Assembly: GCA_964576195.1 (NCBI GenBank) | Contig: CAZNUD010000002.1 | Location: 4,117-68,116, forward strand | DNA: 64,000 nt | Direction of reading: 5' to 3' | Origin: an uncultured Oscillospiraceae bacterium | GTDB lineage: Bacteria > Bacillota > Clostridia > Oscillospirales > Oscillospiraceae | Shown: positions 1 through 64,000 of the stretch, piece by piece | How positions within the stretch are numbered: position 1 is the stretch's first letter | How the letters are laid out: every line of letters starts with the position of its first letter | Translations under genes and position numbers: made by a program | Notes under the pieces: generated by a model | Seen by the model: only the letters and a program-made list of their open reading frames with translations | What the model was told of the DNA's origin: nothing | Database searches by the model: none

Positions 1-270
1 AATGCGTCCATAGGCAACCACGACCACCAGATCGGGCTTTAGGGACCTTAGTGTCTCAAGGGCTGTACCATCGCGCATTTTTTCAGGTTGAAAAACAGGT
101 ATGCCCGAGGCAATGGCAAGCTCTTTAACCGGGCTGAAAGTAAGCTTCATGCCACGGTTTTTTGGTTTGTCAGGCTGGGAAAAAACACCGACTACGTCAA
201 AGCCTCCATCTATGAGGCTTTTAAGGGAGGCAGCGGCAAAATCCGGAGTTCCCATAAATACAATGCGCAT
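1..270 (-). CDS. fmt: methionyl-tRNA formyltransferase, N-terminal part (gene runs off the window start)
   Basis: Minus-strand ATG at 268-270. My translation is [40 protein letters not shown], the typical Fmt N-terminus. It follows def by 12 nt. Confidence 0.85.
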
Positions 271-282
271 GTTGCTCACCTC

Positions 283-777
283 TCAGTTTCCCTGCTCGTA
301 TTCCTCAGGTTCTAGCATCCGTTCTGCGCGCTGGGTAAACAAAACGCCCTCAAGATGGTCAATTTCGTGGCAGAGGCAGCGGGCGGTAAGGCGCTCGCCA
401 TCCACCTCAAAGAAGTTTCCTTTGCGGTCCTGAGCGCGAACCCTAACATTGTTAGGGCGGGTAACGATGCCGTATTCCCCAGGAACGGACAGGCATCCCT
501 CCGGTCCGATCTGCTCGCCGTCCTCGCCAACTATCTCTGGGTTAATCAGCTCTATCATATACTCATCCTGCCCCTCTTCCACATTGGTTTCCAGGACAAG
601 GACTGCACGGCGGAGAACGCCCACCTGAGGCGCGGCAAGGCCAACGCCGCCGGATTGTAACAAAGTCTCCTTCATATCGTCAAGAAGTGTGTGCAGGCGG
701 TTATTAAACTCGGTTACCGGGCGGCAGTGGGTATTTAAGGTTCTGTCGCCTTTTTCTAATATTTTTCTAAGTGCCAT
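283..777 (-). CDS. def: peptide deformylase
   Basis: 164 aa with the GVGLAAPQ, EGCLSVPG and HEIDHLEG metal-site motifs. Confidence 0.95.
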   Translation of the reverse strand: MALRKILEKGDRTLNTHCRPVTEFNNRLHTLLDDMKETLLQSGGVGLAAPQVGVLRRAVLVLETNVEEGQDEYMIELINPEIVGEDGEQIGPEGCLSVPGEYGIVTRPNNVRVRAQDRKGNFFEVDGERLTARCLCHEIDHLEGVLFTQRAERMLEPEEYEQGN

Positions 778-812
778 AGCTTTCCTCCGAAATGCTGCCG
801 GGCAGTGGTATT

Positions 813-3269
813 TTAAAAATTAGGTCTTAAATCTCCAAAAACGGAGACTCCCCTATAGCTTTTATTTAGGCCGCAATACTCAAGGAGTTTAGATATTTCA
901 TCCCTGATCTCCTTACTGTCGCGGCAATAGATGGTAAGTCGGTAACGGTAGCGGTTATTAATTTTGGCAACCGGCAGCGGTGCCGGTCCTAGAATTTTTG
1001 CGTCCTGCGCCTTTAAAGCCCCAAGCAATATTTTCCGGGCATCGTTAAGGCAGCGAAGAACCATGGTTTCGTCGGTTCCTGTGGCTGTCACAGCGAAAAT
1101 CTCAGAAAATGGTGGACAATGCTGAAGGCGGCGAAGCTCAAGCTCGGAATTATAAAAGCTCTCGTAATCCTGATTTGCTGCCTGCAAAATGACCTCATTG
1201 GATGGAGTAAAGGTCTGTATAACGGCTCGGCCCGGGGCCTGGCCTCTTCCCGAGCGGCCAACAACCTGGGTTATCAGAGAAAAGGTGCGTTCGGCCGCGC
1301 GGTAATCTCCACAATAAAGGGATTGGTCAGCGGAGACTACTCCCACCAGGGTCACGTTTGGAAAATTCAGACCCTTGGTGACCATTTGTGTGCCAACCAT
1401 AATGGGGATGTTCTCATCACTAAAGCGACTTAAAATAGCCTCATGGCTGCCTGCGCCTGAAACCGTATCGGTGTCCATACGCAGAACAGGAACCTCGGGA
1501 AATGCGGCATTAAGCTGTTCCTCGATATTTTGTGTTCCTGCGCCTATATAGCTAAGTACACCGCCACATTCTGGGCATCCCTCCGCAACAAGCTGAGAAT
1601 GACCACAATAATGACACATAAGGCGATTGTTGGCGCTGTGGTAGGTAAGGCTTACACTGCAACGGGGGCACTTGAAGATAAAGCCGCACTCGCAGCAGGT
1701 AATCAACTTATTAGCTCCCCGACGATTTAGGAAAAGTATGCTTTGACGACCTTGTTCGATGTTTTCGAAAAGCTCACGCAACAGCAGATTGCTCAGGTCG
1801 CCGCCATTGCCGGAACGAAGCTCCTTTTTCATGTCCACAATTTCAACTGATGGCAGGGACATTTCGTTGTAGCGCTCCGGTAGGGTAAAAAAGCTGTATT
1901 TGCCAACTTCGGCGTTGTATCGGGTCACCACGTTTGGTGTGGCGCTGCCAAGCAACAACAGCGAGTTTGACTTTACACAGCGAAATTTTGCTACGTCACA
2001 GGCATTATATCGGGGGGAGTTCTCGGATTTATAGGTATCCTCCTGCTCCTCATCAATTATTATCATGCCCAAATTTTCGATTGGAGCAAACACGGCGCTG
2101 CGTGTGCCCACAACCACCTTGGCCTCTCCATTTTTAACGCGCTTCCATTCATCGTATCGCTCTCCAACGGATAGAGACGAGTGAAGAACAGCAATGTTCT
2201 CTCCAAAGTACGATGAGAAGGTGTAAAGCATCTGCGGAGTAAGAGAAATTTCAGGAACCAGCATTATGGAGCCTTTGCCCTGCTTAAGCATTTCGTCAAT
2301 CAGACGGATATAAACCAAGGTCTTTCCGCTGCCTGTAACACCGTGAAGGAGCGCAGCAGCGGGCTTGTCCTGCACTGCAAGCTTAAACAAGCCGTTAAAT
2401 ACAGACGCTTGGGATTTGCTTAACTGCGGCATAGGAAGGCTTTCACCAAGCCTATATTCGGGCTTGCGAAAAACTTCGACCTCCTCCAGCTTCACGGCAC
2501 CGTTGTAAACAAGGCGCTTAATTGTGGCGGTGGCGGCTCCCGTAAGGTAGTTTATGTCGCTAATACTGGCCGAGCCAAAGTCCGCCAACAGCTCAAGTAC
2601 CGCCGCCTGAGATGGGGCAGAGCGCTTTTTGGCCGAGGCAAGGGTTTTTGCCTCCTCTGCTGTTATGCAAAGGGTGGCAAAGCTGACGGTTTTGTCCTTA
2701 ACCTTGCGGTAACTAATATAATCGGTGGTTATTATGCCCTTATCCACCAAGGCACGAAGAGCCGCAGAGGGGTCTTCCTCACCTAAATCCTGCTCTAAAT
2801 CCCGTATGTCACAGCTTCCGCCGTGAGAAAAAAGTATATCTAACACCTTTTTCTGGCGCTCGGACTTTTTAACCCCATTGTAGGCCTGTTCCCAGTCAAA
2901 GTCCGGATTAACACTAACGCTGGAACTGATGGAATACCACAGTCCCGCAGGCAGCATGGCCTTAACGGCCTCGTAGGCGGTACAAAAAAACCGCTCGCGC
3001 ATCCATAGTGCTAGCTTTATTTGCTCCGGAGATAGAACGGGGCTTCTATCCAGCACCTTTGAGATGGTTTTTAGTTTGTTCTGGGTTTCGTCACAAACTA
3101 TAGCAAGGACTATGCCCTCGCTGGGGCGGTTTGATCTGGAAAACGGGACGATCACACGACAACCAACCGCAAGTTCTGCAGAAAGTTCTACCGGAATAAG
3201 GTAATCGTATGGCTTGTCAATCCAATATGTGGCGGCGGATACCGCAATTTTGGCTATTCGCTTTTCCAT
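813..3269 (-). CDS. priA: primosomal protein N' (replication restart helicase)
   Basis: 818 aa. Walker A GVTGSGKT, IIDEEQ box, Cys-rich zinc region CCECGFIFKCPRCSVSLTYH..CHYCGH. priA-def-fmt order. Confidence 0.95.
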   Translation of the reverse strand: MEKRIAKIAVSAATYWIDKPYDYLIPVELSAELAVGCRVIVPFSRSNRPSEGIVLAIVCDETQNKLKTISKVLDRSPVLSPEQIKLALWMRERFFCTAYEAVKAMLPAGLWYSISSSVSVNPDFDWEQAYNGVKKSERQKKVLDILFSHGGSCDIRDLEQDLGEEDPSAALRALVDKGIITTDYISYRKVKDKTVSFATLCITAEEAKTLASAKKRSAPSQAAVLELLADFGSASISDINYLTGAATATIKRLVYNGAVKLEEVEVFRKPEYRLGESLPMPQLSKSQASVFNGLFKLAVQDKPAAALLHGVTGSGKTLVYIRLIDEMLKQGKGSIMLVPEISLTPQMLYTFSSYFGENIAVLHSSLSVGERYDEWKRVKNGEAKVVVGTRSAVFAPIENLGMIIIDEEQEDTYKSENSPRYNACDVAKFRCVKSNSLLLLGSATPNVVTRYNAEVGKYSFFTLPERYNEMSLPSVEIVDMKKELRSGNGGDLSNLLLRELFENIEQGRQSILFLNRRGANKLITCCECGFIFKCPRCSVSLTYHSANNRLMCHYCGHSQLVAEGCPECGGVLSYIGAGTQNIEEQLNAAFPEVPVLRMDTDTVSGAGSHEAILSRFSDENIPIMVGTQMVTKGLNFPNVTLVGVVSADQSLYCGDYRAAERTFSLITQVVGRSGRGQAPGRAVIQTFTPSNEVILQAANQDYESFYNSELELRRLQHCPPFSEIFAVTATGTDETMVLRCLNDARKILLGALKAQDAKILGPAPLPVAKINNRYRYRLTIYCRDSKEIRDEISKLLEYCGLNKSYRGVSVFGDLRPNF

Positions 3270-3300
3270 GTTGCGTCACCGCCTAAATGGGTTTTTTCGC

Positions 3301-3534
3301 TCAGCCAATATAGTCGGATACGGGCTGAGTTCCGATCATAACTTTGTCAACAACTTTTAATCTGCCTGTATAGACCTCTTCAATTGCGCAGGAAACGGGT
3401 TTTTTGTCCATCGGTTCACCGTCTTCCTCTGCAAAAGCAGAAATCTCTCTTGCTCGTCGGGCAACAAGATTAACTAGAAGATATCTGCTTCCAACTTTTT
3501 CGACCAAATCGGCCACGGGGGGATATAGCATCAT
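3301..3534 (-). CDS. rpoZ: DNA-directed RNA polymerase subunit omega
   Basis: MMLYPPVADLVEKVGSRYLLVNLVARRAREI is an omega-type N-terminus. Start moved to the internal ATG preceded by AGAGGTG. Lies after gmk as in Bacillus. Confidence 0.85.
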   Translation of the reverse strand: MMLYPPVADLVEKVGSRYLLVNLVARRAREISAFAEEDGEPMDKKPVSCAIEEVYTGRLKVVDKVMIGTQPVSDYIG

Positions 3535-3539
3535 AGTGG

Positions 3540-4139
3540 TTACACCTCTAAAATATATTTTTTCCTGTACTGTAGCTTGCATTTTTCTGCAGTAATAATG
3601 GCTTCTATTTCGGCTGCTGCCAATTCGGGGTCATCGTTTACTACAATGTAGTCGTAATTCTGGGCCTGCGCATACTCTCGGCGGGCAGTTTCAATGCGAC
3701 GAATTATCTTTTCCTCGCTATCGGTTTGTCTGCCACGAAGTCTGCGTTCTATATCAGAGAAATGCGGCGGCACAATGAAAATCAATACGGCATTGGTGCG
3801 CTGTGATTTTATTTGCATTGCACCCTGAACCTCAATATCAAAAATAACATTCTTTCCCTTTGCTATGCTCTCCATAACGGGTGCCTTTGGGGTACCGTAA
3901 TAGTTCCCCACATATGCGGCGTGCTCAAAAAGTTCGCCCTTTTCAATCATTTGCTCAAAACGGGCACGTCCCACAAAGAAATACTCAACACCGTCCTTTT
4001 CCTCGCCTCGCGGCGCTCTTGTGGTTGCGGATATTGAAAACACACAATCAGGGACATCACTAACAACCCGGGAGATAACTGTGCTCTTTCCTGCTCCCGA
4101 TGGGCCAGAAATGACAATCAACAGACCTTCCCCGCTCAT
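3540..4139 (-). CDS. gmk: guanylate kinase
   Basis: 199 aa, P-loop GPSGAGKST, TTRAPRGEE motif. Confidence 0.95.
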   Translation of the reverse strand: MSGEGLLIVISGPSGAGKSTVISRVVSDVPDCVFSISATTRAPRGEEKDGVEYFFVGRARFEQMIEKGELFEHAAYVGNYYGTPKAPVMESIAKGKNVIFDIEVQGAMQIKSQRTNAVLIFIVPPHFSDIERRLRGRQTDSEEKIIRRIETARREYAQAQNYDYIVVNDDPELAAAEIEAIITAEKCKLQYRKKYILEV

Positions 4140-4405
4140 TATTCGCTTTCACCTCCGGGCTCCGGCTCACTTTTACCGTTCATTCTTCCAGCAACGGTTT
4201 CCGGTTGGATGGCAGAAAGTATTACATGACCGCTATCCATAATAAGCACCGCCCTTGTTCGGCGTCCATAGGTTGCGTCAATAAGCTGCCCCTTCTCCCT
4301 AACGTCCTGAATAATTCGCTTTATTGGCGCTGACTCGGGGCTGACAATGGCGATTATTCTAGTTGCCGAAACCATATTGCCGAAGCCAATGTTAATCAGT
4401 TTCAT
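4139..4405 (-). CDS. remA: extracellular matrix/biofilm regulator RemA (DUF370)
   Basis: [35 protein letters not shown] at 4405 is preceded by AGGAGA. The stop overlaps the gmk start (ATGA). Confidence 0.85.
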
Positions 4406-4415
4406 ACGCTGTCTC

Positions 4416-5294
4416 CTATTCGATGTTTTGAACCTGTTCTCTGATTTTTTCGATCTCGGATTTGGTTTCAAGTACAATTTTTGTTATTTCGCTGTCATTA
4501 CACTTGGAGCCAATGGTATTGGTTTCCCGGTTAATTTCCTGAACAATAAAGTCAAGCTTTCTACCAACAGGAGTCTCACTCTTAAGCAAATCCCGCATTT
4601 GAAAAATGTGAGAGCGCAGACGAACGGTTTCCTCATCAACAGAGATTCGGTCAGCGTAGAGAGCGGCCTCGGTGAGAAGGCGGCATTCATCTATTTGAGT
4701 ATTTTCAAGTACCTCCTGCATTTTTTTCGTAAGGCGCTCGCGATATTCAATTACAGTATTTGGAGAACGCTGCTCAATTATAGATACATTCTTCTCTATT
4801 GCTTCAAGTCGGCAAAACATATCGTCATAGAGCTTTTCACCTTCTCTAAGGCGCATGGTGTCGAAGTCCGATAGTGCGGCCCCCGCAACCTTTAACAGGC
4901 GGGCAAGAATTTGTTCCTTATCCATCTCATTTTTATCAAGGCTCAAAACTTCGGACAGCCTGACAATCTGGTAGGCGCTCACCGTTGGGTCAACGCCAAG
5001 TATTTCAGCAATGTGATCTATTGCTTTTTTGTAGGCTACTGCTAAGGATTCGTTAACTGTAATGGTAATGTCGCTTCCGGCGGCGGTGACCACGTTAATA
5101 AAAACGTCTACCTTTCCGCGGCTTATATGGGACTGGACAGCGGATTTGATTGCTTCCTCTGCGAAGAGGTAACCCCTTGGCATTCTAACACTTGTGTCAA
5201 GGTAGCGGTTATTTACGCTGCGAATCTCAACCGAAAATTCGCTTCCCTCTTCTGCGCTTTTAGCGCCGCCGTAGCCCGTCATACTTTTTATCAT
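4416..5294 (-). CDS. YicC/YloC family stress-induced protein
   Basis: [10 protein letters not shown]-terminus and C-terminal DUF1732-like region. yicC-remA-gmk-rpoZ synteny. Confidence 0.85.
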
Positions 5295-5317
5295 GGCCCT
5301 TTCCTTTCCTAACACCG

Positions 5318-6571
5318 TCAGTAAATATCAACATATACGGTGTATTCGCCCCTTTCCTTAATGGCACCGACCCCGGTGTAGCCGTCAACAGTTATTTTGG
5401 CGGTGGGCTGGTGGGCTCCCGTGGTGGAGCCTATTTCAGAGAGGTCAACAACTGCACGAATGTTGTTAGATTTGATATTTTTAATTACCTCCGGAGTTCC
5501 GCGGAGAATTACGTCAATAGCTTTAGTAACAAGCTTGGCGTCGCGACCCGCAGGAATGTTGGTAAGGAAAATATTGGTGACACTGAAACGCTTTGTTTCA
5601 AGGCCAAATATTTCTAGGGTAACCTTTGCCTCGGTCAGTCCGGTTACATTTGTAACATCGTTATCGAGCATTATTTGGAACTTGTCCTCAAAAGTGGATA
5701 CAAAAGAAGCTAAATCAACGGTACCGATAGAGATTTTATTGATTCCCTCAAGGGTCTTTGCATCTCCCGCAATAACGATGGTTTGCGGGTCAACTGTTAT
5801 TTTAACGTTCTCGCTCGTGGCACCCGCACCGTTAACCAGATCCACGGTAAGCTGAACCTCCTTTGTGGAGGTTATGGGTAGCGTGACTAAAACCATGTCA
5901 CTATCCGCCTTAACGTTTGAGAGAGTAAGGGGCATATTGTATGAGTCACGCAGAACGTACTCCGAGTCAAATTCAAGGGTCTTGTCCACATCCTCGCGCT
6001 GTATGGATACCCATGCGTGATCGATTTTCTCAAGCTCTGTCTGAGGGCCGGTAACGGTAATTGTGCCCGGGTCAAAGCTGAGCTTTCCGGCGGCAAAGCC
6101 CTCAATTACGCTGCCGACAAATTCACCCTTAACTTCGACAGATTTTGTTATAGCCTTGTCCACGTAGAAGTATACGCTCTGAGGCTGAGAAGAAACAACA
6201 TCTATTGCGGAGGGGTCAACGCTTACCGGGTACTCGGGAATGATAAGTTGAGTGTAGTTGCCACCCTTGTTAAGCTTTGAAACATCAACAAGACCTATAA
6301 TATTTGAGGAGTTGAGCTTTGAAAGCTCCCGGCGGCTGCCACGAAGCTTGAAACTGACGGTGTTGGCGCTGATATTTGAAATAACAAGACCGTCCTTTTC
6401 CAGCAAAATGTCTTCCCCTCTAAACTCAATTTTTACACTTTCAAATTCCTGTACGATGGTATCTCCGTAGGACGTGGTGACATAAACCCACATCAGAATG
6501 GACACTACAACGGAAATAATGACCCATAGTACTCGGCTGTCCCATATGGTTTTCTTTGTTTCATTTTTCAT
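5318..6571 (-). CDS. cdaR: YbbR-domain protein, CdaA regulator
   Basis: 417 aa, N-terminal TM helix then repeated YbbR-like beta domains. Overlaps the cdaA stop by 11 nt. Confidence 0.85.
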   Translation of the reverse strand: MKNETKKTIWDSRVLWVIISVVVSILMWVYVTTSYGDTIVQEFESVKIEFRGEDILLEKDGLVISNISANTVSFKLRGSRRELSKLNSSNIIGLVDVSKLNKGGNYTQLIIPEYPVSVDPSAIDVVSSQPQSVYFYVDKAITKSVEVKGEFVGSVIEGFAAGKLSFDPGTITVTGPQTELEKIDHAWVSIQREDVDKTLEFDSEYVLRDSYNMPLTLSNVKADSDMVLVTLPITSTKEVQLTVDLVNGAGATSENVKITVDPQTIVIAGDAKTLEGINKISIGTVDLASFVSTFEDKFQIMLDNDVTNVTGLTEAKVTLEIFGLETKRFSVTNIFLTNIPAGRDAKLVTKAIDVILRGTPEVIKNIKSNNIRAVVDLSEIGSTTGAHQPTAKITVDGYTGVGAIKERGEYTVYVDIY

Positions 6572-7421
6572 TTTTCTTCACCTTTTTGGAAAACAGCTTT
6601 TTGTTTGCTGCCGACTCAGCCTGATCATCGACAATTAGTTCGTTTCTCAGTATTTTTTCAAAAGTATCCGGGGTCAGATGACGCTTAAGCATGCCGTCTA
6701 TGGCAACAGAAATCGCGCCGGTCTCCTCGGATACTATGGCAGTTACTGCATCAGACTGTTCGCTCATGCCGATGCCTGCCCGGTGGCGCATGCCCAAATC
6801 GCGGCTAAGGTTGGGGTTATTGGACAGTGGAAGCATGCAGCCAGCCGCGGCAATTCGGCCGTCTCTAATAATTATAGCTCCATCGTGAAGAGGAGCCTTA
6901 TTATGAAATACGTTTTTCATTAGCTCCGCCGTGGTGTAAGCGTTAATTATTGTTCCGGTGTTGATTTGTCCAGAAAGTTTGTTAACGCGCTCAAAAACAA
7001 TGAGGGCACCGGTTTTGCTCTGGGACATGGCACTGCAAGCTAAAACCGTTTGGGTTATGGCAGCGTCCACGGCCTGGGTATGAATACTCCCGCGAAGGAA
7101 GGATAAAATGCTTCCGCTGCCAACGCGCTCCAAAAAGCGACGTAGTTCAGGCTGAAACAATATGACCAGTGCCAGAAGGCCCAGCTCAACAGTTTTAGTA
7201 AGGACAAAGTTAACCACCGGAAGCCGCAGCCAATCGGAAATCCACAGGGCAAGAATAACGATAATAACGCCCTTGGCAACACGGTTGGATTTTGTGCGCC
7301 TTATAAGGCCGATAAGCTTATAAATGAGAAACGCCATAATAAGCATATCGACAATATCGGAAACACTAGCGGAAAGAAGGTAGTTTATTGATCGGGAAAG
7401 CTCGGTTTTAAATTGTTCCAT
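6561..7421 (-). CDS. cdaA: diadenylate cyclase (c-di-AMP synthase)
   Basis: Three N-terminal TM helices plus a DAC domain with the motifs DGAIIIRDGRI and RHRAGIGMSE. Confidence 0.92.
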   Translation of the reverse strand: MEQFKTELSRSINYLLSASVSDIVDMLIMAFLIYKLIGLIRRTKSNRVAKGVIIVILALWISDWLRLPVVNFVLTKTVELGLLALVILFQPELRRFLERVGSGSILSFLRGSIHTQAVDAAITQTVLACSAMSQSKTGALIVFERVNKLSGQINTGTIINAYTTAELMKNVFHNKAPLHDGAIIIRDGRIAAAGCMLPLSNNPNLSRDLGMRHRAGIGMSEQSDAVTAIVSEETGAISVAIDGMLKRHLTPDTFEKILRNELIVDDQAESAANKKLFSKKVKKNEK

Positions 7422-7445
7422 AGGATTAACCTCTGATATCTAGAG

Positions 7446-7477
7446 TAAAAACTGCCTTTAAACAAAAACTAGGCAGT
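7446..7477 (-). terminator. intrinsic terminator after the class V aminotransferase gene
   Basis: Stem ACTGCCT (7451-7457) / AGGCAGT (7471-7477). The minus-strand readout is followed by TTTTAC. Confidence 0.5.
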
Positions 7478-7540
7478 AGGAAATATAAACTATTACTTTA
7501 TTATATAATATCATCAATTAAATGGCAAATAATTAATTGA

Positions 7541-8668
7541 CTATTTTGCAATACAATTTATAATATTCTTTATTTTTTCAGCGGCAATAGTAACCTCGGC
7601 TAAGGTATTGAATGGTGAAAAACTAACGCGGAGCGTTCCTGTTCCATCTGTTCCCACAGTTTCGTGGGATAATGGAGTGCAGTGAAGTCCCGCCCGGGTG
7701 CATATACCTAGTATTCCGAGCCGCGCAGAAAGCTCATCAACCTCCATACATTTGGGGACCATGGACAAAACGCCGGTTTGCAGTGCGCTGTTTCTCGCAT
7801 AATAGATCTTCAAGTTTGGCAAAGTCTTCAGACGAGCGCAAAGCAGCTCTCTTAATTGCCGCTCGTGAGCCAAAACTGCTCCCTCCGGCAAGGCGTTGAG
7901 GTATTTCACGCCCTCAAGCAGCCCCGCAATGCCGGGAACGTTGTGGGTTCCCGCCTCTAATCGCTCCGGTAAAAAATCGGGCATAAGGGAGTCTGAGCTG
8001 TTGCTGCCGGTTCCGCCATGCAACAAAGGCTTTGTTTCCCCATTGCACAGGAGAACACCGGTACCCTGGGGGCCTAGAAGGCCCTTGTGTCCCGGCATGG
8101 CTATAAATGCGGCGTTAAGAGCTGTGTAATCTATTGGTAGAACGCCGGCGGATTGGGAGGCATCAATAATAAGCGGAACTCCCCTTCTTGCGCATAGATC
8201 GGCAATTTCCTCAATGGGCAGGATATATCCGAATGCATTAGAAACGTGAGTACATACGGCGCATTTTGCTCCCCTTAGGTTTTTAGCAAAGCCTTGAAGC
8301 ATTTCGACAGGTTGAAACAGAGGAGCACGAACCTGATAGGTTTTCGCTCCGATGGCGTTGAGCGGACGAACAACAGAGTTGTGCTCATAGCCGGAGATAA
8401 CAACCTTGTCGCCTGGGGAAACAAGAGAGTGTATTGCTATATTAAGCGCATGGGTAGCGTTAAAGGTAAAGATAACATTTTCAAGGTCGGGGACCTTGAA
8501 ATATTTTGCAATGGCCTCTCTGCAGTCTAAAACGCAGTCTGCCGCCAGCATGGCTGGACGATGGCAACCGCGCCCGGGACTTGCCATGGTATCGATAGCC
8601 TTGGAAACGGCCATATATACCGACTTAGGCTTTTGCAGAGTTGTGGCGGCGCTGTCAAGGTAAATCAT
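7541..8668 (-). CDS. class V aminotransferase / cysteine desulfurase family protein
   Basis: 375 aa. IYLDSAATT N-terminus, HKGLLGPQGTG PLP-lysine region, conserved Cys in RAGLHCTP. Confidence 0.85.
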   Translation of the reverse strand: MIYLDSAATTLQKPKSVYMAVSKAIDTMASPGRGCHRPAMLAADCVLDCREAIAKYFKVPDLENVIFTFNATHALNIAIHSLVSPGDKVVISGYEHNSVVRPLNAIGAKTYQVRAPLFQPVEMLQGFAKNLRGAKCAVCTHVSNAFGYILPIEEIADLCARRGVPLIIDASQSAGVLPIDYTALNAAFIAMPGHKGLLGPQGTGVLLCNGETKPLLHGGTGSNSSDSLMPDFLPERLEAGTHNVPGIAGLLEGVKYLNALPEGAVLAHERQLRELLCARLKTLPNLKIYYARNSALQTGVLSMVPKCMEVDELSARLGILGICTRAGLHCTPLSHETVGTDGTGTLRVSFSPFNTLAEVTIAAEKIKNIINCIAK

Positions 8669-8918
8669 TTTCCACCTCGCTCACTTTGCCATCGGTTGTT
8701 TGAAGAAAAACCCGAACAGGGTCCAGTGAGACGTCCTTAAGCGTGGCAAGAGCCAGCGCGAGCTTTTTTTCGGTTACCTTTACGCAGTAGCCGCAGCCTA
8801 TGCCTGTGGCGCTTTTGGGCGCCTTTGTAATGACTGAGGTAATACCTGCACGCTCCAAAGCACGAAGTGCGCGCTGAGCATAGGTAAGGGATTTGCACAT
8901 AAGCAAATAATTAAGCAT
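8655..8918 (-). CDS. DUF3343-like small protein (putative S/Se carrier-like)
   Basis: 87 aa; pattern ..SLTYAQRALRALERAGI..ITKAPKS...GCGYCVKV resembles DUF3343. Overlaps the downstream desulfurase gene by 14 nt. Confidence 0.55.
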   Translation of the reverse strand: MLNYLLMCKSLTYAQRALRALERAGITSVITKAPKSATGIGCGYCVKVTEKKLALALATLKDVSLDPVRVFLQTTDGKVSEVENDLP

Positions 8919-8977
8919 AATAATCTTCCCTCCGATAGTGGGTCTGATGTATTCTATGCTTAATTATCTACGCTTGT

Positions 8978-9448
8978 TCAATTTTCGATAAGAGCAACGG
9001 CCTGAGCTGCAATTCCCTCCCCATTACCAGTAAAACCAAGGTGCTCTTCGGTTGTGGCCTTAACGCTGACTTGGTCTATATTTATGCCCGCGGCCTTAGC
9101 AATACGCCGCCGCATTTCTCCAATATACGGAGATAGTTTCGGGTACTGGGCGATTATGGTGGAGTCTACATTGGAAATCTTATAACCGGAGTCATAAAGA
9201 CACTTTGAAACGATGGACAGGAGCCTCAGGCTATCGGCATCCTTAAAGCTGTCATCACTGTCCGGAAACATTTTGCCTATGTCCCCCATGGCAGCGGCTC
9301 CTAAAAGCGCATCAATGATGGCGTGTACCAGAACATCTGCGTCTGAGTGGCCGTCAAGGCCTTTTTCGGAGGGTATGTGCACACCCCCCAGAACTAGGCG
9401 GCGGTTATCTCTTAAGCAGTGAACATCGTAGCCTTGACCAATCCTCAT
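8978..9448 (-). CDS. ispF: 2-C-methyl-D-erythritol 2,4-cyclodiphosphate synthase
   Basis: [21 protein letters not shown] motifs; overlaps ispD by 4 nt. Confidence 0.95.
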
Positions 9449-10188
9449 CTTTCAGCCTCCTGCCCCTTAGCCGCCGCCTCCTCGTCGCATTTGCGGCAAT
9501 ATAGAATGGTTTCGGCAAGCATTAAGTCGAGCGGAGTTGTAATTTTTATGTTTTCCTCGCTGCCCTGGCTTAAAAACACGGGAAAACCCAATAGCTCAAC
9601 GGCTCCCGCATCATCGGTTATAACGAGGTTGTTTATAAGGGCGTTTGTCAGCGCACCCTTAATGATTTCCGGCAAAAACACCTGAGGGGTTTGTATGTTA
9701 AACACAGAAAACCGGTCGGGTGTTGCAGAAACCCGCTTATTCTTTGCAAGTTTAACTGTGTCCTTTGAAGGAATAGCGGGAACGGCAGCACGGGTTTTGG
9801 CAGCACATTTTATAGCATCCTCAATCACCTTATCGGTAACGAGGGGGCGGGCGCCATCGTGAATGGCAATAAAGTGAGACTCAGGTGAAGTTTCGGATAC
9901 GCCGCTTAAAGCAGACTCCAGCCTTGTTTCACCACCACATACAATTTTCGTAACCTTGTGAATTCGGTAGTCCTCACAAAGCTGTGCCAAGTCCATTATT
10001 TTTTCAGACTCGGTAACAAGGATGATTTCACTAATATATTTGTTTTTCTGAAAAACGTACAGCGTTCGCGCCAAAACAGGGATGCCCCCCAAAGGCGCTG
10101 CCAGTTTATCCGAACCGAAGCGGCTGGAGGTGCCGGCGGCTACTATAACTGCGGAGCAGTTGTATTTTTGGGGTTTAAACAGCGACAT
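9445..10188 (-). CDS. ispD: 2-C-methyl-D-erythritol 4-phosphate cytidylyltransferase
   Basis: [12 protein letters not shown] glycine-rich loop, 247 aa, coupled to ispF. Confidence 0.9.
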
Positions 10189-10271
10189 GGTTTTTCTCCT
10201 CTAAATACAAAAATGCGGGAGCGCTGCATAGGATCACCCAGCTGCCAGCGCCGCCCGCAGGAGTTTTGGTG

Positions 10272-10748
10272 TTATAAAACCGCTTCGTTGATTTGAGCCT
10301 CTATTTCCTCATAGCTGGAGGAGTTGGATAGAACTATTTCAGAGATAAGAATTTGCTTGGCGGAATGAAGCATTTTTCGCTCGCCATTGGAAAGGCCACG
10401 TTCTGCTTCCCGCAGCATAAGTCCCTTAATTACTTCGGCCACCTCTATAAGGTTGCCGCTTTTTATTTTGACCATATTCTCCCGGTAACGCTTATTCCAG
10501 TTTTGTGTCATGTTGACTTCAAGCTCGGATATTGAGTCGATTATACTCTCGGCCTCCGATGGGGTGATAATGGGCCGAACACCGATGTTCTCAGATGCGT
10601 CCACAGGGATCATAACTTGCATATCGGCTGTGGGGAGTTTCAGGGCATAATACTCCTTATTCTCGCCGTCTATTTTTCTTGTTACTATACTATCAATTAT
10701 TCCTGCACCATGCATGGGATGAGCAATGCGATCACCTACGCGAAACAA
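10272..10748 (-). CDS. CarD/CdnL family transcriptional regulator
   Basis: FRVGDRIAHPMHGAGII N-terminal RNAP-interacting domain. I prefer the second in-frame TTG (10748), which lies 6 nt after GAGGGGAGGAAAAGCC. Confidence 0.85.
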   Translation of the reverse strand: MFRVGDRIAHPMHGAGIIDSIVTRKIDGENKEYYALKLPTADMQVMIPVDASENIGVRPIITPSEAESIIDSISELEVNMTQNWNKRYRENMVKIKSGNLIEVAEVIKGLMLREAERGLSNGERKMLHSAKQILISEIVLSNSSSYEEIEAQINEAVL

Positions 10749-10904
10749 GGCTTTTCCTCCCCTCAAAAGTTTATACTAAAATCATTATACACTAGTTTCA
10801 AGGTTTTAGCAAGGAAGAACAGCTAAAAAAATTTAATGTATACTATTACGAGGGAAAAATCAAGAGGGTAACTGAAAATATTTTAAATTGTTTTATAATT
10901 TAAT

Positions 10905-10933
10905 AAAGCCCCCGACTTTTTGACGGGGGCTTT
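10905..10933 (-). terminator. intrinsic terminator after ispH-S1
   Basis: Stem AAAGCCCCCG / CGGGGGCTTT with a 9-nt loop, 15 nt past the stop at 10948. Confidence 0.6.
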
Positions 10934-10947
10934 GGTGTATGTGCATA

Positions 10948-13047
10948 CTATTCGGCAGAAGCGTCTTCTGTGGGTGCAAGGCCGGTGGCTTCGCCGCTAG
11001 CGGATACTTCATAAACAAGAGCGTCGCCCCTCGGAGCACTGGGAGCCTTCGACGCAGCTCTCTCAACTTCCTGTTCGGGAAGCTTTTCAGGCTCGGTGAG
11101 GGCGCGGATGCTCAGAGATATCTTCTGCTTCTCGGTATCAATTGCGGTAATCTTAACCTCAACAGTATCGCCGACAGAAAGAACCTCGTCAGGCTTTCCT
11201 ATGCGACGGTTGGCAATCTGAGATATATGGATAAGGCCGTCAACTCCTGGAAAAACTTCGGCAAAAGCTCCAAAGGGCATGAGCTTGACAATTTTTACGT
11301 TGGTAACATCGCCTTCCTTAAAGGATGCCATGAATTTTGCCCAGGGGTTGCCATCGGGATCCTTGTAGCCAAGAGAAATCTTACGGTTTTCCCTATCAAA
11401 GCTTATAACGTAAACGTCAACCTCCTGACCTACAGTCAGAACGTCGCTGGGCTGTTTAATGCGGCTCCAGCTAAGCTCGGATACGTGAACCATGCCATCA
11501 ATGCCACCGATGTCGACAAATGCGCCGTAACCGGTGAGGGACTTTACAACACCATTGTAGTGCTTGTTCACTTCTATTTCGTTCCAGATCTTTTCGCTGC
11601 GCTCACGACGCTCGTCGCGCTGCACCGCGCGAATGCTGCCGACAACACGGCGGCGGCCGCGATTGACCTCGGTGATTTTAATGCGAACCTTTTCCTTGAG
11701 CAACTGGCTCATTTCTGCTTCCCTGGGAAGACCGGTCTGGGAGGCAGGAACAAAAACGCGTACGCCCTTGACTGTGACAACTATGCCGCCCTTATTATCT
11801 TCGGTGACAATGCCCTCAAGCACTGTGCCTTCCTCTGCAGCCGATTCAACAATTGTCCAGGTTTTTATAGCATCAAGACGCTTCTTGGAGAGCATAACAG
11901 TGCCTTCCATGTCGTTTACGCGAACAACACAGGCTTTTATAGTGTCGCCCACCTTGACAAGCTGGTTAATGTCAGCGTCATCTTCATCTGCAAACTCGGA
12001 AACGGGAATGTAGCCTGAATGCTTTGTGCCGAGGTCTACGCTTATCTCTGTGGGGGTGATGGCGCAAACAACACAGGTTACTATTTCTCCGTTATTTATA
12101 GTTTTGATAGAATCCTCCAGCATTTGGTCAAAGGACATCTCGGATTCGGGTACCTCATCTACTGTGGTTTCTGCTGTGGCTTCTTCAACTTTGATTTCGT
12201 CAGTCATGATTTGTCTTACCTCCTTAATGATCCATTCAGGCGTTGAGGCGCCGGCGGTTATGCCAATTGTTTCGGCTTTCTCCAAAGCGTGAAAATCCAG
12301 CTCCTTTACAGACGAAATAAACTGAACATTTTTACAATGCTCTGCACATATTTCTGCCAGGTGAACGCTGTTTGCGCTGTGATGCCCGCCTATTACCACC
12401 ATTGCATCGCAAATTTTTGATAAATCTGCGGCCTCTTGTTGCCTAATGGATGTAGCGCTACATATTGTATCAAATACTTTGAAGTTTGTACACTCTTTTT
12501 TAAAAATATTTTCTGTTTGTTCACGATTTCTTTGGGTTTGTGTTGTTTGGAACACAAGCGTAATGGCTTTTGACCGATTGTGAGGGTCTTCCAGCAGCCA
12601 CTTTTTTAGCTCCCCGGCGTCAGGGAATACCAGAGCATTTTCGCACCAGCCGCAAATGGCCTGAACTTCCGGGTGAGAAGCCTCTCCTATAATAATCGGG
12701 ACCCTCCCCTGCTCCGATGCCTCGGAAACCAGAGCGTGGATGTGCTTTACTTTCGGGCAGGAGGCATCAATAACTTCGCAGTTCTTTTCCTCAAGCTCTT
12801 CATAAAGGGATTTGGATACTCCGTGGGAGCGAATAATTACCCTTGCCCCTTCCGGCAGCTCCTGAGTGCCGTCAGTTACCTTAAGCCCCTTACGCTCTAA
12901 ATCAGCCACAACAGAGTTGTTGTGGATAAGGTCGCCAAGGGAAAAGCATGGACTTTCCTTATTGCTCAAAGCCTCATGCGCCAGCTTAACCGAGCGGCTT
13001 ACGCCGAAGCAAAAACCAGCGCTTTTTGCTATGTAAAGTTTTTTCAC
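10948..13047 (-). CDS. ispH: bifunctional 4-hydroxy-3-methylbut-2-enyl diphosphate reductase / ribosomal protein S1-like
   Basis: 699 aa. The N-terminal ~280 aa are LytB (GFCFGVSRSV, conserved Cys). The C-terminal half has four S1 OB repeats (GAFVDIGGIDGMVHVSELS, FGAFAEVFPGVDGLIHISQI). Confidence 0.9.
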   Translation of the reverse strand: MKKLYIAKSAGFCFGVSRSVKLAHEALSNKESPCFSLGDLIHNNSVVADLERKGLKVTDGTQELPEGARVIIRSHGVSKSLYEELEEKNCEVIDASCPKVKHIHALVSEASEQGRVPIIIGEASHPEVQAICGWCENALVFPDAGELKKWLLEDPHNRSKAITLVFQTTQTQRNREQTENIFKKECTNFKVFDTICSATSIRQQEAADLSKICDAMVVIGGHHSANSVHLAEICAEHCKNVQFISSVKELDFHALEKAETIGITAGASTPEWIIKEVRQIMTDEIKVEEATAETTVDEVPESEMSFDQMLEDSIKTINNGEIVTCVVCAITPTEISVDLGTKHSGYIPVSEFADEDDADINQLVKVGDTIKACVVRVNDMEGTVMLSKKRLDAIKTWTIVESAAEEGTVLEGIVTEDNKGGIVVTVKGVRVFVPASQTGLPREAEMSQLLKEKVRIKITEVNRGRRRVVGSIRAVQRDERRERSEKIWNEIEVNKHYNGVVKSLTGYGAFVDIGGIDGMVHVSELSWSRIKQPSDVLTVGQEVDVYVISFDRENRKISLGYKDPDGNPWAKFMASFKEGDVTNVKIVKLMPFGAFAEVFPGVDGLIHISQIANRRIGKPDEVLSVGDTVEVKITAIDTEKQKISLSIRALTEPEKLPEQEVERAASKAPSAPRGDALVYEVSASGEATGLAPTEDASAE

Positions 13048-13619
13048 GCTTTAAACTCCAATTCATATATGCGACGCATAAGCTCCTCGGCTCCGGCCAC
13101 GAAATCCTTGCCCTCGGGCTTTTTCAAGTAATAGGGCTTGCCTATTACAAGCTTTGCGCGGCAAAAGATCTTTTTACCAGTGGATAAATATATTGGGATA
13201 ATGGGAACGTCCAGTTTTGTAGATATGCGAACGGCTCCTGTTTTTGCCGCCACATGCTCTTCTTCGCTTACCCTTGTTCCCTCAGGAAAAAGCATGACCT
13301 TTTCACCTTTTTTCAGGTGCCTTATACAGGTTCGCACTGATTTAATATCTGTCTCTCCCCGCTGAACGGGAAAAGCTCCAATACTGTGAAAGAGCTTACC
13401 GACGACGGGAGTTTCAAAAATTTCTGACTTTGCCATAAAAAATAGTTGGCGCTTACGGCCAAAGGCAAAGCCTACATATATGGGGTCAAGAAGGCTTGAG
13501 TGGTTGCAGCAAACCATGGCGGCACCATTACAAATGTTTTCCCTGCCGATGTATTCGCAGGGAAAAAGAAGCCGAAACAGGGGCCATATAAGATAATACA
13601 CGAACTTATACGCGTTCAT
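13044..13619 (-). CDS. plsC: 1-acyl-sn-glycerol-3-phosphate acyltransferase
   Basis: HX4D motif CNHSSLLDP and FPEGTR. Start set at the MNAYKF ATG; overlaps the cmk stop. Confidence 0.85.
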   Translation of the reverse strand: MNAYKFVYYLIWPLFRLLFPCEYIGRENICNGAAMVCCNHSSLLDPIYVGFAFGRKRQLFFMAKSEIFETPVVGKLFHSIGAFPVQRGETDIKSVRTCIRHLKKGEKVMLFPEGTRVSEEEHVAAKTGAVRISTKLDVPIIPIYLSTGKKIFCRAKLVIGKPYYLKKPEGKDFVAGAEELMRRIYELEFKA

Positions 13620-14304
13620 TTTTATGTTTCTCCTTGATAAGCTTACAGATATGCTCAAAGCTTTGATTTAGGGAGTTTCCGGTGGTATCCACTAAAATGG
13701 CATCATCAGCCCTACGAAGGGGGGATACTGGGCGCTTGCTATCGTTTTTATCCCGGTATTCTATATCCTTGAGCACCTGCTCATAGGTGGTTTCGGTGCC
13801 ACGAAGCAGAAGCTCCTCATAGCGCCTCTTAGCGCGCTCCGATGCGTCGGCTGTGAGAAATATCTTCATATTTGCATTAGGAAGAACAACGGTACCGATA
13901 TCCCGACCGTCCATAATGACGTTATTTTCTCTGGCCAGCTTTCGCTGCATTTCCAGAAGGAAGGCACGAACAGGAGGCATGGCAGAAATATCGGAGGCAA
14001 AAATAGATATTTGAGGCAGACGGATGTCCTTTGTAACATCTCTACTATTCAATAGCATTATTTGAAGGCCTTCAGCGTTGTGGGTTATGGATATGTTAAT
14101 AGACGGCAAAAGTGCGGCAACTCCGTTTGCATCTTTAGAAGCTATACCAGCTTCATAGGCTGCTAGGCCTACCGTTCGGTATATTGCTCCGGTGTCCACA
14201 TACAGGAAGCCAAGGGCCTCGGCACAAAGCTTGGCGATGGTGCTTTTCCCGGCACCGGAGGGGCCGTCGATGGCAACGGAAAAATGGTTTTCATTCTTGC
14301 CCAT
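13606..14304 (-). CDS. cmk: cytidylate kinase
   Basis: IDGPSGAGKST P-loop, 232 aa, classic cmk-rpsA neighbourhood. Confidence 0.92.
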   Translation of the reverse strand: MGKNENHFSVAIDGPSGAGKSTIAKLCAEALGFLYVDTGAIYRTVGLAAYEAGIASKDANGVAALLPSINISITHNAEGLQIMLLNSRDVTKDIRLPQISIFASDISAMPPVRAFLLEMQRKLARENNVIMDGRDIGTVVLPNANMKIFLTADASERAKRRYEELLLRGTETTYEQVLKDIEYRDKNDSKRPVSPLRRADDAILVDTTGNSLNQSFEHICKLIKEKHKNERV

Positions 14305-14322
14305 ATGGTTTTCCTTTCGGGA

Positions 14323-15570
14323 TTATTTATGGCTTGCCATAGCGTTTGCGGCAACGTAAGCTGTTGACCATGCAATCTGAAGGTTAAAGCCGCCGGTGTA
14401 GGCATCCACATCAATAAGCTCTCCTGCAAAATACAGGCCGTCAACTAGTTTAGAGGCCATAGTTTTGGGATTTATTTCTTTAATACAGACGCCGCCGGAG
14501 GTCACAATGGCCTCGTCTATGGGGCGTTTACCGGTAATATTTATCGGAAATTCCTTAAAAAGCTTAACTAAGGCCACACGCTGGGGGCGTGTAATTGAGT
14601 TTACTTTTGTATCCTCCGGTATGCCGGAAAGCCGCACCAGAACAGGAATCATGGACTTCCCTGCCAAATCATCCAAGGCATTTCTAAAGTCCTTGTTTGC
14701 ATATTTTGCAAAATCACGCAAAACTCGGTCATCCAGTTGCTTTTCATTTAAGCCGGGTTTAAGGTCGATGGTTACACAATATTTGGAATAATCCTCGTCC
14801 CGTAAATGAGAGCTGGCGGAGAGCACCAAGGGACCGGACATGCCGAAATGTGTAAACAGCAGTTCTCCCAGCTCTGAAAAAATTATCTTGCCCTTTTCTT
14901 TATTTGAAATTTGTAAAGTTACATTTTTAAGTGAAAAGCCCTGAAGCTCGGCGCAGTAGTTGTTGTCTGACTCAAGGGGAACCAGCGAGGGCTTTGGAGG
15001 GACTATTGTATGTCCCAGTGCTGAGGCAATTTTGTAACCTTCTCCGGTGGAACCAGTCCCCGGATAGCTCTTCCCGCCTGTACAGAGAAGCACATTTTGG
15101 CAGCAAATTTCGCTTTGGTCGGTAATTACGGCACAAACAGCTCCATTTTCGGTTTTCACAGATATAGCACGCTCTTTAAGGTGGCGAGCTCCTCCCTTTT
15201 TGGCAAAGCTCTCCAGTGCGTTTGCAACATCGTGGGCGCTATCGCTTATAGGAAACACACGACTGCCCCGTTCGGTTTTTAAGGCCAAACCAAGCTTTTC
15301 AAATAGCAAAATAGTGTCTGCCGGTGAAAAGGCGTTCACAGCGCCATAAAGAAACTTTGCGTTAACGGGAACGTTTTCTAAAAACTCCTTTACCTCGCAG
15401 TTGTTGGTGACATTGCAACGGCCTTTTCCGGTTATGCGAAGCTTTTTTCCAAGGAGCTTGTTAGGCTCTACAATAAGGGTACTAATGCCAAATTGTCCTA
15501 AGAACCCGGCAGCCATTAGACCGGCTGCGCCGCCGCCTATTATAACTGCATCAGTGTTCAGTGTTTTCAT
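14323..15570 (-). CDS. HI0933/BaiN-like NAD(P)/FAD-dependent oxidoreductase
   Basis: DAVIIGGGAAGLMAA dinucleotide fold and the C-terminal GGFNLQ family motif. Start is uncertain (15570 or 15579). Confidence 0.8.
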   Translation of the reverse strand: MKTLNTDAVIIGGGAAGLMAAGFLGQFGISTLIVEPNKLLGKKLRITGKGRCNVTNNCEVKEFLENVPVNAKFLYGAVNAFSPADTILLFEKLGLALKTERGSRVFPISDSAHDVANALESFAKKGGARHLKERAISVKTENGAVCAVITDQSEICCQNVLLCTGGKSYPGTGSTGEGYKIASALGHTIVPPKPSLVPLESDNNYCAELQGFSLKNVTLQISNKEKGKIIFSELGELLFTHFGMSGPLVLSASSHLRDEDYSKYCVTIDLKPGLNEKQLDDRVLRDFAKYANKDFRNALDDLAGKSMIPVLVRLSGIPEDTKVNSITRPQRVALVKLFKEFPINITGKRPIDEAIVTSGGVCIKEINPKTMASKLVDGLYFAGELIDVDAYTGGFNLQIAWSTAYVAANAMASHK

Positions 15571-16414
15571 ATACTTCATTTTCCGACCATACTGTTTCAA
15601 GACGTTTAAAGGTGTCTGATAGCGCTTCCTTAGAACGTAGGCCGATTGACACTATAAGAGCATTAATAAGGCTTAGGGGAGCAACTAGGGAATCAAGGAA
15701 GCTGACCATATCGCTGCGAGCGTAAAGAGTAATATCGGACATTTCCACCAGCGGAGAGCTTTCTCCGTCGGTAAGTCCTATAGTGGTGGCACCGGCATTT
15801 TTGACAAAGCGCATGGCCTTGACTGTGCGGTTGGAATAGCGGGGATAGCTGATGCCGATGAAAACGTCCCCCTTCCCAATGCGAAGTACCTGCTCAAAAA
15901 TCTCACATACGGCAGTGTCATGAAGAAGATAGACATTGTCACGCAGAATGTTGAGATAATAGCCCATAAAGCTTGCAAGAGCCGTTGATGAACGCATGCC
16001 CACTATGTATACGTGCTTTGCATTAATAATCGCATCCACCGCAGCGTCAAAGCTGGCCCTGTCGATTTCGTCAATGGTTTTCTGGAGCTTCTCCATATCG
16101 GCAGAGAGAACCGCTTTTAAGACGTTGGCTTCATTAATAAGCTCCTTTGCCACCTCTATGCGCTGAACGGAGGTTAGGCGGTTTCTTATCATCTCCTGCA
16201 AAGCCTTTCGCATTCCCGGATAACCGTCGTAACCAAGCTCGGCAGCAAATCGGACAACTGTTGACTCGCTCACGCCTACGGTTATACCCAGCTTTCCTGC
16301 GGTCATAAATGCAGCCTTGTCGTAGTTTTCCAAAATATATTTTGCAATACGGCGCTGCCCCTTTGAAAAGGCCACGCTGCCTTTTTCTATTACTGCTAAT
16401 ACGTCTTTATCCAT
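15551..16414 (-). CDS. MurR/RpiR family transcriptional regulator
   Basis: N-terminal HTH (GKLGITVGVSESTVVRFA) plus a C-terminal SIS domain. Confidence 0.85.
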   Translation of the reverse strand: MDKDVLAVIEKGSVAFSKGQRRIAKYILENYDKAAFMTAGKLGITVGVSESTVVRFAAELGYDGYPGMRKALQEMIRNRLTSVQRIEVAKELINEANVLKAVLSADMEKLQKTIDEIDRASFDAAVDAIINAKHVYIVGMRSSTALASFMGYYLNILRDNVYLLHDTAVCEIFEQVLRIGKGDVFIGISYPRYSNRTVKAMRFVKNAGATTIGLTDGESSPLVEMSDITLYARSDMVSFLDSLVAPLSLINALIVSIGLRSKEALSDTFKRLETVWSENEVYENTEH

Positions 16415-16537
16415 TTTTACACATCTCCGTTATAATTGCGGTAAAACCGTTACACTCATAATAATACTAAACACAATAAAAACGCAAGCAAATTGAAGGA
16501 TAAAAATAATTCGTCTTGCATTTTTAATAGTATTTAA

Positions 16538-17266
16538 CTAAATTGCCTTGGAATTTGTGTGTTTTTGCAAGCTTGCAATTTCCTTTGCATTCAAAACACG
16601 CCATTTCCCCGATGGCAAAGTACCCAGATTTACGCCGCCCTCAGAAACCCTTTTAAGACGAAGGACACTAAGACCCGACTTTTGGCACATTTTGCGAACC
16701 TGGCGATTTCGTCCTTCAGTTATAGTAATTGAGACCAACGCACCCTTCTCATCGTCATCAAGAAGCTTAATTCTTGCCGGCTTTATTGGTTTTCCGTCTA
16801 TATCCATGGGAGCGGATAGCAGGGCGAGAGCATTATTCAGGTCATCTCCCCTCACGCGGGCATGGTAGGTTTTTGGTACCTCATTAGAGGGATGCATCAG
16901 ACGGTTTGCAAGCTGTCCGTCGTCAGTTAAAATCAAAAGACCCTCCGAGTCAATGTCAAGGCGTCCCACGGGAAAAACACGGGTTCCCACGTCGGCAGTA
17001 AGATCCACAACGGTTTTGCGCCCGCGTTCATCGTTTAGGGTGGTTACATAGCCCCGCGGCTTATTAAGCATTATGTAGGTCCTCCCCACCTGGCGGTTGA
17101 GAGGAATGTTGTCAATGGTTATTTGGTCGCGCTCATCGTCGGCGCTTTGGCCAAGGCCTGCAATAACGCCGTTTATGGCCACGCGGCCTTCACTAATTAA
17201 AACCTCTGCCTTGCGTCGTGAGCAATAGCCCGAGGCGGAAATAATCTTTTGTATACGCATTTGCAT
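16538..17266 (-). CDS. rluB: pseudouridine synthase (RsuA/RluB family)
   Basis: S4 domain (GYCSRRKAEVLISEGRV) and catalytic GRLDIDSEGLL motif. Confidence 0.88.
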   Translation of the reverse strand: MQMRIQKIISASGYCSRRKAEVLISEGRVAINGVIAGLGQSADDERDQITIDNIPLNRQVGRTYIMLNKPRGYVTTLNDERGRKTVVDLTADVGTRVFPVGRLDIDSEGLLILTDDGQLANRLMHPSNEVPKTYHARVRGDDLNNALALLSAPMDIDGKPIKPARIKLLDDDEKGALVSITITEGRNRQVRKMCQKSGLSVLRLKRVSEGGVNLGTLPSGKWRVLNAKEIASLQKHTNSKAI

Positions 17267-17285
17267 GGCTTCACACTCCTATTAT

Positions 17286-18428
17286 TTAATAACTGAAAAC
17301 ATAGCTGTATTTGTTGCCCATAAGCCAAGCCCGGCGCAGGCGCTGCCAGGGATTTATCACCTCGTCATAAGACACGGGAATGTTCTCCTCATACAACAGC
17401 GGAAATTCGCCCACCAATACGCCGTCAGCAGTGATAAAGGCCCGTCCCGCACAGTCATTTTCCTTAATACCTGCATAAACAAACTCAGGCAGTTCAAGGC
17501 TTAGAGCAAGCTTTGCTTCTTTTTTTACCAGAACACTGCTTTCACAACGGCAGCAAATGCCAACGCTGTCCTTTTCCCCAGATATAACCGGAAGCCGGCA
17601 TACGCTGCCAAGGGGCATAGTGCGGACATATTTGAAGGTATTAAAGGCCCATTCGTACATTGCACGGTGGTCATCCCAATCATCCGGATCTGAAAGCGTT
17701 ACACAGATAACACGGAAGCCATCACGCTCGGCACATGAAACGAGGCTTCGCCCCGCCGCCATGGTGTAGCCGGTTTTACCGCCAAGCATGCCATTAAAGC
17801 TCCAAAGAAGTCTGTTGTGGTTAATAAAGGAGCGGTCGCCCACTGTGTAGTTTTTTGTGGAGATAATTTGTTCAAATAGAGGAATCTCCATGGCTGTGCG
17901 CATAATTTCAGCTAAATCCGCAGCTGAGGAATAGTGCCCTTGGGCGTCAAGTCCGTGGGGGTTTTTAAAGGAGCTGTTTTGCAGCCCCAGTTCCTGGGCT
18001 CTTTGGTTCATGAGCTCGCCAAAGGCCTCTATGCTGCCGGAGCAGTGATCAGCCAAAGCCACCGCTGCGTCGTTTCCCGAAACCAGCAGAAGACCATAAA
18101 GCAGGTCCCGGACAGTCCATTTTTCCCCGCCCCGCAGATACATGGATGAGCCTTCAACGCTAGTAAATTCGGGCTTGATTTCTACAATGTCGTCGGGGTT
18201 GCAGTTTTCCAGCACAACAAGAGCCGTCATAAGCTTTGTTGTGCTGGCAATGAGCATTTGCTCGTTGCCATTTTGCTGAAAGAGGATCTGCCCCGAATCG
18301 GCATGCAGCAGTATTGCTGAAGCCGCAGAGTTATCCGGCGCGGCCTCGGCTTTTAAAGGGAAAAGAGCTGCCAAAAGAAAAACTAATATGATAATTCGAG
18401 GAAGGTTTTGTCTCAAAATAAGCACCAC
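17286..18428 (-). CDS. D-alanyl-D-alanine carboxypeptidase (serine-type, PBP5 family)
   Basis: Signal peptide, SxxK (ASTTKLMT), SGN (VSGND), KTG (GKTGYT). Confidence 0.88.
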   Translation of the reverse strand: MVLILRQNLPRIIILVFLLAALFPLKAEAAPDNSAASAILLHADSGQILFQQNGNEQMLIASTTKLMTALVVLENCNPDDIVEIKPEFTSVEGSSMYLRGGEKWTVRDLLYGLLLVSGNDAAVALADHCSGSIEAFGELMNQRAQELGLQNSSFKNPHGLDAQGHYSSAADLAEIMRTAMEIPLFEQIISTKNYTVGDRSFINHNRLLWSFNGMLGGKTGYTMAAGRSLVSCAERDGFRVICVTLSDPDDWDDHRAMYEWAFNTFKYVRTMPLGSVCRLPVISGEKDSVGICCRCESSVLVKKEAKLALSLELPEFVYAGIKENDCAGRAFITADGVLVGEFPLLYEENIPVSYDEVINPWQRLRRAWLMGNKYSYVFSY

Positions 18429-18491
18429 CCTTCGTTTAATTGGGCAGTGCTTATTATTGACAGGGAAGGAATTTTTTATTCTGTGGGTGCC

Positions 18492-18863
18492 TTAGCTTCT
18501 AAACTTGTCCACCATTTGCTGAACTTTATCTATGATCTCTGGAGCCAGATCCACAACTCTGTCCAGAGTGGAACTGGCAGGGGGCTCAATATTGATCATC
18601 TTCACAACACCATTTGCAATGGTTAAAAAACCAATTGGTTCAATTTTAACGCCTGCACCGCCGCCGCCGCCAAAACCCGCGCTTTCCTTTATGGGAAAAT
18701 CAGCTCCGCCGCTGGTGAAGCCAAATGTCACCTTGGAAATCGGAATAATAGTAATATCGTCGGGGGTTGTTATTGGATTTCCTACTATGGTGTTCACATC
18801 CACCATTTCGCTTATCTTGCTGAGAGTTGTATCCATCAGGTCTCCGATAGGGTGTCTTTCCAT
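18492..18863 (-). CDS. ytfJ: sporulation protein YtfJ / GerW family
   Basis: 123 aa; ISKVTFGFTSGGADF...GGGGGAGVKIEPIGFL is typical of YtfJ. Confidence 0.8.
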   Translation of the reverse strand: MERHPIGDLMDTTLSKISEMVDVNTIVGNPITTPDDITIIPISKVTFGFTSGGADFPIKESAGFGGGGGAGVKIEPIGFLTIANGVVKMINIEPPASSTLDRVVDLAPEIIDKVQQMVDKFRS

Positions 18864-18877
18864 TATTGTCAGTCCTT

Positions 18878-19504
18878 TCAGTTGATGGGTGCCCGCTTTT
18901 TAAAGCTGCACTCTTTCTTCTTTTTCAGCTTAAAAAATTCTATTCCGGTTATAGCTGCAACGTATAGTATCTCCCAAATTTGAATGCTGGCGGTTATCCA
19001 AAAGTTAACGGCAGTTTTATCAGCCAAATAATTACAAGAGACACCAAAATCTCGCTCAGTAATGTTAAATATTTTTTCTGCCAGTTGTATTGCTGAATAA
19101 AAAGTAGCGGTTACTGCACCATAGCTTATAGCGGTTTTAAAAGGATCGTCAGCCGCTATAGTAAGATGAATAGAAAGATAATCAACCGTAAGCTTACGAC
19201 GAAAACGCCCCAGAGCCTTTAAGCCCAACTTAATCAGCGTAATAATATATTCCTTCGTCATTCTCGGCTTTTTTGGTTTTTCCTCTTCATGAGGAAGATC
19301 GGCTTTTTTCATAAGCTTTTTGGGCTTTTTCGCCTTGGACTTTATAAGCTTCGACATAAGCCCACCCGCCGGAACAGCCCTGATATTTAAGGGTCCTATG
19401 CGAATGTAAAGCTTAAATCCGTCGGCGTTATAGCCCCCGTCCACTCCCACCGGCAGTAGGCCGATTACAATAAGGACGAGAAGGATTATAAGAAGTGCTT
19501 TCAA
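18878..19504 (-). CDS. DUF2953 (YtfI-like) sporulation-associated membrane protein
   Basis: N-terminal TM helix, lysine-rich linker, position directly upstream of ytfJ as in Bacillus ytfI-ytfJ. Confidence 0.6.
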   Translation of the reverse strand: MKALLIILLVLIVIGLLPVGVDGGYNADGFKLYIRIGPLNIRAVPAGGLMSKLIKSKAKKPKKLMKKADLPHEEEKPKKPRMTKEYIITLIKLGLKALGRFRRKLTVDYLSIHLTIAADDPFKTAISYGAVTATFYSAIQLAEKIFNITERDFGVSCNYLADKTAVNFWITASIQIWEILYVAAITGIEFFKLKKKKECSFKKRAPIN

Positions 19505-19539
19505 GGCGTCACCCCTTTCGGATTGACCTTTTAAAGAGC

Positions 19540-20136
19540 TTATACTTCAATGGTCATTTGGCGGTTATCTTCGCCTTTTAAGTTTTTAATAACCCTGCTA
19601 AGCTGGGCAATTCCCTCATCGGAGCTCATATCGGGAAGCTTAGGCAGGTCACTTATATCAGTTATGCCCATTGTTCGTAAGAATAACTCAGTTGTGCGAT
19701 AAATTGAGGGGCGTCCGGTTACGTCCAGCTTGCCGCAGCTTTCTATGAGTCCTCTATCAATTAGCAGGCCCATGGTATATGAGCTGTCCACACCACGCAC
19801 CTGATCAACATATGCTCTTGTAACCGGCTGGAAGTAGGCACATATTGCAAGCACCTCCAAGGCCGACTGGCTAAGCTTTGGCGGCTTGCGTCGCTCAAGG
19901 GCACGAACAATATCCTGCGCATGCTCAGGAGCAGTGCAAAGCTGCAGGGAGTCTCCCATGCGAACCAGCCGAAATCCACGGCGGTCATAGCTGTATTCAT
20001 CAGAAAGCTTTTTGGCGCTTGCAAGTATCTCCCATGTGTCCATACCCAGTACAAGGGCAATCCTAGCGGCGGGAACCGGCTCGCCGGCAGCAAAGAGAAT
20101 GGCTTCAATTTTAGATTCTATTTCCTTATTATCCAT
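19540..20136 (-). CDS. scpB: segregation and condensation protein B
   Basis: IEAILFAAGEPV N-terminus, 198 aa, follows scpA. Confidence 0.9.
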   Translation of the reverse strand: MDNKEIESKIEAILFAAGEPVPAARIALVLGMDTWEILASAKKLSDEYSYDRRGFRLVRMGDSLQLCTAPEHAQDIVRALERRKPPKLSQSALEVLAICAYFQPVTRAYVDQVRGVDSSYTMGLLIDRGLIESCGKLDVTGRPSIYRTTELFLRTMGITDISDLPKLPDMSSDEGIAQLSRVIKNLKGEDNRQMTIEV

Positions 20137-20149
20137 TCATAATTCTCAC

Positions 20150-20935
20150 TTATTCAGAGGTAAACTCCGTTAATTCCACGGGAGCATCGCTGACATAATA
20201 AACCGTAAGCTCCCCATCATTCTTGTGTATTTCAATATTTCCCATGCTGCACAGCTCCAAAACAGAGATGAAGGTGGCTATAAGCTCGCTCCGACTACGG
20301 CTCATCTGGTAGAGCTGCTTAAGGGTTTTATTATGGCCGGATTTTAGAAGAGTTATGATCTGTTCGCTCTTTTCCCGCACGCCGAAAACTATACGCTTAG
20401 GTACCAAAATCTCATTTTTGGGAGCAAGTCCCCCACTGCTGCGGGAAAAAATGGAGGCAAGTGCTTCAATAAGCTCATGGGGCTCATGACTGTAACGATA
20501 TTCGGCGCTGCCCATAGTCTTTAACGGCTCGGCGGGCTTGGAAAACATAAGAAGTCCAAGTTCTGACATACGCAAAAGCTCGGGAGTAAGGGCCTTGACG
20601 CTCATGTATGCATCGTGACATTTCAGTTGCTCAAGGGAGTTTATTAGTTCCTCTAATTCCGATACTTCTTCCTCTCCTGCCAAAAGGGTTCGGGTTTTGA
20701 TGTAAACCAAATGAGAAGCCATCTGGACAAATTCGCTGGCTATTTCCAAATCCATCTGCTGCATTTGATTAATATACTCGATGTACTGATCGAGTATATC
20801 AGAGATGCGCAGGTCGCGAATCTCAATTTTATTTTTGGAGAGGAGCATTAAAATGAGGTTAAGGGGACCGCTAAAGTCCTCCATTTCGTAACGGGTTTTA
20901 ACGATGCCCTCCAAATGAAAGGTGGGATTATCCAT
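20150..20935 (-). CDS. scpA: segregation and condensation protein A (kleisin)
   Basis: FSGPLNLILMLLSKNKIEIRDLRISDILDQY is a typical ScpA N-terminus. Confidence 0.9.
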   Translation of the reverse strand: MDNPTFHLEGIVKTRYEMEDFSGPLNLILMLLSKNKIEIRDLRISDILDQYIEYINQMQQMDLEIASEFVQMASHLVYIKTRTLLAGEEEVSELEELINSLEQLKCHDAYMSVKALTPELLRMSELGLLMFSKPAEPLKTMGSAEYRYSHEPHELIEALASIFSRSSGGLAPKNEILVPKRIVFGVREKSEQIITLLKSGHNKTLKQLYQMSRSRSELIATFISVLELCSMGNIEIHKNDGELTVYYVSDAPVELTEFTSE

Positions 20936-20968
20936 GTTTCCTCCGGCTGCCGCAGATGCGACAAAACA

Positions 20969-21649
20969 CTATGCAGTTAATGAGAACACCCAGATGACAA
21001 TGTTATATAATCGGTTGAATACGCCGGTGGTGACTGTTGAAAACAGGGACGTTAAAATCTCTGTTGTGCTAACTATAATAATAAGGATTATAATACCATA
21101 GCGCTCGTAACGCATGAGCTTGCTGTATGCCCCGTCCGGCAGAAAAGAAAAAACTACCTTTGAGCCGTCCAGCGGCGGGATGGGGATGCAGTTAAAAATG
21201 GCCAGTGCGCAGCTTAAGTAAGCCGTGGTAATAAGAGCACTCATGATCATCTGCCCGGTCTGTCCCATCGCATACAGCGACTTATATGCCAGGCCGTAAA
21301 TTATCATAATAATCACAGCTAGTATAATGTTTGAAACCGGACCCGCAAGGGCGGTGATGGCCATTCCGGATTTAGGGTGCTTAAAGTTATTCATATTAAC
21401 CGGCACAGGCTTAGCCCAGCCAAAGTGAAGGAATATCATCATAATAAGGCCAACTATGTCTATATGCTTCAAGGGGTTGAGCGTTAAACGGCCAGCGTTT
21501 TTTGCGGTGTTATCGCCCAATTTGTAGGCAACGAAGCCGTGGCTTAGTTCATGGAAGGTGATACAAAGCAAAGCGGGTATTATAGAGATAATTATTTTTG
21601 TAAGAACGCTCCAGTCAAGGCCTGTCCAAAAAGATTTTAGCGTTTCTAT
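20969..21649 (-). CDS. site-2 protease family (peptidase M50) membrane protein
   Basis: HELSHG zinc motif, multi-TM, PPLDGS motif. The 5' end is uncertain: the track starts at TTG 21571, but the frame stays open up to an AAGGGAGG site (see findings). Confidence 0.75.
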   Translation of the reverse strand: METLKSFWTGLDWSVLTKIIISIIPALLCITFHELSHGFVAYKLGDNTAKNAGRLTLNPLKHIDIVGLIMMIFLHFGWAKPVPVNMNNFKHPKSGMAITALAGPVSNIILAVIIMIIYGLAYKSLYAMGQTGQMIMSALITTAYLSCALAIFNCIPIPPLDGSKVVFSFLPDGAYSKLMRYERYGIIILIIIVSTTEILTSLFSTVTTGVFNRLYNIVIWVFSLTA

Positions 21650-21694
21650 GATTGCACCTCCCTTAGCAACTGGACTACTGTTATTTATTTCTTT

Positions 21695-21723
21695 ATTATA
21701 GCAAACAATATGAATAAACGCAA
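21695..21723 (-). promoter_or_regulatory. sigma-A-type promoter for the M50 protease gene
   Basis: Minus strand reads TTGCGT-17 nt-TATAAT. Confidence 0.5.
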
Positions 21724-21784
21724 GAGAGCCAAGGGGCTGACCATAGATAAAATACTATTGTCTGCCTCCCGGCTCTCTGTATTC

Positions 21785-22372
21785 TTACCGTCTGACGTAG
21801 GAAAGGATTTCCGTCATCAGTTCATCACGACCCGTTCCCTTTTCTGCAGAGAAGGGAATTATTCTCACAGTCTCCGGAAGCTCCAAGGTCTGATGAATTA
21901 CTGAAAGATTAGGTTCTATTTCCGTTTTTTTGAGTTTGTCGACTTTATTGGCAACCACCACCATGGGACACTCTGTGGCTTTAAACCAACTTGCCATAGT
22001 AATATCGTCGGCGGTGGGCTTATGGCGGGAATCAACAATCATTACGCCAAGAGTAATAAGGTCGTTACGGGCAAAAAATTGCTCCATAAGGCGGCCCCAG
22101 CGGTCTTTTTCTGCTTTTGAAACCTTTGCATAGCCATAGCCGGGCAGGTCCACAAAATACGCCTTTTTATCAATAAAAAAGTAATTTACATGGACGGTTT
22201 TACCGGGAGACTGTCCAACACGGGCAAAGTTTTTGCGGGTCAAAAGCCTATTTATCACTGAGGATTTCCCCACGTTAGACTTGCCGGAAAAAACGATTGT
22301 GGGCATCGTTGCAATGATAAAATCCTTAGGGCTGGCAGCAGATTTGATAAACTCAGCATTATTAATATTCAT
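21785..22372 (-). CDS. engB: ribosome biogenesis GTP-binding protein YsxC/EngB
   Basis: GKSNVGKSS G1 motif, DLPGYG G3, NKVDK G4; follows lon as in Bacillus. Confidence 0.92.
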   Translation of the reverse strand: MNINNAEFIKSAASPKDFIIATMPTIVFSGKSNVGKSSVINRLLTRKNFARVGQSPGKTVHVNYFFIDKKAYFVDLPGYGYAKVSKAEKDRWGRLMEQFFARNDLITLGVMIVDSRHKPTADDITMASWFKATECPMVVVANKVDKLKKTEIEPNLSVIHQTLELPETVRIIPFSAEKGTGRDELMTEILSYVRR

Positions 22373-22379
22373 TGAGCAC

Positions 22380-24809
22380 CTACTGCTTTACTGCGGTGGA
22401 GCAAATGGTTTTACTCTCCCGGACAGGCGCAACACCGTCCTCAGAGAGAATTTCCACGTGCTCGCTTTGCTTAATCTCACGGTTAAGCGCAATGCTTAAC
22501 ACCTTGTCAATATGGTCAGTTACAACAAAGTTCAAAGCGGAGCGAACTGTTTGGTCTATATCTTCCAGGTCCTTTTCGTTGTCAGCGGGGATTATGACAG
22601 TTTTTATGCCGCTTCGCAATGCTGCCATGGTTTTTTCCCGCAGGCCGCCTATAGGCAGCACCCTGCCGCGAAGGGTTATTTCGCCGGTCATGGCAACATC
22701 ACGGCGGACAGGGGTTTTTGTAAGGGCAGAAATAAGAGCTATGCACATGGTAATACCAGCGGAAGGGCCGTCCTTAGGTATGGCCCCCTCCGGGAAATGG
22801 ATGTGGATGTCTTTGGTTTTATGAAAGTCCGGAGATATGCCCAATGCATCTACGCGGCTGCGGATATATGAAACCGCCGCTTTTGCCGACTCCTTCATAA
22901 CGTCGCCCAAATTGCCCGTAAGATCAAGCTCGCCGGAACCTTCAAGGATACTTACCTCAACATCAAGAACAGTGCCGCCCACAGAAGTCCAAGCTAGGCC
23001 TCGCACAAGTCCCACTTCATCAGCGGGGGCAAGGGTGTCGGGCTTATACTTGGCCGGGCCGAGTATATCCTGAAGCATACCGGCCTTAATACTTAATGAT
23101 TTACACTGCCCGTCAGCAATGCGCTTAGCGGTTTTTCGGCATAGGGCAGCCAATTGGCGCTCAAGAATTCGAACGCCGGATTCTTTGGTGTATTCTTCTA
23201 TAAGTTCCCTCACTGCGTCGTTGCTGATTTTAAGCTGTGTAGCGGAAAGGCCGTGCTTCTTGCGCTGCTTAGGCAGGAGGTGGCCATTGGCAATCCTAAG
23301 CTTTTCCTCGTCGGTGTAACTGGATAGCTCGATAACCTCCATGCGGTCAAGAAGTGCTCTGGGAATAGTATCAGTGGTGTTCGCAGTAGTGATGAAAAGG
23401 GCATTTGAGAGGTCAAAGGGTATCTCCAAATAATGGTCGCGGAAGGCATAATTCTGCTCGGCATCCAAGGCTTCGAGAAGCGCTGCTGCAGGGTCGCCGC
23501 GGTAATCGCTGGCTAATTTATCAATCTCATCAAGAAGCATCAAGGGGTTAGAGCTTTTTGCCTGAGTAAGCCCTGCAATTATGCGGCCGGGCATGGCGCC
23601 AATATAGGTTTTGCGGTGACCGCGAATTTCTGCCTCGTCATGAACTCCGCCAAGAGAAATCCTGGCAAGCTTTCGGTTTGTGGCCTTGGCTATGCTTATG
23701 GCAATACTTGTTTTGCCTGTGCCCGGGGGGCCGACTAAGCACAGCACCGTACCTTTAAGCTCGGGAGCGAGTTGACGCACAGCAAGATGCTCAATAATTC
23801 TATCCTTGACCTTCTCCAGTCCGAAGTGGTCATTATCAAGAATCTTGCGCGCCTTAGTGATGTTAATAGTTTCGCGAGTAGATTTGTTCCAGGGCAGGTC
23901 AAGACAGGTATCAAGATATGCGCGGATAACAGCGCTTTCCGAGGAGCCAAAGGGCTGTTTCGAAAGGTGTGACAGCTCCTTTAAGAGCTTCTCTGTTATC
24001 TCATCGCTAAGATTAAGAGAAATGATTCTTTTGCGGTATTCCCGCAAATCATTCATGGAATCATCCTGCTCGCCCAACTCCGCCTGAATAAGCTTTAGCT
24101 GCTCGCGGAGATAAAACTCCTTCTGGTTGCGGCGCATCTGCTCCTGTGTTCGCTCATTCAAGTCCTGCTCAATGGATAAAATCGCTACTTCACGGGCTAG
24201 AAAGCGATTAAGCAGCGAAATTCTCTGAAGCGGCCGAGCCTCCTCCAAAACCTGCTGCTTTTTGTCCGGACGCATATATATATTCTGGGTGATGTAGTCA
24301 GCTACAAAGCTCGGGTCATCGGAGCCTGCAATTTTTGAAAGCATTTCCGGCGGAAGGGAACCGATTTGGTGGGCATAGTCGTCAAAAAGCGTTACACACT
24401 GACGGATAAGAGCTTCAGCCTTGGTGCGCGAGTATTTTGTGCTCTCCTCCAAGGGTGCAACTTCCGCAAAGTTGTATTGTTCGCCAGATGCAAAGTTAAC
24501 TAGGCGCGCACGGCGAATACCCTCCACAAGCACACGAATACCATCTGTTCCTGGTATGCGAAGAAGCTGCTTTATTATGCAGAGAGTTCCCACTTGGTAG
24601 AGATCATCCTTTGTGGGAAGCTCCTTCGAAATGTCATTTTGAGCGATAATAAAAATAATGCGGTTGGTGCTCATGGCTGCCTCGAGGGCGGCAACGGAGC
24701 GGTTTCGTACCACATCAAAGTTTATAATCATAGCGGGAAACACAGAGAGTCCGCGCATGGGCAAGAGAGGATATCCCTCAAGCTCCGGAGCATTTATTAT
24801 TCCGTTCAT
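22380..24809 (-). CDS. lon: ATP-dependent Lon protease
   Basis: GPPGTGKTS Walker A, PKDGPSAG catalytic Ser region. Start set at the MNGIINAPE ATG (24809) after AAAGGAGG. Confidence 0.93.
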   Translation of the reverse strand: MNGIINAPELEGYPLLPMRGLSVFPAMIINFDVVRNRSVAALEAAMSTNRIIFIIAQNDISKELPTKDDLYQVGTLCIIKQLLRIPGTDGIRVLVEGIRRARLVNFASGEQYNFAEVAPLEESTKYSRTKAEALIRQCVTLFDDYAHQIGSLPPEMLSKIAGSDDPSFVADYITQNIYMRPDKKQQVLEEARPLQRISLLNRFLAREVAILSIEQDLNERTQEQMRRNQKEFYLREQLKLIQAELGEQDDSMNDLREYRKRIISLNLSDEITEKLLKELSHLSKQPFGSSESAVIRAYLDTCLDLPWNKSTRETINITKARKILDNDHFGLEKVKDRIIEHLAVRQLAPELKGTVLCLVGPPGTGKTSIAISIAKATNRKLARISLGGVHDEAEIRGHRKTYIGAMPGRIIAGLTQAKSSNPLMLLDEIDKLASDYRGDPAAALLEALDAEQNYAFRDHYLEIPFDLSNALFITTANTTDTIPRALLDRMEVIELSSYTDEEKLRIANGHLLPKQRKKHGLSATQLKISNDAVRELIEEYTKESGVRILERQLAALCRKTAKRIADGQCKSLSIKAGMLQDILGPAKYKPDTLAPADEVGLVRGLAWTSVGGTVLDVEVSILEGSGELDLTGNLGDVMKESAKAAVSYIRSRVDALGISPDFHKTKDIHIHFPEGAIPKDGPSAGITMCIALISALTKTPVRRDVAMTGEITLRGRVLPIGGLREKTMAALRSGIKTVIIPADNEKDLEDIDQTVRSALNFVVTDHIDKVLSIALNREIKQSEHVEILSEDGVAPVRESKTICSTAVKQ

Positions 24810-24833
24810 TTTGTCCTCCTTTCGAGGGCTTTT

Positions 24834-24864
24834 AAAAGAGCCGCACAGCATGTGCGGCTCTTTT
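24834..24864 (-). terminator. intrinsic terminator between clpX and lon
   Basis: Stem GAGCCGCAC / GTGCGGCTC flanked by an A4/T4 run. Confidence 0.65.
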
Positions 24865-24908
24865 AATAATGGCACATACGCAGAGATTGTATCATTTATG
24901 GTATTCGC

Positions 24909-26174
24909 TTATGCGCCTTTTTTGTGCACGATGGGCGAAGTGCCGCTTTTTACACAATCTGCTGTAATAACCACTTGAGTAATACTGGGGTCCGAGGGTG
25001 CGGCATACATAACGTCTGTCATAATGTTTTCCATAACGCTTCTAAGGCCGCGGGCGCCTATCTCCATATCAATTGCTTTGTCAGCAACAGCTTCAAGGGC
25101 GTCATCCTCAAAAATCAGCTCAACCTGGTCGTAGCCCAAAAGTGCCACGTACTGCTTGGTTAAAGCGTTTTTCGGCTCCGTTAGTATGCGGATAAGGTCC
25201 TCCTTCTTAAGGGATCCCAGTGGAGCAATAATCGGCATGCGGCCAATAAGCTCAGGTATAATTCCGAACTTCATAAGGTCGTGAGGTTGAATTTCTTGCA
25301 TTGTTGCGCCCACGTCGCGCTCTTTTTTGCTCTTAATTTCCGCGCCAAAACCCATGCTCTTTCTGTTTAAACGTTTTTCAACGATTTTCTCAATTCCGTC
25401 AAAGGCACCGCCGCAGATAAAGAGAATATTAGTTGTATCTATTTTTATAAACTCCTGATGAGGGTGCTTGCGTCCTCCCTGAGGGGGAACGTTGGCCACG
25501 GTGCCTTCAAGAATTTTCAAAAGAGCCTGCTGAACACCTTCACCGGAAACATCACGGGTGATGGAGGTGTTTTCACTTTTACGGGATATTTTGTCTAGCT
25601 CGTCAATATAGATGATGCCGTGCTGAGCCTTTTCAACGTCAAAATCCGCCGCCTGCAAAAGGCGGAGCAAAATGTTCTCTACGTCCTCGCCCACATAGCC
25701 GGCCTCTGTGAGGGTTGTTGCGTCAGCTATTGCAAAAGGAACATCAAGCATCTTAGCCATGGTTTGGGCAAAAAGGGTTTTGCCGCTGCCGGTGGGACCC
25801 ACCAGAAGTATATTGCCCTTTTGAAGCTCAATATCGTTGGCTTTGCCGTAAAGAATGCGCTTATAGTGGTTATAAACCGCAACTGATAAAGTTACCTTTG
25901 CTTTTTCCTGGCCTATGATGTATTCATCAAGGGCCTTGCGGATTTCTGCAGGTTTGGGAAGGTTTGCCTGATTCAGACCAAAATGGCTGTAATCAGGCCC
26001 GGTGATGCTCTCACCGTTATCGGAGGTGTAGTTATCGTCAATAATGCTCATGCATAGTCGAACGCATTCATCGCATATATATGAGCCGTTACCGGCTATC
26101 ATACGCTCAACCAAAGGCTGGGGCTTGCCGCAAAAGCTACACTTAATATTGTTGTTTTCTTCAAACTTAGGCAT
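24909..26174 (-). CDS. clpX: ATP-dependent Clp protease ATP-binding subunit ClpX
   Basis: N-terminal zinc finger CSFCGK..CDEC, Walker [17 protein letters not shown]. Confidence 0.95.
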
Positions 26175-26210
26175 ACTGTCCTCTTTATTGATTAATTGAA
26201 TGCTGAGGCA

Positions 26211-26795
26211 TTACTGGCGGCTATAGATTACCTTATCAATTAGTCCGTATTCAATAGCCTCCTCAGCGGTCATGAAGTTGTCGCGCTCGCAGTCGTTGGT
26301 GACAACTTCAAGGGGCTTACCTGTGTTTCTGCTCAAAATTTCGTTCATACGCTTCTTAATGGTCTCCAACCGCTTAAGGTGGATGGCCATATCGGTGATT
26401 TGGCCTTGGGTTCCGGCAGAGGGCTGGTGAATCATTATTTCGGAGTTAGGAAGAGCAAGTCGCTTTCCCTTGGCCCCGGAAGAGAGCAGGAACGCTCCCA
26501 TGGATGCGGCAAGACCAATGCATATGGTGGAAACATCGGGCTTAATATACTGCATTGTGTCGTATATCGCCATTCCTGCAGTAACGGCACCGCCGGGACT
26601 GTTTATATAGAATTGTATGTCCTTGTCCGGGTCCTGTGCTTCAAGATATAAAAACTGGGCAACGATAAGACTGGCGGTTGTGTCGTTGACTTCTTCGGAG
26701 AGCATTACTATGCGGTCGTTGAGAAGTCTTGAAAAGATATCGTAAGAACGTTCTCCGCGAGAGGTCTGCTCAACAACATAGGGTACTAAACTCAT
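26211..26795 (-). CDS. clpP: ATP-dependent Clp protease proteolytic subunit
   Basis: [11 protein letters not shown] (Ser), MIHQP (His). Start set at the [13 protein letters not shown] after AAGGAGA. Confidence 0.93.
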
Positions 26796-26896
26796 TTGTG
26801 CATTCTCCTTTTCACAATTACTCAAAAACATATCCATATTATCCCCCAATTATACCGTTGGCCGCTTAGCCGGACAGCATTGTATGCGTGAGGGAT

Positions 26897-28393
26897 TTAT
26901 TCGGTGTCTGCCTTCGGGGCAGCCTTTTTCTTTGCCGCCTTGGGGGCTTCTTTGCCTTCGGGGGCATCTGCCTTCTTGGTAGTTTTCTTTGCGGCAGGCT
27001 TTTTCTCTGCCTTCTCATCCGCCGCTTCTTGATTATCTACATCGTCGGTCTTCTTGGTGGTCTTTTTAGCGGAAGGCTTCTTGGCAGTCTTCTTCTCTTC
27101 TTTCTCGCCCTCCTCAGGAGCACCGGCAACAGCGGTTTCAAGGATAAGGTCGCTAGCCTTCTTCTTAGCCATATCCTCTCGCATTGAGTCTGCGGGGATG
27201 GTGGTCTTTATTTGCTCAACTGTTGTGCGATAGCTTTCGGCTATCTTTTCAATGGTTTCATCTAACTCAGCATCGGTAACTTCAATGTTCTCAGCCTTCA
27301 CAACTGCCTTGAGTAGGATTTCGGTCTTAACCTGAGCCTCGGCCTGAGGACGAAGCATATCCTGGAAGCCTGCAAGATCCATTCCGGTCATGCGGATATA
27401 CTCCTCAAGCCGGATGCCCTGAGACATGAAACGCTGATCATAATCGCTCATAATGTTAAGAAGCTGTTCTTCGATCATGGTTTCGGGTATGTCGCAGGTC
27501 ATGTTGTTGGCAGCCTTTTCAAGGACCTTGTAGCCAAAGGCCTCCTCAACGGCCTTGTCGCGCTGGGTGGTAAGCTCTTCCCTGATGGCAGTCTTGTATT
27601 CATCCATTGTGTCAAACTCAGAAACGTCCTTTGCAAACTCGTCGTCCACATTGGGAAGCTCAGTTTCCAGAACGTCGTGTACCTTGACCTTAAATACAGC
27701 GTCTTTGCTTGCCAGATCAGACTGATAATCTTCTGGGAAAGTGATGTTAATGTCCTTTTCGTCGCCGGACTTCATCCCAACAAGCTGCTCTTCAAAACCG
27801 GGAATAAACTGGCCGGAGCCAAGCTCCAGACTATGGTTTTCGGCTTTGCCTCCGTCAAAACGCTCACCGTCAAGGTAGCCGTCAAAGTCAATAACTGCGG
27901 TATCACCAATTTTTGCCTCACGGTCAACGGAAATCTGGCGGGAGTTGCGATTTCGCATTTCTTCGATATATTTGTCGACGTCAGCTTCGGTGATGGTTTT
28001 GTCCTCCTTGGGAGCCTCAACACCCTTATATTGTCCGAGGGTCACCTCGGGATAGAGAGCGGTTGAAAAGTCAATGGTGAGAACCTTATCGTCGTCAATA
28101 TTGGCAGCGGTCAGCTCAGGACGTCCAACAGTTTCAAGCTTCTCCTGCTCAGTAGCAAACTTGAAGGCTTCTGGTGCTATGCCCTCGATGGCATCATCAT
28201 AAAAAACACTTGCGCCGTACATGCCCTCTATGACCATTCTGGGTGCTTTGCCCTTGCGGAAGCCGGGAACTGTAATTGTCTTCTTGTTTCTCAAATATGC
28301 GTCATTTACAGCCAGATCAAATTCGTCCTTATTGATCTCAACCTGAAAAGTGATTGCATTTTTTTCTTTATTTTCGATGTTTTTGACGAGCAT
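26897..28393 (-). CDS. tig: trigger factor with a lysine-rich C-terminal extension
   Basis: GFRKGKAP ribosome-binding signature and an FKBP domain. Start at ATG 28393 after AGGAGGAATAAACCC. The last ~75 aa are a K/A/E/T low-complexity tail. Confidence 0.9.
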   Translation of the reverse strand: MLVKNIENKEKNAITFQVEINKDEFDLAVNDAYLRNKKTITVPGFRKGKAPRMVIEGMYGASVFYDDAIEGIAPEAFKFATEQEKLETVGRPELTAANIDDDKVLTIDFSTALYPEVTLGQYKGVEAPKEDKTITEADVDKYIEEMRNRNSRQISVDREAKIGDTAVIDFDGYLDGERFDGGKAENHSLELGSGQFIPGFEEQLVGMKSGDEKDINITFPEDYQSDLASKDAVFKVKVHDVLETELPNVDDEFAKDVSEFDTMDEYKTAIREELTTQRDKAVEEAFGYKVLEKAANNMTCDIPETMIEEQLLNIMSDYDQRFMSQGIRLEEYIRMTGMDLAGFQDMLRPQAEAQVKTEILLKAVVKAENIEVTDAELDETIEKIAESYRTTVEQIKTTIPADSMREDMAKKKASDLILETAVAGAPEEGEKEEKKTAKKPSAKKTTKKTDDVDNQEAADEKAEKKPAAKKTTKKADAPEGKEAPKAAKKKAAPKADTE

Positions 28394-28516
28394 TGGGTTT
28401 ATTCCTCCTACTATTTCCATCGGCATAGTATCCGATGCTAACAAATTACATAAGCTGTATTGTAACAGATGTATACATTAATTGCAAACACTTTTTGTGA
28501 ACTTTTTCATTAATGC

Positions 28517-29209
28517 TCAGGGTAAAACCAATTGTGGCTTAAAGCTTACATGGTCGGCTGATACCATACGATAATACACGCCCCTGTATTCTCCCTCAAA
28601 TACATTGCGCAGACTGTGCCCGTGGATGTGGCCGGCATAGCAGCTTTTCACATCGTATCGCAAGAATAGCGCGAGTATCTCCTCGCAGGTGTAACTGCCG
28701 AATTTCGGAGGGTAATGTAAAAATACGTGCTTTTCTCTGTCTCCAGCCGCTTTAAGGGAGGTCTCAAGGCGAATAAGCTCGCGGTTAATTATCTTTTTAT
28801 CGTGGGCTGAACCAGTTTCCTCTTCGTAAAACCAGCCACGAGTGCCGCAGATGGCGGCATTTTCTCCGTAGGGGAAAAAGTTATTATTGAGGATATCAAT
28901 AGAAGTGATACCCTGGGCGGCAAAAAAAAACTTAGCCTTTGTAGCCGTTGTCCACCAATAGTCATGGTTTCCCTTAAGAACGATTTTTTTGCCAGGAAAG
29001 CTGTCAATCAGCTTAAAGTCCTCCCGTGCCTCATCTAAATTCATGCCCCATGTCAAGTCGCCACAGATAACCGTAGTATCATCATCCTTGAGGGTAGAAA
29101 AACCATCAACAAGACGTTGGGTGTGGTTTTCCCATGCGGGGCCGAAAATGTCCATGGGTTTATTGGAGGTAGTAGATAGGTGCAGATCACCTATTGTGTA
29201 AAGAGACAT
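28517..29209 (-). CDS. metallophosphoesterase family protein
   Basis: GDLHLS, GDLTWG, GNHDYWW, GHIHG motifs. Confidence 0.85.
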   Translation of the reverse strand: MSLYTIGDLHLSTTSNKPMDIFGPAWENHTQRLVDGFSTLKDDDTTVICGDLTWGMNLDEAREDFKLIDSFPGKKIVLKGNHDYWWTTATKAKFFFAAQGITSIDILNNNFFPYGENAAICGTRGWFYEEETGSAHDKKIINRELIRLETSLKAAGDREKHVFLHYPPKFGSYTCEEILALFLRYDVKSCYAGHIHGHSLRNVFEGEYRGVYYRMVSADHVSFKPQLVLP

Positions 29210-29294
29210 AGCTCACTCCCGAATAAATAATGCTTAAACGAAAATACTAACTTCATCCGGCAGAGCCGGAAAACACACTATGGAGGCAGATTAA

Positions 29295-29489
29295 TTGAAC
29301 AGTAACTACAAAAGCGGAAGCAGCGGAGGAGATTGCATCAACGGAGTTTCCTGTGATGCATCCAACTGCATCTATCACACACCGGGCAACTACTGCAAGG
29401 CGCAGCGTATCAGAGTTGAAAATGAAAATGCGGAAATGAAGGTAGAAACCTTCTGCTCAACCTTTGCCCCCAAGGATAGCCTTAGTTAA
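29295..29489 (+). CDS. DUF1540 cysteine-rich small protein
   Basis: 64 aa, TTG start after GGAGG. The C..V.C....C.YH....C.A..I.V......T.C.TF pattern is typical of DUF1540. Confidence 0.65.
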   Translation: MNSNYKSGSSGGDCINGVSCDASNCIYHTPGNYCKAQRIRVENENAEMKVETFCSTFAPKDSLS

Positions 29490-29492
29490 ATT

Positions 29493-29513
29493 ATGGGCGG
29501 CTTTGCCGCCCAT
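29493..29513. terminator. shared hairpin between convergent DUF1540 gene and thrC
   Basis: 8-bp stem ATGGGCGG / CCGCCCAT with a 5-nt loop, 4-5 nt from both stop codons. U-tracts are weak. Confidence 0.5.
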
Positions 29514-29518
29514 ACATA

Positions 29519-30997
29519 TTATTTTATCAGGAAGTTCCTGACCACCTCGCTCATTTTCTCCTTGGGTGTGCACTGTTTAAATCTGATTTCCCGCTTATCA
29601 AGGCCCGTCAGCGGTGCGGGGATCTTAACATTGCTGACCTTTTCCAAAGTCTCAATAAGCTGCGCCCCGGGAAGTGAATTCTCTTCACCCAGAGCCTTAA
29701 GAACGCTGTCAGAAAATTTGAAGGGGCTGGCTGTGGAAATAATTACCGTGGGAAATCTGCCCTCTGCTGCCCGGCGCTTTTGCAACACCGCGTAGGCGGT
29801 GGCGGTGTGCGTATCTATAAGGTAGCCGTTCTTTTTATAAAGCTCATCTATTGCAGACATGGCCTCTTTATCCTCAGCATATCCGCAGTCGAAATCTGAC
29901 TGAATGGCTTTTAAGGTTTCAGGAGAAACGAAATATTTGCCGGTGGTCTTCAAGTCGTTCATCCAGCCCTTAACAGAGTTTTCATCGGAGCACATAAACA
30001 GCAGACGCTCTAAGTTTGAGGACACCAGAATGTCCATAGACGGAGAAATTGTTGCGTGGAAGGGGCGCTTCTTATCATAAACTCCGGTGCTGATAAAGTC
30101 GGTTAAAACATTGTTACAGTTGGAGGCACAGATAAGCTTGCGAACGGGCAGGCCCATTTTTTTTGCATACCAGCCCGCAAGAATGTCGCCAAAGTTGCCG
30201 GTGGGAACGCAAAAGTCCAATTCCTCCCCCATTTTTATTTTACCCGCATTTACGCAGTCACAGTATGCGGAAAAATAATAGACCACCTGCGGAAGCAGTC
30301 TGCCCCAGTTAATGGAGTTGGCCGAGGACAGGAAAAAGCCGTTTTTATTAAGCTCGTCAGCAAAATCCTTGTCACTGAAAATCTTCTTCACACCGGTCTG
30401 GGCATCGTCAAAGTTTCCCTCAACAGCACAGACTCCAACGTTTTCGCCCTGCTGGGTGGTCATCTGAAGTCCTTGAACGTCGGATACACCGTCACGGGGA
30501 TAGAAAACCATTATGGAAGTGCCGTCAACGTCGGCAAAGCCCTCAAGGGCGGCCTTTCCCGTGTCTCCTGAGGTGGCTACAAGAATGCATACCTTGCGTG
30601 TCTCGCCAAGCTTGGAAAGGGATGCTGTAAGAAGGCGGGGAAGCATTTGCAGAGCCATGTCCTTAAAGGCGCAAGTAGGGCCATGAAACAGCTCCAAAAA
30701 ATAAGTCTCGTCATCTAAATAATGGGTGGGAGCTATTTCTTTGTTATCAAAATTGTCGGAATAAGCATCATTGACAAAGGCACGAAGCTCATCGGAATTG
30801 AATTCCTCAAGGTATTTGCCCATAATGAATACTGCGCGCTCCTTATAGTCCACATAACAGAGACTTTTCAGCTCAGATATGTTCACGGCGGGAATGGTCT
30901 CGGGTACAAATAGTCCACCGTCCGACGCAAGGCCCTGAGCTATAGCCTCCGCGGCGGTTGCAACATTTTTCTTGTCTCTGGTGCTGTAATACTTCAT
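29519..30997 (-). CDS. thrC: threonine synthase (long form)
   Basis: 492 aa, PLP-lysine region PTCAFKDMALQ, SGDTGKAA. Confidence 0.9.
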   Translation of the reverse strand: MKYYSTRDKKNVATAAEAIAQGLASDGGLFVPETIPAVNISELKSLCYVDYKERAVFIMGKYLEEFNSDELRAFVNDAYSDNFDNKEIAPTHYLDDETYFLELFHGPTCAFKDMALQMLPRLLTASLSKLGETRKVCILVATSGDTGKAALEGFADVDGTSIMVFYPRDGVSDVQGLQMTTQQGENVGVCAVEGNFDDAQTGVKKIFSDKDFADELNKNGFFLSSANSINWGRLLPQVVYYFSAYCDCVNAGKIKMGEELDFCVPTGNFGDILAGWYAKKMGLPVRKLICASNCNNVLTDFISTGVYDKKRPFHATISPSMDILVSSNLERLLFMCSDENSVKGWMNDLKTTGKYFVSPETLKAIQSDFDCGYAEDKEAMSAIDELYKKNGYLIDTHTATAYAVLQKRRAAEGRFPTVIISTASPFKFSDSVLKALGEENSLPGAQLIETLEKVSNVKIPAPLTGLDKREIRFKQCTPKEKMSEVVRNFLIK

Positions 30998-31013
30998 GTT
31001 GGGTGCTCCTTAC

Positions 31014-31379
31014 TTACTCAAATGCATTTTCTATATGGTTAATAGTAATCCTTTTGGATTTTGGGCCATCGGGGGCGTAGATTTCAATGACATCAAAGCG
31101 CGGCTGTAGCTCTGTTTGGTTTTTTGAGAGCCATAATGAGGCGGTTTTAATTATTCTCAGTTGCTTTGCACGGGTTACAAATTCTCTTGCCTGGGCAAAG
31201 CTTGCGTTCTTGCGAAGCTTTACCTCCACGAATACAATGAATTCGCGGTTTTTGGCGATAATGTCTATCTCACCCATGCGGCATGTATAATTTGCGGCTA
31301 CCAGCTTATAGTGCTTTTCCTTCAAATACTCCCCTGCCGTCTGCTCACCCCAATGTCCTACAAGGCGTGCTTCCATCAC
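31014..31379 (-). CDS. YraN family (UPF0102) endonuclease-like protein
   Basis: 121 aa, GEIDIIA...FVEVK core; follows rnhB as in many Firmicutes. Confidence 0.85.
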   Translation of the reverse strand: MMEARLVGHWGEQTAGEYLKEKHYKLVAANYTCRMGEIDIIAKNREFIVFVEVKLRKNASFAQAREFVTRAKQLRIIKTASLWLSKNQTELQPRFDVIEIYAPDGPKSKRITINHIENAFE

Positions 31380-32005
31380 TTTTCCTCTCCATGCAGTCCT
31401 TTTTTTAAAAAGGACAGTCTATGGATGGGTGATGGCCCGTGCTCACGCAAAGCGGCGTAATGGGCGGCGGTACCGTAACCCTTGTGCTTTGCAAAGCCGT
31501 ATTGAGGATAAAGCTTGTCCATCTCAGTCATATAGTGGTCACGGCTTACCTTTGCTAAAATTGATGCGGCGGCTATGTTTGCGCTAAGCGAGTCCCCCTT
31601 CACCACAGTTTTATTGGGGATTGAAATGCCGGCGTTTCGGTTGCCGTCAATAAGCGCAAAGGCAGGGCTGAGAGAGAGCATATGTATTGCCCTGTCTATG
31701 GCCTTTAATCTTGCGCAGAGAATGTTAATCTGTTCGATTTCCTCCACAGCTATGCTGGCAATGGCATAGGCAAGAGCTTTGTCGGTTATAGTGCCGAAAA
31801 GCTGCAGACGCTTTTTTTCGGAAAGCCGCTTGGAATCGTTTAGACCTTCAATAACAAGCTCCGGCGGCAAAATAACAGCAGCAGCGTACACCGGGCCGGC
31901 TAAAGGTCCGGCTCCGGCTTCATCACAGCCGCAAATCGGGGCTATCCCCTGCGCCATCAGCTCGCGCTCAATTGTCCATAAATCCGTTGGCTCTTGCTGC
32001 TTCAT
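31376..32005 (-). CDS. rnhB: ribonuclease HII
   Basis: GCDEAGAGPLAGPV catalytic motif, DSKRLS. Confidence 0.93.
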   Translation of the reverse strand: MKQQEPTDLWTIERELMAQGIAPICGCDEAGAGPLAGPVYAAAVILPPELVIEGLNDSKRLSEKKRLQLFGTITDKALAYAIASIAVEEIEQINILCARLKAIDRAIHMLSLSPAFALIDGNRNAGISIPNKTVVKGDSLSANIAAASILAKVSRDHYMTEMDKLYPQYGFAKHKGYGTAAHYAALREHGPSPIHRLSFLKKGLHGEEK

Positions 32006-32007
32006 TA

Positions 32008-32880
32008 TTATTTACCTGCCGTTTCTGGTCGCTCTAGGGAAATTCTGCCCAGTCTGCCGTCACGAAACTCATCGAGCAACACGGCGGACATGCGCTCTAA
32101 GTCGTATTCCCCCTTGGATAAGAGAAATCCGCGCTTTTTGGCGGCCTCCTCCAAAAGCTCGAAGCCGTTGGCCTCAGGGTCGGGGGTGAATTTGTAGCGC
32201 TGCTCTATGCTTTGCGGGTAAGTTTCCCTCAGTCTGAGCATAAGGTTTGAACTGAGTGTTTCGCGGTCTAGTATATCGTCTCTTATAGCTCCGGTGAAGG
32301 CAAGGTTTTCTCCGACAATCTGGCTATCAAATCGGGGCCAGAGAATACCCGGAGTGTCCAGCAGGTCAAGGCCTTTGCCAACACTTATCCACTGCTTGCC
32401 CCGTGTAACGCCGGGTCTGTCAGAGGCGGCGGCCGCTTTCCGACCTGCGACTTTATTGATAAAGGTAGATTTGCCGACATTTGGTATGCCCAGGATCATA
32501 GCCCGCAACGGACGCGTTGCCTGACCTTTAGCAGCGTATTCGGCAAGTTTATCTTTGAGGATTTGGCCAATTGCAGAGGAAAAGCCGTTTACACCCTTGC
32601 CACTTTTGCAGTCGGTTTCCAGAACCGGTAGGCCCAGGGATTTAAAGTGACTTCTCCACAGAGTTGTTACGGCGGGGTCCGCCTGATCAGCACGATTTAG
32701 GATAATCAGCCGGGGTTTTGAAGCTATCAGCCTGTCTATGTCCGGGTTGCGGCTGGAATAAGGTATGCGTGCATCAATAATCTCACATACAGCGTCTACA
32801 AGCTTGATATTTTCCCCTATCATGCGCTCGGCCTTGGTCATGTGACCGGGGAACCACTGAATGTTCATTTCTTCAGACAT
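32008..32880 (-). CDS. rbgA: ribosome biogenesis GTPase A (YlqF)
   Basis: Circularly permuted GTPase: WFPGHM, NRADQ, GIPNVGKST. Confidence 0.92.
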   Translation of the reverse strand: MSEEMNIQWFPGHMTKAERMIGENIKLVDAVCEIIDARIPYSSRNPDIDRLIASKPRLIILNRADQADPAVTTLWRSHFKSLGLPVLETDCKSGKGVNGFSSAIGQILKDKLAEYAAKGQATRPLRAMILGIPNVGKSTFINKVAGRKAAAASDRPGVTRGKQWISVGKGLDLLDTPGILWPRFDSQIVGENLAFTGAIRDDILDRETLSSNLMLRLRETYPQSIEQRYKFTPDPEANGFELLEEAAKKRGFLLSKGEYDLERMSAVLLDEFRDGRLGRISLERPETAGK

Positions 32881-32914
32881 TTTTTCTTCCTGTTTCTAAT
32901 CATAGTAGGGGTTT

Positions 32915-33586
32915 CTAAATTAACTGAAAGTCGCTTACGGGGAAAAGGCGCAAAAGCACCTTGCCGAGAATATAACGTTTGTCAACGCAGCCTATAGTGC
33001 TATCACGGCTGTCGGTTGAATGGTTGCGGTTATCGCCCATTACAAAAACCTGTCCCTCAGGAACGGTTATCATTCCGTCAAAGTCTATACGCTGATATGT
33101 GGGCTCAGCTATATACGGCTCCACCTGTGGAACGCCGTCAACATAAACAACGCCCGCATCAAAGTCAATATCCACGGTCTGACCTTCAACAGCAATCACA
33201 CGCTTAATAATTGGTTCATCCTGAAACTGGAGCTTTCGCAATACAACAATATCTCCCTGTTCAGGCTTAAAGAGGATTTTTGATATGATGACCTTGTCTC
33301 CGTTGTGAAAGGTAGGCACCATAGAAGAACCAATTATGCCAATTATACGGGCGAAAAAAGCAAAAGTGATTACGCAGATTATAAGTGCGGAAACAAGGCA
33401 TTGCAGCCAGTCATAAACCTCACTGCTTGCGGTAGTTGCCCCACCGTCGGACTTTTGCTTAGTGTTTGCGCGAATGCGTCTTGTTCTTCCCGCCCTTTCC
33501 GCTGCCGCTTCTTCGGCAAAAAAGCGCTCGTAGTCGAACTGTTCTTCCTCGCTCTTATTTTCTGAGCTATTATGTTCCTTATTCAA
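32915..33586 (-). CDS. lepB: signal peptidase I
   Basis: GSSMVPTF catalytic Ser, KRVIAVEG Lys box, GDNRNHSTDSR. TTG start after AAAGGGGG. Confidence 0.9.
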   Translation of the reverse strand: MNKEHNSSENKSEEEQFDYERFFAEEAAAERAGRTRRIRANTKQKSDGGATTASSEVYDWLQCLVSALIICVITFAFFARIIGIIGSSMVPTFHNGDKVIISKILFKPEQGDIVVLRKLQFQDEPIIKRVIAVEGQTVDIDFDAGVVYVDGVPQVEPYIAEPTYQRIDFDGMITVPEGQVFVMGDNRNHSTDSRDSTIGCVDKRYILGKVLLRLFPVSDFQLI

Positions 33587-33734
33587 AAAAGGGACCCCCT
33601 TTAGTTGCTTTCATGTTATTTCTTTTTAAGTATATTATACAGTAATTTAACAAAATTAAGCAAGTCATTTTTGTAAATAATTTATACATCCGTAAGAAGC
33701 TATACATAGCACAGGTTTTGTATCCCCTATAAAT

Positions 33735-33765
33735 AACGGCACCCGCTGTTTTTGCGGATGCCGTT
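33735..33765 (-). terminator. intrinsic terminator after the ATP-grasp/NTase gene
   Basis: 12-position stem AACGGCACCCGC / GCGGATGCCGTT (one mismatch). The minus-strand readout is followed by TTATTTAT. Confidence 0.55.
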
Positions 33766-33842
33766 TAGAAATCTAAGCCAGCGTTATCAAAGCCTGACTT
33801 TCAAATATATATACTTAAACAATTCTATTTTAATATCAACAT

Positions 33843-35402
33843 TTATGGTATTTCGGTGTCCTGCGGAGAACAAATCCGTAACGGCGTGGCAGGATCAACG
33901 GGCGATTTGATTTTAATCGCAAATGAGTTGCCCTCATTTATATCCTTATCCGTTACCATATGAATATCAAGGAGCTTATCAATCTTATATCCTGTTTGCA
34001 AATAGTTTACCTTTGCCAATGCACGGTTCCATCCATCCAGCCAGTTTTCTAATGCCGACTGCTGATAGCTGTTTTGCTCCTTGATATGAAGCAGCAGGTC
34101 AATATCGCTGCCCATACCAGCCTCGCCCGTATTGGTGCTTCCGAAAAGATAGATTTCCTTTACCCCAAAAGCCTCCATATCCAGCGAGTCTGCAATTTGC
34201 AGCGCCATAAAACGACGCCACTGCCAGTGGTTTTGTCTTTCATTATCCATCCAAAGAGGGGCCTGTGCGTCACTTTTTTCCAAATCCGCCCCGCTTGCCG
34301 ACTCCGGATCGGTTAGAAATGCTACTGCCTGCTCCAAATCGGAATTCATGTGTATTGAAAGGCTTTGTCCAGAATAGTCTGCCGGTATATCAATAACCTT
34401 GATAACATTGGAAAGTCGGGCAAAAGGTGGCAAGAATACACCAAGGATATTTTTGCTGTTTCGGAAAAAACCTTCTTTAAATATTATACCCTTATCATCG
34501 GAAAAAAGCGGTAAATATACTATCCCGGATTCCACAAGGTCCTGGAAAAATTGTGTCCCGAAAGAAGGTTCGGGCAAGTAGGCTTGCTTCTTCTTGGCAA
34601 ATTCAATTTCCACCGGTGAAAAAAGCAGAGGATAGTCATCCTTTACTCTGTCCACTGCTCTTGTCCCGAGCCCCATAACCATTTTAACAAGGCCGTCTTC
34701 CCGCTCAATGCGAGCCGACCAGCGCAAGAGATTATGGGAAAACGCAACACCGGAAAAAGCCAGCATATAATAATCCCCCACCCGGCTGCCAACAACCTCC
34801 TGAATTAGAATTCCCATTTGCTCGGCATAGTTTAGAAGCTCTTTTTCACGCCGGTACTCAATGGCATCGGGATTGTACATAGATGAATAAACCTCAAGGA
34901 TTGCATCAATCAGCGCTTCAAGCCGCTCTGCCCTTGTGCCTTGGTTTGGTAAAAACAGGCTTTTGTATTTTCCGCTAAACACTCTTCCCGGCTTGTCCTC
35001 CAGCAAGGATGAAGAACGGACAATCAAAGGAACATCCCCCATCTCCTCCAAAACAACATGAAGCATTTTTACTGTATGTGGGGGCAGCTTGGCGTTTTTA
35101 ATTTTGGATACAACGCTGTCGTAGGTTATTGGCAAATGCAGCAGTGAGTTGTATTTATAGGAATTGAATTCCTCTAAATTATTGTAATGCAGGAAGTCAA
35201 CCATCTGGTCTGTGGCCAAATACCACGTGCGGGGAGTTTTTATATCAAGGAGCAAGGGTTCATCCGCAGCCGCATGACGGAGAATCTGTTTTGCGATGAA
35301 AAGTCCGGCTCCTTTACCTCCTATATTTCCATTGCTGTTATCGGAACCAATAATTCTTTCCAATATCGATTCAAAATCGGAAATATTAAGATTGTCAAGC
35401 AC
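33843..35402 (-). CDS. PEP-synthase/PPDK-type ATP-grasp domain fused to a minimal nucleotidyltransferase domain
   Basis: GGKGAGL, RSSSLLEDKPGRVFSGKYKS, GILIQEVV and GLGTRAVD in the N-terminal half. LFGSTNTGEAGMGSDIDLLL (hG[GS]..DhD) in the C-terminal part. GTG start with no clear RBS. Confidence 0.65.
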   Translation of the reverse strand: MLDNLNISDFESILERIIGSDNSNGNIGGKGAGLFIAKQILRHAAADEPLLLDIKTPRTWYLATDQMVDFLHYNNLEEFNSYKYNSLLHLPITYDSVVSKIKNAKLPPHTVKMLHVVLEEMGDVPLIVRSSSLLEDKPGRVFSGKYKSLFLPNQGTRAERLEALIDAILEVYSSMYNPDAIEYRREKELLNYAEQMGILIQEVVGSRVGDYYMLAFSGVAFSHNLLRWSARIEREDGLVKMVMGLGTRAVDRVKDDYPLLFSPVEIEFAKKKQAYLPEPSFGTQFFQDLVESGIVYLPLFSDDKGIIFKEGFFRNSKNILGVFLPPFARLSNVIKVIDIPADYSGQSLSIHMNSDLEQAVAFLTDPESASGADLEKSDAQAPLWMDNERQNHWQWRRFMALQIADSLDMEAFGVKEIYLFGSTNTGEAGMGSDIDLLLHIKEQNSYQQSALENWLDGWNRALAKVNYLQTGYKIDKLLDIHMVTDKDINEGNSFAIKIKSPVDPATPLRICSPQDTEIP

Positions 35403-35636
35403 AAGGTTTATAACATTTTCGTCATTGGTAAGAAAACGGTGAGCAAGCTCGGCAATCAGCCATGTCTCTGTGGTGAAATATTAGAATTATCGCCTACAAG
35501 CTCGGTATATTTTCTCACAGCGTCTAATATTTCACTGACGCTTGCATCCTTGTTGTCAACCACCTTTACCAATGCAAGAACCCGCTGCTCCTTAAAGTTT
35601 GAATAATTGTATAATTGAAGTATTGGCCAGAATTTC

Positions 35637-35666
35637 AAAAAGAGATGTCTAATAGGCATCTCTTTT
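35637..35666 (-). terminator. intrinsic terminator of gdh
   Basis: Stem AGAGATG / CATCTCT with A/T extensions. The minus-strand readout is followed by TTTTTGAAA. Starts 15 nt after the gdh stop. Confidence 0.7.
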
Positions 35667-35680
35667 ATATTTATATTTGA

Positions 35681-36967
35681 TTATACCCAGCCGCGCAGCT
35701 TAACAGCTTCCGCTACCCGATTAATGGCAATGGTATATGCGGCGTCTCTCATATAGAGATCTTTTTCAACAGCAAGCTTATATACTGCGGCAAAGGCCTT
35801 GGTCATGCAATACTCTAACTTTTCAAAGACCTCCGCTATATCCCAGAAGTAGTTCATGCTGCACTGTACCTGCTCAAAATAACTGCAGGTTACACCGCCG
35901 GCATTACAAAGGAAGTCGGGCAGAAGTGTTATCCCCCGCTCACGAATCAGCGGATCGCAGTCGGGAGTGGTAGGTCCGTTCGCTGCCTCGCAGATAATTT
36001 TCACCTTTGAAGAGATCTCAGGAAGTACCGTCGGGGTAATTTGGTTTTCTAATGCCGCAGGAATGAGGATGTCCACATCCTGCTTAATCCAATCTTCGCC
36101 TGGAAGAACCTCATAACCTAATGCACTAGCCTTTTCCTTGTCAATGCTACCAAAGGAATCCTTAATAGCCACCAACTGTTCAATATCGCAGCCGCTTTCT
36201 TTCTTAAAAGTATATGACTTTGATTCGGCCTGATTCCAGCAGGATACAGCAATGACCTTGCCGCCCAGCTCAGTGTACATACGGGCAGCATACTCAGCCA
36301 CGTTACCAAAGCCTTGTATACTTGCTGCAGTGGATTCAACCGGAATGTTCATTTCGCGCAACAGGTTTTTAAGCACGTATATAACGCCGTAGCCTGTAGC
36401 TTCCCTGCGGCCCAGTGAGCCGCCCATGCCTACTGGTTTTCCCGTGATCATGCTGGGATAGCGGCCTCCGGAAATTGTTTCGTATTCGTCAAGCATCCAA
36501 AGCATATGCTGACCATTTGTCATAACGTCAGGCGCGGCTACGTCAAGGTTAGGTCCAAGCTGCGTATAAAGCTGGCGAATATATCCCCGGCAAAGTCTTT
36601 CCTGCTCGGATTTTGAAAGGTTATGAGGCTCGCAAATCACGCCGCCTTTTCCACCGCCCAGCGGAATGTCCACAACTGCACATTTCCATGTCATCCACAT
36701 GGAGAGGGCACGAACCGTATCGGCAGTTTCATGGGGATGAAAACGGATTCCACCCTTGGCCGGCCCCCTGGCGTCGTTGTGCCTGATACGAAAGGCCTTG
36801 AATACCTTGGTAGAGCCGTCATCCATTTTAACAGGGATATTAAATTGTGTTTCATACATGGGTTGACGAAGAAGCTCACAAGTGCCGCTGTCCAGTTCAA
36901 GGAGTGCAGCCACTTTATCAAATTGCTGTTGAGCACTTTCAAATGGGTTATAAACCGCTGTAGCCAT
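35681..36967 (-). CDS. gdh: NAD(P)-specific glutamate dehydrogenase
   Basis: 428 aa, KGGIRFHP, PLGGGKGG, GFGNVA dinucleotide fold. Confidence 0.92.
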   Translation of the reverse strand: MATAVYNPFESAQQQFDKVAALLELDSGTCELLRQPMYETQFNIPVKMDDGSTKVFKAFRIRHNDARGPAKGGIRFHPHETADTVRALSMWMTWKCAVVDIPLGGGKGGVICEPHNLSKSEQERLCRGYIRQLYTQLGPNLDVAAPDVMTNGQHMLWMLDEYETISGGRYPSMITGKPVGMGGSLGRREATGYGVIYVLKNLLREMNIPVESTAASIQGFGNVAEYAARMYTELGGKVIAVSCWNQAESKSYTFKKESGCDIEQLVAIKDSFGSIDKEKASALGYEVLPGEDWIKQDVDILIPAALENQITPTVLPEISSKVKIICEAANGPTTPDCDPLIRERGITLLPDFLCNAGGVTCSYFEQVQCSMNYFWDIAEVFEKLEYCMTKAFAAVYKLAVEKDLYMRDAAYTIAINRVAEAVKLRGWV

Positions 36968-37273
36968 GTTTTACCTCTCTTAATTAATTATATTTCAGAA
37001 AATAAAACGCCGAATAATCTATCTAATGATATTAGGCATAATAATACTATTATAAACCAATATTGTAAATAACACAACATCTTTATTTAGTGCATCACCT
37101 CATAACAGTGTTAAATACTGTTACACTGTATCATTGGGATATTACGTGCCGCGTAAGTTCAAATATGGGCCATTATCATAGTTTCGAGAACACCTGCTCC
37201 GTTTAAAGGCTTTAGGCTACATCGAAGAAACAGTCCTGGCATCAATTGCAGTCCAAACGCAATAGCACAAATA

Positions 37274-37318
37274 ACAGGCCAGCCGTGCCAAGCATTGAGC
37301 TTGAAACGGCTGGCCTGT
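37274..37318 (-). terminator. long interrupted hairpin downstream of rplS
   Basis: 12-bp perfect stem ACAGGCCAGCCG / CGGCTGGCCTGT enclosing an inner 5-bp stem CAAGC/GCTTG. Lies 79 nt past the rplS stop. T-rich on both sides. Confidence 0.55.
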
Positions 37319-37396
37319 TTTCGCGCCACTTGAAGCTGTTACACAAGTTCTTTATAGCTCCTGTGTTAGCCCCAAAAATGGCTTTTCTTTTTGAAG

Positions 37397-37738
37397 TTAA
37401 ACGCGCTCCTTGACCTTGGCCCTCTTGCCCACTCGGTCGCGGAGATAATAGAGCTTAGCTCTGCGTACCTTACCTCTACGAATGGTCTCAACTGAGACAA
37501 TCGTGGGGGAATGTACGGGGAAAACCTTCTCACATCCAACATTATAGGAGATGCGGCGAACCGTGATGGTTTCGCTTATACCGCCGTGCTTTCTGGCAAT
37601 GATAGTGCCGTCGAATGCTTGGTTTCTCTCGCGGTTACCTTCCTTAACACGAACGATAACGCGAACAGTGTCGCCTACGTTCATATCAGGAAGCTCGGGC
37701 TTCATATACTTCTTGCTAAGAGTTTGTACTAAATCCAT
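37397..37738 (-). CDS. rplS: 50S ribosomal protein L19
   Basis: 113 aa, [27 protein letters not shown], typical L19. Confidence 0.95.
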
Positions 37739-37840
37739 GTGTTCTTCCTCCCTTCACTGTAAACGTTCTTACGCGGTAAAAATCCCGCCAGAGGACCGTC
37801 CCTGTTAGGCGCAGCGAAAACAAAGGTGTTTCCGCATAGA
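37739..37840 (-). promoter_or_regulatory. structured 5' leader of rplS (candidate L19 autoregulatory leader)
   Basis: About 100 nt between the predicted promoter and the ATG. Contains a 9-bp hairpin GCGGAAACA-cctt-TGTTTTCGC. An L19 leader family is known in Firmicutes, but I cannot verify membership by eye. Confidence 0.3.
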
Positions 37841-37847
37841 CTTGAAG

Positions 37848-37876
37848 ATATTAACACATTTTTTTAATTCTTGCAA
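37848..37876 (-). promoter_or_regulatory. sigma-A-type promoter for rplS
   Basis: Minus strand reads TTGCAA-17 nt-TAATAT. Confidence 0.55.
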
Positions 37877-37916
37877 GGCTTATTTAAAATTATTCTAGGT
37901 TTTGCTTCTTTATGGC

Positions 37917-38765
37917 TCAATAGCCGATAATAAGGCCCCCGGCGTTGGCATAAATGGTGCTTATGCCGCCGGCTCTGTAGATGCGGCAATCCTTAAATGG
38001 CGCAGCTTTCATCAAAGCATCTCTGGTAAAGCGGGCCCTGTCTGGACACTGGCAGTGGGTGATGTAAAGGGTTGTATTGCTCATATCACGACCTGCACAA
38101 CGTTCCCTTACCTGTTCAGCCATTTTTAAAATTGCCCTGTCCATAGAAAGTGCCTTGCCGCGAACACAGATGTTGCCGTTTTCATCGCCGCCCATTATCA
38201 TTTTAATTTTAAGGGCGTTAGTTACTAAAGACTGTAAATGAGTTAGGCGTCCGTTCTTTCGGAAAACATCCAGGGTTTCTAGAATAAAATAGGTGGTTAA
38301 CCCGGAAATAAAGTCTAAGGTTTCCTTAACAACTTCATTAAAGCACTTTCCCGCCAGGCAAAGCTCGTGGAGCTTGCAGCAAATAGAAAGCATTGCGGCA
38401 GATGCACTTTTGGAGCTAAATACAAAAATGTTCTTTTCAGGATTTGAGCGCTTAAATATATCCGCCGCTACAATAGCACTGTTATAGCTGCCGCTAAGTT
38501 TGTCGGAAAGAGTAACAACGTAGATGTCATCCGCTTCCCCCTCCTCATAGGCCTCTATAAAGCTACCCGGTGCAGGGCAGGCAGACTTCGGAGCCGAGGA
38601 CGTTGCAGCCATTTTTCTAATAAGGTTGCTGCAATTAAGGTCTTTATCGTCCTTATATTCCTCGCCATCCAGCTCAATAGTGAGAGCAACCCGATTAAGC
38701 CAGTCATAATCGTGGTCAAGATAGGGGTAGTCGCAGCAGCTATCGCCTATTATCTTAAAATTCAT
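37917..38765 (-). CDS. DegV family fatty-acid-binding protein
   Basis: 282 aa, KIIGDSCCD N-terminus, LSGSYNSA and the overall DegV pattern. Confidence 0.8.
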   Translation of the reverse strand: MNFKIIGDSCCDYPYLDHDYDWLNRVALTIELDGEEYKDDKDLNCSNLIRKMAATSSAPKSACPAPGSFIEAYEEGEADDIYVVTLSDKLSGSYNSAIVAADIFKRSNPEKNIFVFSSKSASAAMLSICCKLHELCLAGKCFNEVVKETLDFISGLTTYFILETLDVFRKNGRLTHLQSLVTNALKIKMIMGGDENGNICVRGKALSMDRAILKMAEQVRERCAGRDMSNTTLYITHCQCPDRARFTRDALMKAAPFKDCRIYRAGGISTIYANAGGLIIGY

Positions 38766-38916
38766 ATTATGTCCCTCGCAAAAAAGTAGAATTAAACTAA
38801 AGCAGTTTTTAAAATCACATCATGTGGTGCAAAGAATTACTTTGTTTTAATTATACATATACGTTGTGGGGTTTGTCAATATATTTAGCACGGAATAAAA
38901 TGAATTAACAAATTTT

Positions 38917-39522
38917 TTACTTTTTAGCCAACTGCACAATTACATCAACACATTTGTCTATTCCCAGCTTTCCACTGTTAAGAGAAAGGTCATAGTTTTC
39001 GCACCGCCCCCATGTGCGGCCGGTATAATTCTTGTAGTATACCGCACGCTTTTTATCCTTTTCATCAAGGCGCTTAAAGGGGGCGTTGTCGCGCTCGCCA
39101 TAGAGCTCAACTATTCGTTTTGCCCTAAAACCATTGTCTGCGTGGATAAATACATGCAGGGTATGTGGCTCCTCTCTAAGGATATAGTCCGAGCATCTAC
39201 CCACAATAACACAGGGACCTTCGGAGGCCAGCTTTTTTATAATATTATGCTGTATTACATAAAGACGGTCAGAAATGCCCGGCATGCCGTCGAAGCCGCT
39301 GCCCCCGCTGCTTCTAGCTAGGTTGAAGAGAAAGCTGCTTTTTGAAGTGGCGTCCTCTCCCCTTTTTTCAATAAATTCTTCGGCATAACCGCTTTCCTGA
39401 GCTATGCGCTCAACAAGCGCCCTGTCATAGAAGGCGAGACCCAGACGTTCGGCCGCAAGCCTTCCGATGGTGCGGCCACCGCTGCCGAACTCGCGGCTGA
39501 TGGTAATTATATTAGAACTCAT
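38917..39522 (-). CDS. cytidylate kinase-like family protein
   Basis: ITISREFGSGGRTIGRLAAERLGLAFYD is the hallmark N-terminus of the Cytidylate_kin2 family. Confidence 0.8.
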   Translation of the reverse strand: MSSNIITISREFGSGGRTIGRLAAERLGLAFYDRALVERIAQESGYAEEFIEKRGEDATSKSSFLFNLARSSGGSGFDGMPGISDRLYVIQHNIIKKLASEGPCVIVGRCSDYILREEPHTLHVFIHADNGFRAKRIVELYGERDNAPFKRLDEKDKKRAVYYKNYTGRTWGRCENYDLSLNSGKLGIDKCVDVIVQLAKK

Positions 39523-39542
39523 TATAAATTCCTCCCAGTTGC

Positions 39543-40961
39543 TTATAGAATTTGGTCCTCAAGCTCTCCGGGCATAGGCAGCTCTTTTTTCTCGGCTGCA
39601 CTCACCGCTCGCATAATTCGTAGGGCGAAAGGAATGGTTATTAAAAAGGAGGCTGCGTCCGCAATGGCCTGGGCATATATAACACCGTCAAGACCAATAA
39701 AACGCGGCAAAAACAGAATGATGGGGATAAAGCAAAAGCCCTGACGGGAAATTCCTAGTATAATTGCACCAACGGCCATACCAAGACCGTTATAAAACAT
39801 GTTAACAATAATTACCCATGCATTTAATGCCATTACGGCACACTGGGAAATAAGGCACATCTTTCCAATCTCTATCATCTGAACGTCATTTTCAGTAAAC
39901 AAAAGAATAATCGGCTCGGCAAAAACGGCAATAAGTACACTTATTGCACCAATGGATAATACAGAGATTATTGATGAGAAGCGGTAAGCACTCTTTACTC
40001 TATCGAAGCGGCGAGCGCCCCAGTTAAAGCCGGCGACCGGCATAAATCCCTGACCGAAGCCCAAAATCGCGGATGTGGGCAGCATCATTAATTTAGTAAC
40101 AACAGATGTTGCAGCAAGAGCGGAATCTGAGAACTCCCCGGCAATATTGTTAATCAAAATGCCGGCAACCACAGAAAGTCCCATGCGAAAGAGACTTGGA
40201 AGTCCCATAGTGCAAACCTCGCGGACTATATCATGCTCAAAGCTTATGAGCTTAATAGACAGTTTAAGAACGCTTCGCTTGCTAATATAGGGTATAATCA
40301 GGATGATAAAACTAACAAGCTTGGATATTGCCGTTGCAATAGCGGCTCCTGAAACTCCCATGTCAAGGGTAAAGATGAAAATGGGGTCAAGAATTATATT
40401 CAAAATGCCGCCAACGCCCATGCCAATCATGGAATAAACGGGATTTCCTTCAGAGCGCAGGCACTGATTTAAAACGAAGCTTGACGCCATAAAGGGAGCG
40501 GCTATCAAAATATAACTGGCATAGTCTATGGCATATTGTGTGGCCTCCGGCGTTGCGCCCAGAAATACAACAAGTTCCTCTGTATAGTATAGGCCTCCGA
40601 TCAGCACTATTGTGCCGAATAACAGAGCACAGAAAAAGGCAGTTGAAAGGGTCCTAGAGGCCTTTTCGTTTTGTTTTCCCCCAAGGAGGCGGGCAATGAA
40701 GCTGTTTGCGCCTATGGCAAGGAAAGAGCCTGCCATCATTATTGTCTGGTCAATGGACATATTTACACCCACAGCGGCAGTTGCTGCTGTCCCAAGTCCA
40801 CTGACAAAGTAGGTATCCGCAAGATTGTAGATGGAGGTAATGAGCATTGCCACGATGGTCGGAAAGGCCATTTGGGGAATGAGCTTGGGAATGGGGGTAT
40901 TTAGCATAAGCTGGCGTCTTTCACCGCTTACAGAACTGTTATCGGGCATAGGTTCCTCCAA
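39543..40961 (-). CDS. MATE family efflux transporter
   Basis: 472 aa, ~12 TM helices, MATE-like repeats (LFRMGLPS.., ATAISKL). Confidence 0.85.
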   Translation of the reverse strand: MEEPMPDNSSVSGERRQLMLNTPIPKLIPQMAFPTIVAMLITSIYNLADTYFVSGLGTAATAAVGVNMSIDQTIMMAGSFLAIGANSFIARLLGGKQNEKASRTLSTAFFCALLFGTIVLIGGLYYTEELVVFLGATPEATQYAIDYASYILIAAPFMASSFVLNQCLRSEGNPVYSMIGMGVGGILNIILDPIFIFTLDMGVSGAAIATAISKLVSFIILIIPYISKRSVLKLSIKLISFEHDIVREVCTMGLPSLFRMGLSVVAGILINNIAGEFSDSALAATSVVTKLMMLPTSAILGFGQGFMPVAGFNWGARRFDRVKSAYRFSSIISVLSIGAISVLIAVFAEPIILLFTENDVQMIEIGKMCLISQCAVMALNAWVIIVNMFYNGLGMAVGAIILGISRQGFCFIPIILFLPRFIGLDGVIYAQAIADAASFLITIPFALRIMRAVSAAEKKELPMPGELEDQIL

Positions 40962-41014
40962 GTGTTTTTTCTATAGATTGATTATAGGCACGAAAAATGT
41001 AGCTGTCAAGGGCG

Positions 41015-41953
41015 TTAGAGCAGGGCCTCGCAGAGGTAAGACCACAGTGGTATGGTAACGGTAAAGAACATTATTGATAGAAAAACACTGCCCGCACTTT
41101 CAAGGCACGCCTGGGGGTCAGGGTCGTATTGTATTGTAAAAGCGGCAAGCAATGATGCAACGGGAAGGGCAGCATAGATTACCACAGTTTTCGCAACCAA
41201 AGGGTCCACGGGCAGAAAATACATAATTCCAAGGGTAATCGCGGGCATAACAAGGTTTCTAAGTAGCGGCAGGCGGAGGTATCTCAGTCTCATTAGAGAT
41301 TTTAAGTTGCTTTTCCCCAAGGAAATACCAGAGAGTATCATACCCATGGGGGAGCACATTGAACCGATGGCATTAATGGTTTTGTCCAACACCACCGGTA
41401 GCTCTATGTTTGCAAGGCACAGGGCAAGTCCTACAAATACGGCGACTATGGGCGGAGAGAACCAGCTTTTTATATTTTCCGAAAGGCTTTTCTTTTTACA
41501 CTGGGCGCCGGGAGGTGATAAAAGCGGTTGTGCAGCGCTGTAATAAACCATGCGGATAGGGACTATGAAAACCACAAAGTATAAAACTCCCTGCTGTCCA
41601 TACAGCGCCTCAACAACAGGTATGCCAATAAAGGAAAAGTTGCTGAACATAGAGCCGAACCGTAGTATTCTTCCCCAATGTCCCCCACCGGAGATTATAT
41701 AGACAAGCTGCCCTACGGCAAACCATAGGGCAAGCATTACAGCACCAAGCCCAAGAAGAACAATACAGTTATTAAGCTCCTTTGCTGTTGCTGAATTGCT
41801 AAAAGAATTAATTATCAGGCAAGGCAGGAAGATGTTTAAAACCAAGTTTGTAAGGGACTTGTCAAAATTGTTGTCCACCATGCCCCTGCGCCAGACAACA
41901 AAGCCGACAGCCATCATTAAAAGGAGCTCAAGTGAAAGACGCAGTACCAACAT
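41015..41953 (-). CDS. AEC (auxin efflux carrier) family transporter
   Basis: 312 aa polytopic membrane protein with an AEC-type N- and C-terminal repeat pattern. Confidence 0.75.
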   Translation of the reverse strand: MLVLRLSLELLLMMAVGFVVWRRGMVDNNFDKSLTNLVLNIFLPCLIINSFSNSATAKELNNCIVLLGLGAVMLALWFAVGQLVYIISGGGHWGRILRFGSMFSNFSFIGIPVVEALYGQQGVLYFVVFIVPIRMVYYSAAQPLLSPPGAQCKKKSLSENIKSWFSPPIVAVFVGLALCLANIELPVVLDKTINAIGSMCSPMGMILSGISLGKSNLKSLMRLRYLRLPLLRNLVMPAITLGIMYFLPVDPLVAKTVVIYAALPVASLLAAFTIQYDPDPQACLESAGSVFLSIMFFTVTIPLWSYLCEALL

Positions 41954-41981
41954 ATATGTATCTCCGTTAGAAAAATAATAT

Positions 41982-42010
41982 AAAAAGGGCGGTTATAAGC
42001 CGCCCTTTTT
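41982..42010 (-). terminator. intrinsic terminator after the AIM24/SPFH gene pair
   Basis: AAAAAGGGCGG-ttataag-CCGCCCTTTTT, symmetric A/T runs, 26 nt past the stop at 42036. Confidence 0.75.
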
Positions 42011-42035
42011 ATGGTTTTGCCATAAAAGCTAAAAG

Positions 42036-43361
42036 CTATTTTTTAAGGTCACTATCATCAAAGGGGTCGCCGCATTCAGGGCAGAACTTTGGCGGGTTCT
42101 TTGGGTCTTCCGGTTCCCAGCCGCACTTGTCGCATCTGTAAAGCAGTGCGCCGGCAGGCTTTGGCTTGCCACATTCAGAGCAAAACTTGCCCTTATTGAC
42201 AGAACCGCAGGAGCATTTCCACCCCTCTGCGGCGGCGGGCTTCGGAGCGCCGCACTCATTGCAGAAATTTCCGGTGTTGCCGGTGTTGCCGCAGGAACAG
42301 TTCCAGCCATAAATGGGGGAAAGTACAGGATCGGAGGGCGCCTTAGCTGCCTGCTGCCCCATTGCAAAAAGGTCTGCTGCTTTGGCTCCGCCAGCGTTTT
42401 GCGCCATGCCCATGCCCACAAAAGCACCCATAGCACCTGCACCTTGATTTTTGGCGGCATCCTGCATAGCCTGAGCCTGAGAGCCAACCATGTGAGCGGC
42501 TGCCATAGTAGGATCGCGGAAGGCAGCGTTGCGCTGAATTTCCTTGATCATCTTCTCATCTTCCTCGGATGCGATAACAGAGCTAACACCGAAGGAGACT
42601 ATAGAGATGCCGCGAAGCTCCGTCCACTTCTGGGAAAGGACGGAGTTGAGCGCGTCGGCAAGCTCCATAGTGTGACCGGGAAGGGAGCTGTAACGAATGC
42701 CCATTTCAGAGATCTTGGCAAAAGCGGGCTGCAAAGCTGTTAATAGCTCAGTTCTAAGCTGGCTCTCAAGCTCACTTCGGCGGTACTTATCTGAAACGTT
42801 ACCGCAGACGTTTGTATAAAACAATAAGGGGTTTATAATTCTGTAAGAATACTCCCCAAAGCAGCGAATAGCAATGTCCACATCAAGGCCAATGTTCTTA
42901 TCAACCACTCGGAAAGGAACGGGGTTTGCAGTGCCGTATTTGTTGCCGATAAGCTCCTTGGTGTTGAAATAGTAGACACGCTGATCCTTGGCGGTGTCAC
43001 CGCCGAAGGTAAAGCGCTTGCCGATGGTCTTAAAGGTATTTAAAACTGACTCGCCGAAGCTGCCGACAAAAACGCTGGGCTCTGTTGAGCTGTCATAAAC
43101 AAATTCGCCGGGCTCTGCGCAGAGGTCAACCACCTTACCCTGCTCCACAATCATCATAAATTGACCGTCGTTAACGGCAATAATGGAGCCGTCTGAAATA
43201 ATATTGTCCTCTCCCCTCTTGTTTGAGGAACGTTTGGATGAGCGTTTTTCGCCCTTGCAGACCATAATATCCTGTTCCATTGACTCGCAGTAAAAATACT
43301 CTCTCCATTGGTCGGCAAGAACCCCACCGAGGGCTCCTGCGCCGGCTTTTAAAAGGCCCAT
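42036..43361 (-). CDS. SPFH/band-7 domain protein with three C-terminal zinc ribbons (YdjI/COG4260-like)
   Basis: 441 aa. MGLLKAGAGALGGVLADQWREYFYC N-terminus and the SPFH core are typical of YdjI-like proteins. The C-terminus has CSCG..CNECG, CSCG..CSECG and CDKCG..CPECG. Confidence 0.75.
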   Translation of the reverse strand: MGLLKAGAGALGGVLADQWREYFYCESMEQDIMVCKGEKRSSKRSSNKRGEDNIISDGSIIAVNDGQFMMIVEQGKVVDLCAEPGEFVYDSSTEPSVFVGSFGESVLNTFKTIGKRFTFGGDTAKDQRVYYFNTKELIGNKYGTANPVPFRVVDKNIGLDVDIAIRCFGEYSYRIINPLLFYTNVCGNVSDKYRRSELESQLRTELLTALQPAFAKISEMGIRYSSLPGHTMELADALNSVLSQKWTELRGISIVSFGVSSVIASEEDEKMIKEIQRNAAFRDPTMAAAHMVGSQAQAMQDAAKNQGAGAMGAFVGMGMAQNAGGAKAADLFAMGQQAAKAPSDPVLSPIYGWNCSCGNTGNTGNFCNECGAPKPAAAEGWKCSCGSVNKGKFCSECGKPKPAGALLYRCDKCGWEPEDPKNPPKFCPECGDPFDDSDLKK

Positions 43362-43396
43362 ATTGTTTCTCCTTTCGGTTGACTATGGTTAAATAA

Positions 43397-44077
43397 TCAG
43401 TTGCTGGATGTGGGGATGTAGGGAATTATTTTTGTGGCAAATTCGCTCATACTTACAGTTTGCAAATATATTCTGCCGGGGCCTTCTAAAATTGTGAGGA
43501 ACAGGCCCTCCCCGCCAAAGAGAACGTTTTTAAATCCCTTAACGGTTTCCACCTTGTAGCTTACGCTTGACTGATAGGCGGCAAGATTGCCGGTGTCCAC
43601 CTTCATGACCTCGCCCGGCCGCAGATCCTTTGCTATCACTGCACCATCAAGCTCAAGGAAGCACAGTCCCCGCCCGCTGATGCGCTGAAGTATAAAGCCT
43701 TCTCCGCCAAAAAGACCGCTTTTAAATTTCTGGACATTAGCTGAAAGCTTTACACCGGGAGATGCACAAAGAAATGCGTCCTTCTGACAGATAAATTCAT
43801 TTGTTCCGTCTAGCTCAAGGACAATTATGCTGCCGGGGAAAGATGAAGCGAAGGTTATTTGTGCGTCCTGCCTTTCTGCGGTATAGGTAGCCATGAAAAG
43901 GGATTCTCCTGTAAACATTCGCCCCAAAGCTTTACCAAATCCGCCTTTCATGTTGGTTTCCATCTTGATGCCGTCGGTCATCCATGTCATGCCACCGGAT
44001 TGAGTATATATGCTTTCACCGGGCTGAAGGGTAAGCGTTACTCCGGGGAGAGTGTTTCCAAAAATCTCATATTGCAT
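43397..44077 (-). CDS. AIM24 / TIGR00266 family protein
   Basis: 226 aa. MQYEIFGNTLPGVTLTLQPGESIYTQSGGM and repeated LFGGEG(F/L) motifs are typical of the AIM24/DUF124 family. Confidence 0.8.
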   Translation of the reverse strand: MQYEIFGNTLPGVTLTLQPGESIYTQSGGMTWMTDGIKMETNMKGGFGKALGRMFTGESLFMATYTAERQDAQITFASSFPGSIIVLELDGTNEFICQKDAFLCASPGVKLSANVQKFKSGLFGGEGFILQRISGRGLCFLELDGAVIAKDLRPGEVMKVDTGNLAAYQSSVSYKVETVKGFKNVLFGGEGLFLTILEGPGRIYLQTVSMSEFATKIIPYIPTSSN

Positions 44078-44254
44078 ATGCAGACCTCCAAATTAGTTTT
44101 GGCACTCATGCACCTATGCAAGTATAATATCAAATTATTCCACGTATGTCATTGGCTATTTGCAAAATTCAGCAATTAAATTCATTTGGATGACTATGGA
44201 TTTTAAACTAATACAATGATATACTGGTAAAAATGCACTGGATGGTTTAAAAAT

Positions 44255-44764
44255 ATGGACAATATCATTCTTATCGGTATGCCCGGCACCGGAAAAAGTA
44301 CAGTGGGTGTGGTGTTGGCTAAACTTTTGGGCTTTAACTTTATAGATACTGATATACTTATTTCTAATAAGGACAAGGCCTCACGCCCACTGTGGCAGAT
44401 AATTGCCCAGGATGGATATGAGAGCTTTCTCAGAGCCGAGGGGCAGGTAGGTAAGGAGCTTTGCTGTTCGCACTCGGTTGTGGCAACCGGTGGGAGTATG
44501 GTTTATTCCGAAAATGCCATGGAAAACCTGGCAAGGCTTGGACTTATTGTCTGGCTGGACACGCCGGTTTCCGTAATTGAGGAGCGAATCGGGGGAGGGC
44601 TTCAGGAAAGAGGAGTTGCAACGCCCAGGAAAATGACCGTGGCTGAGATATATGCGGAGAGGGAGCAGCTTTACAGACGCTGGGCGCAGCTTAGCTTTCC
44701 TTGCGTGGGGAACACGGAGCAAGTGGTTACAAAATTACGTGATCAATTGTCGAATTATAAATAA
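44255..44764 (+). CDS. aroK: shikimate kinase
   Basis: 169 aa, IILIGMPGTGKSTVG P-loop, ATGGS motif. Confidence 0.88.
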   Translation: MDNIILIGMPGTGKSTVGVVLAKLLGFNFIDTDILISNKDKASRPLWQIIAQDGYESFLRAEGQVGKELCCSHSVVATGGSMVYSENAMENLARLGLIVWLDTPVSVIEERIGGGLQERGVATPRKMTVAEIYAEREQLYRRWAQLSFPCVGNTEQVVTKLRDQLSNYK

Positions 44765-44868
44765 GCATAACTAAATCCGCCATCATTTGTATATTATTTG
44801 TATATGTTTTTGATGCTGGATGATTTATAATTTATATATGGAAAAATTGTGAAAGGCTGTGAGTTTGT

Positions 44869-45795
44869 ATGGAAATCCGAGATTTGCGTTACTTCTGCTT
44901 AACCGCTGAAATGGAGCATGTTTCCAAGACTGCGGAGAAGCTTGGCATTGCTCAACCCTATCTTACTAAAATCATTGGGCAGATTGAGGATGAAATAGGC
45001 ACTCAGCTCTTCGACAAGGTTGGGCGGCAAATCAGGCTAAACCACTATGGCGAGGTATTTTATTTGCAGTCTAAAAAGGTTCTGGCCTGCATAGAAAATC
45101 TTTATACCGAGATGGACTATGTTCTGGAAAAGCAAAGTCGCACAATCACCCTCATGAGCAATACTCAGGCCTACACCTCCGGCATGGTTGTGCAGTTTCA
45201 GAAGAAAAATGCCAGCTACGGTTTGAAAGTAATTTACGGTACATACAAAGAAATGATACGCGCGGTTGTTACCGGCGAAGTGGACTTTGCCCTGTGCGAC
45301 CCCCCTCTGGACGAGGACGATGTTACCAGAACTGAAATTGTTTTTAATGACACGGCCTATGTCCTGCTTCCGCCGGGACACCCCTTCTTGAATCGCAAGG
45401 CTCTCAGATTTGAGGATCTGCAAAATGAGCGGCTTATAACCTCCCCCAAGGGCGGTGCTATGCGCTGGCATGTAGATTCTGTTTTTGAGAGACGAAACGC
45501 CCACCCTCACATTGTCTGCGAGACCCACGACCTTAACCTGATCATTCAGGCTGTTGAAAGTGGGATGGGCTATGCCTTTATCTCTTATTCCGTGCTATAC
45601 AGCCATCCGGAAATTCGCAGTCGCTGCGTTGCTTTAGACAGTATTGACCGCTTCGGAAAAATCGGACTGAGCTTCAACCGTCTTGCCATTGGAAACCGTA
45701 ACTGTGACGACTTTTACAAGTTTACAGTGGAATATTTCGAGGATTTGCAAGCAGTCATCGACGAGAGCTTTGATAACGATTACAAGCACAATTGA
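44869..45795 (+). CDS. LysR family transcriptional regulator
   Basis: MEIRDLRYF..HVSKTAEKLGIAQPYLTKIIGQIE HTH plus a LysR substrate-binding domain. Confidence 0.9.
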   Translation: MEIRDLRYFCLTAEMEHVSKTAEKLGIAQPYLTKIIGQIEDEIGTQLFDKVGRQIRLNHYGEVFYLQSKKVLACIENLYTEMDYVLEKQSRTITLMSNTQAYTSGMVVQFQKKNASYGLKVIYGTYKEMIRAVVTGEVDFALCDPPLDEDDVTRTEIVFNDTAYVLLPPGHPFLNRKALRFEDLQNERLITSPKGGAMRWHVDSVFERRNAHPHIVCETHDLNLIIQAVESGMGYAFISYSVLYSHPEIRSRCVALDSIDRFGKIGLSFNRLAIGNRNCDDFYKFTVEYFEDLQAVIDESFDNDYKHN

Positions 45796-45878
45796 CCGGC
45801 TGATATGCAGTTTTGAACAGTTTCATCCCTTTGGGGCAGCTTATTTGTTGTTTGCGTCGCCGAAGTTTCGGCAAGGAC

Positions 45879-45907
45879 TTGACATATTTCTAAATGGGGC
45901 TTATTAT
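45879..45907 (+). promoter_or_regulatory. sigma-A promoter driving the T-box leader
   Basis: TTGACA (45879-45884), 17 nt spacer, TATTAT (45902-45907). Confidence 0.7.
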
Positions 45908-45928
45908 TATACTAAATTAAAACGTAAA

Positions 45929-46206
45929 AGCAATGATGAGGAAGAAGTAAGCAATAACAAACCGCACAGAAAGTTGCCGGCTGATGAGAGGCGCACGGAG
46001 AGTTTTTGCCGAATACATCCTTTAGCTTCACACCAAACGGCGTTGTTGCCCAGTAGGCTGTGACGGGAGCGCCCGTTAAAGCGTCGGCTCATTGCACGGT
46101 GGAATCCACTGGAAGTGAGCGCTGAGGCCTCCCGTGTAAGCGGGCGGCAAACCAAGGTGGTACCACGATTATTTCGTCCTTCGGATTTTTCCGAAGGACG
46201 TTTTTT
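45929..46206 (+). promoter_or_regulatory. T-box riboswitch leader, tyrosine (UAC) specifier
   Basis: Stem I with GA-motif AAUGAUGAG and AGUA (45946-45949). Specifier loop GAA-UAC-A (46011-46017). CCGUUA F-box (46073-46078). Antiterminator AAGG-UGGUACC-ACGA-uuauu-UCGU-CCUU (46154-46181) overlaps the terminator 5' arm. Confidence 0.85.
46175..46206 (+). terminator. T-box attenuator terminator
   Basis: CGTCCTTCGG-attttt-CCGAAGGACG followed by TTTTTT. RBS AAAGGAGA and the ATG lie 7-23 nt downstream. Confidence 0.9.
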
Positions 46207-46228
46207 ATATTCAAAGGAGAAGAGCACT

Positions 46229-47908
46229 ATGCCTATCACAAATTTGCTGGAGCGAAACGCGAGCCACTTTCCCTATGAAACGGCTCTGGTTGAGATTAAC
46301 CCTCAGCATGAGCCGGAGGAGGCCACGCCCAGCTCTTGGAAGGAATTCAGCCTCGTTGAAATGAACTACAAGGAAGATACCTATCGCAGGGAACTGTCGT
46401 GGATGGATTTTGACTGCCGTGCCAACCGCTTTGCAAATTTACTTTTGGCAAACGGCGTAAAAAAGGGTGATAAGGTGGGAATTCTTCTGATGAACTGCCT
46501 TGAATGGCTTCCCATATATTTCGGTGTTTTAAAGGCGGGAGCCTTGGCGGTGCCGCTTAACTACCGCTACACCTCAGAAGAAATAAAATACTGCCTTGAT
46601 TTAGCTGATTGCACATTGCTTGTGTTAGGGAATGAGTTTACAGATCGGGTGGCGGCGGTTAAGGACCAGATGCCGACTGTACGGAAGCTTTATTACGTAG
46701 GCGGAGACTGCCCTGATTGGGCGGAGAGTTATTATCAGTTTATGTACTACTGCTCCAGCCGAAAGCCCAAGATCGAAATAAGCGACGAGGACTATGCGGC
46801 GATCTACTTTTCCTCCGGCACGACAGGCTTTCCCAAGGCCATTTTGCATAAGCACCGCAGTCTATCACACTCGGCCGAGTGTGAGCAAAACCATCATGGG
46901 CAGCGACACGGCGACTGCTTTCTATGCATGCCTCCGCTTTACCATACCGGCGCAAAAATGCACTGGTTTGGAAGCCTCTACTCCTGTAGCAAAGCTGTTT
47001 TGCTGCGCGGCATAAGTCCAAAATGGATCATGGAGACAGCGGCTCAGGAGAAGGCAACAAATGTTTGGCTTTTGGTACCCTGGGCGCAGGACATTTTAGA
47101 TGCGCTGGATAGAGGTGACATCAGCCTTTCAGATTATGACCTATCGTCTTGGCGTCTGATGCATATCGGTGCGCAACCGGTGCCGCCGGCCCTTATAAAC
47201 CGCTGGAAAGCATATTTCCCAAACCACCAATATGATACCAATTACGGCCTGTCTGAGTCCATAGGTCCTGGCTGCGTGCATTTGGGAGTCGAAAATATAT
47301 ACAAAGTTGGCGCAATCGGCATCGCCGGCTACGGCTGGGAGACCATGGTGCTAGACCCGGACAAAAAGCCTCTGCCTGACGGTGAAGTGGGCGAGCTTGC
47401 TATACGCGGTCCCGGTGTTATGACCTGCTACTACAAAAACGAGGAAGCCACAAAAGAATCCCTTTCGCCTGATGGCTGGCTTTGGACAGGTGACATGGCC
47501 CGGGTGGATGCGGACGGCTTTATCTGGCTGGTGGATCGGAAAAAGGACGTTATCATCACCGGCGGTGAAAACCTTTATCCCGTGCAGATTGAGGACTTTT
47601 TGCGCAGCAACGTGAAAATCAAGGATGTGGCAGTTATTGGCCGCCCCCACGAAAGACTAGGCGAAATTGCATGCGCAATTATCGAACTAAAGCCCGGTGA
47701 GAATGCAACAGTTGCGGAAATTTTAGAATTCTGCTCCGCCCTGCCCCGCTATAAACGCCCCCGGGAGATTATCTTTGACACCGTACCCAGAAACCCCACA
47801 GGTAAAATCGAAAAGCCAAAGCTCCGGGAAAAGTACGGCGCTGTAAACATAGTATCCTTGCAGACGGAAGCCTCGGTAAGCCAAAACTGCTCAGTGGCGG
47901 TGAAATAA
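46229..47908 (+). CDS. ANL-superfamily adenylate-forming enzyme (acyl-CoA synthetase-like), substrate unknown
   Basis: 559 aa from ATG 46229. YFSSGTTGFPKA (A3), YGLSE, GDMARVDADGFIWLVDRKKD, GGENLYP, PRNPTGKIEK (A10). Confidence 0.85.
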   Translation: MPITNLLERNASHFPYETALVEINPQHEPEEATPSSWKEFSLVEMNYKEDTYRRELSWMDFDCRANRFANLLLANGVKKGDKVGILLMNCLEWLPIYFGVLKAGALAVPLNYRYTSEEIKYCLDLADCTLLVLGNEFTDRVAAVKDQMPTVRKLYYVGGDCPDWAESYYQFMYYCSSRKPKIEISDEDYAAIYFSSGTTGFPKAILHKHRSLSHSAECEQNHHGQRHGDCFLCMPPLYHTGAKMHWFGSLYSCSKAVLLRGISPKWIMETAAQEKATNVWLLVPWAQDILDALDRGDISLSDYDLSSWRLMHIGAQPVPPALINRWKAYFPNHQYDTNYGLSESIGPGCVHLGVENIYKVGAIGIAGYGWETMVLDPDKKPLPDGEVGELAIRGPGVMTCYYKNEEATKESLSPDGWLWTGDMARVDADGFIWLVDRKKDVIITGGENLYPVQIEDFLRSNVKIKDVAVIGRPHERLGEIACAIIELKPGENATVAEILEFCSALPRYKRPREIIFDTVPRNPTGKIEKPKLREKYGAVNIVSLQTEASVSQNCSVAVK

Positions 47909-47917
47909 TATAAATAA

Positions 47918-47943
47918 GGGCCTCATCGCTTAAGATGAAGCCC
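47918..47943. terminator. hairpin between convergent ligase and eamA genes
   Basis: GGGCCTCATC-gcttaa-GATGAAGCCC (one mismatch), followed on the plus strand by TCATTTATATTT. Confidence 0.5.
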
Positions 47944-47988
47944 TCATTTATATTTGAAGCAAACTAAACAAAATCCTAGTTTTGTATA

Positions 47989-48879
47989 CTACTTCCCTGC
48001 CTTATGGGGAATTTGTTCTTTCTTCTGACTTAGCTCGTTTATTAATGTAAATGCCAGAATCATTACTCCGCCAAGTAGCTGTATGCTTGTGATCGTCTCC
48101 TGAAGGAATGCAACGGAAACAATTACCGCAACAAGTGGATCAATGTAACTAAAAATGGCTATTTTTTGGCCGCTTAACTTCCCTACCGCGGAAAAATATA
48201 GACAGTATGCAAAACCCGTATGAACAACTCCCAGAGTTAGCAGGCTTATAAGCCCCCCTCCCCTGATTTCGGCTATGTGAATACCCCCTGTCAGCGGTAC
48301 ATATACCAACAGCACCACAATAACCCCTACAAACTGACAAATGGTCTTATCAATGCCGCTTGCAGCCTTGACACGCTTGTTCATAATTATTATGAATGCG
48401 TAAAGACAGGCCGCCCCAAGCCCCAGCAGAATTCCGAGAAGTTCCTTATCGCTGCCGCCGCCACGGGCGCCGATTATCATAACAAGTCCCGCCGTTGCAA
48501 ATGCAAAATAGATACACTGCTTATAAGTAATCCGTTCTTTAAATATAATCGGGCAAAGCACCATTATCAGCACCGGGCAGAAATAATAACATAGGGTAGC
48601 CACCGATACACTGGTATAATTATAAGCCTCGAAAAGTAGCACCCAGTTAAAACCCATCGCTCCTCCTGAAATAAGGAGAGGCAACAGATCGCCCCCAATG
48701 GATTTAAAAGGAAGCCTTTCCCGCCGTGCGAGCTTATATAGCAGCAGAACAGTTAATCCTATCACCGCCCGCCATAGTGCAATTTCTCCGGAGGAAAGGG
48801 CGATACCTTTTACAAGCATACTGATGGTGCCGAAGATCACCATCGCTGATATTATACTCAGCAAACCTTTACTGACCAA
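47989..48879 (-). CDS. EamA/DMT family transporter
   Basis: 296 aa, 10 predicted TM helices in two EamA repeats. The TTG start overlaps the ilvE stop by 22 nt. Confidence 0.8.
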   Translation of the reverse strand: MVSKGLLSIISAMVIFGTISMLVKGIALSSGEIALWRAVIGLTVLLLYKLARRERLPFKSIGGDLLPLLISGGAMGFNWVLLFEAYNYTSVSVATLCYYFCPVLIMVLCPIIFKERITYKQCIYFAFATAGLVMIIGARGGGSDKELLGILLGLGAACLYAFIIIMNKRVKAASGIDKTICQFVGVIVVLLVYVPLTGGIHIAEIRGGGLISLLTLGVVHTGFAYCLYFSAVGKLSGQKIAIFSYIDPLVAVIVSVAFLQETITSIQLLGGVMILAFTLINELSQKKEQIPHKAGK

Positions 48880-49925
48880 GCGAATGTGTCCTTAATCTTC
48901 CCCCACTGGATGCCGGTAAGTGTATCGTAAAGCCTCTGGGTAAGTTCACCGATTTTAAAGGCGCCGATTTCGTGCTTCTTACCGTCAAAATTAATTTCAC
49001 CTATAGGAGATACAACAGCGGCAGTGCCTGTGCCCCATGCTTCCTCAAGAGTGCCGTCATCGGCTGCTGCAACCAGCTCATCAACAGGCAGCATGCGCTC
49101 CTCCACTTCATAGCCCCAGCTATTTAAAAGCTCTAGGACAGATTTGCGTGTTATGCCCGGAAGAACACTTCCTGTAAGTGCTGGTGTAACGATTTTACCA
49201 CCGATTTTGAACATAACGTTCATGGCGCCGACCTCCTCAATGTATCTGCGGTTAACGCCATCAAGCCAAAGAACCTGACTATAGCCCTGTTCTTCAGCCC
49301 TTGCTCCTGCTCTTATGGAGGCGGCGTAGTTTCCGCCGCATTTAATATAGCCTGTGCCGCCGCGAACCGCGCGAACATCGCTGTTTTCTATCAAAATACG
49401 AACAGGGTTAAGCCCCTCGGGGTAATAGCTGCCCACTGGGCAGGTGATAATACAAAAAATGTAGCTATGAGAAGCATGCACACCAATTTGTGGGTCGGCG
49501 GCAAAAGCAAAGGGTCGGATATATAAAGATGTATCTTGCTCTGCAGGGACCCAGTCCTTGTCAAGCTCAACCAGCTTCTTTAGCCCCTCCATGAAAATGT
49601 CCTCGGGAATTTGAGGAATACATAGACGCCCAGCCGAGGAGTTCATGCGCTTAATATTCTCCTCAGGTCTGAACAAAAGAACCTCTCCCTTATGGCTGCG
49701 GTATGCCTTCATACCTTCAAAAATCTCCTGAGCGTAATGGAAAACCATAGCCGCGGGGGAAAGCTGAAAGTCACCGAAAGGCACTATCCTCCCGTCGTGC
49801 CAGCCCTTTCCCTGGTCATAGTCCATAAGGAACATATGGTCGGAAAAATACGTACCGAAAGGTATGCCGTTTAAGTTGGGCTTTTCCTTAGGAGCGGTTG
49901 TCTTTTCAATTCTGATGTTTTCCAT
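48858..49925 (-). CDS. ilvE: branched-chain amino acid aminotransferase (class IV)
   Basis: 355 aa, FSDHMF, YAQEIFEGMKAYR (PLP Lys), GTGTAAVV. Confidence 0.88.
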   Translation of the reverse strand: MENIRIEKTTAPKEKPNLNGIPFGTYFSDHMFLMDYDQGKGWHDGRIVPFGDFQLSPAAMVFHYAQEIFEGMKAYRSHKGEVLLFRPEENIKRMNSSAGRLCIPQIPEDIFMEGLKKLVELDKDWVPAEQDTSLYIRPFAFAADPQIGVHASHSYIFCIITCPVGSYYPEGLNPVRILIENSDVRAVRGGTGYIKCGGNYAASIRAGARAEEQGYSQVLWLDGVNRRYIEEVGAMNVMFKIGGKIVTPALTGSVLPGITRKSVLELLNSWGYEVEERMLPVDELVAAADDGTLEEAWGTGTAAVVSPIGEINFDGKKHEIGAFKIGELTQRLYDTLTGIQWGKIKDTFAWSVKVC

Positions 49926-50104
49926 GGTTTCACGCTCACTTTCAATAAATAGGTCAAATGCCTTGTATTAACTTTATATATTATCATTCACGGCGTATAT
50001 TTCAAGGTTTCTTTTGCTACAGTATAGAAATTTGTCATTTATGCTGTTTAACGATTTAATTTACTACTAATTTTTGTGCGCTAAGCAATAAAATGTAGAA
50101 AATG

Positions 50105-50133
50105 CTTGCAATTGTATTAGTGAGGTAGTACAA
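50105..50133 (+). promoter_or_regulatory. sigma-A-type promoter for the ABC gene pair
   Basis: TTGCAA-17 nt-TACAAT. Confidence 0.55.
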
Positions 50134-50210
50134 TAATACGGAATAGACAATGCTTGGAACATTACATGCATTATATCAGATATGATAGAGTGCTAAGAGG
50201 AGGTACGCTT

Positions 50211-50924
50211 ATGCTAAGCGTAGAAAACGTAACAAAAAAATACGGCAAACTGGTTGCCAATAGCAATATAAGCTTTACAGTGAATGAGGGGCAGATAGCG
50301 GTATTGCTAGGTCCCAACGGTGCAGGTAAATCCACCATAATCAAGTGCATTTCCGGGCTTTTGCGGTTTGACGGCAAAATCCTTATTGACGGCAACGACA
50401 ATAAAAGCATTGAGTCAAAGCGACTTTTAGGCTACGTGCCTGAAATGCCCGCCATTTACGAACTGATGACAGTAGCTGAGCACATGGAGTTTATCCGTCG
50501 GGCATATCGCATGGATGATGATGATTATTCAGATTATCTTCTAGAGCGTTTTGAACTGGCAGATAAGAAGGATAAGCTTGGCAAGGAGCTGTCTAAGGGC
50601 ATGCAACAAAAGCTCTCTATATGCTGCACACTGGCCCATAAGCCAAAGGTCATTATTTTCGATGAGCCAATGATGGGGCTTGATCCCCGTGCCATAAAGG
50701 AGCTTAAAAAGATGTTTGTGGAACTGAAGGAGCAGGGCTGTTCAATACTTATAAGCACTCATATGCTCGACATCGTGGAGGATTATTGGGACGTGGCCCA
50801 CATTATGATCAACGGTGTCTTTGCCGCCACCAAACAAAACGACCCCGCTAGCAGCGATGAAAAAAGTCTCGAGGATCTGTTCTTTGAAATAACTGAGGGC
50901 AGCAGAGCGGAGGTTAAGGAATGA
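50211..50924 (+). CDS. ABC transporter ATP-binding protein
   Basis: GPNGAGKST Walker A, LSKGMQQKL signature, IIFDEP Walker B. Start at ATG 50211 after GAGGAGG. Confidence 0.9.
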   Translation: MLSVENVTKKYGKLVANSNISFTVNEGQIAVLLGPNGAGKSTIIKCISGLLRFDGKILIDGNDNKSIESKRLLGYVPEMPAIYELMTVAEHMEFIRRAYRMDDDDYSDYLLERFELADKKDKLGKELSKGMQQKLSICCTLAHKPKVIIFDEPMMGLDPRAIKELKKMFVELKEQGCSILISTHMLDIVEDYWDVAHIMINGVFAATKQNDPASSDEKSLEDLFFEITEGSRAEVKE

Positions 50925-52492
50925 ATAGCAGCGCATTAAGCTTTATTCTGAAAACCAAGCTTAAAAACTATTTTACGGACTTGATTCACAGGCCGGGCAG
51001 ACTGGTGCTGATGATAATAATTGTGGCGATGCTGGTTATGGTTTTTGTTGCCGGCGCCATAGGAAACACAGAAAATAAAGGAGATTACCGCGATATAGGC
51101 GAGGTTTTCGCCATGATGAACGCGCTTTATATTGCTATTTTTTCCGCTACATTCATTACAGCGTTGGAGCGAGGCGGAAGCATTTTCAAGTTGTCGGACG
51201 TTAACCTTCTTTTCCCGGCCCCCTTTTCCAAAAGAAGCGTGCTTTTCTTTGGTCTTATCCAGCAGATGGGCGCATCCCTGTTCCTCGGTATCTTTATATT
51301 GTATCAATACACCAACCTGAGCATTCACTATGGCATTGGGGTTTTTCCTACTATTTTAATGGTATTATGCTACTCGCTGGTGGTATTCTTTGCCCATACC
51401 TGTGCTATGTTCGTATACATATTTGTTAGTGACAGCGATAGGTACAAAGAAATAGTCAAATATTCATTTTACGGGCTTCTGGCAGCCTTGGTATTAGCAG
51501 CTGCGGCAAGCACTATTTTCGGTAAGGGGCTTTCTATCGAAACGTTCACTAATTTTGGAAACAGCTTGGCCCTGAGATCTTTCCCATTTGCCGGTTGGAT
51601 GGGTGCCTTTGTCAGCGCCTTGCTTTCGAATAAATACCTTGAGGCTGCCCTTTGGCTGCTTCTTACTGCCGGCTGTTTTACGGCGGCAGTCATTATTATG
51701 TCAAAGTCAAAGCGCGAGTATTACGAGGACGTTTTAGATTCTGCTACCTTGAGCTTTAACGCCATGAACTCCACCAAGGACGGACTTCAGCCCGAGGTAA
51801 TACCCAAGAAAATCAAGCTTGGTAAAACCGGCATAGGTAAGGGCGAGGGTGCAGCTGTAATTTTCTACAAGCACCTTTTGGAAAACCGCCGTGCCAGGGT
51901 CTTTATGCTTTCAAATATGTCGCTGATATTCGTGCTTATTACGGCAGGCTTCGCATTTTTTATGCGAAACATAGGCATCGTCCCGGTGCTGTCCTTTTCA
52001 GTCTACTGCGGCATCTTTACTCTCGGCACAGGACGCTTTGCAAGAGAGCTTAACAAGCCTTTTGTTTACCTTATTCCCGAAGCACCTGTAAAAAAGCTTA
52101 TTTATACCCTTTCGGACACTTTGCCTAGCCTATTGGTGGAAAGCATCGTAACATTTATACCGGTCGCCTATATTATTGGTTCTACGCCCTTGGAGTTCTT
52201 TTGCGCAGCACTGGCAAAAACCTCTTTTGGGATTCTGTTTCTTTCAGGAAGCCTAATAGTTGACCGACTGTGGGGTGGTTTTTTATCAAAGGTTACGGGA
52301 ATGCTGATATTCATTCTGGTTGATATTATACTTGCCATTCCGGGCATTATCCTCGGCATAGTGCTTGTAGGGCCTATCACAGGAGCGCTGCAACTGCCGA
52401 TGGCTATTCTGACTATAGCTGTTGTAAACCTTATGGTTAGTCTTTTGGTGTTTTTCTGCTGCAGGAACGTTTTGCAGTATTCAGAGCTATAG
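50921..52492 (+). CDS. putative ABC exporter membrane protein (multi-TM, ABC_export-like)
   Basis: 523 aa, ~12 hydrophobic segments. The start overlaps the ATPase stop (ATGA). No recognisable enzymatic motif. Confidence 0.6.
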   Translation: MNSSALSFILKTKLKNYFTDLIHRPGRLVLMIIIVAMLVMVFVAGAIGNTENKGDYRDIGEVFAMMNALYIAIFSATFITALERGGSIFKLSDVNLLFPAPFSKRSVLFFGLIQQMGASLFLGIFILYQYTNLSIHYGIGVFPTILMVLCYSLVVFFAHTCAMFVYIFVSDSDRYKEIVKYSFYGLLAALVLAAAASTIFGKGLSIETFTNFGNSLALRSFPFAGWMGAFVSALLSNKYLEAALWLLLTAGCFTAAVIIMSKSKREYYEDVLDSATLSFNAMNSTKDGLQPEVIPKKIKLGKTGIGKGEGAAVIFYKHLLENRRARVFMLSNMSLIFVLITAGFAFFMRNIGIVPVLSFSVYCGIFTLGTGRFARELNKPFVYLIPEAPVKKLIYTLSDTLPSLLVESIVTFIPVAYIIGSTPLEFFCAALAKTSFGILFLSGSLIVDRLWGGFLSKVTGMLIFILVDIILAIPGIILGIVLVGPITGALQLPMAILTIAVVNLMVSLLVFFCCRNVLQYSEL

Positions 52493-52502
52493 CTTAGAAA
52501 AC

Positions 52503-52537
52503 ATAATCGCCGTCCGTAAATTACGGACGGCGATTAT
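52503..52537. terminator. strong hairpin between convergent ABC permease and SBP genes
   Basis: 16-bp perfect stem ATAATCGCCGTCCGTA / TACGGACGGCGATTAT. The minus-strand readout is followed by GTTTTCT. Confidence 0.7.
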
Positions 52538-52552
52538 GCTACTAATTAAATT

Positions 52553-53767
52553 CTATTTTCCCACGGAGCTTGTTTGAAGAACTTGAAAATCTTTTTCTTC
52601 AACGTTAAAGGTTTTTATGTAGGTATGCTTTTCAACCAAGCCACCGTTTGAGTCAAATGAAATATGCCCGGTTACTCCGTTGTAATCTGTTGCGGCAAGG
52701 GCTGCTGTGACCGCCGCCGGCTCCAGGCTCTCGCTTCTGCTAAGGGCGTCAATTAGAACCATGTAAGCATCATAGCCTAAAGCGGATATGGGTGAAACGT
52801 TATTTACTTTCCCATTCATGTCAAAAAAGACCTCATCCTTGCTGACCCAAGAGGAAAATTTGGGCACGAACTTTGCCGCTGCCACATTTGCATTATCGTC
52901 CTCGTCAAAGCAAGAACAGAAAATAACTTCTCGCCCGTAGTTTGAGCAGCTTTCCAAAAGAGCCACCGAATCAAAGCTGTCAGCCCCAAGTATGGGACAG
53001 ATAATTTCGTTGCGGCGAAGCTGCTTAATAATATTTGCTGTGGTACCAACGGTGGAGGGGAGAAAAACCACATCCGCCTTAACGGATTTAATCATGTTTG
53101 CTATTCCTTGAAAGTTGTTCTGGCCTTTTTCATAGGTGTAAGCAAAAACATTGCCCTCAAGTCTTATAAATTCATCCGCAAAACAGGAGGCCAAGCTGTT
53201 AGAATAGGGGTCGTTCTCCTGAGTAAGAACAACTGCTGTATTGCTGCCCTTGCCTATTGCATAGCTTGCCATCACATTTGCCTGAAAACAATCGTCATAG
53301 CACACCCGAAAAGATGACGGCGAAGTGCTGGAAGGCCCCGGCGTTGTGCTGGATGCCTGTATAACAGGAGTGCCGCTTTGAGAAAGTGCGGTGGCTCCTG
53401 CTTCTGAAAGCGCTGATCCGTAGGAGCCAATGACGGCAATGACGTTTTCGTTAACAAAATATTTACCGTCCAGTTTAGCCGTTTCAACGTCAGACGCGTT
53501 GTCAAGCTCTAATAGCTGAACAGTGTAGCTGACACCGTTAATGTCCACCTTGGGGCAGACAGTATTAGCGTAGCGAATGCCCAAAAGCTCTTTTTTTCCG
53601 CCCTCGGCCTCAGCACCGGTAAGGGGTTGATATACACCGATGGTTAATATGTTTTCTTCTTTTTCACTGGCTATTTTACCCGGATCCTCGCCCACTGCAC
53701 CGGTAAAGGCGAAAAACACCGTAAGAATAATTGCCAGTGATGCAATCATTAAAAAAGCTCTTTTCAT
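52553..53767 (-). CDS. ABC substrate-binding protein, branched-chain amino acid (Peripla_BP_6) type
   Basis: 404 aa, signal/anchor helix, LIV-binding-like fold signatures (IGSYGSA, VVFLPS). Confidence 0.7.
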   Translation of the reverse strand: MKRAFLMIASLAIILTVFFAFTGAVGEDPGKIASEKEENILTIGVYQPLTGAEAEGGKKELLGIRYANTVCPKVDINGVSYTVQLLELDNASDVETAKLDGKYFVNENVIAVIGSYGSALSEAGATALSQSGTPVIQASSTTPGPSSTSPSSFRVCYDDCFQANVMASYAIGKGSNTAVVLTQENDPYSNSLASCFADEFIRLEGNVFAYTYEKGQNNFQGIANMIKSVKADVVFLPSTVGTTANIIKQLRRNEIICPILGADSFDSVALLESCSNYGREVIFCSCFDEDDNANVAAAKFVPKFSSWVSKDEVFFDMNGKVNNVSPISALGYDAYMVLIDALSRSESLEPAAVTAALAATDYNGVTGHISFDSNGGLVEKHTYIKTFNVEEKDFQVLQTSSVGK

Positions 53768-53918
53768 AATTTTCCTCTCGTACGCACATTATTCAAATTA
53801 AATAATTACATACGCTTGGATAATATAACAATTTGGTTACAAAAGCAAGATGTTGTGAAGATATTCTAAAATACGCACAAAATATATAGGTTACATTTGC
53901 ATTTTTGCAACAATATGC

Positions 53919-55106
53919 TCAAAACATTATTGGACTAATTCGCCATTGTGCCTGCCCCCGCCTCTCCTCGCGTGCATTATATCCCAGCACGTAAAGATCA
54001 TGGGCTTTGCTTTCAAGTTTAAAGATACGTCGGCACTCCTTAGACAGTTCGTTCACCTCTGCGGGCTTAGTGATAACGGGAATAGTCGTTTTCTCTTGAA
54101 TTAGTCTAAGAGCCTCCCTGCCCTGTTTGCTTGCCGATAGTACCCGTGTATATGGCGGGATGCCCTCGGAGTCCTCAGCCTTAATGCCAAGGGCAGCACA
54201 CATATACATGCGTCTGATACGGGAAAGGGCATAGCGCTTAGTCTTAGCAGCGGAAAGTATGCCGTCTATGCTGCTTTCCTCCTGTGCTGCAGCCCAAAGA
54301 CGGTTTTCCAGTCCCTCTGCCGCATCGGGAAGCTTGGCATAGTCCTCCTCATTGAGCATGCGGTAACGGGAAATAAGGGCTGTTTCCAGTGTTTCGGGGA
54401 AAACGGGGCCTCTGCCCTGCTCTATCTCACGTTTTAGAACCTCGCTGGCTTCCTTAGTCATATATTGCTTATATTTGCCACCTGTTTTAATTAGATTCCT
54501 AATATCCGAAGCTGAACCGCCAACCTCATCGTGGGCAGCTCCCATCCGTTTAACCGTCATTGGTTCCACGCGGAGATGCTGGATAAAAATGGCCTTTAAA
54601 TACTCCACGGCAAGGATGTTGTTAGGGGTTTCCAAGTGGTCTGCCATGCTGCCTATTTCCTTTGAAAGCGCCCGTTGTCTGGCTGCGGCGTAAGAAATTC
54701 CAAGCTCCAGCTCTTGGCGTATCTGCCCGTCAAGGGCGGGATCCATTATTGCGATGGCAAGACTTGTGAGGGTTTGAATGTCTCCGCACTCACTTCCGAA
54801 GCTCAGGTAGTCAATGCAATTTAAAGCCCCGATTAAGCCAACTGCTCCCCTTGCAAAGCCCTCCGCCGAGGACAGGGCCCAGGGCAGGGGCAACTCCAAA
54901 ACAAGGTCTGCACCCGAACGAACAGCAGCCTCAGCTCTGGCATATTTTGAAATAATTGCAGGCTCGCCCCGCTGAACAAAGTCTCCGGACATAACACAAA
55001 CGCTAAGGGCCTTATCATCGCCTAGTTGATTCTTACTTTCGGCAATGTGCAGGCGGTGGCCGTTGTGAAAAGGGTTATACTCGCTTATAATACCAATGAG
55101 CTTCAT
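53919..55106 (-). CDS. tmcAL: tRNA(Met) cytidine acetate ligase (UPF0348/YlbM family nucleotidyltransferase)
   Basis: MKLIGIISEYNPFHNGH HxGH-type N-terminus, 395 aa. Confidence 0.8.
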   Translation of the reverse strand: MKLIGIISEYNPFHNGHRLHIAESKNQLGDDKALSVCVMSGDFVQRGEPAIISKYARAEAAVRSGADLVLELPLPWALSSAEGFARGAVGLIGALNCIDYLSFGSECGDIQTLTSLAIAIMDPALDGQIRQELELGISYAAARQRALSKEIGSMADHLETPNNILAVEYLKAIFIQHLRVEPMTVKRMGAAHDEVGGSASDIRNLIKTGGKYKQYMTKEASEVLKREIEQGRGPVFPETLETALISRYRMLNEEDYAKLPDAAEGLENRLWAAAQEESSIDGILSAAKTKRYALSRIRRMYMCAALGIKAEDSEGIPPYTRVLSASKQGREALRLIQEKTTIPVITKPAEVNELSKECRRIFKLESKAHDLYVLGYNAREERRGQAQWRISPIMF

Positions 55107-55184
55107 TTTTCTTCCTCCTTACGGGCATAAGTAACGTATTAATAGAAAATGTTGCACAAATTGTAACAAAAAAGCTAAAAGGCC

Positions 55185-55214
55185 TTGCATTTTGATGCAG
55201 AGTAGTATTAGAAT
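55185..55214 (+). promoter_or_regulatory. candidate promoter for ackA
   Basis: TTGCAT-18 nt-TAGAAT. Confidence 0.4.
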
Positions 55215-55296
55215 AGCGTCGTGTGTAATTTTTTAGCGCCTTTCGGTGCTATTTTACATTTTTATAAACATGAATTCAACAAGAAAGGGCATTATT

Positions 55297-56508
55297 ATGA
55301 AAATTTTGGTCATAAACGCCGGTAGTTCCTCCTTAAAGTATCAGCTAATTGACATGGAGGATAAGAGTATCCAAGCAAAGGGTCTATGTGAGCGTATAGG
55401 TATTGACGGTCACATCAAACATACTCCTCTGGTTTCCGACAAGCCTGTTTTTGAAGCAGAAATACCTATGCCTACCCACGCTGAGGCTATTGAGGTTGTC
55501 CTAGAAAAGCTTGTATCTCCAGAATACGGCGTTGTTAAGTCCATGAGTGAAATCGCTGCTGTTGGTCACCGTGTGCTCCATGGCGGAAAAGAGTTTGCAA
55601 AGTCCGTATATATCGACAACGCCTGCATGGCAGCTATCGAGCGCTGTATCCCCCTCGGGCCCCTCCACAACCCCGCAAACATTATGGGTATCGAGGCCTG
55701 CCGCAAGGTTATGGGAGACAAGGTTCCCATGGTTGCCGTTTTCGACACCGCCTTTCATATGACAATGCCCCCAAAGGCCTATACCTATGCGATCCCCTAT
55801 GAATACACAGAAAAGGACAACCTCCGCCGTTACGGCTTCCACGGCACCAGCCACCGCTTCGTATCCGAGCGGGCACTTGAAATTATGGGCATTATGGACG
55901 ATCCCAACAGCAAGGTTATTGTCTGTCATTTAGGCAACGGTTCTTCCATTTCCGCTGTTAAGGGCGGCAAGTGCGTTGATACTTCTATGGGACTCTCCCC
56001 TCTTGTGGGTCTTCCCATGGGCACCCGCTGCGGTGACATTGACCCAACCGTCTTGCAGTTTATTATGAACAAGTACGGTATGAGCATGAACGAGATCATG
56101 ACCACTATGAATAAGAAGTCCGGCGTTCTGGGCATTTCGGGTGTTTCCAGCGACTTTCGCGACCTAGGCAAGTCCGCCAATGAAGGAAACGAACGCTCTC
56201 AGCTTGCTCTTGACATGTTCCATTACTGGGTCGCCAAGGTTGTCGGCTCCTATGTGGCCGCTATGAACGGCGTTGACGGTATTGCTTTTACCGGCGGTAT
56301 TGGCGAAAACGGGTGTGACTCACGGGCCGCTATATGCGAATATCTTACCTATCTGGGTGTCAAAATAGACGCTGATGCCAACAAGATTCGCTCCAAGACT
56401 ACAACTATCAGCACTGCTGAGAGCAAGGTTAAGGTAATGGTCATCCCCACTAACGAGGAACTGGTTATAGCCAGAGATACCAAGTCCATAGTTGAGGCCA
56501 TGAAGTAA
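55297..56508 (+). CDS. ackA: acetate kinase
   Basis: MKILVINAGSSSLKYQL, GFHGTSH, 403 aa from ATG 55297. Confidence 0.95.
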   Translation: MKILVINAGSSSLKYQLIDMEDKSIQAKGLCERIGIDGHIKHTPLVSDKPVFEAEIPMPTHAEAIEVVLEKLVSPEYGVVKSMSEIAAVGHRVLHGGKEFAKSVYIDNACMAAIERCIPLGPLHNPANIMGIEACRKVMGDKVPMVAVFDTAFHMTMPPKAYTYAIPYEYTEKDNLRRYGFHGTSHRFVSERALEIMGIMDDPNSKVIVCHLGNGSSISAVKGGKCVDTSMGLSPLVGLPMGTRCGDIDPTVLQFIMNKYGMSMNEIMTTMNKKSGVLGISGVSSDFRDLGKSANEGNERSQLALDMFHYWVAKVVGSYVAAMNGVDGIAFTGGIGENGCDSRAAICEYLTYLGVKIDADANKIRSKTTTISTAESKVKVMVIPTNEELVIARDTKSIVEAMK

Positions 56509-56522
56509 AATTTGCTAAACTA

Positions 56523-56552
56523 AACGCCCCAACCGCTTGCGGCTGGGGCGTT
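56523..56552 (+). terminator. intrinsic terminator of ackA
   Basis: AACGCCCCAACCG-cttg-CGGCTGGGGCGTT followed by ATTTTTG. Confidence 0.75.
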
Positions 56553-56569
56553 ATTTTTGTTGCAGGTGC

Positions 56570-57070
56570 CTAAATCCGGGACAAAAAGCTATTAAATATC
56601 TCTATGTGGTTTTGTTCATCAAGAATGATCCTCTCAAGAATCTTAATGGCACTGGGGTCGTCGATTTGGCTTATTCGCTCTCTATAGTTTTCTATTGCTG
56701 TGCGTTCACTTTTAATATTCAAGGGTAAAAAGCAAGCGGGGTCTACCTCGTATGAAGCATTTTGCCCTGACCAATAACGAAGACTGCAGCCGTTTTGAAC
56801 CGCCAGACGCGGACAGCCTCCAAAGGCGGTAATTAGATGTACTATAAGTTCGTAGTGCTGCATTTCCACCCTGGAAATGCATTCTAAGGCACTTGACAGC
56901 GCTTTATCCTCGATAACCATGTGCTGAAAAACATAGTTGGTTACCGCAGTCATCTCACTTACCTGCCCTGCCAAATCTCTTGAAAGCAGCGCGGCGTAAC
57001 CCAGATTTCGAGAATTTACCCGTACCGTTGGATACGGAATATCAAGCCTGCAGTCAAAATTGTTGTTCAT
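56570..57070 (-). CDS. ferritin-like di-iron four-helix-bundle protein (CotJC/Mn-catalase-like layout)
   Basis: 166 aa. Two ExxH motifs (VEMQHY, DEQNHIE) plus upstream Glu residues (SEMTAV, ERTAIENY). Confidence 0.6.
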   Translation of the reverse strand: MNNNFDCRLDIPYPTVRVNSRNLGYAALLSRDLAGQVSEMTAVTNYVFQHMVIEDKALSSALECISRVEMQHYELIVHLITAFGGCPRLAVQNGCSLRYWSGQNASYEVDPACFLPLNIKSERTAIENYRERISQIDDPSAIKILERIILDEQNHIEIFNSFLSRI

Positions 57071-57133
57071 TTCCCACCTCCATATCGCTTATACAGATTA
57101 AACCCATACCGCAATATTATTCAATCAGTGCAC

Positions 57134-57167
57134 AAAAAATGCACAGCGCTTTCGCGCTGTGCATTTT
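57134..57167 (-). terminator. intrinsic terminator of etfA
   Basis: 11-bp stem TGCACAGCGC(T) / GCGCTGTGCA flanked by A6/T4. The minus-strand readout ends in TTTTTTG. Confidence 0.8.
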
Positions 57168-57180
57168 AATTAGTATATAA

Positions 57181-58188
57181 TTATGCTCTTGCCTTTTTAA
57201 TTTCCGCTATTAGAACCGGAATTATCTCAAACAAGTCACCAACTACGGCATAATCCGCAACGTTAAAGATGGGAGAGGTCTCATCCTTATTGATGGCAAT
57301 GATGGTCTTAGAACTGCTCATGCCCGCGACGTGCTGAATAGCGCCGGAAATTCCGCAAGCAATATAAATCTTGGGTCCGACTGTCTTGCCGGTTTGACCG
57401 ACTTGATGGGAGTGGTCAATCCAACCTGCGTCAACAGCAGCGCGGGAAGCACCCACAACGCCACCTAGTAAGTCTGCAAGCTCCTTAATAGGCTTGAAGC
57501 CATCAGGGCCTCCAACACCACGGCCGCCGGAAACGATAATTTCTGCGCCTTCAAGATCAACCAGCTCACCGGCAACTTCCTTAAGAGATTCAAGAAGCTC
57601 AGTGCGTATTCTCTCAGGTGCTACATGGAAATCTTCCTTTATGACTTCAGCCTTGTGGCCTATGTCAGCCTCAGCCTTCTTAAACACGCCGGGGCGAACA
57701 GTACCGATCTGAGGGCGGTTGTCCGGGCACATGATGGTTGCCATGAGGTTGCCGCCGAAGGCGGGACGAGTCCAAGCAACATTGCCGGTTTCCTCGTCAA
57801 TAGCAAGATTTGTGCAGTCAGCGGTAAGGCCTGTTTTCAGGCGGCAAGAAAGACGGGGACCAAGGTCACGGCCATTGTTTGTTGCGCCGATGAGTATGCT
57901 GGTGGGTCCGTATTTCTCTACCAAATAGTGCATTGCGTCTGTATAGGCATCGGTGGTATAGTGCTCATATTCCTTACCTTCCACAACGATGATTCTATCA
58001 GCGCCGTGTTCGGTTGCAGACTTAACAGCATCATCTACACCGTTGCCGACAATAACACCAACGAGGCTTCCGCCCTGCTTGTCAGCAAGGTCACGGCCCG
58101 GGGTCAGAAGCTCAAGACCGACATTTTTTGCCGTTCCGTTTTCATTGGTTTCGATAAATACCCATAAATCTTTAGTTTTTGCTTCCAT
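57181..58188 (-). CDS. etfA: electron transfer flavoprotein subunit alpha
   Basis: 335 aa, C-terminal FAD-binding region IYIACGISGAIQH. Confidence 0.92.
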   Translation of the reverse strand: MEAKTKDLWVFIETNENGTAKNVGLELLTPGRDLADKQGGSLVGVIVGNGVDDAVKSATEHGADRIIVVEGKEYEHYTTDAYTDAMHYLVEKYGPTSILIGATNNGRDLGPRLSCRLKTGLTADCTNLAIDEETGNVAWTRPAFGGNLMATIMCPDNRPQIGTVRPGVFKKAEADIGHKAEVIKEDFHVAPERIRTELLESLKEVAGELVDLEGAEIIVSGGRGVGGPDGFKPIKELADLLGGVVGASRAAVDAGWIDHSHQVGQTGKTVGPKIYIACGISGAIQHVAGMSSSKTIIAINKDETSPIFNVADYAVVGDLFEIIPVLIAEIKKARA

Positions 58189-58203
58189 TTTTACGTTACC
58201 CCC

Positions 58204-59010
58204 TTAGATAATCTTATCGGCAGTAAGAGCCACAAATAGCTTCTTTGCCGAGTCGGCGTTGGTTTCTTCCTGAATCCTCACGCCGCCGGTTTTAACTTCC
58301 GGTGTGAAGGTCTTTTTAACCTTTGTGGGGGAACCCTTAAGGCCGATTCTGGTGGAATCAATCATGGATTCAAGATCTGCAAAGGCAATTGTGGGAATTT
58401 CCTTCCGATTTGCTGCCATTTTGGACTTGATAGTGGGATAGCGGGGGTCAAAGCTGGGCTTTGTAACAGTAACGAGACAGGGCATCTTAACGCCGATGAT
58501 CTCAAAGCCGTCATCTACTTCCTTCTTGACCTTTACCATGTTGCCATCAACCTCGGACTCAACAGCGTATGTAACCTGAGGACGATCAAGGTGCTCTGCC
58601 ATTTCAGGGCCAACCTGTGCGGTGTCGCCATCAATAGCCTGCTTGCCGCAGAAAATGATGTCAAACTTACCCTGAGTTTTCTCAAGCTTTTTTACTGCTG
58701 TTGAAAGGATATAGGAGGTTGCAAGGGTATCAGAGCCGCCGAATTCACGGCCGCTGACCAGATAGGCTTCATCGCCGCCAACGGCGAGGCATTCCTTAAG
58801 GGCGTTCTGAGCCTGAGGAGGTCCCATGCAGACAAGGGTGATTTTAGCTGATGGGTCCTTGTCCTTAATCCTAGCGGCAAGCTCAAGAGCATATGCGTCA
58901 AAGGGATTGACGATGCTGGGAACGCCATCACGGATAAGGGTCTTCTTGATAGGGTCTATCTTAATCTCAGTGGTATCAGGTACCTGTTTAATACAAACAA
59001 GTATGTTCAT
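58204..59010 (-). CDS. etfB: electron transfer flavoprotein subunit beta
   Basis: MNILVCIKQVPD N-terminus. ATG 59010 after GAAGGAA. The longer track ORF is rejected. Confidence 0.92.
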   Translation of the reverse strand: MNILVCIKQVPDTTEIKIDPIKKTLIRDGVPSIVNPFDAYALELAARIKDKDPSAKITLVCMGPPQAQNALKECLAVGGDEAYLVSGREFGGSDTLATSYILSTAVKKLEKTQGKFDIIFCGKQAIDGDTAQVGPEMAEHLDRPQVTYAVESEVDGNMVKVKKEVDDGFEIIGVKMPCLVTVTKPSFDPRYPTIKSKMAANRKEIPTIAFADLESMIDSTRIGLKGSPTKVKKTFTPEVKTGGVRIQEETNADSAKKLFVALTADKII

Positions 59011-59131
59011 GATAGGATTCCTTCTTTCCATAAATTTGCACTTATAGGACATTTTTGTAGGCAATGGGCGGTGTGCTTCCGCCATTTTTGCATAAAAATG
59101 CCTAAAATTTAAATATCTTCGCACTTTTTAC

Positions 59132-59161
59132 ATTATACGTCAACAAAAGTGCGCATGTCAA
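59132..59161 (-). promoter_or_regulatory. internal sigma-A promoter upstream of etfB
   Basis: Minus strand reads TTGACA-18 nt-TATAAT. It is embedded in the inverted repeat GCACTTTT..AAAAGTGC (59121-59152). Confidence 0.55.
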
Positions 59162-59261
59162 CCAATATATATGTGGGACTCTGTGCCGAAAAGCCCAAAC
59201 ACAAGTTAATCTAAATTGATTAAAGCTATAAGAATATTTATATTATTGTCTCCTGTGTTTA

Positions 59262-59305
59262 ACGCGGCCCGCGTGAACCAAAGCTCACGCGGGCCGTGAT
59301 TTTGC
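59262..59305 (-). terminator. GC-rich hairpin after the acyl-CoA dehydrogenase gene
   Basis: CACGGCCCGCGTGA-gctttggt-TCACGCGGGCCG(C)G, about 40 nt after the stop at 59344. The U-tract on the minus strand is poor (TTAAAC). Confidence 0.45.
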
Positions 59306-59343
59306 ATACTGTTGAGCAGAAATGTTATGCTGTTCTATAAGCC

Positions 59344-60504
59344 TTACATGAGGCCGGAAGCCTTAAGCAGGGCCTTTAATACGACCATGCGCTGAACCTC
59401 GTTGGTGCCCTCAAAGAGAGTACCGATTTTTGCGTTGCGCAGGATGATCTCCACGGGGTACTCCTTGGAGTATCCGTAGCCACCGTGAATCTGGATAGCT
59501 TCGTTTGCAACTTCAAAGCAAGACTCTGAAGAAAAAGCCTTTGCAGCGGAAGACAGGGCACTGTCTATAACGCCCTCGTCGATCATCGCTGCAACCTTAT
59601 AAACAAGGGCGCGGGCTGCTTCATATTTGATCTCCATGTCGGCAATCTTGAATTGAATGGCCTGATTCTGAAGAATGGGCTGACCGAAGGTAATGCGCTG
59701 AGTGGAATAATCCATGCACTTGTCTATGCAGCTTTTCATAGCGCCGCAGCATGCTGCGCCAACACCTGCGGGACGGGTACGGTCAAAGGTCATCATAGCG
59801 ATCTTAAAGCCTTCGCCCTGCTTGCCAACCATGTTAGACTTGGGAATGCGAACATTTTCAAATATAACCTCGGTTGTGTTGGAAAGGCGGATGCCCATCT
59901 TGTTTTCCTCAGCGCCGATGCTTATGCCGGGGGTCTTGCGGTCTACATAGAAGCAGGACATAGAGCGTGTTCCGTTGCCTGGGTCGGTAACTGCAAATAC
60001 GGTATAGATGCTGGCATGTTCGCCGTTGGTGATGAATGACTTTGTGCCGTTAATGACCCACTCTTCACCGTCGAGGACTGCATTGGTGCGGCCTGCAGCA
60101 ACGTCGGAACCTGCATCTGCTTCCGTAAGAGCAAATGCAGCCAGTCCGCCGTCAACTATGTACTTGCCGTATTCCTCTTTCTGTTCCTGTGTACCAAAAA
60201 GCTGAAGGGGCATAAAAGCGAGACCACAAGCGCCGATAACGGTCGCAAAGCCGATATCCTGATATGCCAGCTCTTCGAGAACTAGAGAGTTGGTAAACTC
60301 GCCCATTCCACCGCCGCCGATAGACTCGGGCAGAGTGATGCTTGTTAGGCCCATTTCTGCAGCCTTTTTGACAACATCCATGGGGGTTTCGCTCTTCTCA
60401 TCGCACTCTTTGATCCTTTCCCAAGGAAGCTCCTTGCGGATAAAATCACGGGTCATCTGCTGAATGTCAATCTGGTCTTGAGTTAAGCCGTATTCTTCTT
60501 TCAT
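59344..60504 (-). CDS. acyl-CoA dehydrogenase (butyryl-CoA dehydrogenase-like)
   Basis: 386 aa from ATG 60504 after GAAGGAGA. ACAD motifs (LTEADAGSD, QIHGGYGY, catalytic Glu in FEGTNEV). Partnered with etfBA. Confidence 0.88.
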   Translation of the reverse strand: MKEEYGLTQDQIDIQQMTRDFIRKELPWERIKECDEKSETPMDVVKKAAEMGLTSITLPESIGGGGMGEFTNSLVLEELAYQDIGFATVIGACGLAFMPLQLFGTQEQKEEYGKYIVDGGLAAFALTEADAGSDVAAGRTNAVLDGEEWVINGTKSFITNGEHASIYTVFAVTDPGNGTRSMSCFYVDRKTPGISIGAEENKMGIRLSNTTEVIFENVRIPKSNMVGKQGEGFKIAMMTFDRTRPAGVGAACCGAMKSCIDKCMDYSTQRITFGQPILQNQAIQFKIADMEIKYEAARALVYKVAAMIDEGVIDSALSSAAKAFSSESCFEVANEAIQIHGGYGYSKEYPVEIILRNAKIGTLFEGTNEVQRMVVLKALLKASGLM

Positions 60505-60688
60505 TGTCTCGTCTCCTTCAAAATTTGCTTCCGGGCAATTCTCTCCCTGGCACCTGCCACCTACCCGGCAAAAATATGGAAAGTACTCGAAAAAGTCCGC
60601 TAGACGCAATTCATAATAATAAGCCAATCATGCTTTTTGAATTAAACTGCAGGAACACTGTTAAATTCTTGACATTTCCATTAGGGTC

Positions 60689-60717
60689 ATTATACAACAA
60701 CTTAATGTGCTTTGCAA
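60689..60717 (-). promoter_or_regulatory. sigma-A promoter for the acyl-CoA dehydrogenase gene
   Basis: Minus strand reads TTGCAA-17 nt-TATAAT, leaving a ~180-nt 5' UTR. Confidence 0.6.
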
Positions 60718-60978
60718 CGGTTTAATAGAAAAAAAGACAATTGATAATTTATATACAAAAGACCTTATTAATTGCAGTCAAAATGCACTTATTTTCTTGC
60801 AAAAATGACAGAAAAATGAAGGTTTTCTGCCCAAAACTATGCTGACGCTTTTTTTCTTGACATTGCATCTGTACGTGTGAGAATATTATCATGGAAAGAG
60901 TTTTATATTTGCTGAGTTTTGACAAGATAATAATTATATATTATTTTTTTCCGAAGTGGAAAAGCAAGGAGGTTTCTC

Positions 60979-62592
60979 ATGGCGTTTTGTACCGAATGCG
61001 GAACTAAGCTTCAGGAAAACGCACGATTTTGTACCAACTGCGGAACTCTTCAAAAAGCTTCCAGCTTAAATAATAAACCATCAATAGATGAGGCCGGTGT
61101 TCAGCCTGAAACCGAAAAGCTCACTAAGACCGCAACTGAAACTGTCAACCAAATTTTTCCGCCCTCAAGAAGCTTTCAGGAGGAGAACCGCTACTACACT
61201 CCACCCCAAGCCACAGGTGGCTTTGTCCCCCCATATCAGTCGGGCAGCTATTATTCAGCTCCTCAGAAGACTTCACCGTATCAGCCGAAAAAAAACTCCG
61301 GTAAAACGGCGCTTATCGTAGTTCTGTCTGTGGTTGCTTTTATTCTTATTGTATTAGTGCCGCTTCTTTTCTTGTGGGAGATAGATGACGAAAGCTCTTA
61401 CATAGGCTACTGGGAATCCGAAGAAGCCGATTTCGGAAATGGCCAATTTACGGACGAATACCTCGGCAATGAGGTGGACGGTATGATGGGCCTGCAAATA
61501 AACACCGACGGAACCATGTATCTCGGCAGCGCGTATGTTGATGATATTATTAACGGCAAATGGGAGCAAGGCTCAAATGGCTTAGACGCAAAGTTAAACG
61601 ACCAAAGGGTGTATCTTTCCATGCAGGGCAAAGACCTTTTGCTTTTTGATGGCAGCATAACCGTAAGATTTGAACGAAGCCGCGGTGACATTAACAGTCC
61701 CAGCATCCCATCCGGCTCCCTTAGGGGGGGCAGCACTTCCCTACCCAAATTGCCCGGAGAGGAAAGAAGCACTTATGCGCCTAAAGCCTCTGTTGCAGGC
61801 AGCGGAGATGTGGCCAACGGGCTTTTCCATGTGGCGGTTGTCGGTGCGGAGGAGACAGTAGACTATAACAATATGCCCACAATCCGTTTTTATTACGAGT
61901 TAACAAATAACTCTGATTACTCCATTTCCCCGTGGAATGTGTTGGACTATACCGCAAAGCAGAGCGGCGATGCCCTCGATATTACAAATTCCTGGCAGGA
62001 CAGCATTCCGGAATATTATAACTACAACAAGAACATTCGTCCGGGAATAACAATCCTCTGCATCTGCGAATTTGAAATGAACCCTCAGGGTGGCAGCATT
62101 GACTTTACCATATACGGCTGGGAAACCGGAATGGACGGCAACTCTGTTACCGCGACCTACTTCCCTGACAGACTTCCGGGCAGACCGGCGCCCTACGTAA
62201 TAAAACCCGTTGCAGAGCCTCAATGGACCCTTGGCATTCCGGCGGAAGGCACTTTGGACGAGAGCTACTATGTGTCTGTTAAAGATGCCCAGATTATAGA
62301 AGATGTAGACGGAGATACCGCTATAAGGGTATTCTGTTATTTTACTAATAATTCGGAAGAGACAATCAGCATGTGCGCCGCTCTTCACTGCTTAGCCTAT
62401 CAGGACGGTGTTCAGCTCGAGGAAAGCTATGCAGCAGACAACAGCGGCAGTCCCTATGCAGACGTGCGCCCCGGCAGCTCCGTAAGCTGCTCGATGGTTT
62501 TTAAGCTTCGAAACCAAAGCTCCCCCGTTGAAGCCGAGGCTGTCTCATCCATTACCTATGATGCTGTTGGCCAGACATACTATATAAAATAA
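60979..62592 (+). CDS. zinc-ribbon / single-pass membrane protein with tandem DUF5067/DUF4352-like extracellular domains
   Basis: MAFCTECGTKL..ARFCTNCG zinc ribbon, P/Q/Y-rich linker, TM ALIVVLSVVAFILIVLVPLLFLW, then two similar ~120-aa beta-rich modules. Confidence 0.6.
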   Translation: MAFCTECGTKLQENARFCTNCGTLQKASSLNNKPSIDEAGVQPETEKLTKTATETVNQIFPPSRSFQEENRYYTPPQATGGFVPPYQSGSYYSAPQKTSPYQPKKNSGKTALIVVLSVVAFILIVLVPLLFLWEIDDESSYIGYWESEEADFGNGQFTDEYLGNEVDGMMGLQINTDGTMYLGSAYVDDIINGKWEQGSNGLDAKLNDQRVYLSMQGKDLLLFDGSITVRFERSRGDINSPSIPSGSLRGGSTSLPKLPGEERSTYAPKASVAGSGDVANGLFHVAVVGAEETVDYNNMPTIRFYYELTNNSDYSISPWNVLDYTAKQSGDALDITNSWQDSIPEYYNYNKNIRPGITILCICEFEMNPQGGSIDFTIYGWETGMDGNSVTATYFPDRLPGRPAPYVIKPVAEPQWTLGIPAEGTLDESYYVSVKDAQIIEDVDGDTAIRVFCYFTNNSEETISMCAALHCLAYQDGVQLEESYAADNSGSPYADVRPGSSVSCSMVFKLRNQSSPVEAEAVSSITYDAVGQTYYIK

Positions 62593-62708
62593 GCGATTAT
62601 AAGAACAAGGCGCTGCTTATAAGCAGCGCCTTGTTCTTTATGATAATAAAGGTATTACTTCATCCAATGTAATATACTAAAATAAATAATTTTTGCTAAT
62701 TCCTTACT

Positions 62709-63137
62709 TTAGAATTTAACGTCATCGGCCGTCAGTAGCTTAAAGCCCTTTTCCTCTAGGCATTTAATGGCCTTAACCTGATCGTCACATTTAAGGATTA
62801 TCGTGGCACCGTCACCCACAGGAGAAACGAATCCGTAACTGTATTCTACCATTATGTCGTTATCGGTAAGAGCAGTCAGGGCAGCGTGAAAAGTGCCGGG
62901 CTTGTCGTCAGCTTCAAGGGCGATAACATCGGTTTCCTTAACTGTCATCCCCGCTTCGCGCAGAGCGTTAAGGGCTGTTTTGCGCTTATCAACAATTAGG
63001 CGCACTACACCGAAATCTGTTGTGTCGGCAATAGTGATTGCGCGGAGGTTTACCCCGGCCCGATAAAGCACTCCGGTAATATCCCGGATTGCGCCCTTGC
63101 GGTTCTCCGCAAAAACGGATATTTGCTTTAAAAGCAT
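62709..63137 (-). CDS. ACT domain-containing protein
   Basis: 142 aa, two ACT-like halves (ISVFAENRKGAIRDITGVL..). Usual partner downstream of paaK in anaerobes. Confidence 0.8.
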   Translation of the reverse strand: MLLKQISVFAENRKGAIRDITGVLYRAGVNLRAITIADTTDFGVVRLIVDKRKTALNALREAGMTVKETDVIALEADDKPGTFHAALTALTDNDIMVEYSYGFVSPVGDGATIILKCDDQVKAIKCLEEKGFKLLTADDVKF

Positions 63138-63148
63138 AGAACTCCTCC

Positions 63149-64000
63149 TTAATAATTCATCTTCGTGCGTTTGTCGATTACACGTTTTGCCTTGCCCTCG
63201 AAGCGCTCTATGCTCTTGGGCTCAACCAGCTTTATCTTAGCCGAAATGCCAAGAACGGAATGGATGGCATCGGTAACCCGCTTTGACATGGCTTCAAGCT
63301 TTCGTACCTCGTCGGTAAAGGTGTCCTCTGTAAGCTCCACCAAAACGGTTAGCTTATCCAGATTTCCCTCCCGTTCAACTATCATCTGGAAGAAGGGCGC
63401 GATCCCCTCCATATTCATAAGCACGGATTCTATCTGCGACGGGAACACATTGACGCCGCGTATGATAAGCATATCGTCGGTTCTTCCCGCAGGCTTAACC
63501 ATGCGAACAAAGCTTCTGCCGCATTCACACTCACCGGGAATTATTATTCCCACATCCCGGGTGCGGTAGCGGATAAGAGGCAGAGCCTCCTTGGTCATGC
63601 AGGTAAAGACTATTTCACCCTCGCTACCCGGGGGTAAAAGCTCACCGGTCTCAGGGTCGATTATTTCTAAAAAGAAATGGTCTTCATTAACATGCAGTCC
63701 GTTTTGACACTCACATTCGTAGGCAACTCCTGGGCCGATAATCTCAGATAGTCCGTAAATATCGTAGGCCTTCAAATTAAGTAACTGCTCAATTTCCCGG
63801 CGCATGCTGTCTGTCCATGGCTCAGCACCGAAGAAACCGGCTTTCAGGTGTATATCGTCCTTGGAAATACCGTTTTGTTGCATGAATTCTGCTATCGTTA
63901 GAGCATAGGAAGGTGTTGCCAAAATAAAGCTCGGCTTAAAGTCCTGCAAAATCGTAACCTGACGCCGGGTGTTGCCGGTAGAAGCGGGGATGGTTGCACA
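63149..64000 (-). CDS. paaK: phenylacetate-CoA ligase, C-terminal ~280 aa (5' end beyond the window)
   Basis: The frame stays open to position 64000 (..TIPASTGNTRRQVTILQDFKPSFILATPSYAL). YGLSEIIGPG, RYRTRD, GVNVFPSQIE, KAKRVIDKR. Confidence 0.88.
   Translation of the reverse strand, partial: CATIPASTGNTRRQVTILQDFKPSFILATPSYALTIAEFMQQNGISKDDIHLKAGFFGAEPWTDSMRREIEQLLNLKAYDIYGLSEIIGPGVAYECECQNGLHVNEDHFFLEIIDPETGELLPPGSEGEIVFTCMTKEALPLIRYRTRDVGIIIPGECECGRSFVRMVKPAGRTDDMLIIRGVNVFPSQIESVLMNMEGIAPFFQMIVEREGNLDKLTVLVELTEDTFTDEVRKLEAMSKRVTDAIHSVLGISAKIKLVEPKSIERFEGKAKRVIDKRTKMNY

Follow-up and report, generated by a model that had tools for sequence, protein, structure and literature searches.

A probable pseudogene remnant of a conserved glutamate dehydrogenase partner gene in an uncultured Oscillospiraceae bacterium

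PEP synthase, PPDK, rifampin phosphotransferase (RPH-Lm, PDB 5HV1/5HV3/5HV6) and HpeI (PDB 9GOJ) contain the same type of ATP-grasp nucleotide-binding domain as the gene family described here, which we call X. X differs from the PEP-utilising dikinases in that it is without the PF00391 swivel domain and the PEP/pyruvate TIM barrel, and the copy of X treated in this paper has also lost the Mg/ATP lobe. With MNT/MntA-type nucleotidyltransferases (NTases), the C-terminal domain of X shares the minimal Pol-beta NTase fold and the GS...DxD motif (structure matches 2rff and 8xeh_E). The MntA type VII antitoxin is a small stand-alone NTase that comes with a HEPN toxin. GlnE, another enzyme with the NTase fold, is able to switch a nitrogen-assimilation enzyme by adenylylation; the likeness of GlnE-type adenylyltransferases to X lies in this fold only, and we saw no homology. 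VadK (Rv1127c) of Mycobacterium tuberculosis, reported to be a PPDK-derived regulatory histidine kinase with methylcitrate-cycle enzymes as partners, offers a precedent for a protein of PPDK origin that regulates metabolic enzymes and does not perform PEP/pyruvate chemistry (PMC13400623). This is a mechanistic analogy only: unlike X, VadK is not reported to have an NTase tail, and the partners described for it are enzymes other than glutamate dehydrogenase (GDH).

The window, i.e. the whole stretch of 64,000 nucleotides that was analysed, contains an open frame of 1,560 nt on the minus strand (Table 1); the plus-strand reading of the same positions is riddled with stop codons and was discarded. 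This gene had been described in an initial annotation, made from the sequence alone, as an orphan fusion of a PPDK-type ATP-grasp domain with a Pol-beta-type NTase. Every motif quoted there is found in the translation, and Pfam searches returned both domains. The family assignment of the ATP-grasp domain is thus right, but the domain is truncated: the PPDK_N match covers only positions 3-225 of the 328 in the profile, where intact relatives reach 309-323. The motifs GGKGAGL, RSSSLLED, FSGKYKS and QEVV are kept in this part. The NTP_transf_2/Polbeta match spans aa 412-453, and the GS...DxD motif of the NTase (GS...DIDLL) is intact (LFGSTNTGEAGMGSDIDLL). The phosphohistidine swivel domain (PF00391, GG.TSH) and the TIM barrel, which had been reported as absent, gave no Pfam match in the window protein; nor did PF00391 match full-length relatives.

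The designation “orphan” does not hold. More than 6,400 homologous proteins were found in the protein database, nearly all of them PPDK_N + NTP_transf_2 proteins of 700-900+ aa, and the architecture occurs in at least 588 stretches of species-representative genomes. Proteins of this type bear the database label “PEP/pyruvate-binding domain-containing protein”, and our literature searches for the architecture found no published characterisation. Intact X (about 1,035 aa) begins with a GAF-like sensor, which is followed by a helical linker and a full PPDK-type ATP-grasp domain; next comes an alpha/beta domain that is specific to the family and bears the invariant loops GPGRWGS and SFGTH, and the minimal Pol-beta NTase stands last. 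The best Foldseek matches of a full-length model were RPH-Lm (E 7e-15; TM 0.70-0.74 to the isolated ATP domain), HpeI and PPDK, and a phmmer search against the PDB yielded 5HV6 as its sole match. An AF2 model of the whole middle domain (pLDDT 87) had no fold match in the PDB (best E-value 0.26), and the idea that this domain is a diverged swivel phosphohistidine domain was rejected on this ground.

Of 66 loci from many phyla, 61 have gdh upstream of X, on the same strand and at a distance of less than 1.5 kb; named Bacteroides were not represented among the best 80 X loci. Intact orthologues are found directly 3' of gdh in L111 (1,036 aa), L112 (1,049 aa), G042 (1,034 aa) and G023 (1,039 aa), and in this lineage the gdh-X pair is located between rplS and lepB. 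A further relative, P0003, was not accepted as an orthologous locus, as the gene 3' of it is not lepB and its contig is too short to reveal the upstream side. The gene in the window occupies the same gdh-adjacent position: gdh, with identities of 90% to its L111 counterpart and 85% to its G042 counterpart, ends at 35681, and the first relic of X starts at about 35593 on the same strand. The gene is therefore not the free-standing monocistronic enzyme that the initial annotation had seen, but a deletion-riddled copy of a family paired with upstream gdh. X probably regulates or modifies GDH, and we infer that the intact protein senses a metabolite and regulates GDH or modifies it covalently.

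Table 1. Features of the gdh-X region; positions refer to the window.
Feature	Position	Strand	Evidence or remark
Intact glutamate dehydrogenase gene gdh, 428 aa	35681..36967	-	Pfam ELFV_dehydrog_N + ELFV_dehydrog
Intrinsic terminator hairpin of gdh	35638..35666	-	Abuts 5' deletion breakpoint
Out-of-frame relic of helical linker region (KEQRVLALVKVVDNKDASVSEILDAVRKYTELV), closed by stop codon	35495..35593	-	70% identical to P0003 aa 91-123
Frameshift between upstream relic frame and main frame	35475..35494	-	tblastn frame -3 to -2; G042 DNA alignment agrees
26 extra in-frame codons (YFTTETWLIAELAHRFLTNDENVINL), family-homologous, no ATG/GTG/TTG	35403..35480	-	
Remnant ORF of GDH-partner gene X, 519 codons, GTG start	33843..35402	-	Two-block alignment to intact orthologues P0003, G042, L111
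PPDK_N ATP-grasp, N-terminal two thirds (aa 26-263)	34614..35327	-	Pfam PF01326, E 1.3e-40
Junction of internal in-frame deletion, ~234 codons (...LLFSP|VE|IEFAKK...)	34608..34613	-	Same gap vs P0003, G042, L111
Codon 284, Gln replacing family-invariant His of SFGTHFFQD loop	34551..34553	-	His in 43/43 other members, Gln solely in window copy
Family-specific middle domain, C-terminal half (aa 266-390)	34233..34607	-	Family alignment
Minimal Pol-beta-type nucleotidyltransferase domain, C-terminal	33873..34220	-	Pfam PF01909 E 1.8e-8, PF18765 E 2e-6
Terminator-like 12-bp GC-rich hairpin + AUUUAU tail, 3' of remnant	about 33729..33765	-	-30 kcal/mol for 79-nt stretch, z-score -4.9

The window copy aligns with full-length members of the family in two collinear blocks, which identifies it as a homologue. 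Residues 2-263 correspond to aa 157-418 of P0003 and residues 266-509 to aa 654-896. The first, PPDK_N block is 83% identical to L111, 75% to G042 and 70% to P0003; the corresponding values for the second block, which includes the NTase, are about 71%, 60% and 56%.

Comparison with intact orthologues from four related Clostridia revealed three lesions: a 5' deletion, a frameshift and an in-frame internal deletion. The 5' deletion of about 685 bp has removed the promoter, the RBS, the start codon and about 223 codons, the GAF-like sensor among them; in the DNA alignment, homology starts at about codon 224 of G042, and the roughly 685 bp of G042 that lie 5' of this point are absent from the window. 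The stretch lost in the internal deletion carries PVDIEFA...LLQCRPQ and LMGPGRWGSRGDIKLGV. It thus takes out the Mg/ATP site of the ATP-grasp domain (DxEF...LLQCRPQ) and the invariant GPGRWGS loop, so that the invariant positions D531/E533/F534, Q545/R547 and G628-S634 all fall inside the lost piece, and it interrupts the folds of both domains, that of the ATP-grasp domain in the C-lobe and that of the middle domain in its sheet. A MAFFT alignment with two separate internal deletions around a “PVEIEF” island was dropped in favour of a single deletion, with “VEIEFAKKK” pairing contiguously with “ALIEIAEKR”. The middle segment, which had been called unrecognisable, belongs to the family-specific domain and makes up its C-terminal half; the first half of this domain was deleted together with the ATP-grasp catalytic lobe. 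The window copy also has the highest count of private changes among 43 sequences (four at 86 otherwise invariant columns). No Shine-Dalgarno sequence was found before the GTG at 35402, whereas lepB has AAAGGGGG. The remnant is without a proper translation start.

Compared with the GDH-linked family to which it is orthologous, the window copy has kept the position after gdh, the NTase tail and the ATP-grasp N-lobe, but it lacks the N-terminal GAF-like sensor, an intact in-frame helical linker, the complete ATP-grasp domain with its catalytic lobe, the half of the middle domain that carries the GPGRWGS loop, the invariant His of the SFGTH loop, and a start for translation. The initial annotation had itself listed decay in this strain among the findings that would speak against its reading, and three lesions amount to such decay. 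The best explanation, to which we assign a probability of roughly 80%, is that a conserved GDH-partner gene was inactivated recently and that the ORF is what is left of it, most probably a pseudogene; we infer that this remnant is without function. Homology, lesions and linkage to gdh are direct observations, and so is the lack of a second copy, with the scope of a 96%-complete genome, in which no other X was found. In the ancestral state, an intact X would have followed gdh directly, with the pair between rplS and lepB. The 5' deletion would then have stripped X of promoter, RBS, start codon and sensor, the frameshift would have been a further lesion, and the deletion of about 234 codons would have cut out the Mg/ATP-binding lobe of the ATP-grasp domain and half of the middle domain. 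From the residues lost, the remainder is predicted to be unable to bind and use ATP in the manner of its relatives. For the window copy, the appropriate annotation is that of a disrupted gene and not that of a novel enzyme architecture.

The genome is a metagenome-assembled genome (MAG) in 86 contigs, and the lesions might in principle be assembly artefacts that hide an intact gene. We consider this very improbable. A stretch of 4,080 bases with all three lesions is 100% identical in Logan contigs from SRR34068998, SRR13001971 and SRR13001973, and because contigs of three separate samples carry the same DNA, a single faulty assembly does not account for the lesions. Moreover, the orthologue has no long repeats flanking the two large deletions that would make them prone to assembly collapse.

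The open frame, the intact catalytic motif of the NTase, the ATP-grasp motifs of the N-lobe and a weak promoter-like site (TTGAAA-16-AATTAT at 35638-35611) count against decay. A shortened protein might thus still be translated, from an internal GTG or a non-canonical start, and be functional, for example as a sensor-less NTase module with a dead ATP-grasp domain that acts on or binds GDH, or as a dominant-negative or scaffold form. This would agree with the 519 open codons and the complete GS...DxD motif, and with the promoter-like site following the gdh terminator and the terminator that the ORF has of its own; both terminators had been noted in the initial annotation and were found again. 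The dN/dS of the remnant against L111, the nearest orthologue, is 0.09 (0.047 for gdh), and relative-rate tests (32:23, 25:26 and 23:11) gave no consistent acceleration of the window copy. However, with a dS of about 1.2, the low dN/dS mainly reflects a long history of shared function, and the values are as compatible with very recent decay as with continued constraint on the remnant. All four assemblies have the same DNA sequence, which leaves zero within-species polymorphism for a test of selection. Further points speak against a functional protein: the sole available start is without a Shine-Dalgarno sequence, the internal deletion passes through the ATP-grasp C-lobe and the middle-domain sheet, the invariant His is gone, and no other form of about 520 aa was seen among the top matches of the family. 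On balance, a functional remnant of some kind appears unlikely, and the narrower version, in which a protein translated from the internal GTG, sensor-less and crippled in its ATP-grasp domain, uses its intact NTase to act on or bind the GDH encoded upstream, is less likely still. If it were true, the remnant would be a naturally “minimised” GDH switch, and the NTase would be the effector domain of the X family. For the preferred reading, a pseudogene, the good conservation of the rest of the ORF, as seen in the dN/dS, implies that decay was recent.

The initial annotation had pointed out that both domain families recur in small-molecule-modifying resistance enzymes and in MNT-type antitoxins. 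On such a reading, the gene would be a stand-alone, horizontally acquired enzyme that modifies a small molecule, or an MNT-type antitoxin. Weak, sub-threshold profile matches to rifamycin phosphotransferase, MntA, ANT(9) and PDC-S09 NTase models do exist, but all are far under the curated cut-offs. With the NCBIfam dikinase models, for which the cut-offs are 598-1,063, the window protein scored 40 bits at best, and RIF_Ptrans_rph scored 23.6 against 999; MntA reached 23 bits (cut-off 60) and ANT(9) 12 (cut-off 340). Libraries of defence systems returned generic NTase matches only. No HEPN or toxin partner gene adjoins the remnant, its neighbours being gdh and lepB, so that it resembles the MntA system neither in score nor in neighbourhood. 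Base composition is not anomalous: the remnant has a GC content of 44.6%, compared with 47.7 +/- 2.3% over 48 ORFs of the window, and the values of lepB (45.8%) and yraN (44.5%) are close to it, which leaves little of the impression that it is more AT-rich than its neighbours. Together with the orthology to gdh-linked, full-length genes of about 1,035 aa, these results largely refute the resistance or antitoxin reading, and there is scarcely any chance that it is correct.

The interest of the locus rests with the parent family, which is widespread and tightly linked to gdh and for which we found no published function. Of 24 sampled congeners, a single one had X in full length; the matches in two others were no more than 31-36% identical, and the remaining genomes gave no match. 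In three congeners, gdh is present but is not followed by anything like X. X is dispensable in this genus. Since gdh is intact while X decays, and since congeners have gdh and no X, we would argue that X is a dispensable regulator or modifier of GDH and not an obligatory maturation factor. The window copy is thus of value as a naturally occurring knockout of X.

The open reading frame initially annotated as an orphan fusion of a PPDK_N ATP-grasp domain and a nucleotidyltransferase (NTase) is a disrupted member of a protein family that is known in databases and whose function is uncharacterised; the intact parent protein is called X here. All motifs quoted in the initial annotation occur in the translation of the remnant, and its domain calls were confirmed by Pfam: PPDK_N matches at amino acids 26-263 (E 1.3e-40), and the NTP_transf_2, Polbeta and MTPAP palm models match at 398-474 (E 1.8e-8, for NTP_transf_2, to 6e-5). 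As had also been described, neither the PEP-utilizers swivel domain nor the TIM-barrel domain gave a Pfam match in the remnant protein, and the gene lies between the gdh terminator hairpin and a terminator-like hairpin downstream. The impression of AT-richness holds only marginally (44.6% GC vs. 47.7 +/- 2.3% for 48 ORFs of the window). The NCBIfam models for PEP synthase, PigC, rifamycin phosphotransferase, MntA and ANT(9) scored far below threshold. The plus strand was rejected as the coding strand; its translation of 33843-35402 is full of stops.

Features of the remnant locus and intact gdh-X loci of relatives
Feature	Position	Strand	Description
Remnant ORF	33843-35402	-	519 codons, GTG start
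gdh terminator	35638-35666	-	hairpin, 5' of remnant
Terminator-like downstream hairpin	~33735-33765	-	12-bp hairpin and U-rich tail, 3' of remnant
L111, uncultured Eubacteriales MAG			gdh 90% identical to window; X intact, 1,036 aa, directly after gdh
L112, Clostridiales MAG			gdh 84% identical to window; X intact, 1,049 aa, directly after gdh
G042, congener			gdh 85% identical to window; X intact, 1,034 aa, directly after gdh
G023, congener			gdh 70% identical to window; X intact, 1,039 aa, directly after gdh

The designation "orphan" could not be upheld. A search of a collection of 5.8 billion proteins yielded more than 6,400 significant matches to the remnant protein, nearly all of which combine PPDK_N and NTP_transf_2 in 700-906 aa (906 aa being the upper length-filter limit of this search), and the best local alignment covers only about 50% of the remnant. 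At least 588 encoding stretches were found in species-representative genomes, and X-encoding stretches come from Zixibacteria, Ignavibacteria, Calditrichota, Planctomycetota, Acidobacteriota, Bacteroidota, Clostridia, Spirochaetes, Cloacimonadota, Chloroflexota and others. Full-length X consists of a weakly GAF-like N-terminus (Pfam E 0.018), a helical region, PPDK_N (spanning at least positions 3-309 of the 328-position profile), a middle domain and the NTase. In 78 of 80 distant loci, the N-terminal region is joined without a break to the remainder of the gene. NCBIfam and PADLOC hold no specific model for this architecture, and literature searches found no publication on it.

Comparison with intact relatives revealed extensive lesions in the window copy. 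BLASTP aligns amino acids 2-263 of the remnant to 157-418 of the family protein P0003 (899 aa) at 71% identity, and a collinear second block, 266-509, to 654-896 at 56%. Because this two-block pattern is seen again with the family members P0119 and P0026, we conclude that about 234 residues are gone in frame at 34608-34613. The PPDK_N match of the remnant ends early, at position 225 of the 328-position profile, which argues against the view that the gene is complete. According to the family alignment, the lost piece includes the first half of the family-specific middle domain with its invariant LMGPGRWGSRGDIKLGV loop, the "PGLRVN...YSPK" insert, and the ATP-grasp C-lobe with the invariant PVDIEFA...YLLQCRPQ motif (invariant positions D531, E533, F534, Q545 and R547 in the numbering of the family protein P0076). 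In PPDK, the Glu and Gln of a motif of this type bind the Mg-nucleotide.

The 5' end is damaged as well. The GTG at 35402 is preceded by 26 more homologous codons in the same open frame, without a start codon. Homology resumes at 35593-35495 (-) in another frame, 70% identical to P0003 amino acids 91-123 and with a stop at its end, and a frameshift must thus lie at about 35475-35494. In a DNA alignment, homology to the X gene of G042 starts only at codon ~224 of the latter; the ~685 bp that separate this codon from the gdh stop in G042, and that hold the intergenic promoter, the RBS, the start codon and the sensor region, are missing from the window. No Shine-Dalgarno sequence was found before GTG 35402, while nearby lepB has AAAGGGGG. 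A promoter-like TTGAAA-16-AATTAT site lies at 35611-35638 (-), directly past the gdh terminator and at the 5' deletion breakpoint; it agrees with 9 of 12 consensus positions, and 6 such sites were found vs. 4.9 expected from shuffled sequence. On the opposite strand, a 139-aa ORF (35187-35606, +) overlaps the 5' end of the remnant; it has no Pfam match and is probably spurious.

Point changes accompany the deletions. The His of the SFGTHFFQD loop, kept in 43 other family members, is Gln in the window copy, and three further columns that are invariant elsewhere have changed in this copy alone (P214L, R240K, P301S). With four private changes at 86 such columns it ranks top of 43 sequences, the others having 0-3. 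Contigs obtained from three different runs agree at 100% identity over the same 4,080 bases, which makes the lesions reproducible. Since the window copy lacks a start signal, the sensor and the ATP/Mg site, and the deletion severs two folded domains, it is most likely a non-functional remnant (probability roughly 0.8).

The sequence divergence bears on the age of the decay. The remnant is 83% (block one) and 71% (block two) identical to X of L111, with a dN/dS of 0.09 at a dS of ~1.2 (gdh: 0.047), and when the window copy and L111 were compared in relative-rate tests, three different outgroups gave 32:23, 25:26 and 23:11. No marked acceleration of the remnant over its intact sister is thus apparent, and the frame of the remnant is still open. 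Either the lesions arose recently compared with the split between the two species or, less likely, the fragment is still under constraint.

The gene had also been regarded as stand-alone, which does not apply to the family: among the 66 loci with enough flanking DNA, from different phyla, 61 have a same-strand gdh ending less than 1.5 kb upstream of X. This linkage was first noticed in four of four long contigs. Of 84 loci (L028-L107, L111, L112, L019 and L020), 55 have a second PPDK_N paralogue between gdh and X, ~30% identical and likewise equipped with a middle domain, and 37 of the 84 have a metallophosphoesterase nearby; the clade of the window has the minimal form, gdh and X only. In the window, rplS and lepB are separated by gdh and the remnant (33587-37396). 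In G042, rplS and lepB are adjacent, ~200 bp apart (G042:C8:88000-97000), within one contiguous cmk2-degV-rplS-lepB-ylqF-rnhB-yraN-thrC block, and gdh-X is 166 kb off, next to an upstream Glu/Gln-tRNA synthetase gene; in L111 the upstream neighbour encodes a beta-galactosidase. As the flanks differ among the three, gdh and X appear to move as a pair. Distribution in the genus is patchy: a sample of 24 congeners contained full-length X in one, only 31-36% identical matches in two and none in the others, and in three congeners the 4-5 kb downstream of gdh contain no X-like sequence. The window genome (96% complete) has no second X copy. Another locus of this genome encodes what appears to be an ordinary PPDK-type protein (G000:C41:7290-8303; open frame of 922 aa, matching PPDK_N over profile positions 2-325), and the remnant is therefore not the PPDK of the cell.

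The best PDB matches of an AF2 model of full-length P0076 (40-sequence alignment; pLDDT 79.7, pTM 0.71) are the ATP-grasp domain of rifampin phosphotransferase from Listeria (E 7e-15; TM 0.70-0.74 to 5HV6, the isolated domain), HpeI (9GOJ) and PPDKs, and the C-terminus of the model resembles the minimal NTases 2rff and MNT chain 8xeh_E. The middle domain alone (L028:6923-7555, ~210 aa) is modelled at pLDDT 87 and pTM 0.87. Foldseek found no significant PDB match to it (best E 0.26, TM at most 0.27), and it is not recognisable as a swivel phosphohistidine domain. The domain could have a new fold or act as a novel phospho-carrier. Its invariant loops are GPGRWGS and SFGTH; the Gly-Thr-His loop falls into a low-confidence segment of the P0076 model that is probably flexible.

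Gene linkage, conserved catalytic motifs and analogy suggest that intact X could be an ATP-using enzyme under sensor control, with the GDH encoded upstream as the target of its regulation or covalent modification. Two chemistries are candidates, nucleotidylylation by the NTase and phosphoryl transfer from the ATP-grasp domain via the invariant His. One analogy is the action of GlnE on GS. The other is VadK, a PPDK-derived regulatory histidine kinase (PMC13400623). GdhA activity in B. thetaiotaomicron is reported, in a paper of 1996, to require one or more trans-acting genes located downstream of gdhA. What sets this window apart is the decayed X allele, and the locus would be a natural knockout showing the GDH partner to be dispensable. 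On the Bacillota contig that encodes P0026 (L027), two gdh genes flank X, one on each side, and genes for an AMP-binding ligase and a GGDEF protein are present as well, which may point to more elaborate GDH-centred modules.

Follow-up and report, generated by a model that had tools for sequence, protein, structure and literature searches.

The founding tyrosine T-box is the leader of Bacillus subtilis tyrS. Its Stem I carries a K-turn and the specifier loop, and is followed by a Stem II and IIA/B region with an F-box, a Stem III, and an antiterminator with a UGGU bulge that competes with a terminator. The specifier is UAC and the regulated gene encodes tyrosyl-tRNA synthetase. The UGGU bulge fits a tRNA with the discriminator base A73, which is given for bacterial tRNA-Tyr by Grundy et al. 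(1994) as cited in PMC7778990. In the Bacillus cereus group, tyrosine T-boxes precede both the operon for tyrosine biosynthesis and the gene for phenylalanine-4-hydroxylase (Wels et al., 2008, PMC2494555). The known targets of tyrosine T-boxes thereby include a salvage-type enzyme, and in all cases tested so far the T-box specifier has agreed with what the regulated gene does (PMC2494555). A biosynthetic role has also been proposed, in Bacteroides and methanogens, for an indolepyruvate:ferredoxin oxidoreductase (IOR) that is colocalised with an AMP-forming, PaaK-like arylacetate-CoA ligase (PMC13285125).

The locus described here lies in a 64 kb stretch of DNA from an uncultured Oscillospiraceae bacterium, the whole of which is referred to as the window. 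Its leader shares all of the above elements with that of B. subtilis tyrS, including the UAC specifier and the UGGU bulge, although the distal Stem I motifs are slightly off consensus and the gene downstream encodes an ANL acyl-CoA ligase rather than a tyrosyl-tRNA synthetase. As in the B. cereus group, the T-box is proposed to induce, in response to uncharged tRNA-Tyr, an enzyme that derives tyrosine from a different aromatic compound; however, the suggested route runs from an aryl acid through a CoA ester to a 2-oxoacid, instead of by phenylalanine hydroxylation or the shikimate route, and the taxa are Oscillospiraceae and other Clostridia. In relatives the ligase adjoins the IOR genes iorA and iorB, and occupies the position that a PaaK paralogue takes elsewhere. 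The proposed chemistry, from arylacetate to arylacetyl-CoA to arylpyruvate, is likewise that of the iorAB and PaaK-like systems; in contrast to those systems, for which no T-box control has been reported, the ligase of the window is T-box-linked and stands apart from any iorAB.

Anatomy of the leader

All features of the leader lie on the forward strand. A sigma-70-type promoter, TTGACA-17-TATTAT (45879..45907; -35 at 45879-45884, a 17-nt spacer and -10 at 45902-45907), matches 11 of the 12 consensus positions and is the top promoter-like site within 45600-48100. The -35 element and its flank are kept in L001, the closest orthologous locus, which has the same LysR, T-box and ligase layout. The leader itself (45924..46184) is composed of Stem I, Stem II, a IIA/B region with the F-box, Stem III and the antiterminator, and is the sole Rfam match in the 64 kb window. 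It matches RF00230 over the full model (1-219) with 94.1 bits (E 2.5e-19), only 1.1 bits over the gathering score of 93. The closest leaders (L001 and L009) score under this threshold and orthologous leaders elsewhere reach 100-133 bits. An nhmmer profile built from the orthologous leaders matches that of the window with an E-value of 1.3e-46.

The base of Stem I (45932..45949) carries the GA/K-turn motif AAUGAUGAG (45932-40) and AGUA (45946-49), which are aligned to the UGA...AGUA of the model. The 3' side of the specifier loop reads GAA-UAC-A (46011..46017), and in the Rfam alignment the tyrosine codon UAC (46014-46016) takes up the specifier-loop positions of RF00230. High posterior probabilities are obtained for AUGA...AGUA, for GAA-UAC-A and for the distal motifs AGAAA / CUGAUGAGA, although the latter depart from consensus at 3 positions (AGAAA against AGAGA; CUGAUGAGA against UUGGUGAAA). 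Stem I is complete: the K-turn, the purine 3' of the specifier codon and the distal AG bulge and loop motifs are all present. The F-box CCGUUA (46073..46078) in the Stem IIA/B region is aligned to the CCGUUA of the model.

The antiterminator (46154..46181) is formed by AAGG, the bulge UGGUACC (46158-64), the hairpin ACGA-UUAUU-UCGU and CCUU. Folded alone (35 nt, 46150-46184) it reaches just -5.8 kcal/mol. The intrinsic terminator (46175..46206) consists of an 11-bp stem (46175-46200), in which 7 of the 11 pairs are G-C, followed by T6 (46201-06), and folds at -22.3 kcal/mol with a z-score of -4.36. Positions 46175-81 are common to the 3' strand of the antiterminator and the 5' arm of the terminator, so the two helices are mutually exclusive, as a T-box with a UGGN-bulge antiterminator requires. 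Comparison with L001 reveals the change A46165G / U46177C, which preserves a pair of the antiterminator, and U46177C is in turn offset by A46198G in the terminator stem. Both alternative helices are thus preserved by a triple compensatory change. A ribosome-binding site, AAAGGAGA (46214..46221), is read directly 7 nt 5' of the ATG.

The preliminary description had recognized a T-box with a tyrosine specifier from the letters alone, and its identity, its UAC codon, its promoter, Stem I motifs, F-box and antiterminator are all upheld where they had been placed. The terminator was correctly located together with its T6, but its stem had been read as 10 bp; similarly, the ribosome-binding site and the start of the 559-residue ligase were correct apart from the ATG, which lies at 46229 and not 46230. 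The element is a canonical transcriptional T-box with a UAC (Tyr) specifier, preceded by a strong promoter and followed by a monocistronic ligase gene. The suggested terminator/antiterminator switch with the ANL ligase as the regulated gene is supported, and the tyrosine T-box almost certainly controls this gene. No tRNA gene was found in the window and no tRNA-Tyr in the scanned related loci.

The regulated gene

The regulated gene (46229..47908, forward strand) encodes a 559-residue ANL (class I adenylate-forming) acyl-CoA ligase with matches to Pfam AMP-binding (PF00501, 239 bits) and AMP-binding_C (PF13193, 42 bits), both over their cut-offs. The ANL core motifs SSGTTGFPK, YGLSE, TGD...DGF...DRKKD and PTGKIEK are read directly in the protein, which places it in the ANL family. 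The ligase falls under every NCBIfam cut-off: the best match, PRK06187, gives 393.7 bits against 476, and its scores fall well short for all 25 listed models. By these cut-offs it does not belong to any of the named equivalogs, such as FadD, MenE, FadD3 and malonyl-CoA synthase.

Nor is the protein of the PaaK type. PaaK proteins (TIGR02155) are ~435 residues long and end in AMP-binding_C_2, whereas this family is ~550 residues long with AMP-binding_C; PaaK models are absent from the family matches of the ligase, and the genuine PaaK-like proteins in the clusters described below form a separate family (C4). The closest characterized relatives are fatty-acid, feruloyl, malonyl and 4-coumarate CoA ligases (E 1e-73 to 1e-47 by sequence). 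The closest solved structures, Mycobacterium tuberculosis FadD5 (8r2q) and FadD13 (3r44), have the ANL fold and the same core motifs for adenylation and thioesterification, but are distant in sequence (E 1e-73 and 1e-68, respectively) and act on fatty acids, unconnected with the sensing of amino acids. Relatives of the ligase occur in >596 species loci, the best 80 of which share at least 65% identity with it, and homologues are named long-chain acyl-CoA synthetase in the source annotations. The family is tightly conserved and annotated only generically; no assayed member was found in the searchable literature.

Conservation of the leader among orthologues

The best 80 of the >596 species-level GTDB loci, plus metagenome loci, were taken as the orthologue sample. 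Of the 80 species loci, 22 have a homologous tyrosine T-box 5' of the orthologous ligase gene or of a symporter gene paired with it, as do 4 metagenome loci. The specifier is UAC in all 26 leaders, and none has a Phe or Trp specifier. This dispels the possibility, which the preliminary description had allowed for, that orthologues of the ligase never carry a T-box. The specifier is retained even though mean column identity across the 26 leaders is just 63% and gene order is variable. The GA and AGTA motifs are invariant in the alignment, double changes are seen at each of the 16 predicted Stem I pairs, and the helix closing the specifier loop has compensatory changes at 4 of 4 pairs. The loop of one leader, that of L086, is atypical (GAAUUACU).

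The ligase is the sole gene common to all of the T-box units, and is a new, conserved member of the T-box regulon. About 70% of the orthologous loci lack the T-box and many lack iorAB nearby. Some further candidates were set aside: the T-box of L011 serves asnA and has AAC (Asn) as its specifier, and the T-box-like motifs of L065 and L074 are part of coding sequence. A literature search for T-boxes together with CoA ligase, indolepyruvate or phenylacetate, and for 4-hydroxyphenylacetyl-CoA ligase, returned nothing relevant.

Gene clusters in relatives

In relatives the ligase belongs to a recurrent cluster in the order sodium:solute symporter, ligase, iorA, iorB, PaaK-like ligase and ACT protein. 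Across the 80 genome loci the SSF symporter is found 25 times, IorA 24, IorB 18 and the PaaK-like ligase 13. The assignments of IorA (TIGR03336, 736 bits against a cut-off of 651) and IorB (286 against 230) are clear of their thresholds. The ligase gene adjoins iorA in 24/80 loci, and in the window neither IorA nor IorB is matched over the 64 kb. In several loci (L008, L025, L034, L036 and L037) a single tyrosine T-box precedes the entire ligase-iorAB-paaK operon. In L034 and L037 this operon also contains an Amidohydro_2 protein, a family that includes hydroxyaromatic decarboxylases.

An independent sample of 56 loci was anchored on IorA. The gene directly 5' of iorA is this ligase in 13 of them and a PaaK paralogue in 14, and never both. 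A T-box is present in 4 of the 13 loci with this ligase as opposed to 0 of the 43 others. In relatives the ligase therefore sits in the iorAB cluster, in the slot that a second PaaK paralogue fills in other genomes, which supports the idea of an arylacetate-type CoA ligase. The preliminary description had guessed at 4-hydroxyphenylacetate or a related aryl acid; the iorAB, PaaK-like, ACT and symporter genes of relatives favour this guess, with the substrate itself still a matter of inference.

Outside the Firmicutes gene contexts are mostly uninformative. The exceptions are the metagenome-assembled loci L024 (Smithella) and L027 (delta-proteobacterial), in which an ACT protein lies 3' of the ligase as it does after PaaK, and L064, in which a class I/II aminotransferase lies 5' of it. 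The downstream genes of T-box units without IOR (L015, L033, L038 and L060) are an ABC transporter, a methylase, mraZ and mraW, and were dismissed as unrelated.

Genomic neighbourhood of the ligase gene

The genes flanking the ligase had been taken to suggest an aromatic theme, and this does not hold as evidence. The SKI-family kinase upstream, described as aroK, has a better fit to the SKI-type homoserine kinase model (147.7 bits) than to AroL/AroK, with no cut-off passed; the convergent aminotransferase downstream is the branched-chain enzyme IlvE, above cut-off; and the LysR regulator, which lies directly upstream of the T-box unit both in the window and in L001, is GltC-like. A palindrome, GCCGAA-gt-TTCGGC (45859..45872, forward strand), precedes the -35 element and forms a hairpin of -8.1 kcal/mol. 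It had been considered as a site of LysR control or as the lysR terminator. Both roles were rejected, since the palindrome is degenerate in L001 (GCCGATATTTTAGC) and lacks a U tail, and a conserved regulatory function is improbable.

Two genes on the reverse strand at the end of the window lie outside the T-box unit and provide context. A PaaK-like ligase, partial from 63167 to the window end (64000), has TIGR02155 PaaK as its best family and is 57% identical to the cluster PaaK by tblastn; the accompanying ACT-pair protein (62709-63137) is 39% identical to the cluster ACT protein. These were the only matches when the window was searched by tblastn with the cluster proteins. The paaK-ACT pair noted earlier some 15 kb from the ligase is therefore real, but on an extra 11 kb contig of the same organism (L081) the gene upstream of it encodes DAHP synthase and not iorAB, and no T-box was found there. 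Neither the 64 kb window nor this 11 kb contig contains iorAB, the symporter or an aromatic aminotransferase, and the pathway partners are thus unseen in this genome.

Proposed mechanism and function

From the anatomy of the leader, and from established T-box biology, the following switch is inferred. When tyrosine is plentiful, charged tRNA-Tyr would be unable to stabilize the weak antiterminator, the 11-bp terminator would form and transcription would stop at 46206. Uncharged tRNA-Tyr(GUA) would instead pair through its anticodon with the UAC in Stem I, and its free ACCA-3' end with the UGGU of the T-box bulge. The antiterminator would then be held and the ligase transcribed.

The ligase itself probably serves tyrosine supply. 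It most probably converts an imported aromatic acid, of which 4-hydroxyphenylacetate is the best guess, to its CoA thioester; IOR would carboxylate this thioester reductively to 4-hydroxyphenylpyruvate, and an aminotransferase would yield tyrosine. The unit would then be a starvation-induced step of tyrosine salvage or alternative biosynthesis. As an overall explanation, a tyrosine T-box acting on an aryl-acid ligase for tyrosine salvage is given a probability of roughly 0.6. Counting against it are the absence of iorAB, the symporter and an aromatic aminotransferase from the 64 kb window and the 11 kb contig, the roughly 70% of orthologous loci without a T-box, the many loci with no iorAB in the vicinity, and the sequence relationship to ligases for fatty acids, malonate, ferulate and 4-coumarate. 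That the substrate is specifically 4-hydroxyphenylacetate, coupled to IOR, is only slightly favoured. The chances are even that this ~550-residue ANL family represents the missing 4-hydroxyphenylacetate-CoA ligase of arylacetate reductive carboxylation, wired by T-boxes to the charging of tRNA-Tyr in some Clostridia.

Alternative explanations

A broader arylacetate or aromatic-acid CoA ligase could feed IOR or another route, with tRNA-Tyr a mere proxy for a shortage of aromatic amino acids. Phenylacetate, indoleacetate, 4-hydroxyphenylpropionate, 4-coumarate and 4-hydroxybenzoate would then be candidate substrates. Such breadth is consistent with the range of IOR enzymes, which take phenyl-, hydroxyphenyl- and indolepyruvate (PMC13285125), with the placing of entire ligase-iorAB-paaK operons under one tyrosine T-box, with feruloyl- and 4-coumarate-CoA ligases among the PDB relatives, and with the Amidohydro_2 protein in two of the operons. 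It is nonetheless rather unlikely, as all 26 leaders specify Tyr and none Phe or Trp, and the T-box tracks this ligase and not iorAB or paaK. Most clusters moreover already have a PaaK-like ligase, and the presence of another enzyme beside it points to a different substrate. A further alternative is an ordinary acyl-CoA ligase for fatty acids or medium-chain acids, whose T-box has no meaning for tyrosine supply and which clusters with iorAB by chance or through general 2-oxoacid metabolism. This would agree with the FadD-type best matches in NCBIfam and the PDB (PRK06187, FadD5, FadD13) and with the annotation of homologues as long-chain acyl-CoA synthetases. None of the FadD-type models reaches its cut-off, however, and the retention of the Tyr specifier over 26 diverged leaders and several gene orders, the exchange of this ligase with the PaaK paralogue in the position 5' of iorA, and the match of specifier to gene function in all tested T-boxes (PMC2494555) make this explanation improbable.

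A role in tyrosine degradation, in which IOR oxidizes 4-hydroxyphenylpyruvate and the ligase works in reverse or recycles the acid, recalls the formation of arylacetates from aromatic amino acids by IOR and related enzymes in gut bacteria (PMC13285125). It is very hard to reconcile with a T-box, which is induced by scarcity of its amino acid, whereas a catabolic gene would call for the reverse; AMP-forming ligases also favour thioester synthesis (PMC13285125), and oxidative pathways employ a phosphotransacylase and kinase or ADP-forming ligases. The slim Rfam margin, the off-consensus distal Stem I motifs and the LysR gene directly upstream might be read as signs of a decayed T-box, with the ligase expressed constitutively or under LysR control. 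Against this stand the intact T-box modules, the strong terminator and the changes relative to L001, which are compensatory for both helices, as well as the poor conservation of the suggested LysR site, and a non-functional remnant is most improbable. Tyrosine salvage through an aryl-acid ligase accordingly remains the preferred reading.

Implications

T-box specifiers reliably report the amino acid that is served, and the invariant Tyr specifier therefore assigns a role to a widespread family with generic annotation; the same evidence ties this family to iorAB. To our knowledge the reductive carboxylation of arylacetates to aromatic amino acids has been described in rumen and gut anaerobes at the physiological level only. 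The T-box-linked ligase offers a genetic handle on this old physiology, and bears on the consumption by gut bacteria, and not just the production, of 4-hydroxyphenylacetate, the precursor of p-cresol. It would extend the T-box regulon past synthetases, canonical biosynthesis and transporters to a salvage route made up of a CoA ligase and a ferredoxin oxidoreductase. If the preferred reading is correct, this would be the first T-box over an amino-acid synthesis that is based on a 2-oxoacid:ferredoxin oxidoreductase and draws on a scavenged fermentation product, in a ligase family present in >596 species of anaerobes from gut, rumen and sediment.

The T-box leader

The single Rfam match in the window (4227 families, both strands, entire length) is a T-box, RF00230, at 45924–46184 on the forward strand, aligned to model positions 1–219 with an E value of 2.5e-19. 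With 94.1 bits it is barely over the threshold, the gathering score being 93. The 3′ side of the specifier loop reads GAA-UAC-A (46011–46017, forward), in which the tyrosine codon UAC (46014–46016) occupies the specifier position; next come the purine customary there and the helix that closes the loop. Posterior probabilities are high for the alignment of the GA/K-turn, both AGUA motifs, the F-box CCGUUA (46073–46078, forward) and the T-box sequence GGUGGUACCACG. The distal motifs of Stem I are a few positions off consensus. Deviations common to the window (45956–45995) and L001, the closest orthologous ligase locus, are AGAAA for AGAGA and UGAUGAGA for UGGUGAAA; these lower the Rfam scores to about the threshold. 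Despite clear homology, the leaders of L001 and a further orthologous locus, L009, score under it. As a riboswitch the element is canonical and its family well known.

A promoter, TTGACA-17-TATTAT (45879–45907, forward), agrees with the consensus at 11 of 12 positions. The terminator, also recognized by consensus scan, consists of 11 bp (stem 46175–46200, forward) and then T6. It folds at −22.3 kcal/mol (z −4.4), a value equalled by none of 200 shuffles, whereas the antiterminator by itself reaches only −5.8 kcal/mol. As the terminator is far more stable than the lone antiterminator, the default state should be OFF, as in a transcriptional T-box. A ribosome-binding site (46214–46221, forward) lies upstream of the ATG at 46229 (forward), from which the 559-residue ligase is translated. 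The preliminary description had placed a T-box with a UAC specifier, promoter, terminator and ribosome-binding site within 45859–47908, and all are present; its start coordinate for the ligase was off by one base.

The ligase and its family

The ligase contains the Pfam domains AMP-binding (239 bits) and AMP-binding_C, and the ANL core motifs are readable in its translation. It reaches no NCBIfam cut-off, the top model being the PRK06187 ‘long-chain-fatty-acid--CoA ligase’ subfamily (394 vs 476 bits). Among solved structures FadD5 and FadD13 are nearest, and feruloyl-, malonyl- and 4-coumarate-CoA ligases come next. The protein has a very large number of closely conserved homologues (68–90% identity for the best 120 database clusters), which carry only generic names in their source annotations. 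No assayed member was found in the literature searched.

With each GTDB species represented by a single genome, a scan gave more than 596 ligase loci, the best 80 of which are 65–83% identical. These come mainly from Oscillospiraceae, Ruminococcus (including R. flavefaciens isolates), Lachnospiraceae and Acutalibacteraceae, and also from MAGs of Smithella, Victivallales, Lentisphaeria and Chloroflexota. Identity to the Firmicutes protein is 65–67% across several phyla: L024, L027 and L072 (Smithella/delta-proteobacterial MAGs), L016, L021 and L049 (Lentisphaeria/Victivallales), L053 and L054. This set includes a complete 4.8-Mb Smithellaceae chromosome. Such identity across phyla speaks for either very strong constraint or horizontal transfer in the recent past. 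In L024 and L027 an ACT-pair gene lies directly 3′ of the ligase, as it does after PaaK (phenylacetate-CoA ligase type) elsewhere.

Conservation of the T-box with the ligase

Of the 80 loci, 22 have a homologous T-box by motif scan, Rfam or an nhmmer profile of the leaders themselves; about 70% have none. It lies immediately 5′ of the ligase in L001, L008, L009, L012, L013, L015, L022, L023, L025, L038, L046, L060 and L062, and 5′ of a symporter gene preceding the ligase in L003, L033, L034, L036, L037, L047, L055, L069 and L073. All 22 have the specifier loop (G/C)AA-UAC-(A/C). In a Stem I alignment of 26 leaders, four of them metagenomic, T-A-C is invariant (mean column identity 63%) and 16/16 predicted pairs vary on both sides, including the 4 that close the specifier loop. 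Most orthologous leaders have a strong terminator overlapping the antiterminator. Between the window and L001, U46177C in the shared strand goes with two compensating substitutions, A46165G on the antiterminator side and A46198G on the terminator side, the mark of a working switch. The sole other T-box in these loci, in L011, is not a ligase leader; its specifier is AAC and it belongs to asnA.

Gene neighbourhood

The ORFs of all 80 loci were clustered and annotated with Pfam and NCBIfam. A recurrent cluster around the ligase contains a sodium:solute symporter (SSF; 25 loci), IorA (24) and IorB (18) of indolepyruvate:ferredoxin oxidoreductase (IOR), a PaaK-like ligase (13) and occasionally an ACT-pair protein. 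IorA exceeds its cut-off (TIGR03336, 736 bits), as does IorB. The T-box units take four forms, namely the lone ligase, ligase with transporter (SSF or MFS), ligase with iorAB(-paaK), and all combined; the ligase is their sole constant member. In two Tyr T-box operons, L034 (3184–3999) and L037, an Amidohydro_2 (PF04909) protein, cluster C35, is encoded between symporter and ligase.

Metagenome contigs were scanned with an IorA alignment, and counts were made on the 56 loci in which the sequence 5′ of iorA extends for 1.8 kb or more. Immediately 5′ of iorA lies the ligase (13 loci), a PaaK paralogue (14), a symporter (3) or another gene (26). A T-box occurs in 4 of the 13 ligase-iorA loci, each time directly 5′ of the ligase and with a UAC specifier, versus 0 of the 43 others (hypergeometric probability about 0.002, calculated by hand from these counts). 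Rfam detected no T-box in 12 iorAB loci without the ligase. The T-box tracks the ligase, not IOR or PaaK. The leader of metagenome locus L086 (3044–3152) has an atypical specifier loop, GAAUUACU-CCCC instead of GAA-UAC-A, where the codon frame is less certain.

Ligase and PaaK paralogue are found together upstream of iorA in 0/56 loci, which indicates that both ligase types fill the same slot. An alternative cluster (L090, L093, L096, L098, L105, L112, L144 and others) consists of SSF symporter, PaaK paralogue, iorA, iorB, PaaK and ACT, its first PaaK being about 50% identical to the downstream one. Two arylacetate-type ligases per IOR cluster seem to be the rule, whichever family provides the first.

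Other genes of the window

Neither iorAB nor a symporter is present in the 64-kb window, and most of the aromatic context initially proposed for the ligase was not borne out. The supposed aroK, a 169-residue SKI-family kinase (44255–44764, forward), passes no cut-off and is closer to SKI-type homoserine kinase (NF040667, 147.7 bits, cut-off 197) than to AroL (93.5 bits), AroK or other shikimate kinase models. By NCBIfam the aminotransferase is IlvE and the LysR regulator GltC-like, and the palindrome at 45859–45872, suggested as a control element, is not conserved. The paaK-ACT pair does exist (62709–64000, reverse), but in L081 (2739–5387), a further contig of the same organism, it follows a DAHP synthase (PF00793), not iorAB. 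Upstream of this set Rfam detects neither a T-box nor any other element. DAHP synthase, the first shikimate-pathway enzyme, beside an arylacetate-type ligase is an unusual pairing. Acyl-CoA dehydrogenase with EtfB and EtfA (a butyryl-CoA dehydrogenase/ETF-type set) and acetate kinase (57184–60627, reverse; 55246–56508, forward) fit a butyrate-forming Oscillospiraceae-like anaerobe.

Discussion

From the anatomy of the leader we infer the standard T-box mechanism. Uncharged tRNA-Tyr would base-pair both to UAC and, by means of its ACCA end, to UGGU, stabilizing the antiterminator and allowing read-through into the ligase gene. Since a T-box induces its gene under shortage of the cognate amino acid, the ligase should contribute to tyrosine supply. 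The links to IOR and to a carboxylate-type transporter, together with the interchangeable positions of ligase and PaaK paralogue, suggest that an imported arylacetate is activated; reductive carboxylation of the arylacetyl thioester would then give the arylpyruvate, and transamination would follow. Given the Tyr-only specifier and the PaaK-like ligase usually in the same cluster, 4-hydroxyphenylacetate would be the most economical substrate. Older physiology, by Allison and others in the 1960s–70s, reportedly found arylacetates being built into aromatic amino acids by rumen bacteria.

A biosynthetic IOR working with an AMP-forming arylacetate ligase is plausible from the literature (PMC13285125). 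In all cases tested, the specifier of a T-box has agreed with the function of the gene it controls, and phenylalanine-4-hydroxylase, a salvage-type enzyme, is already among the targets of Tyr T-boxes (PMC2494555). The novelty lies in the gene family under control and in the function that the conserved Tyr specifier and IOR synteny suggest for it; earlier T-box regulon tables may list the gene. A generic ‘acyl-CoA ligase’ of hundreds of anaerobe species thereby becomes the subject of a specific, cheaply testable tyrosine-supply hypothesis.
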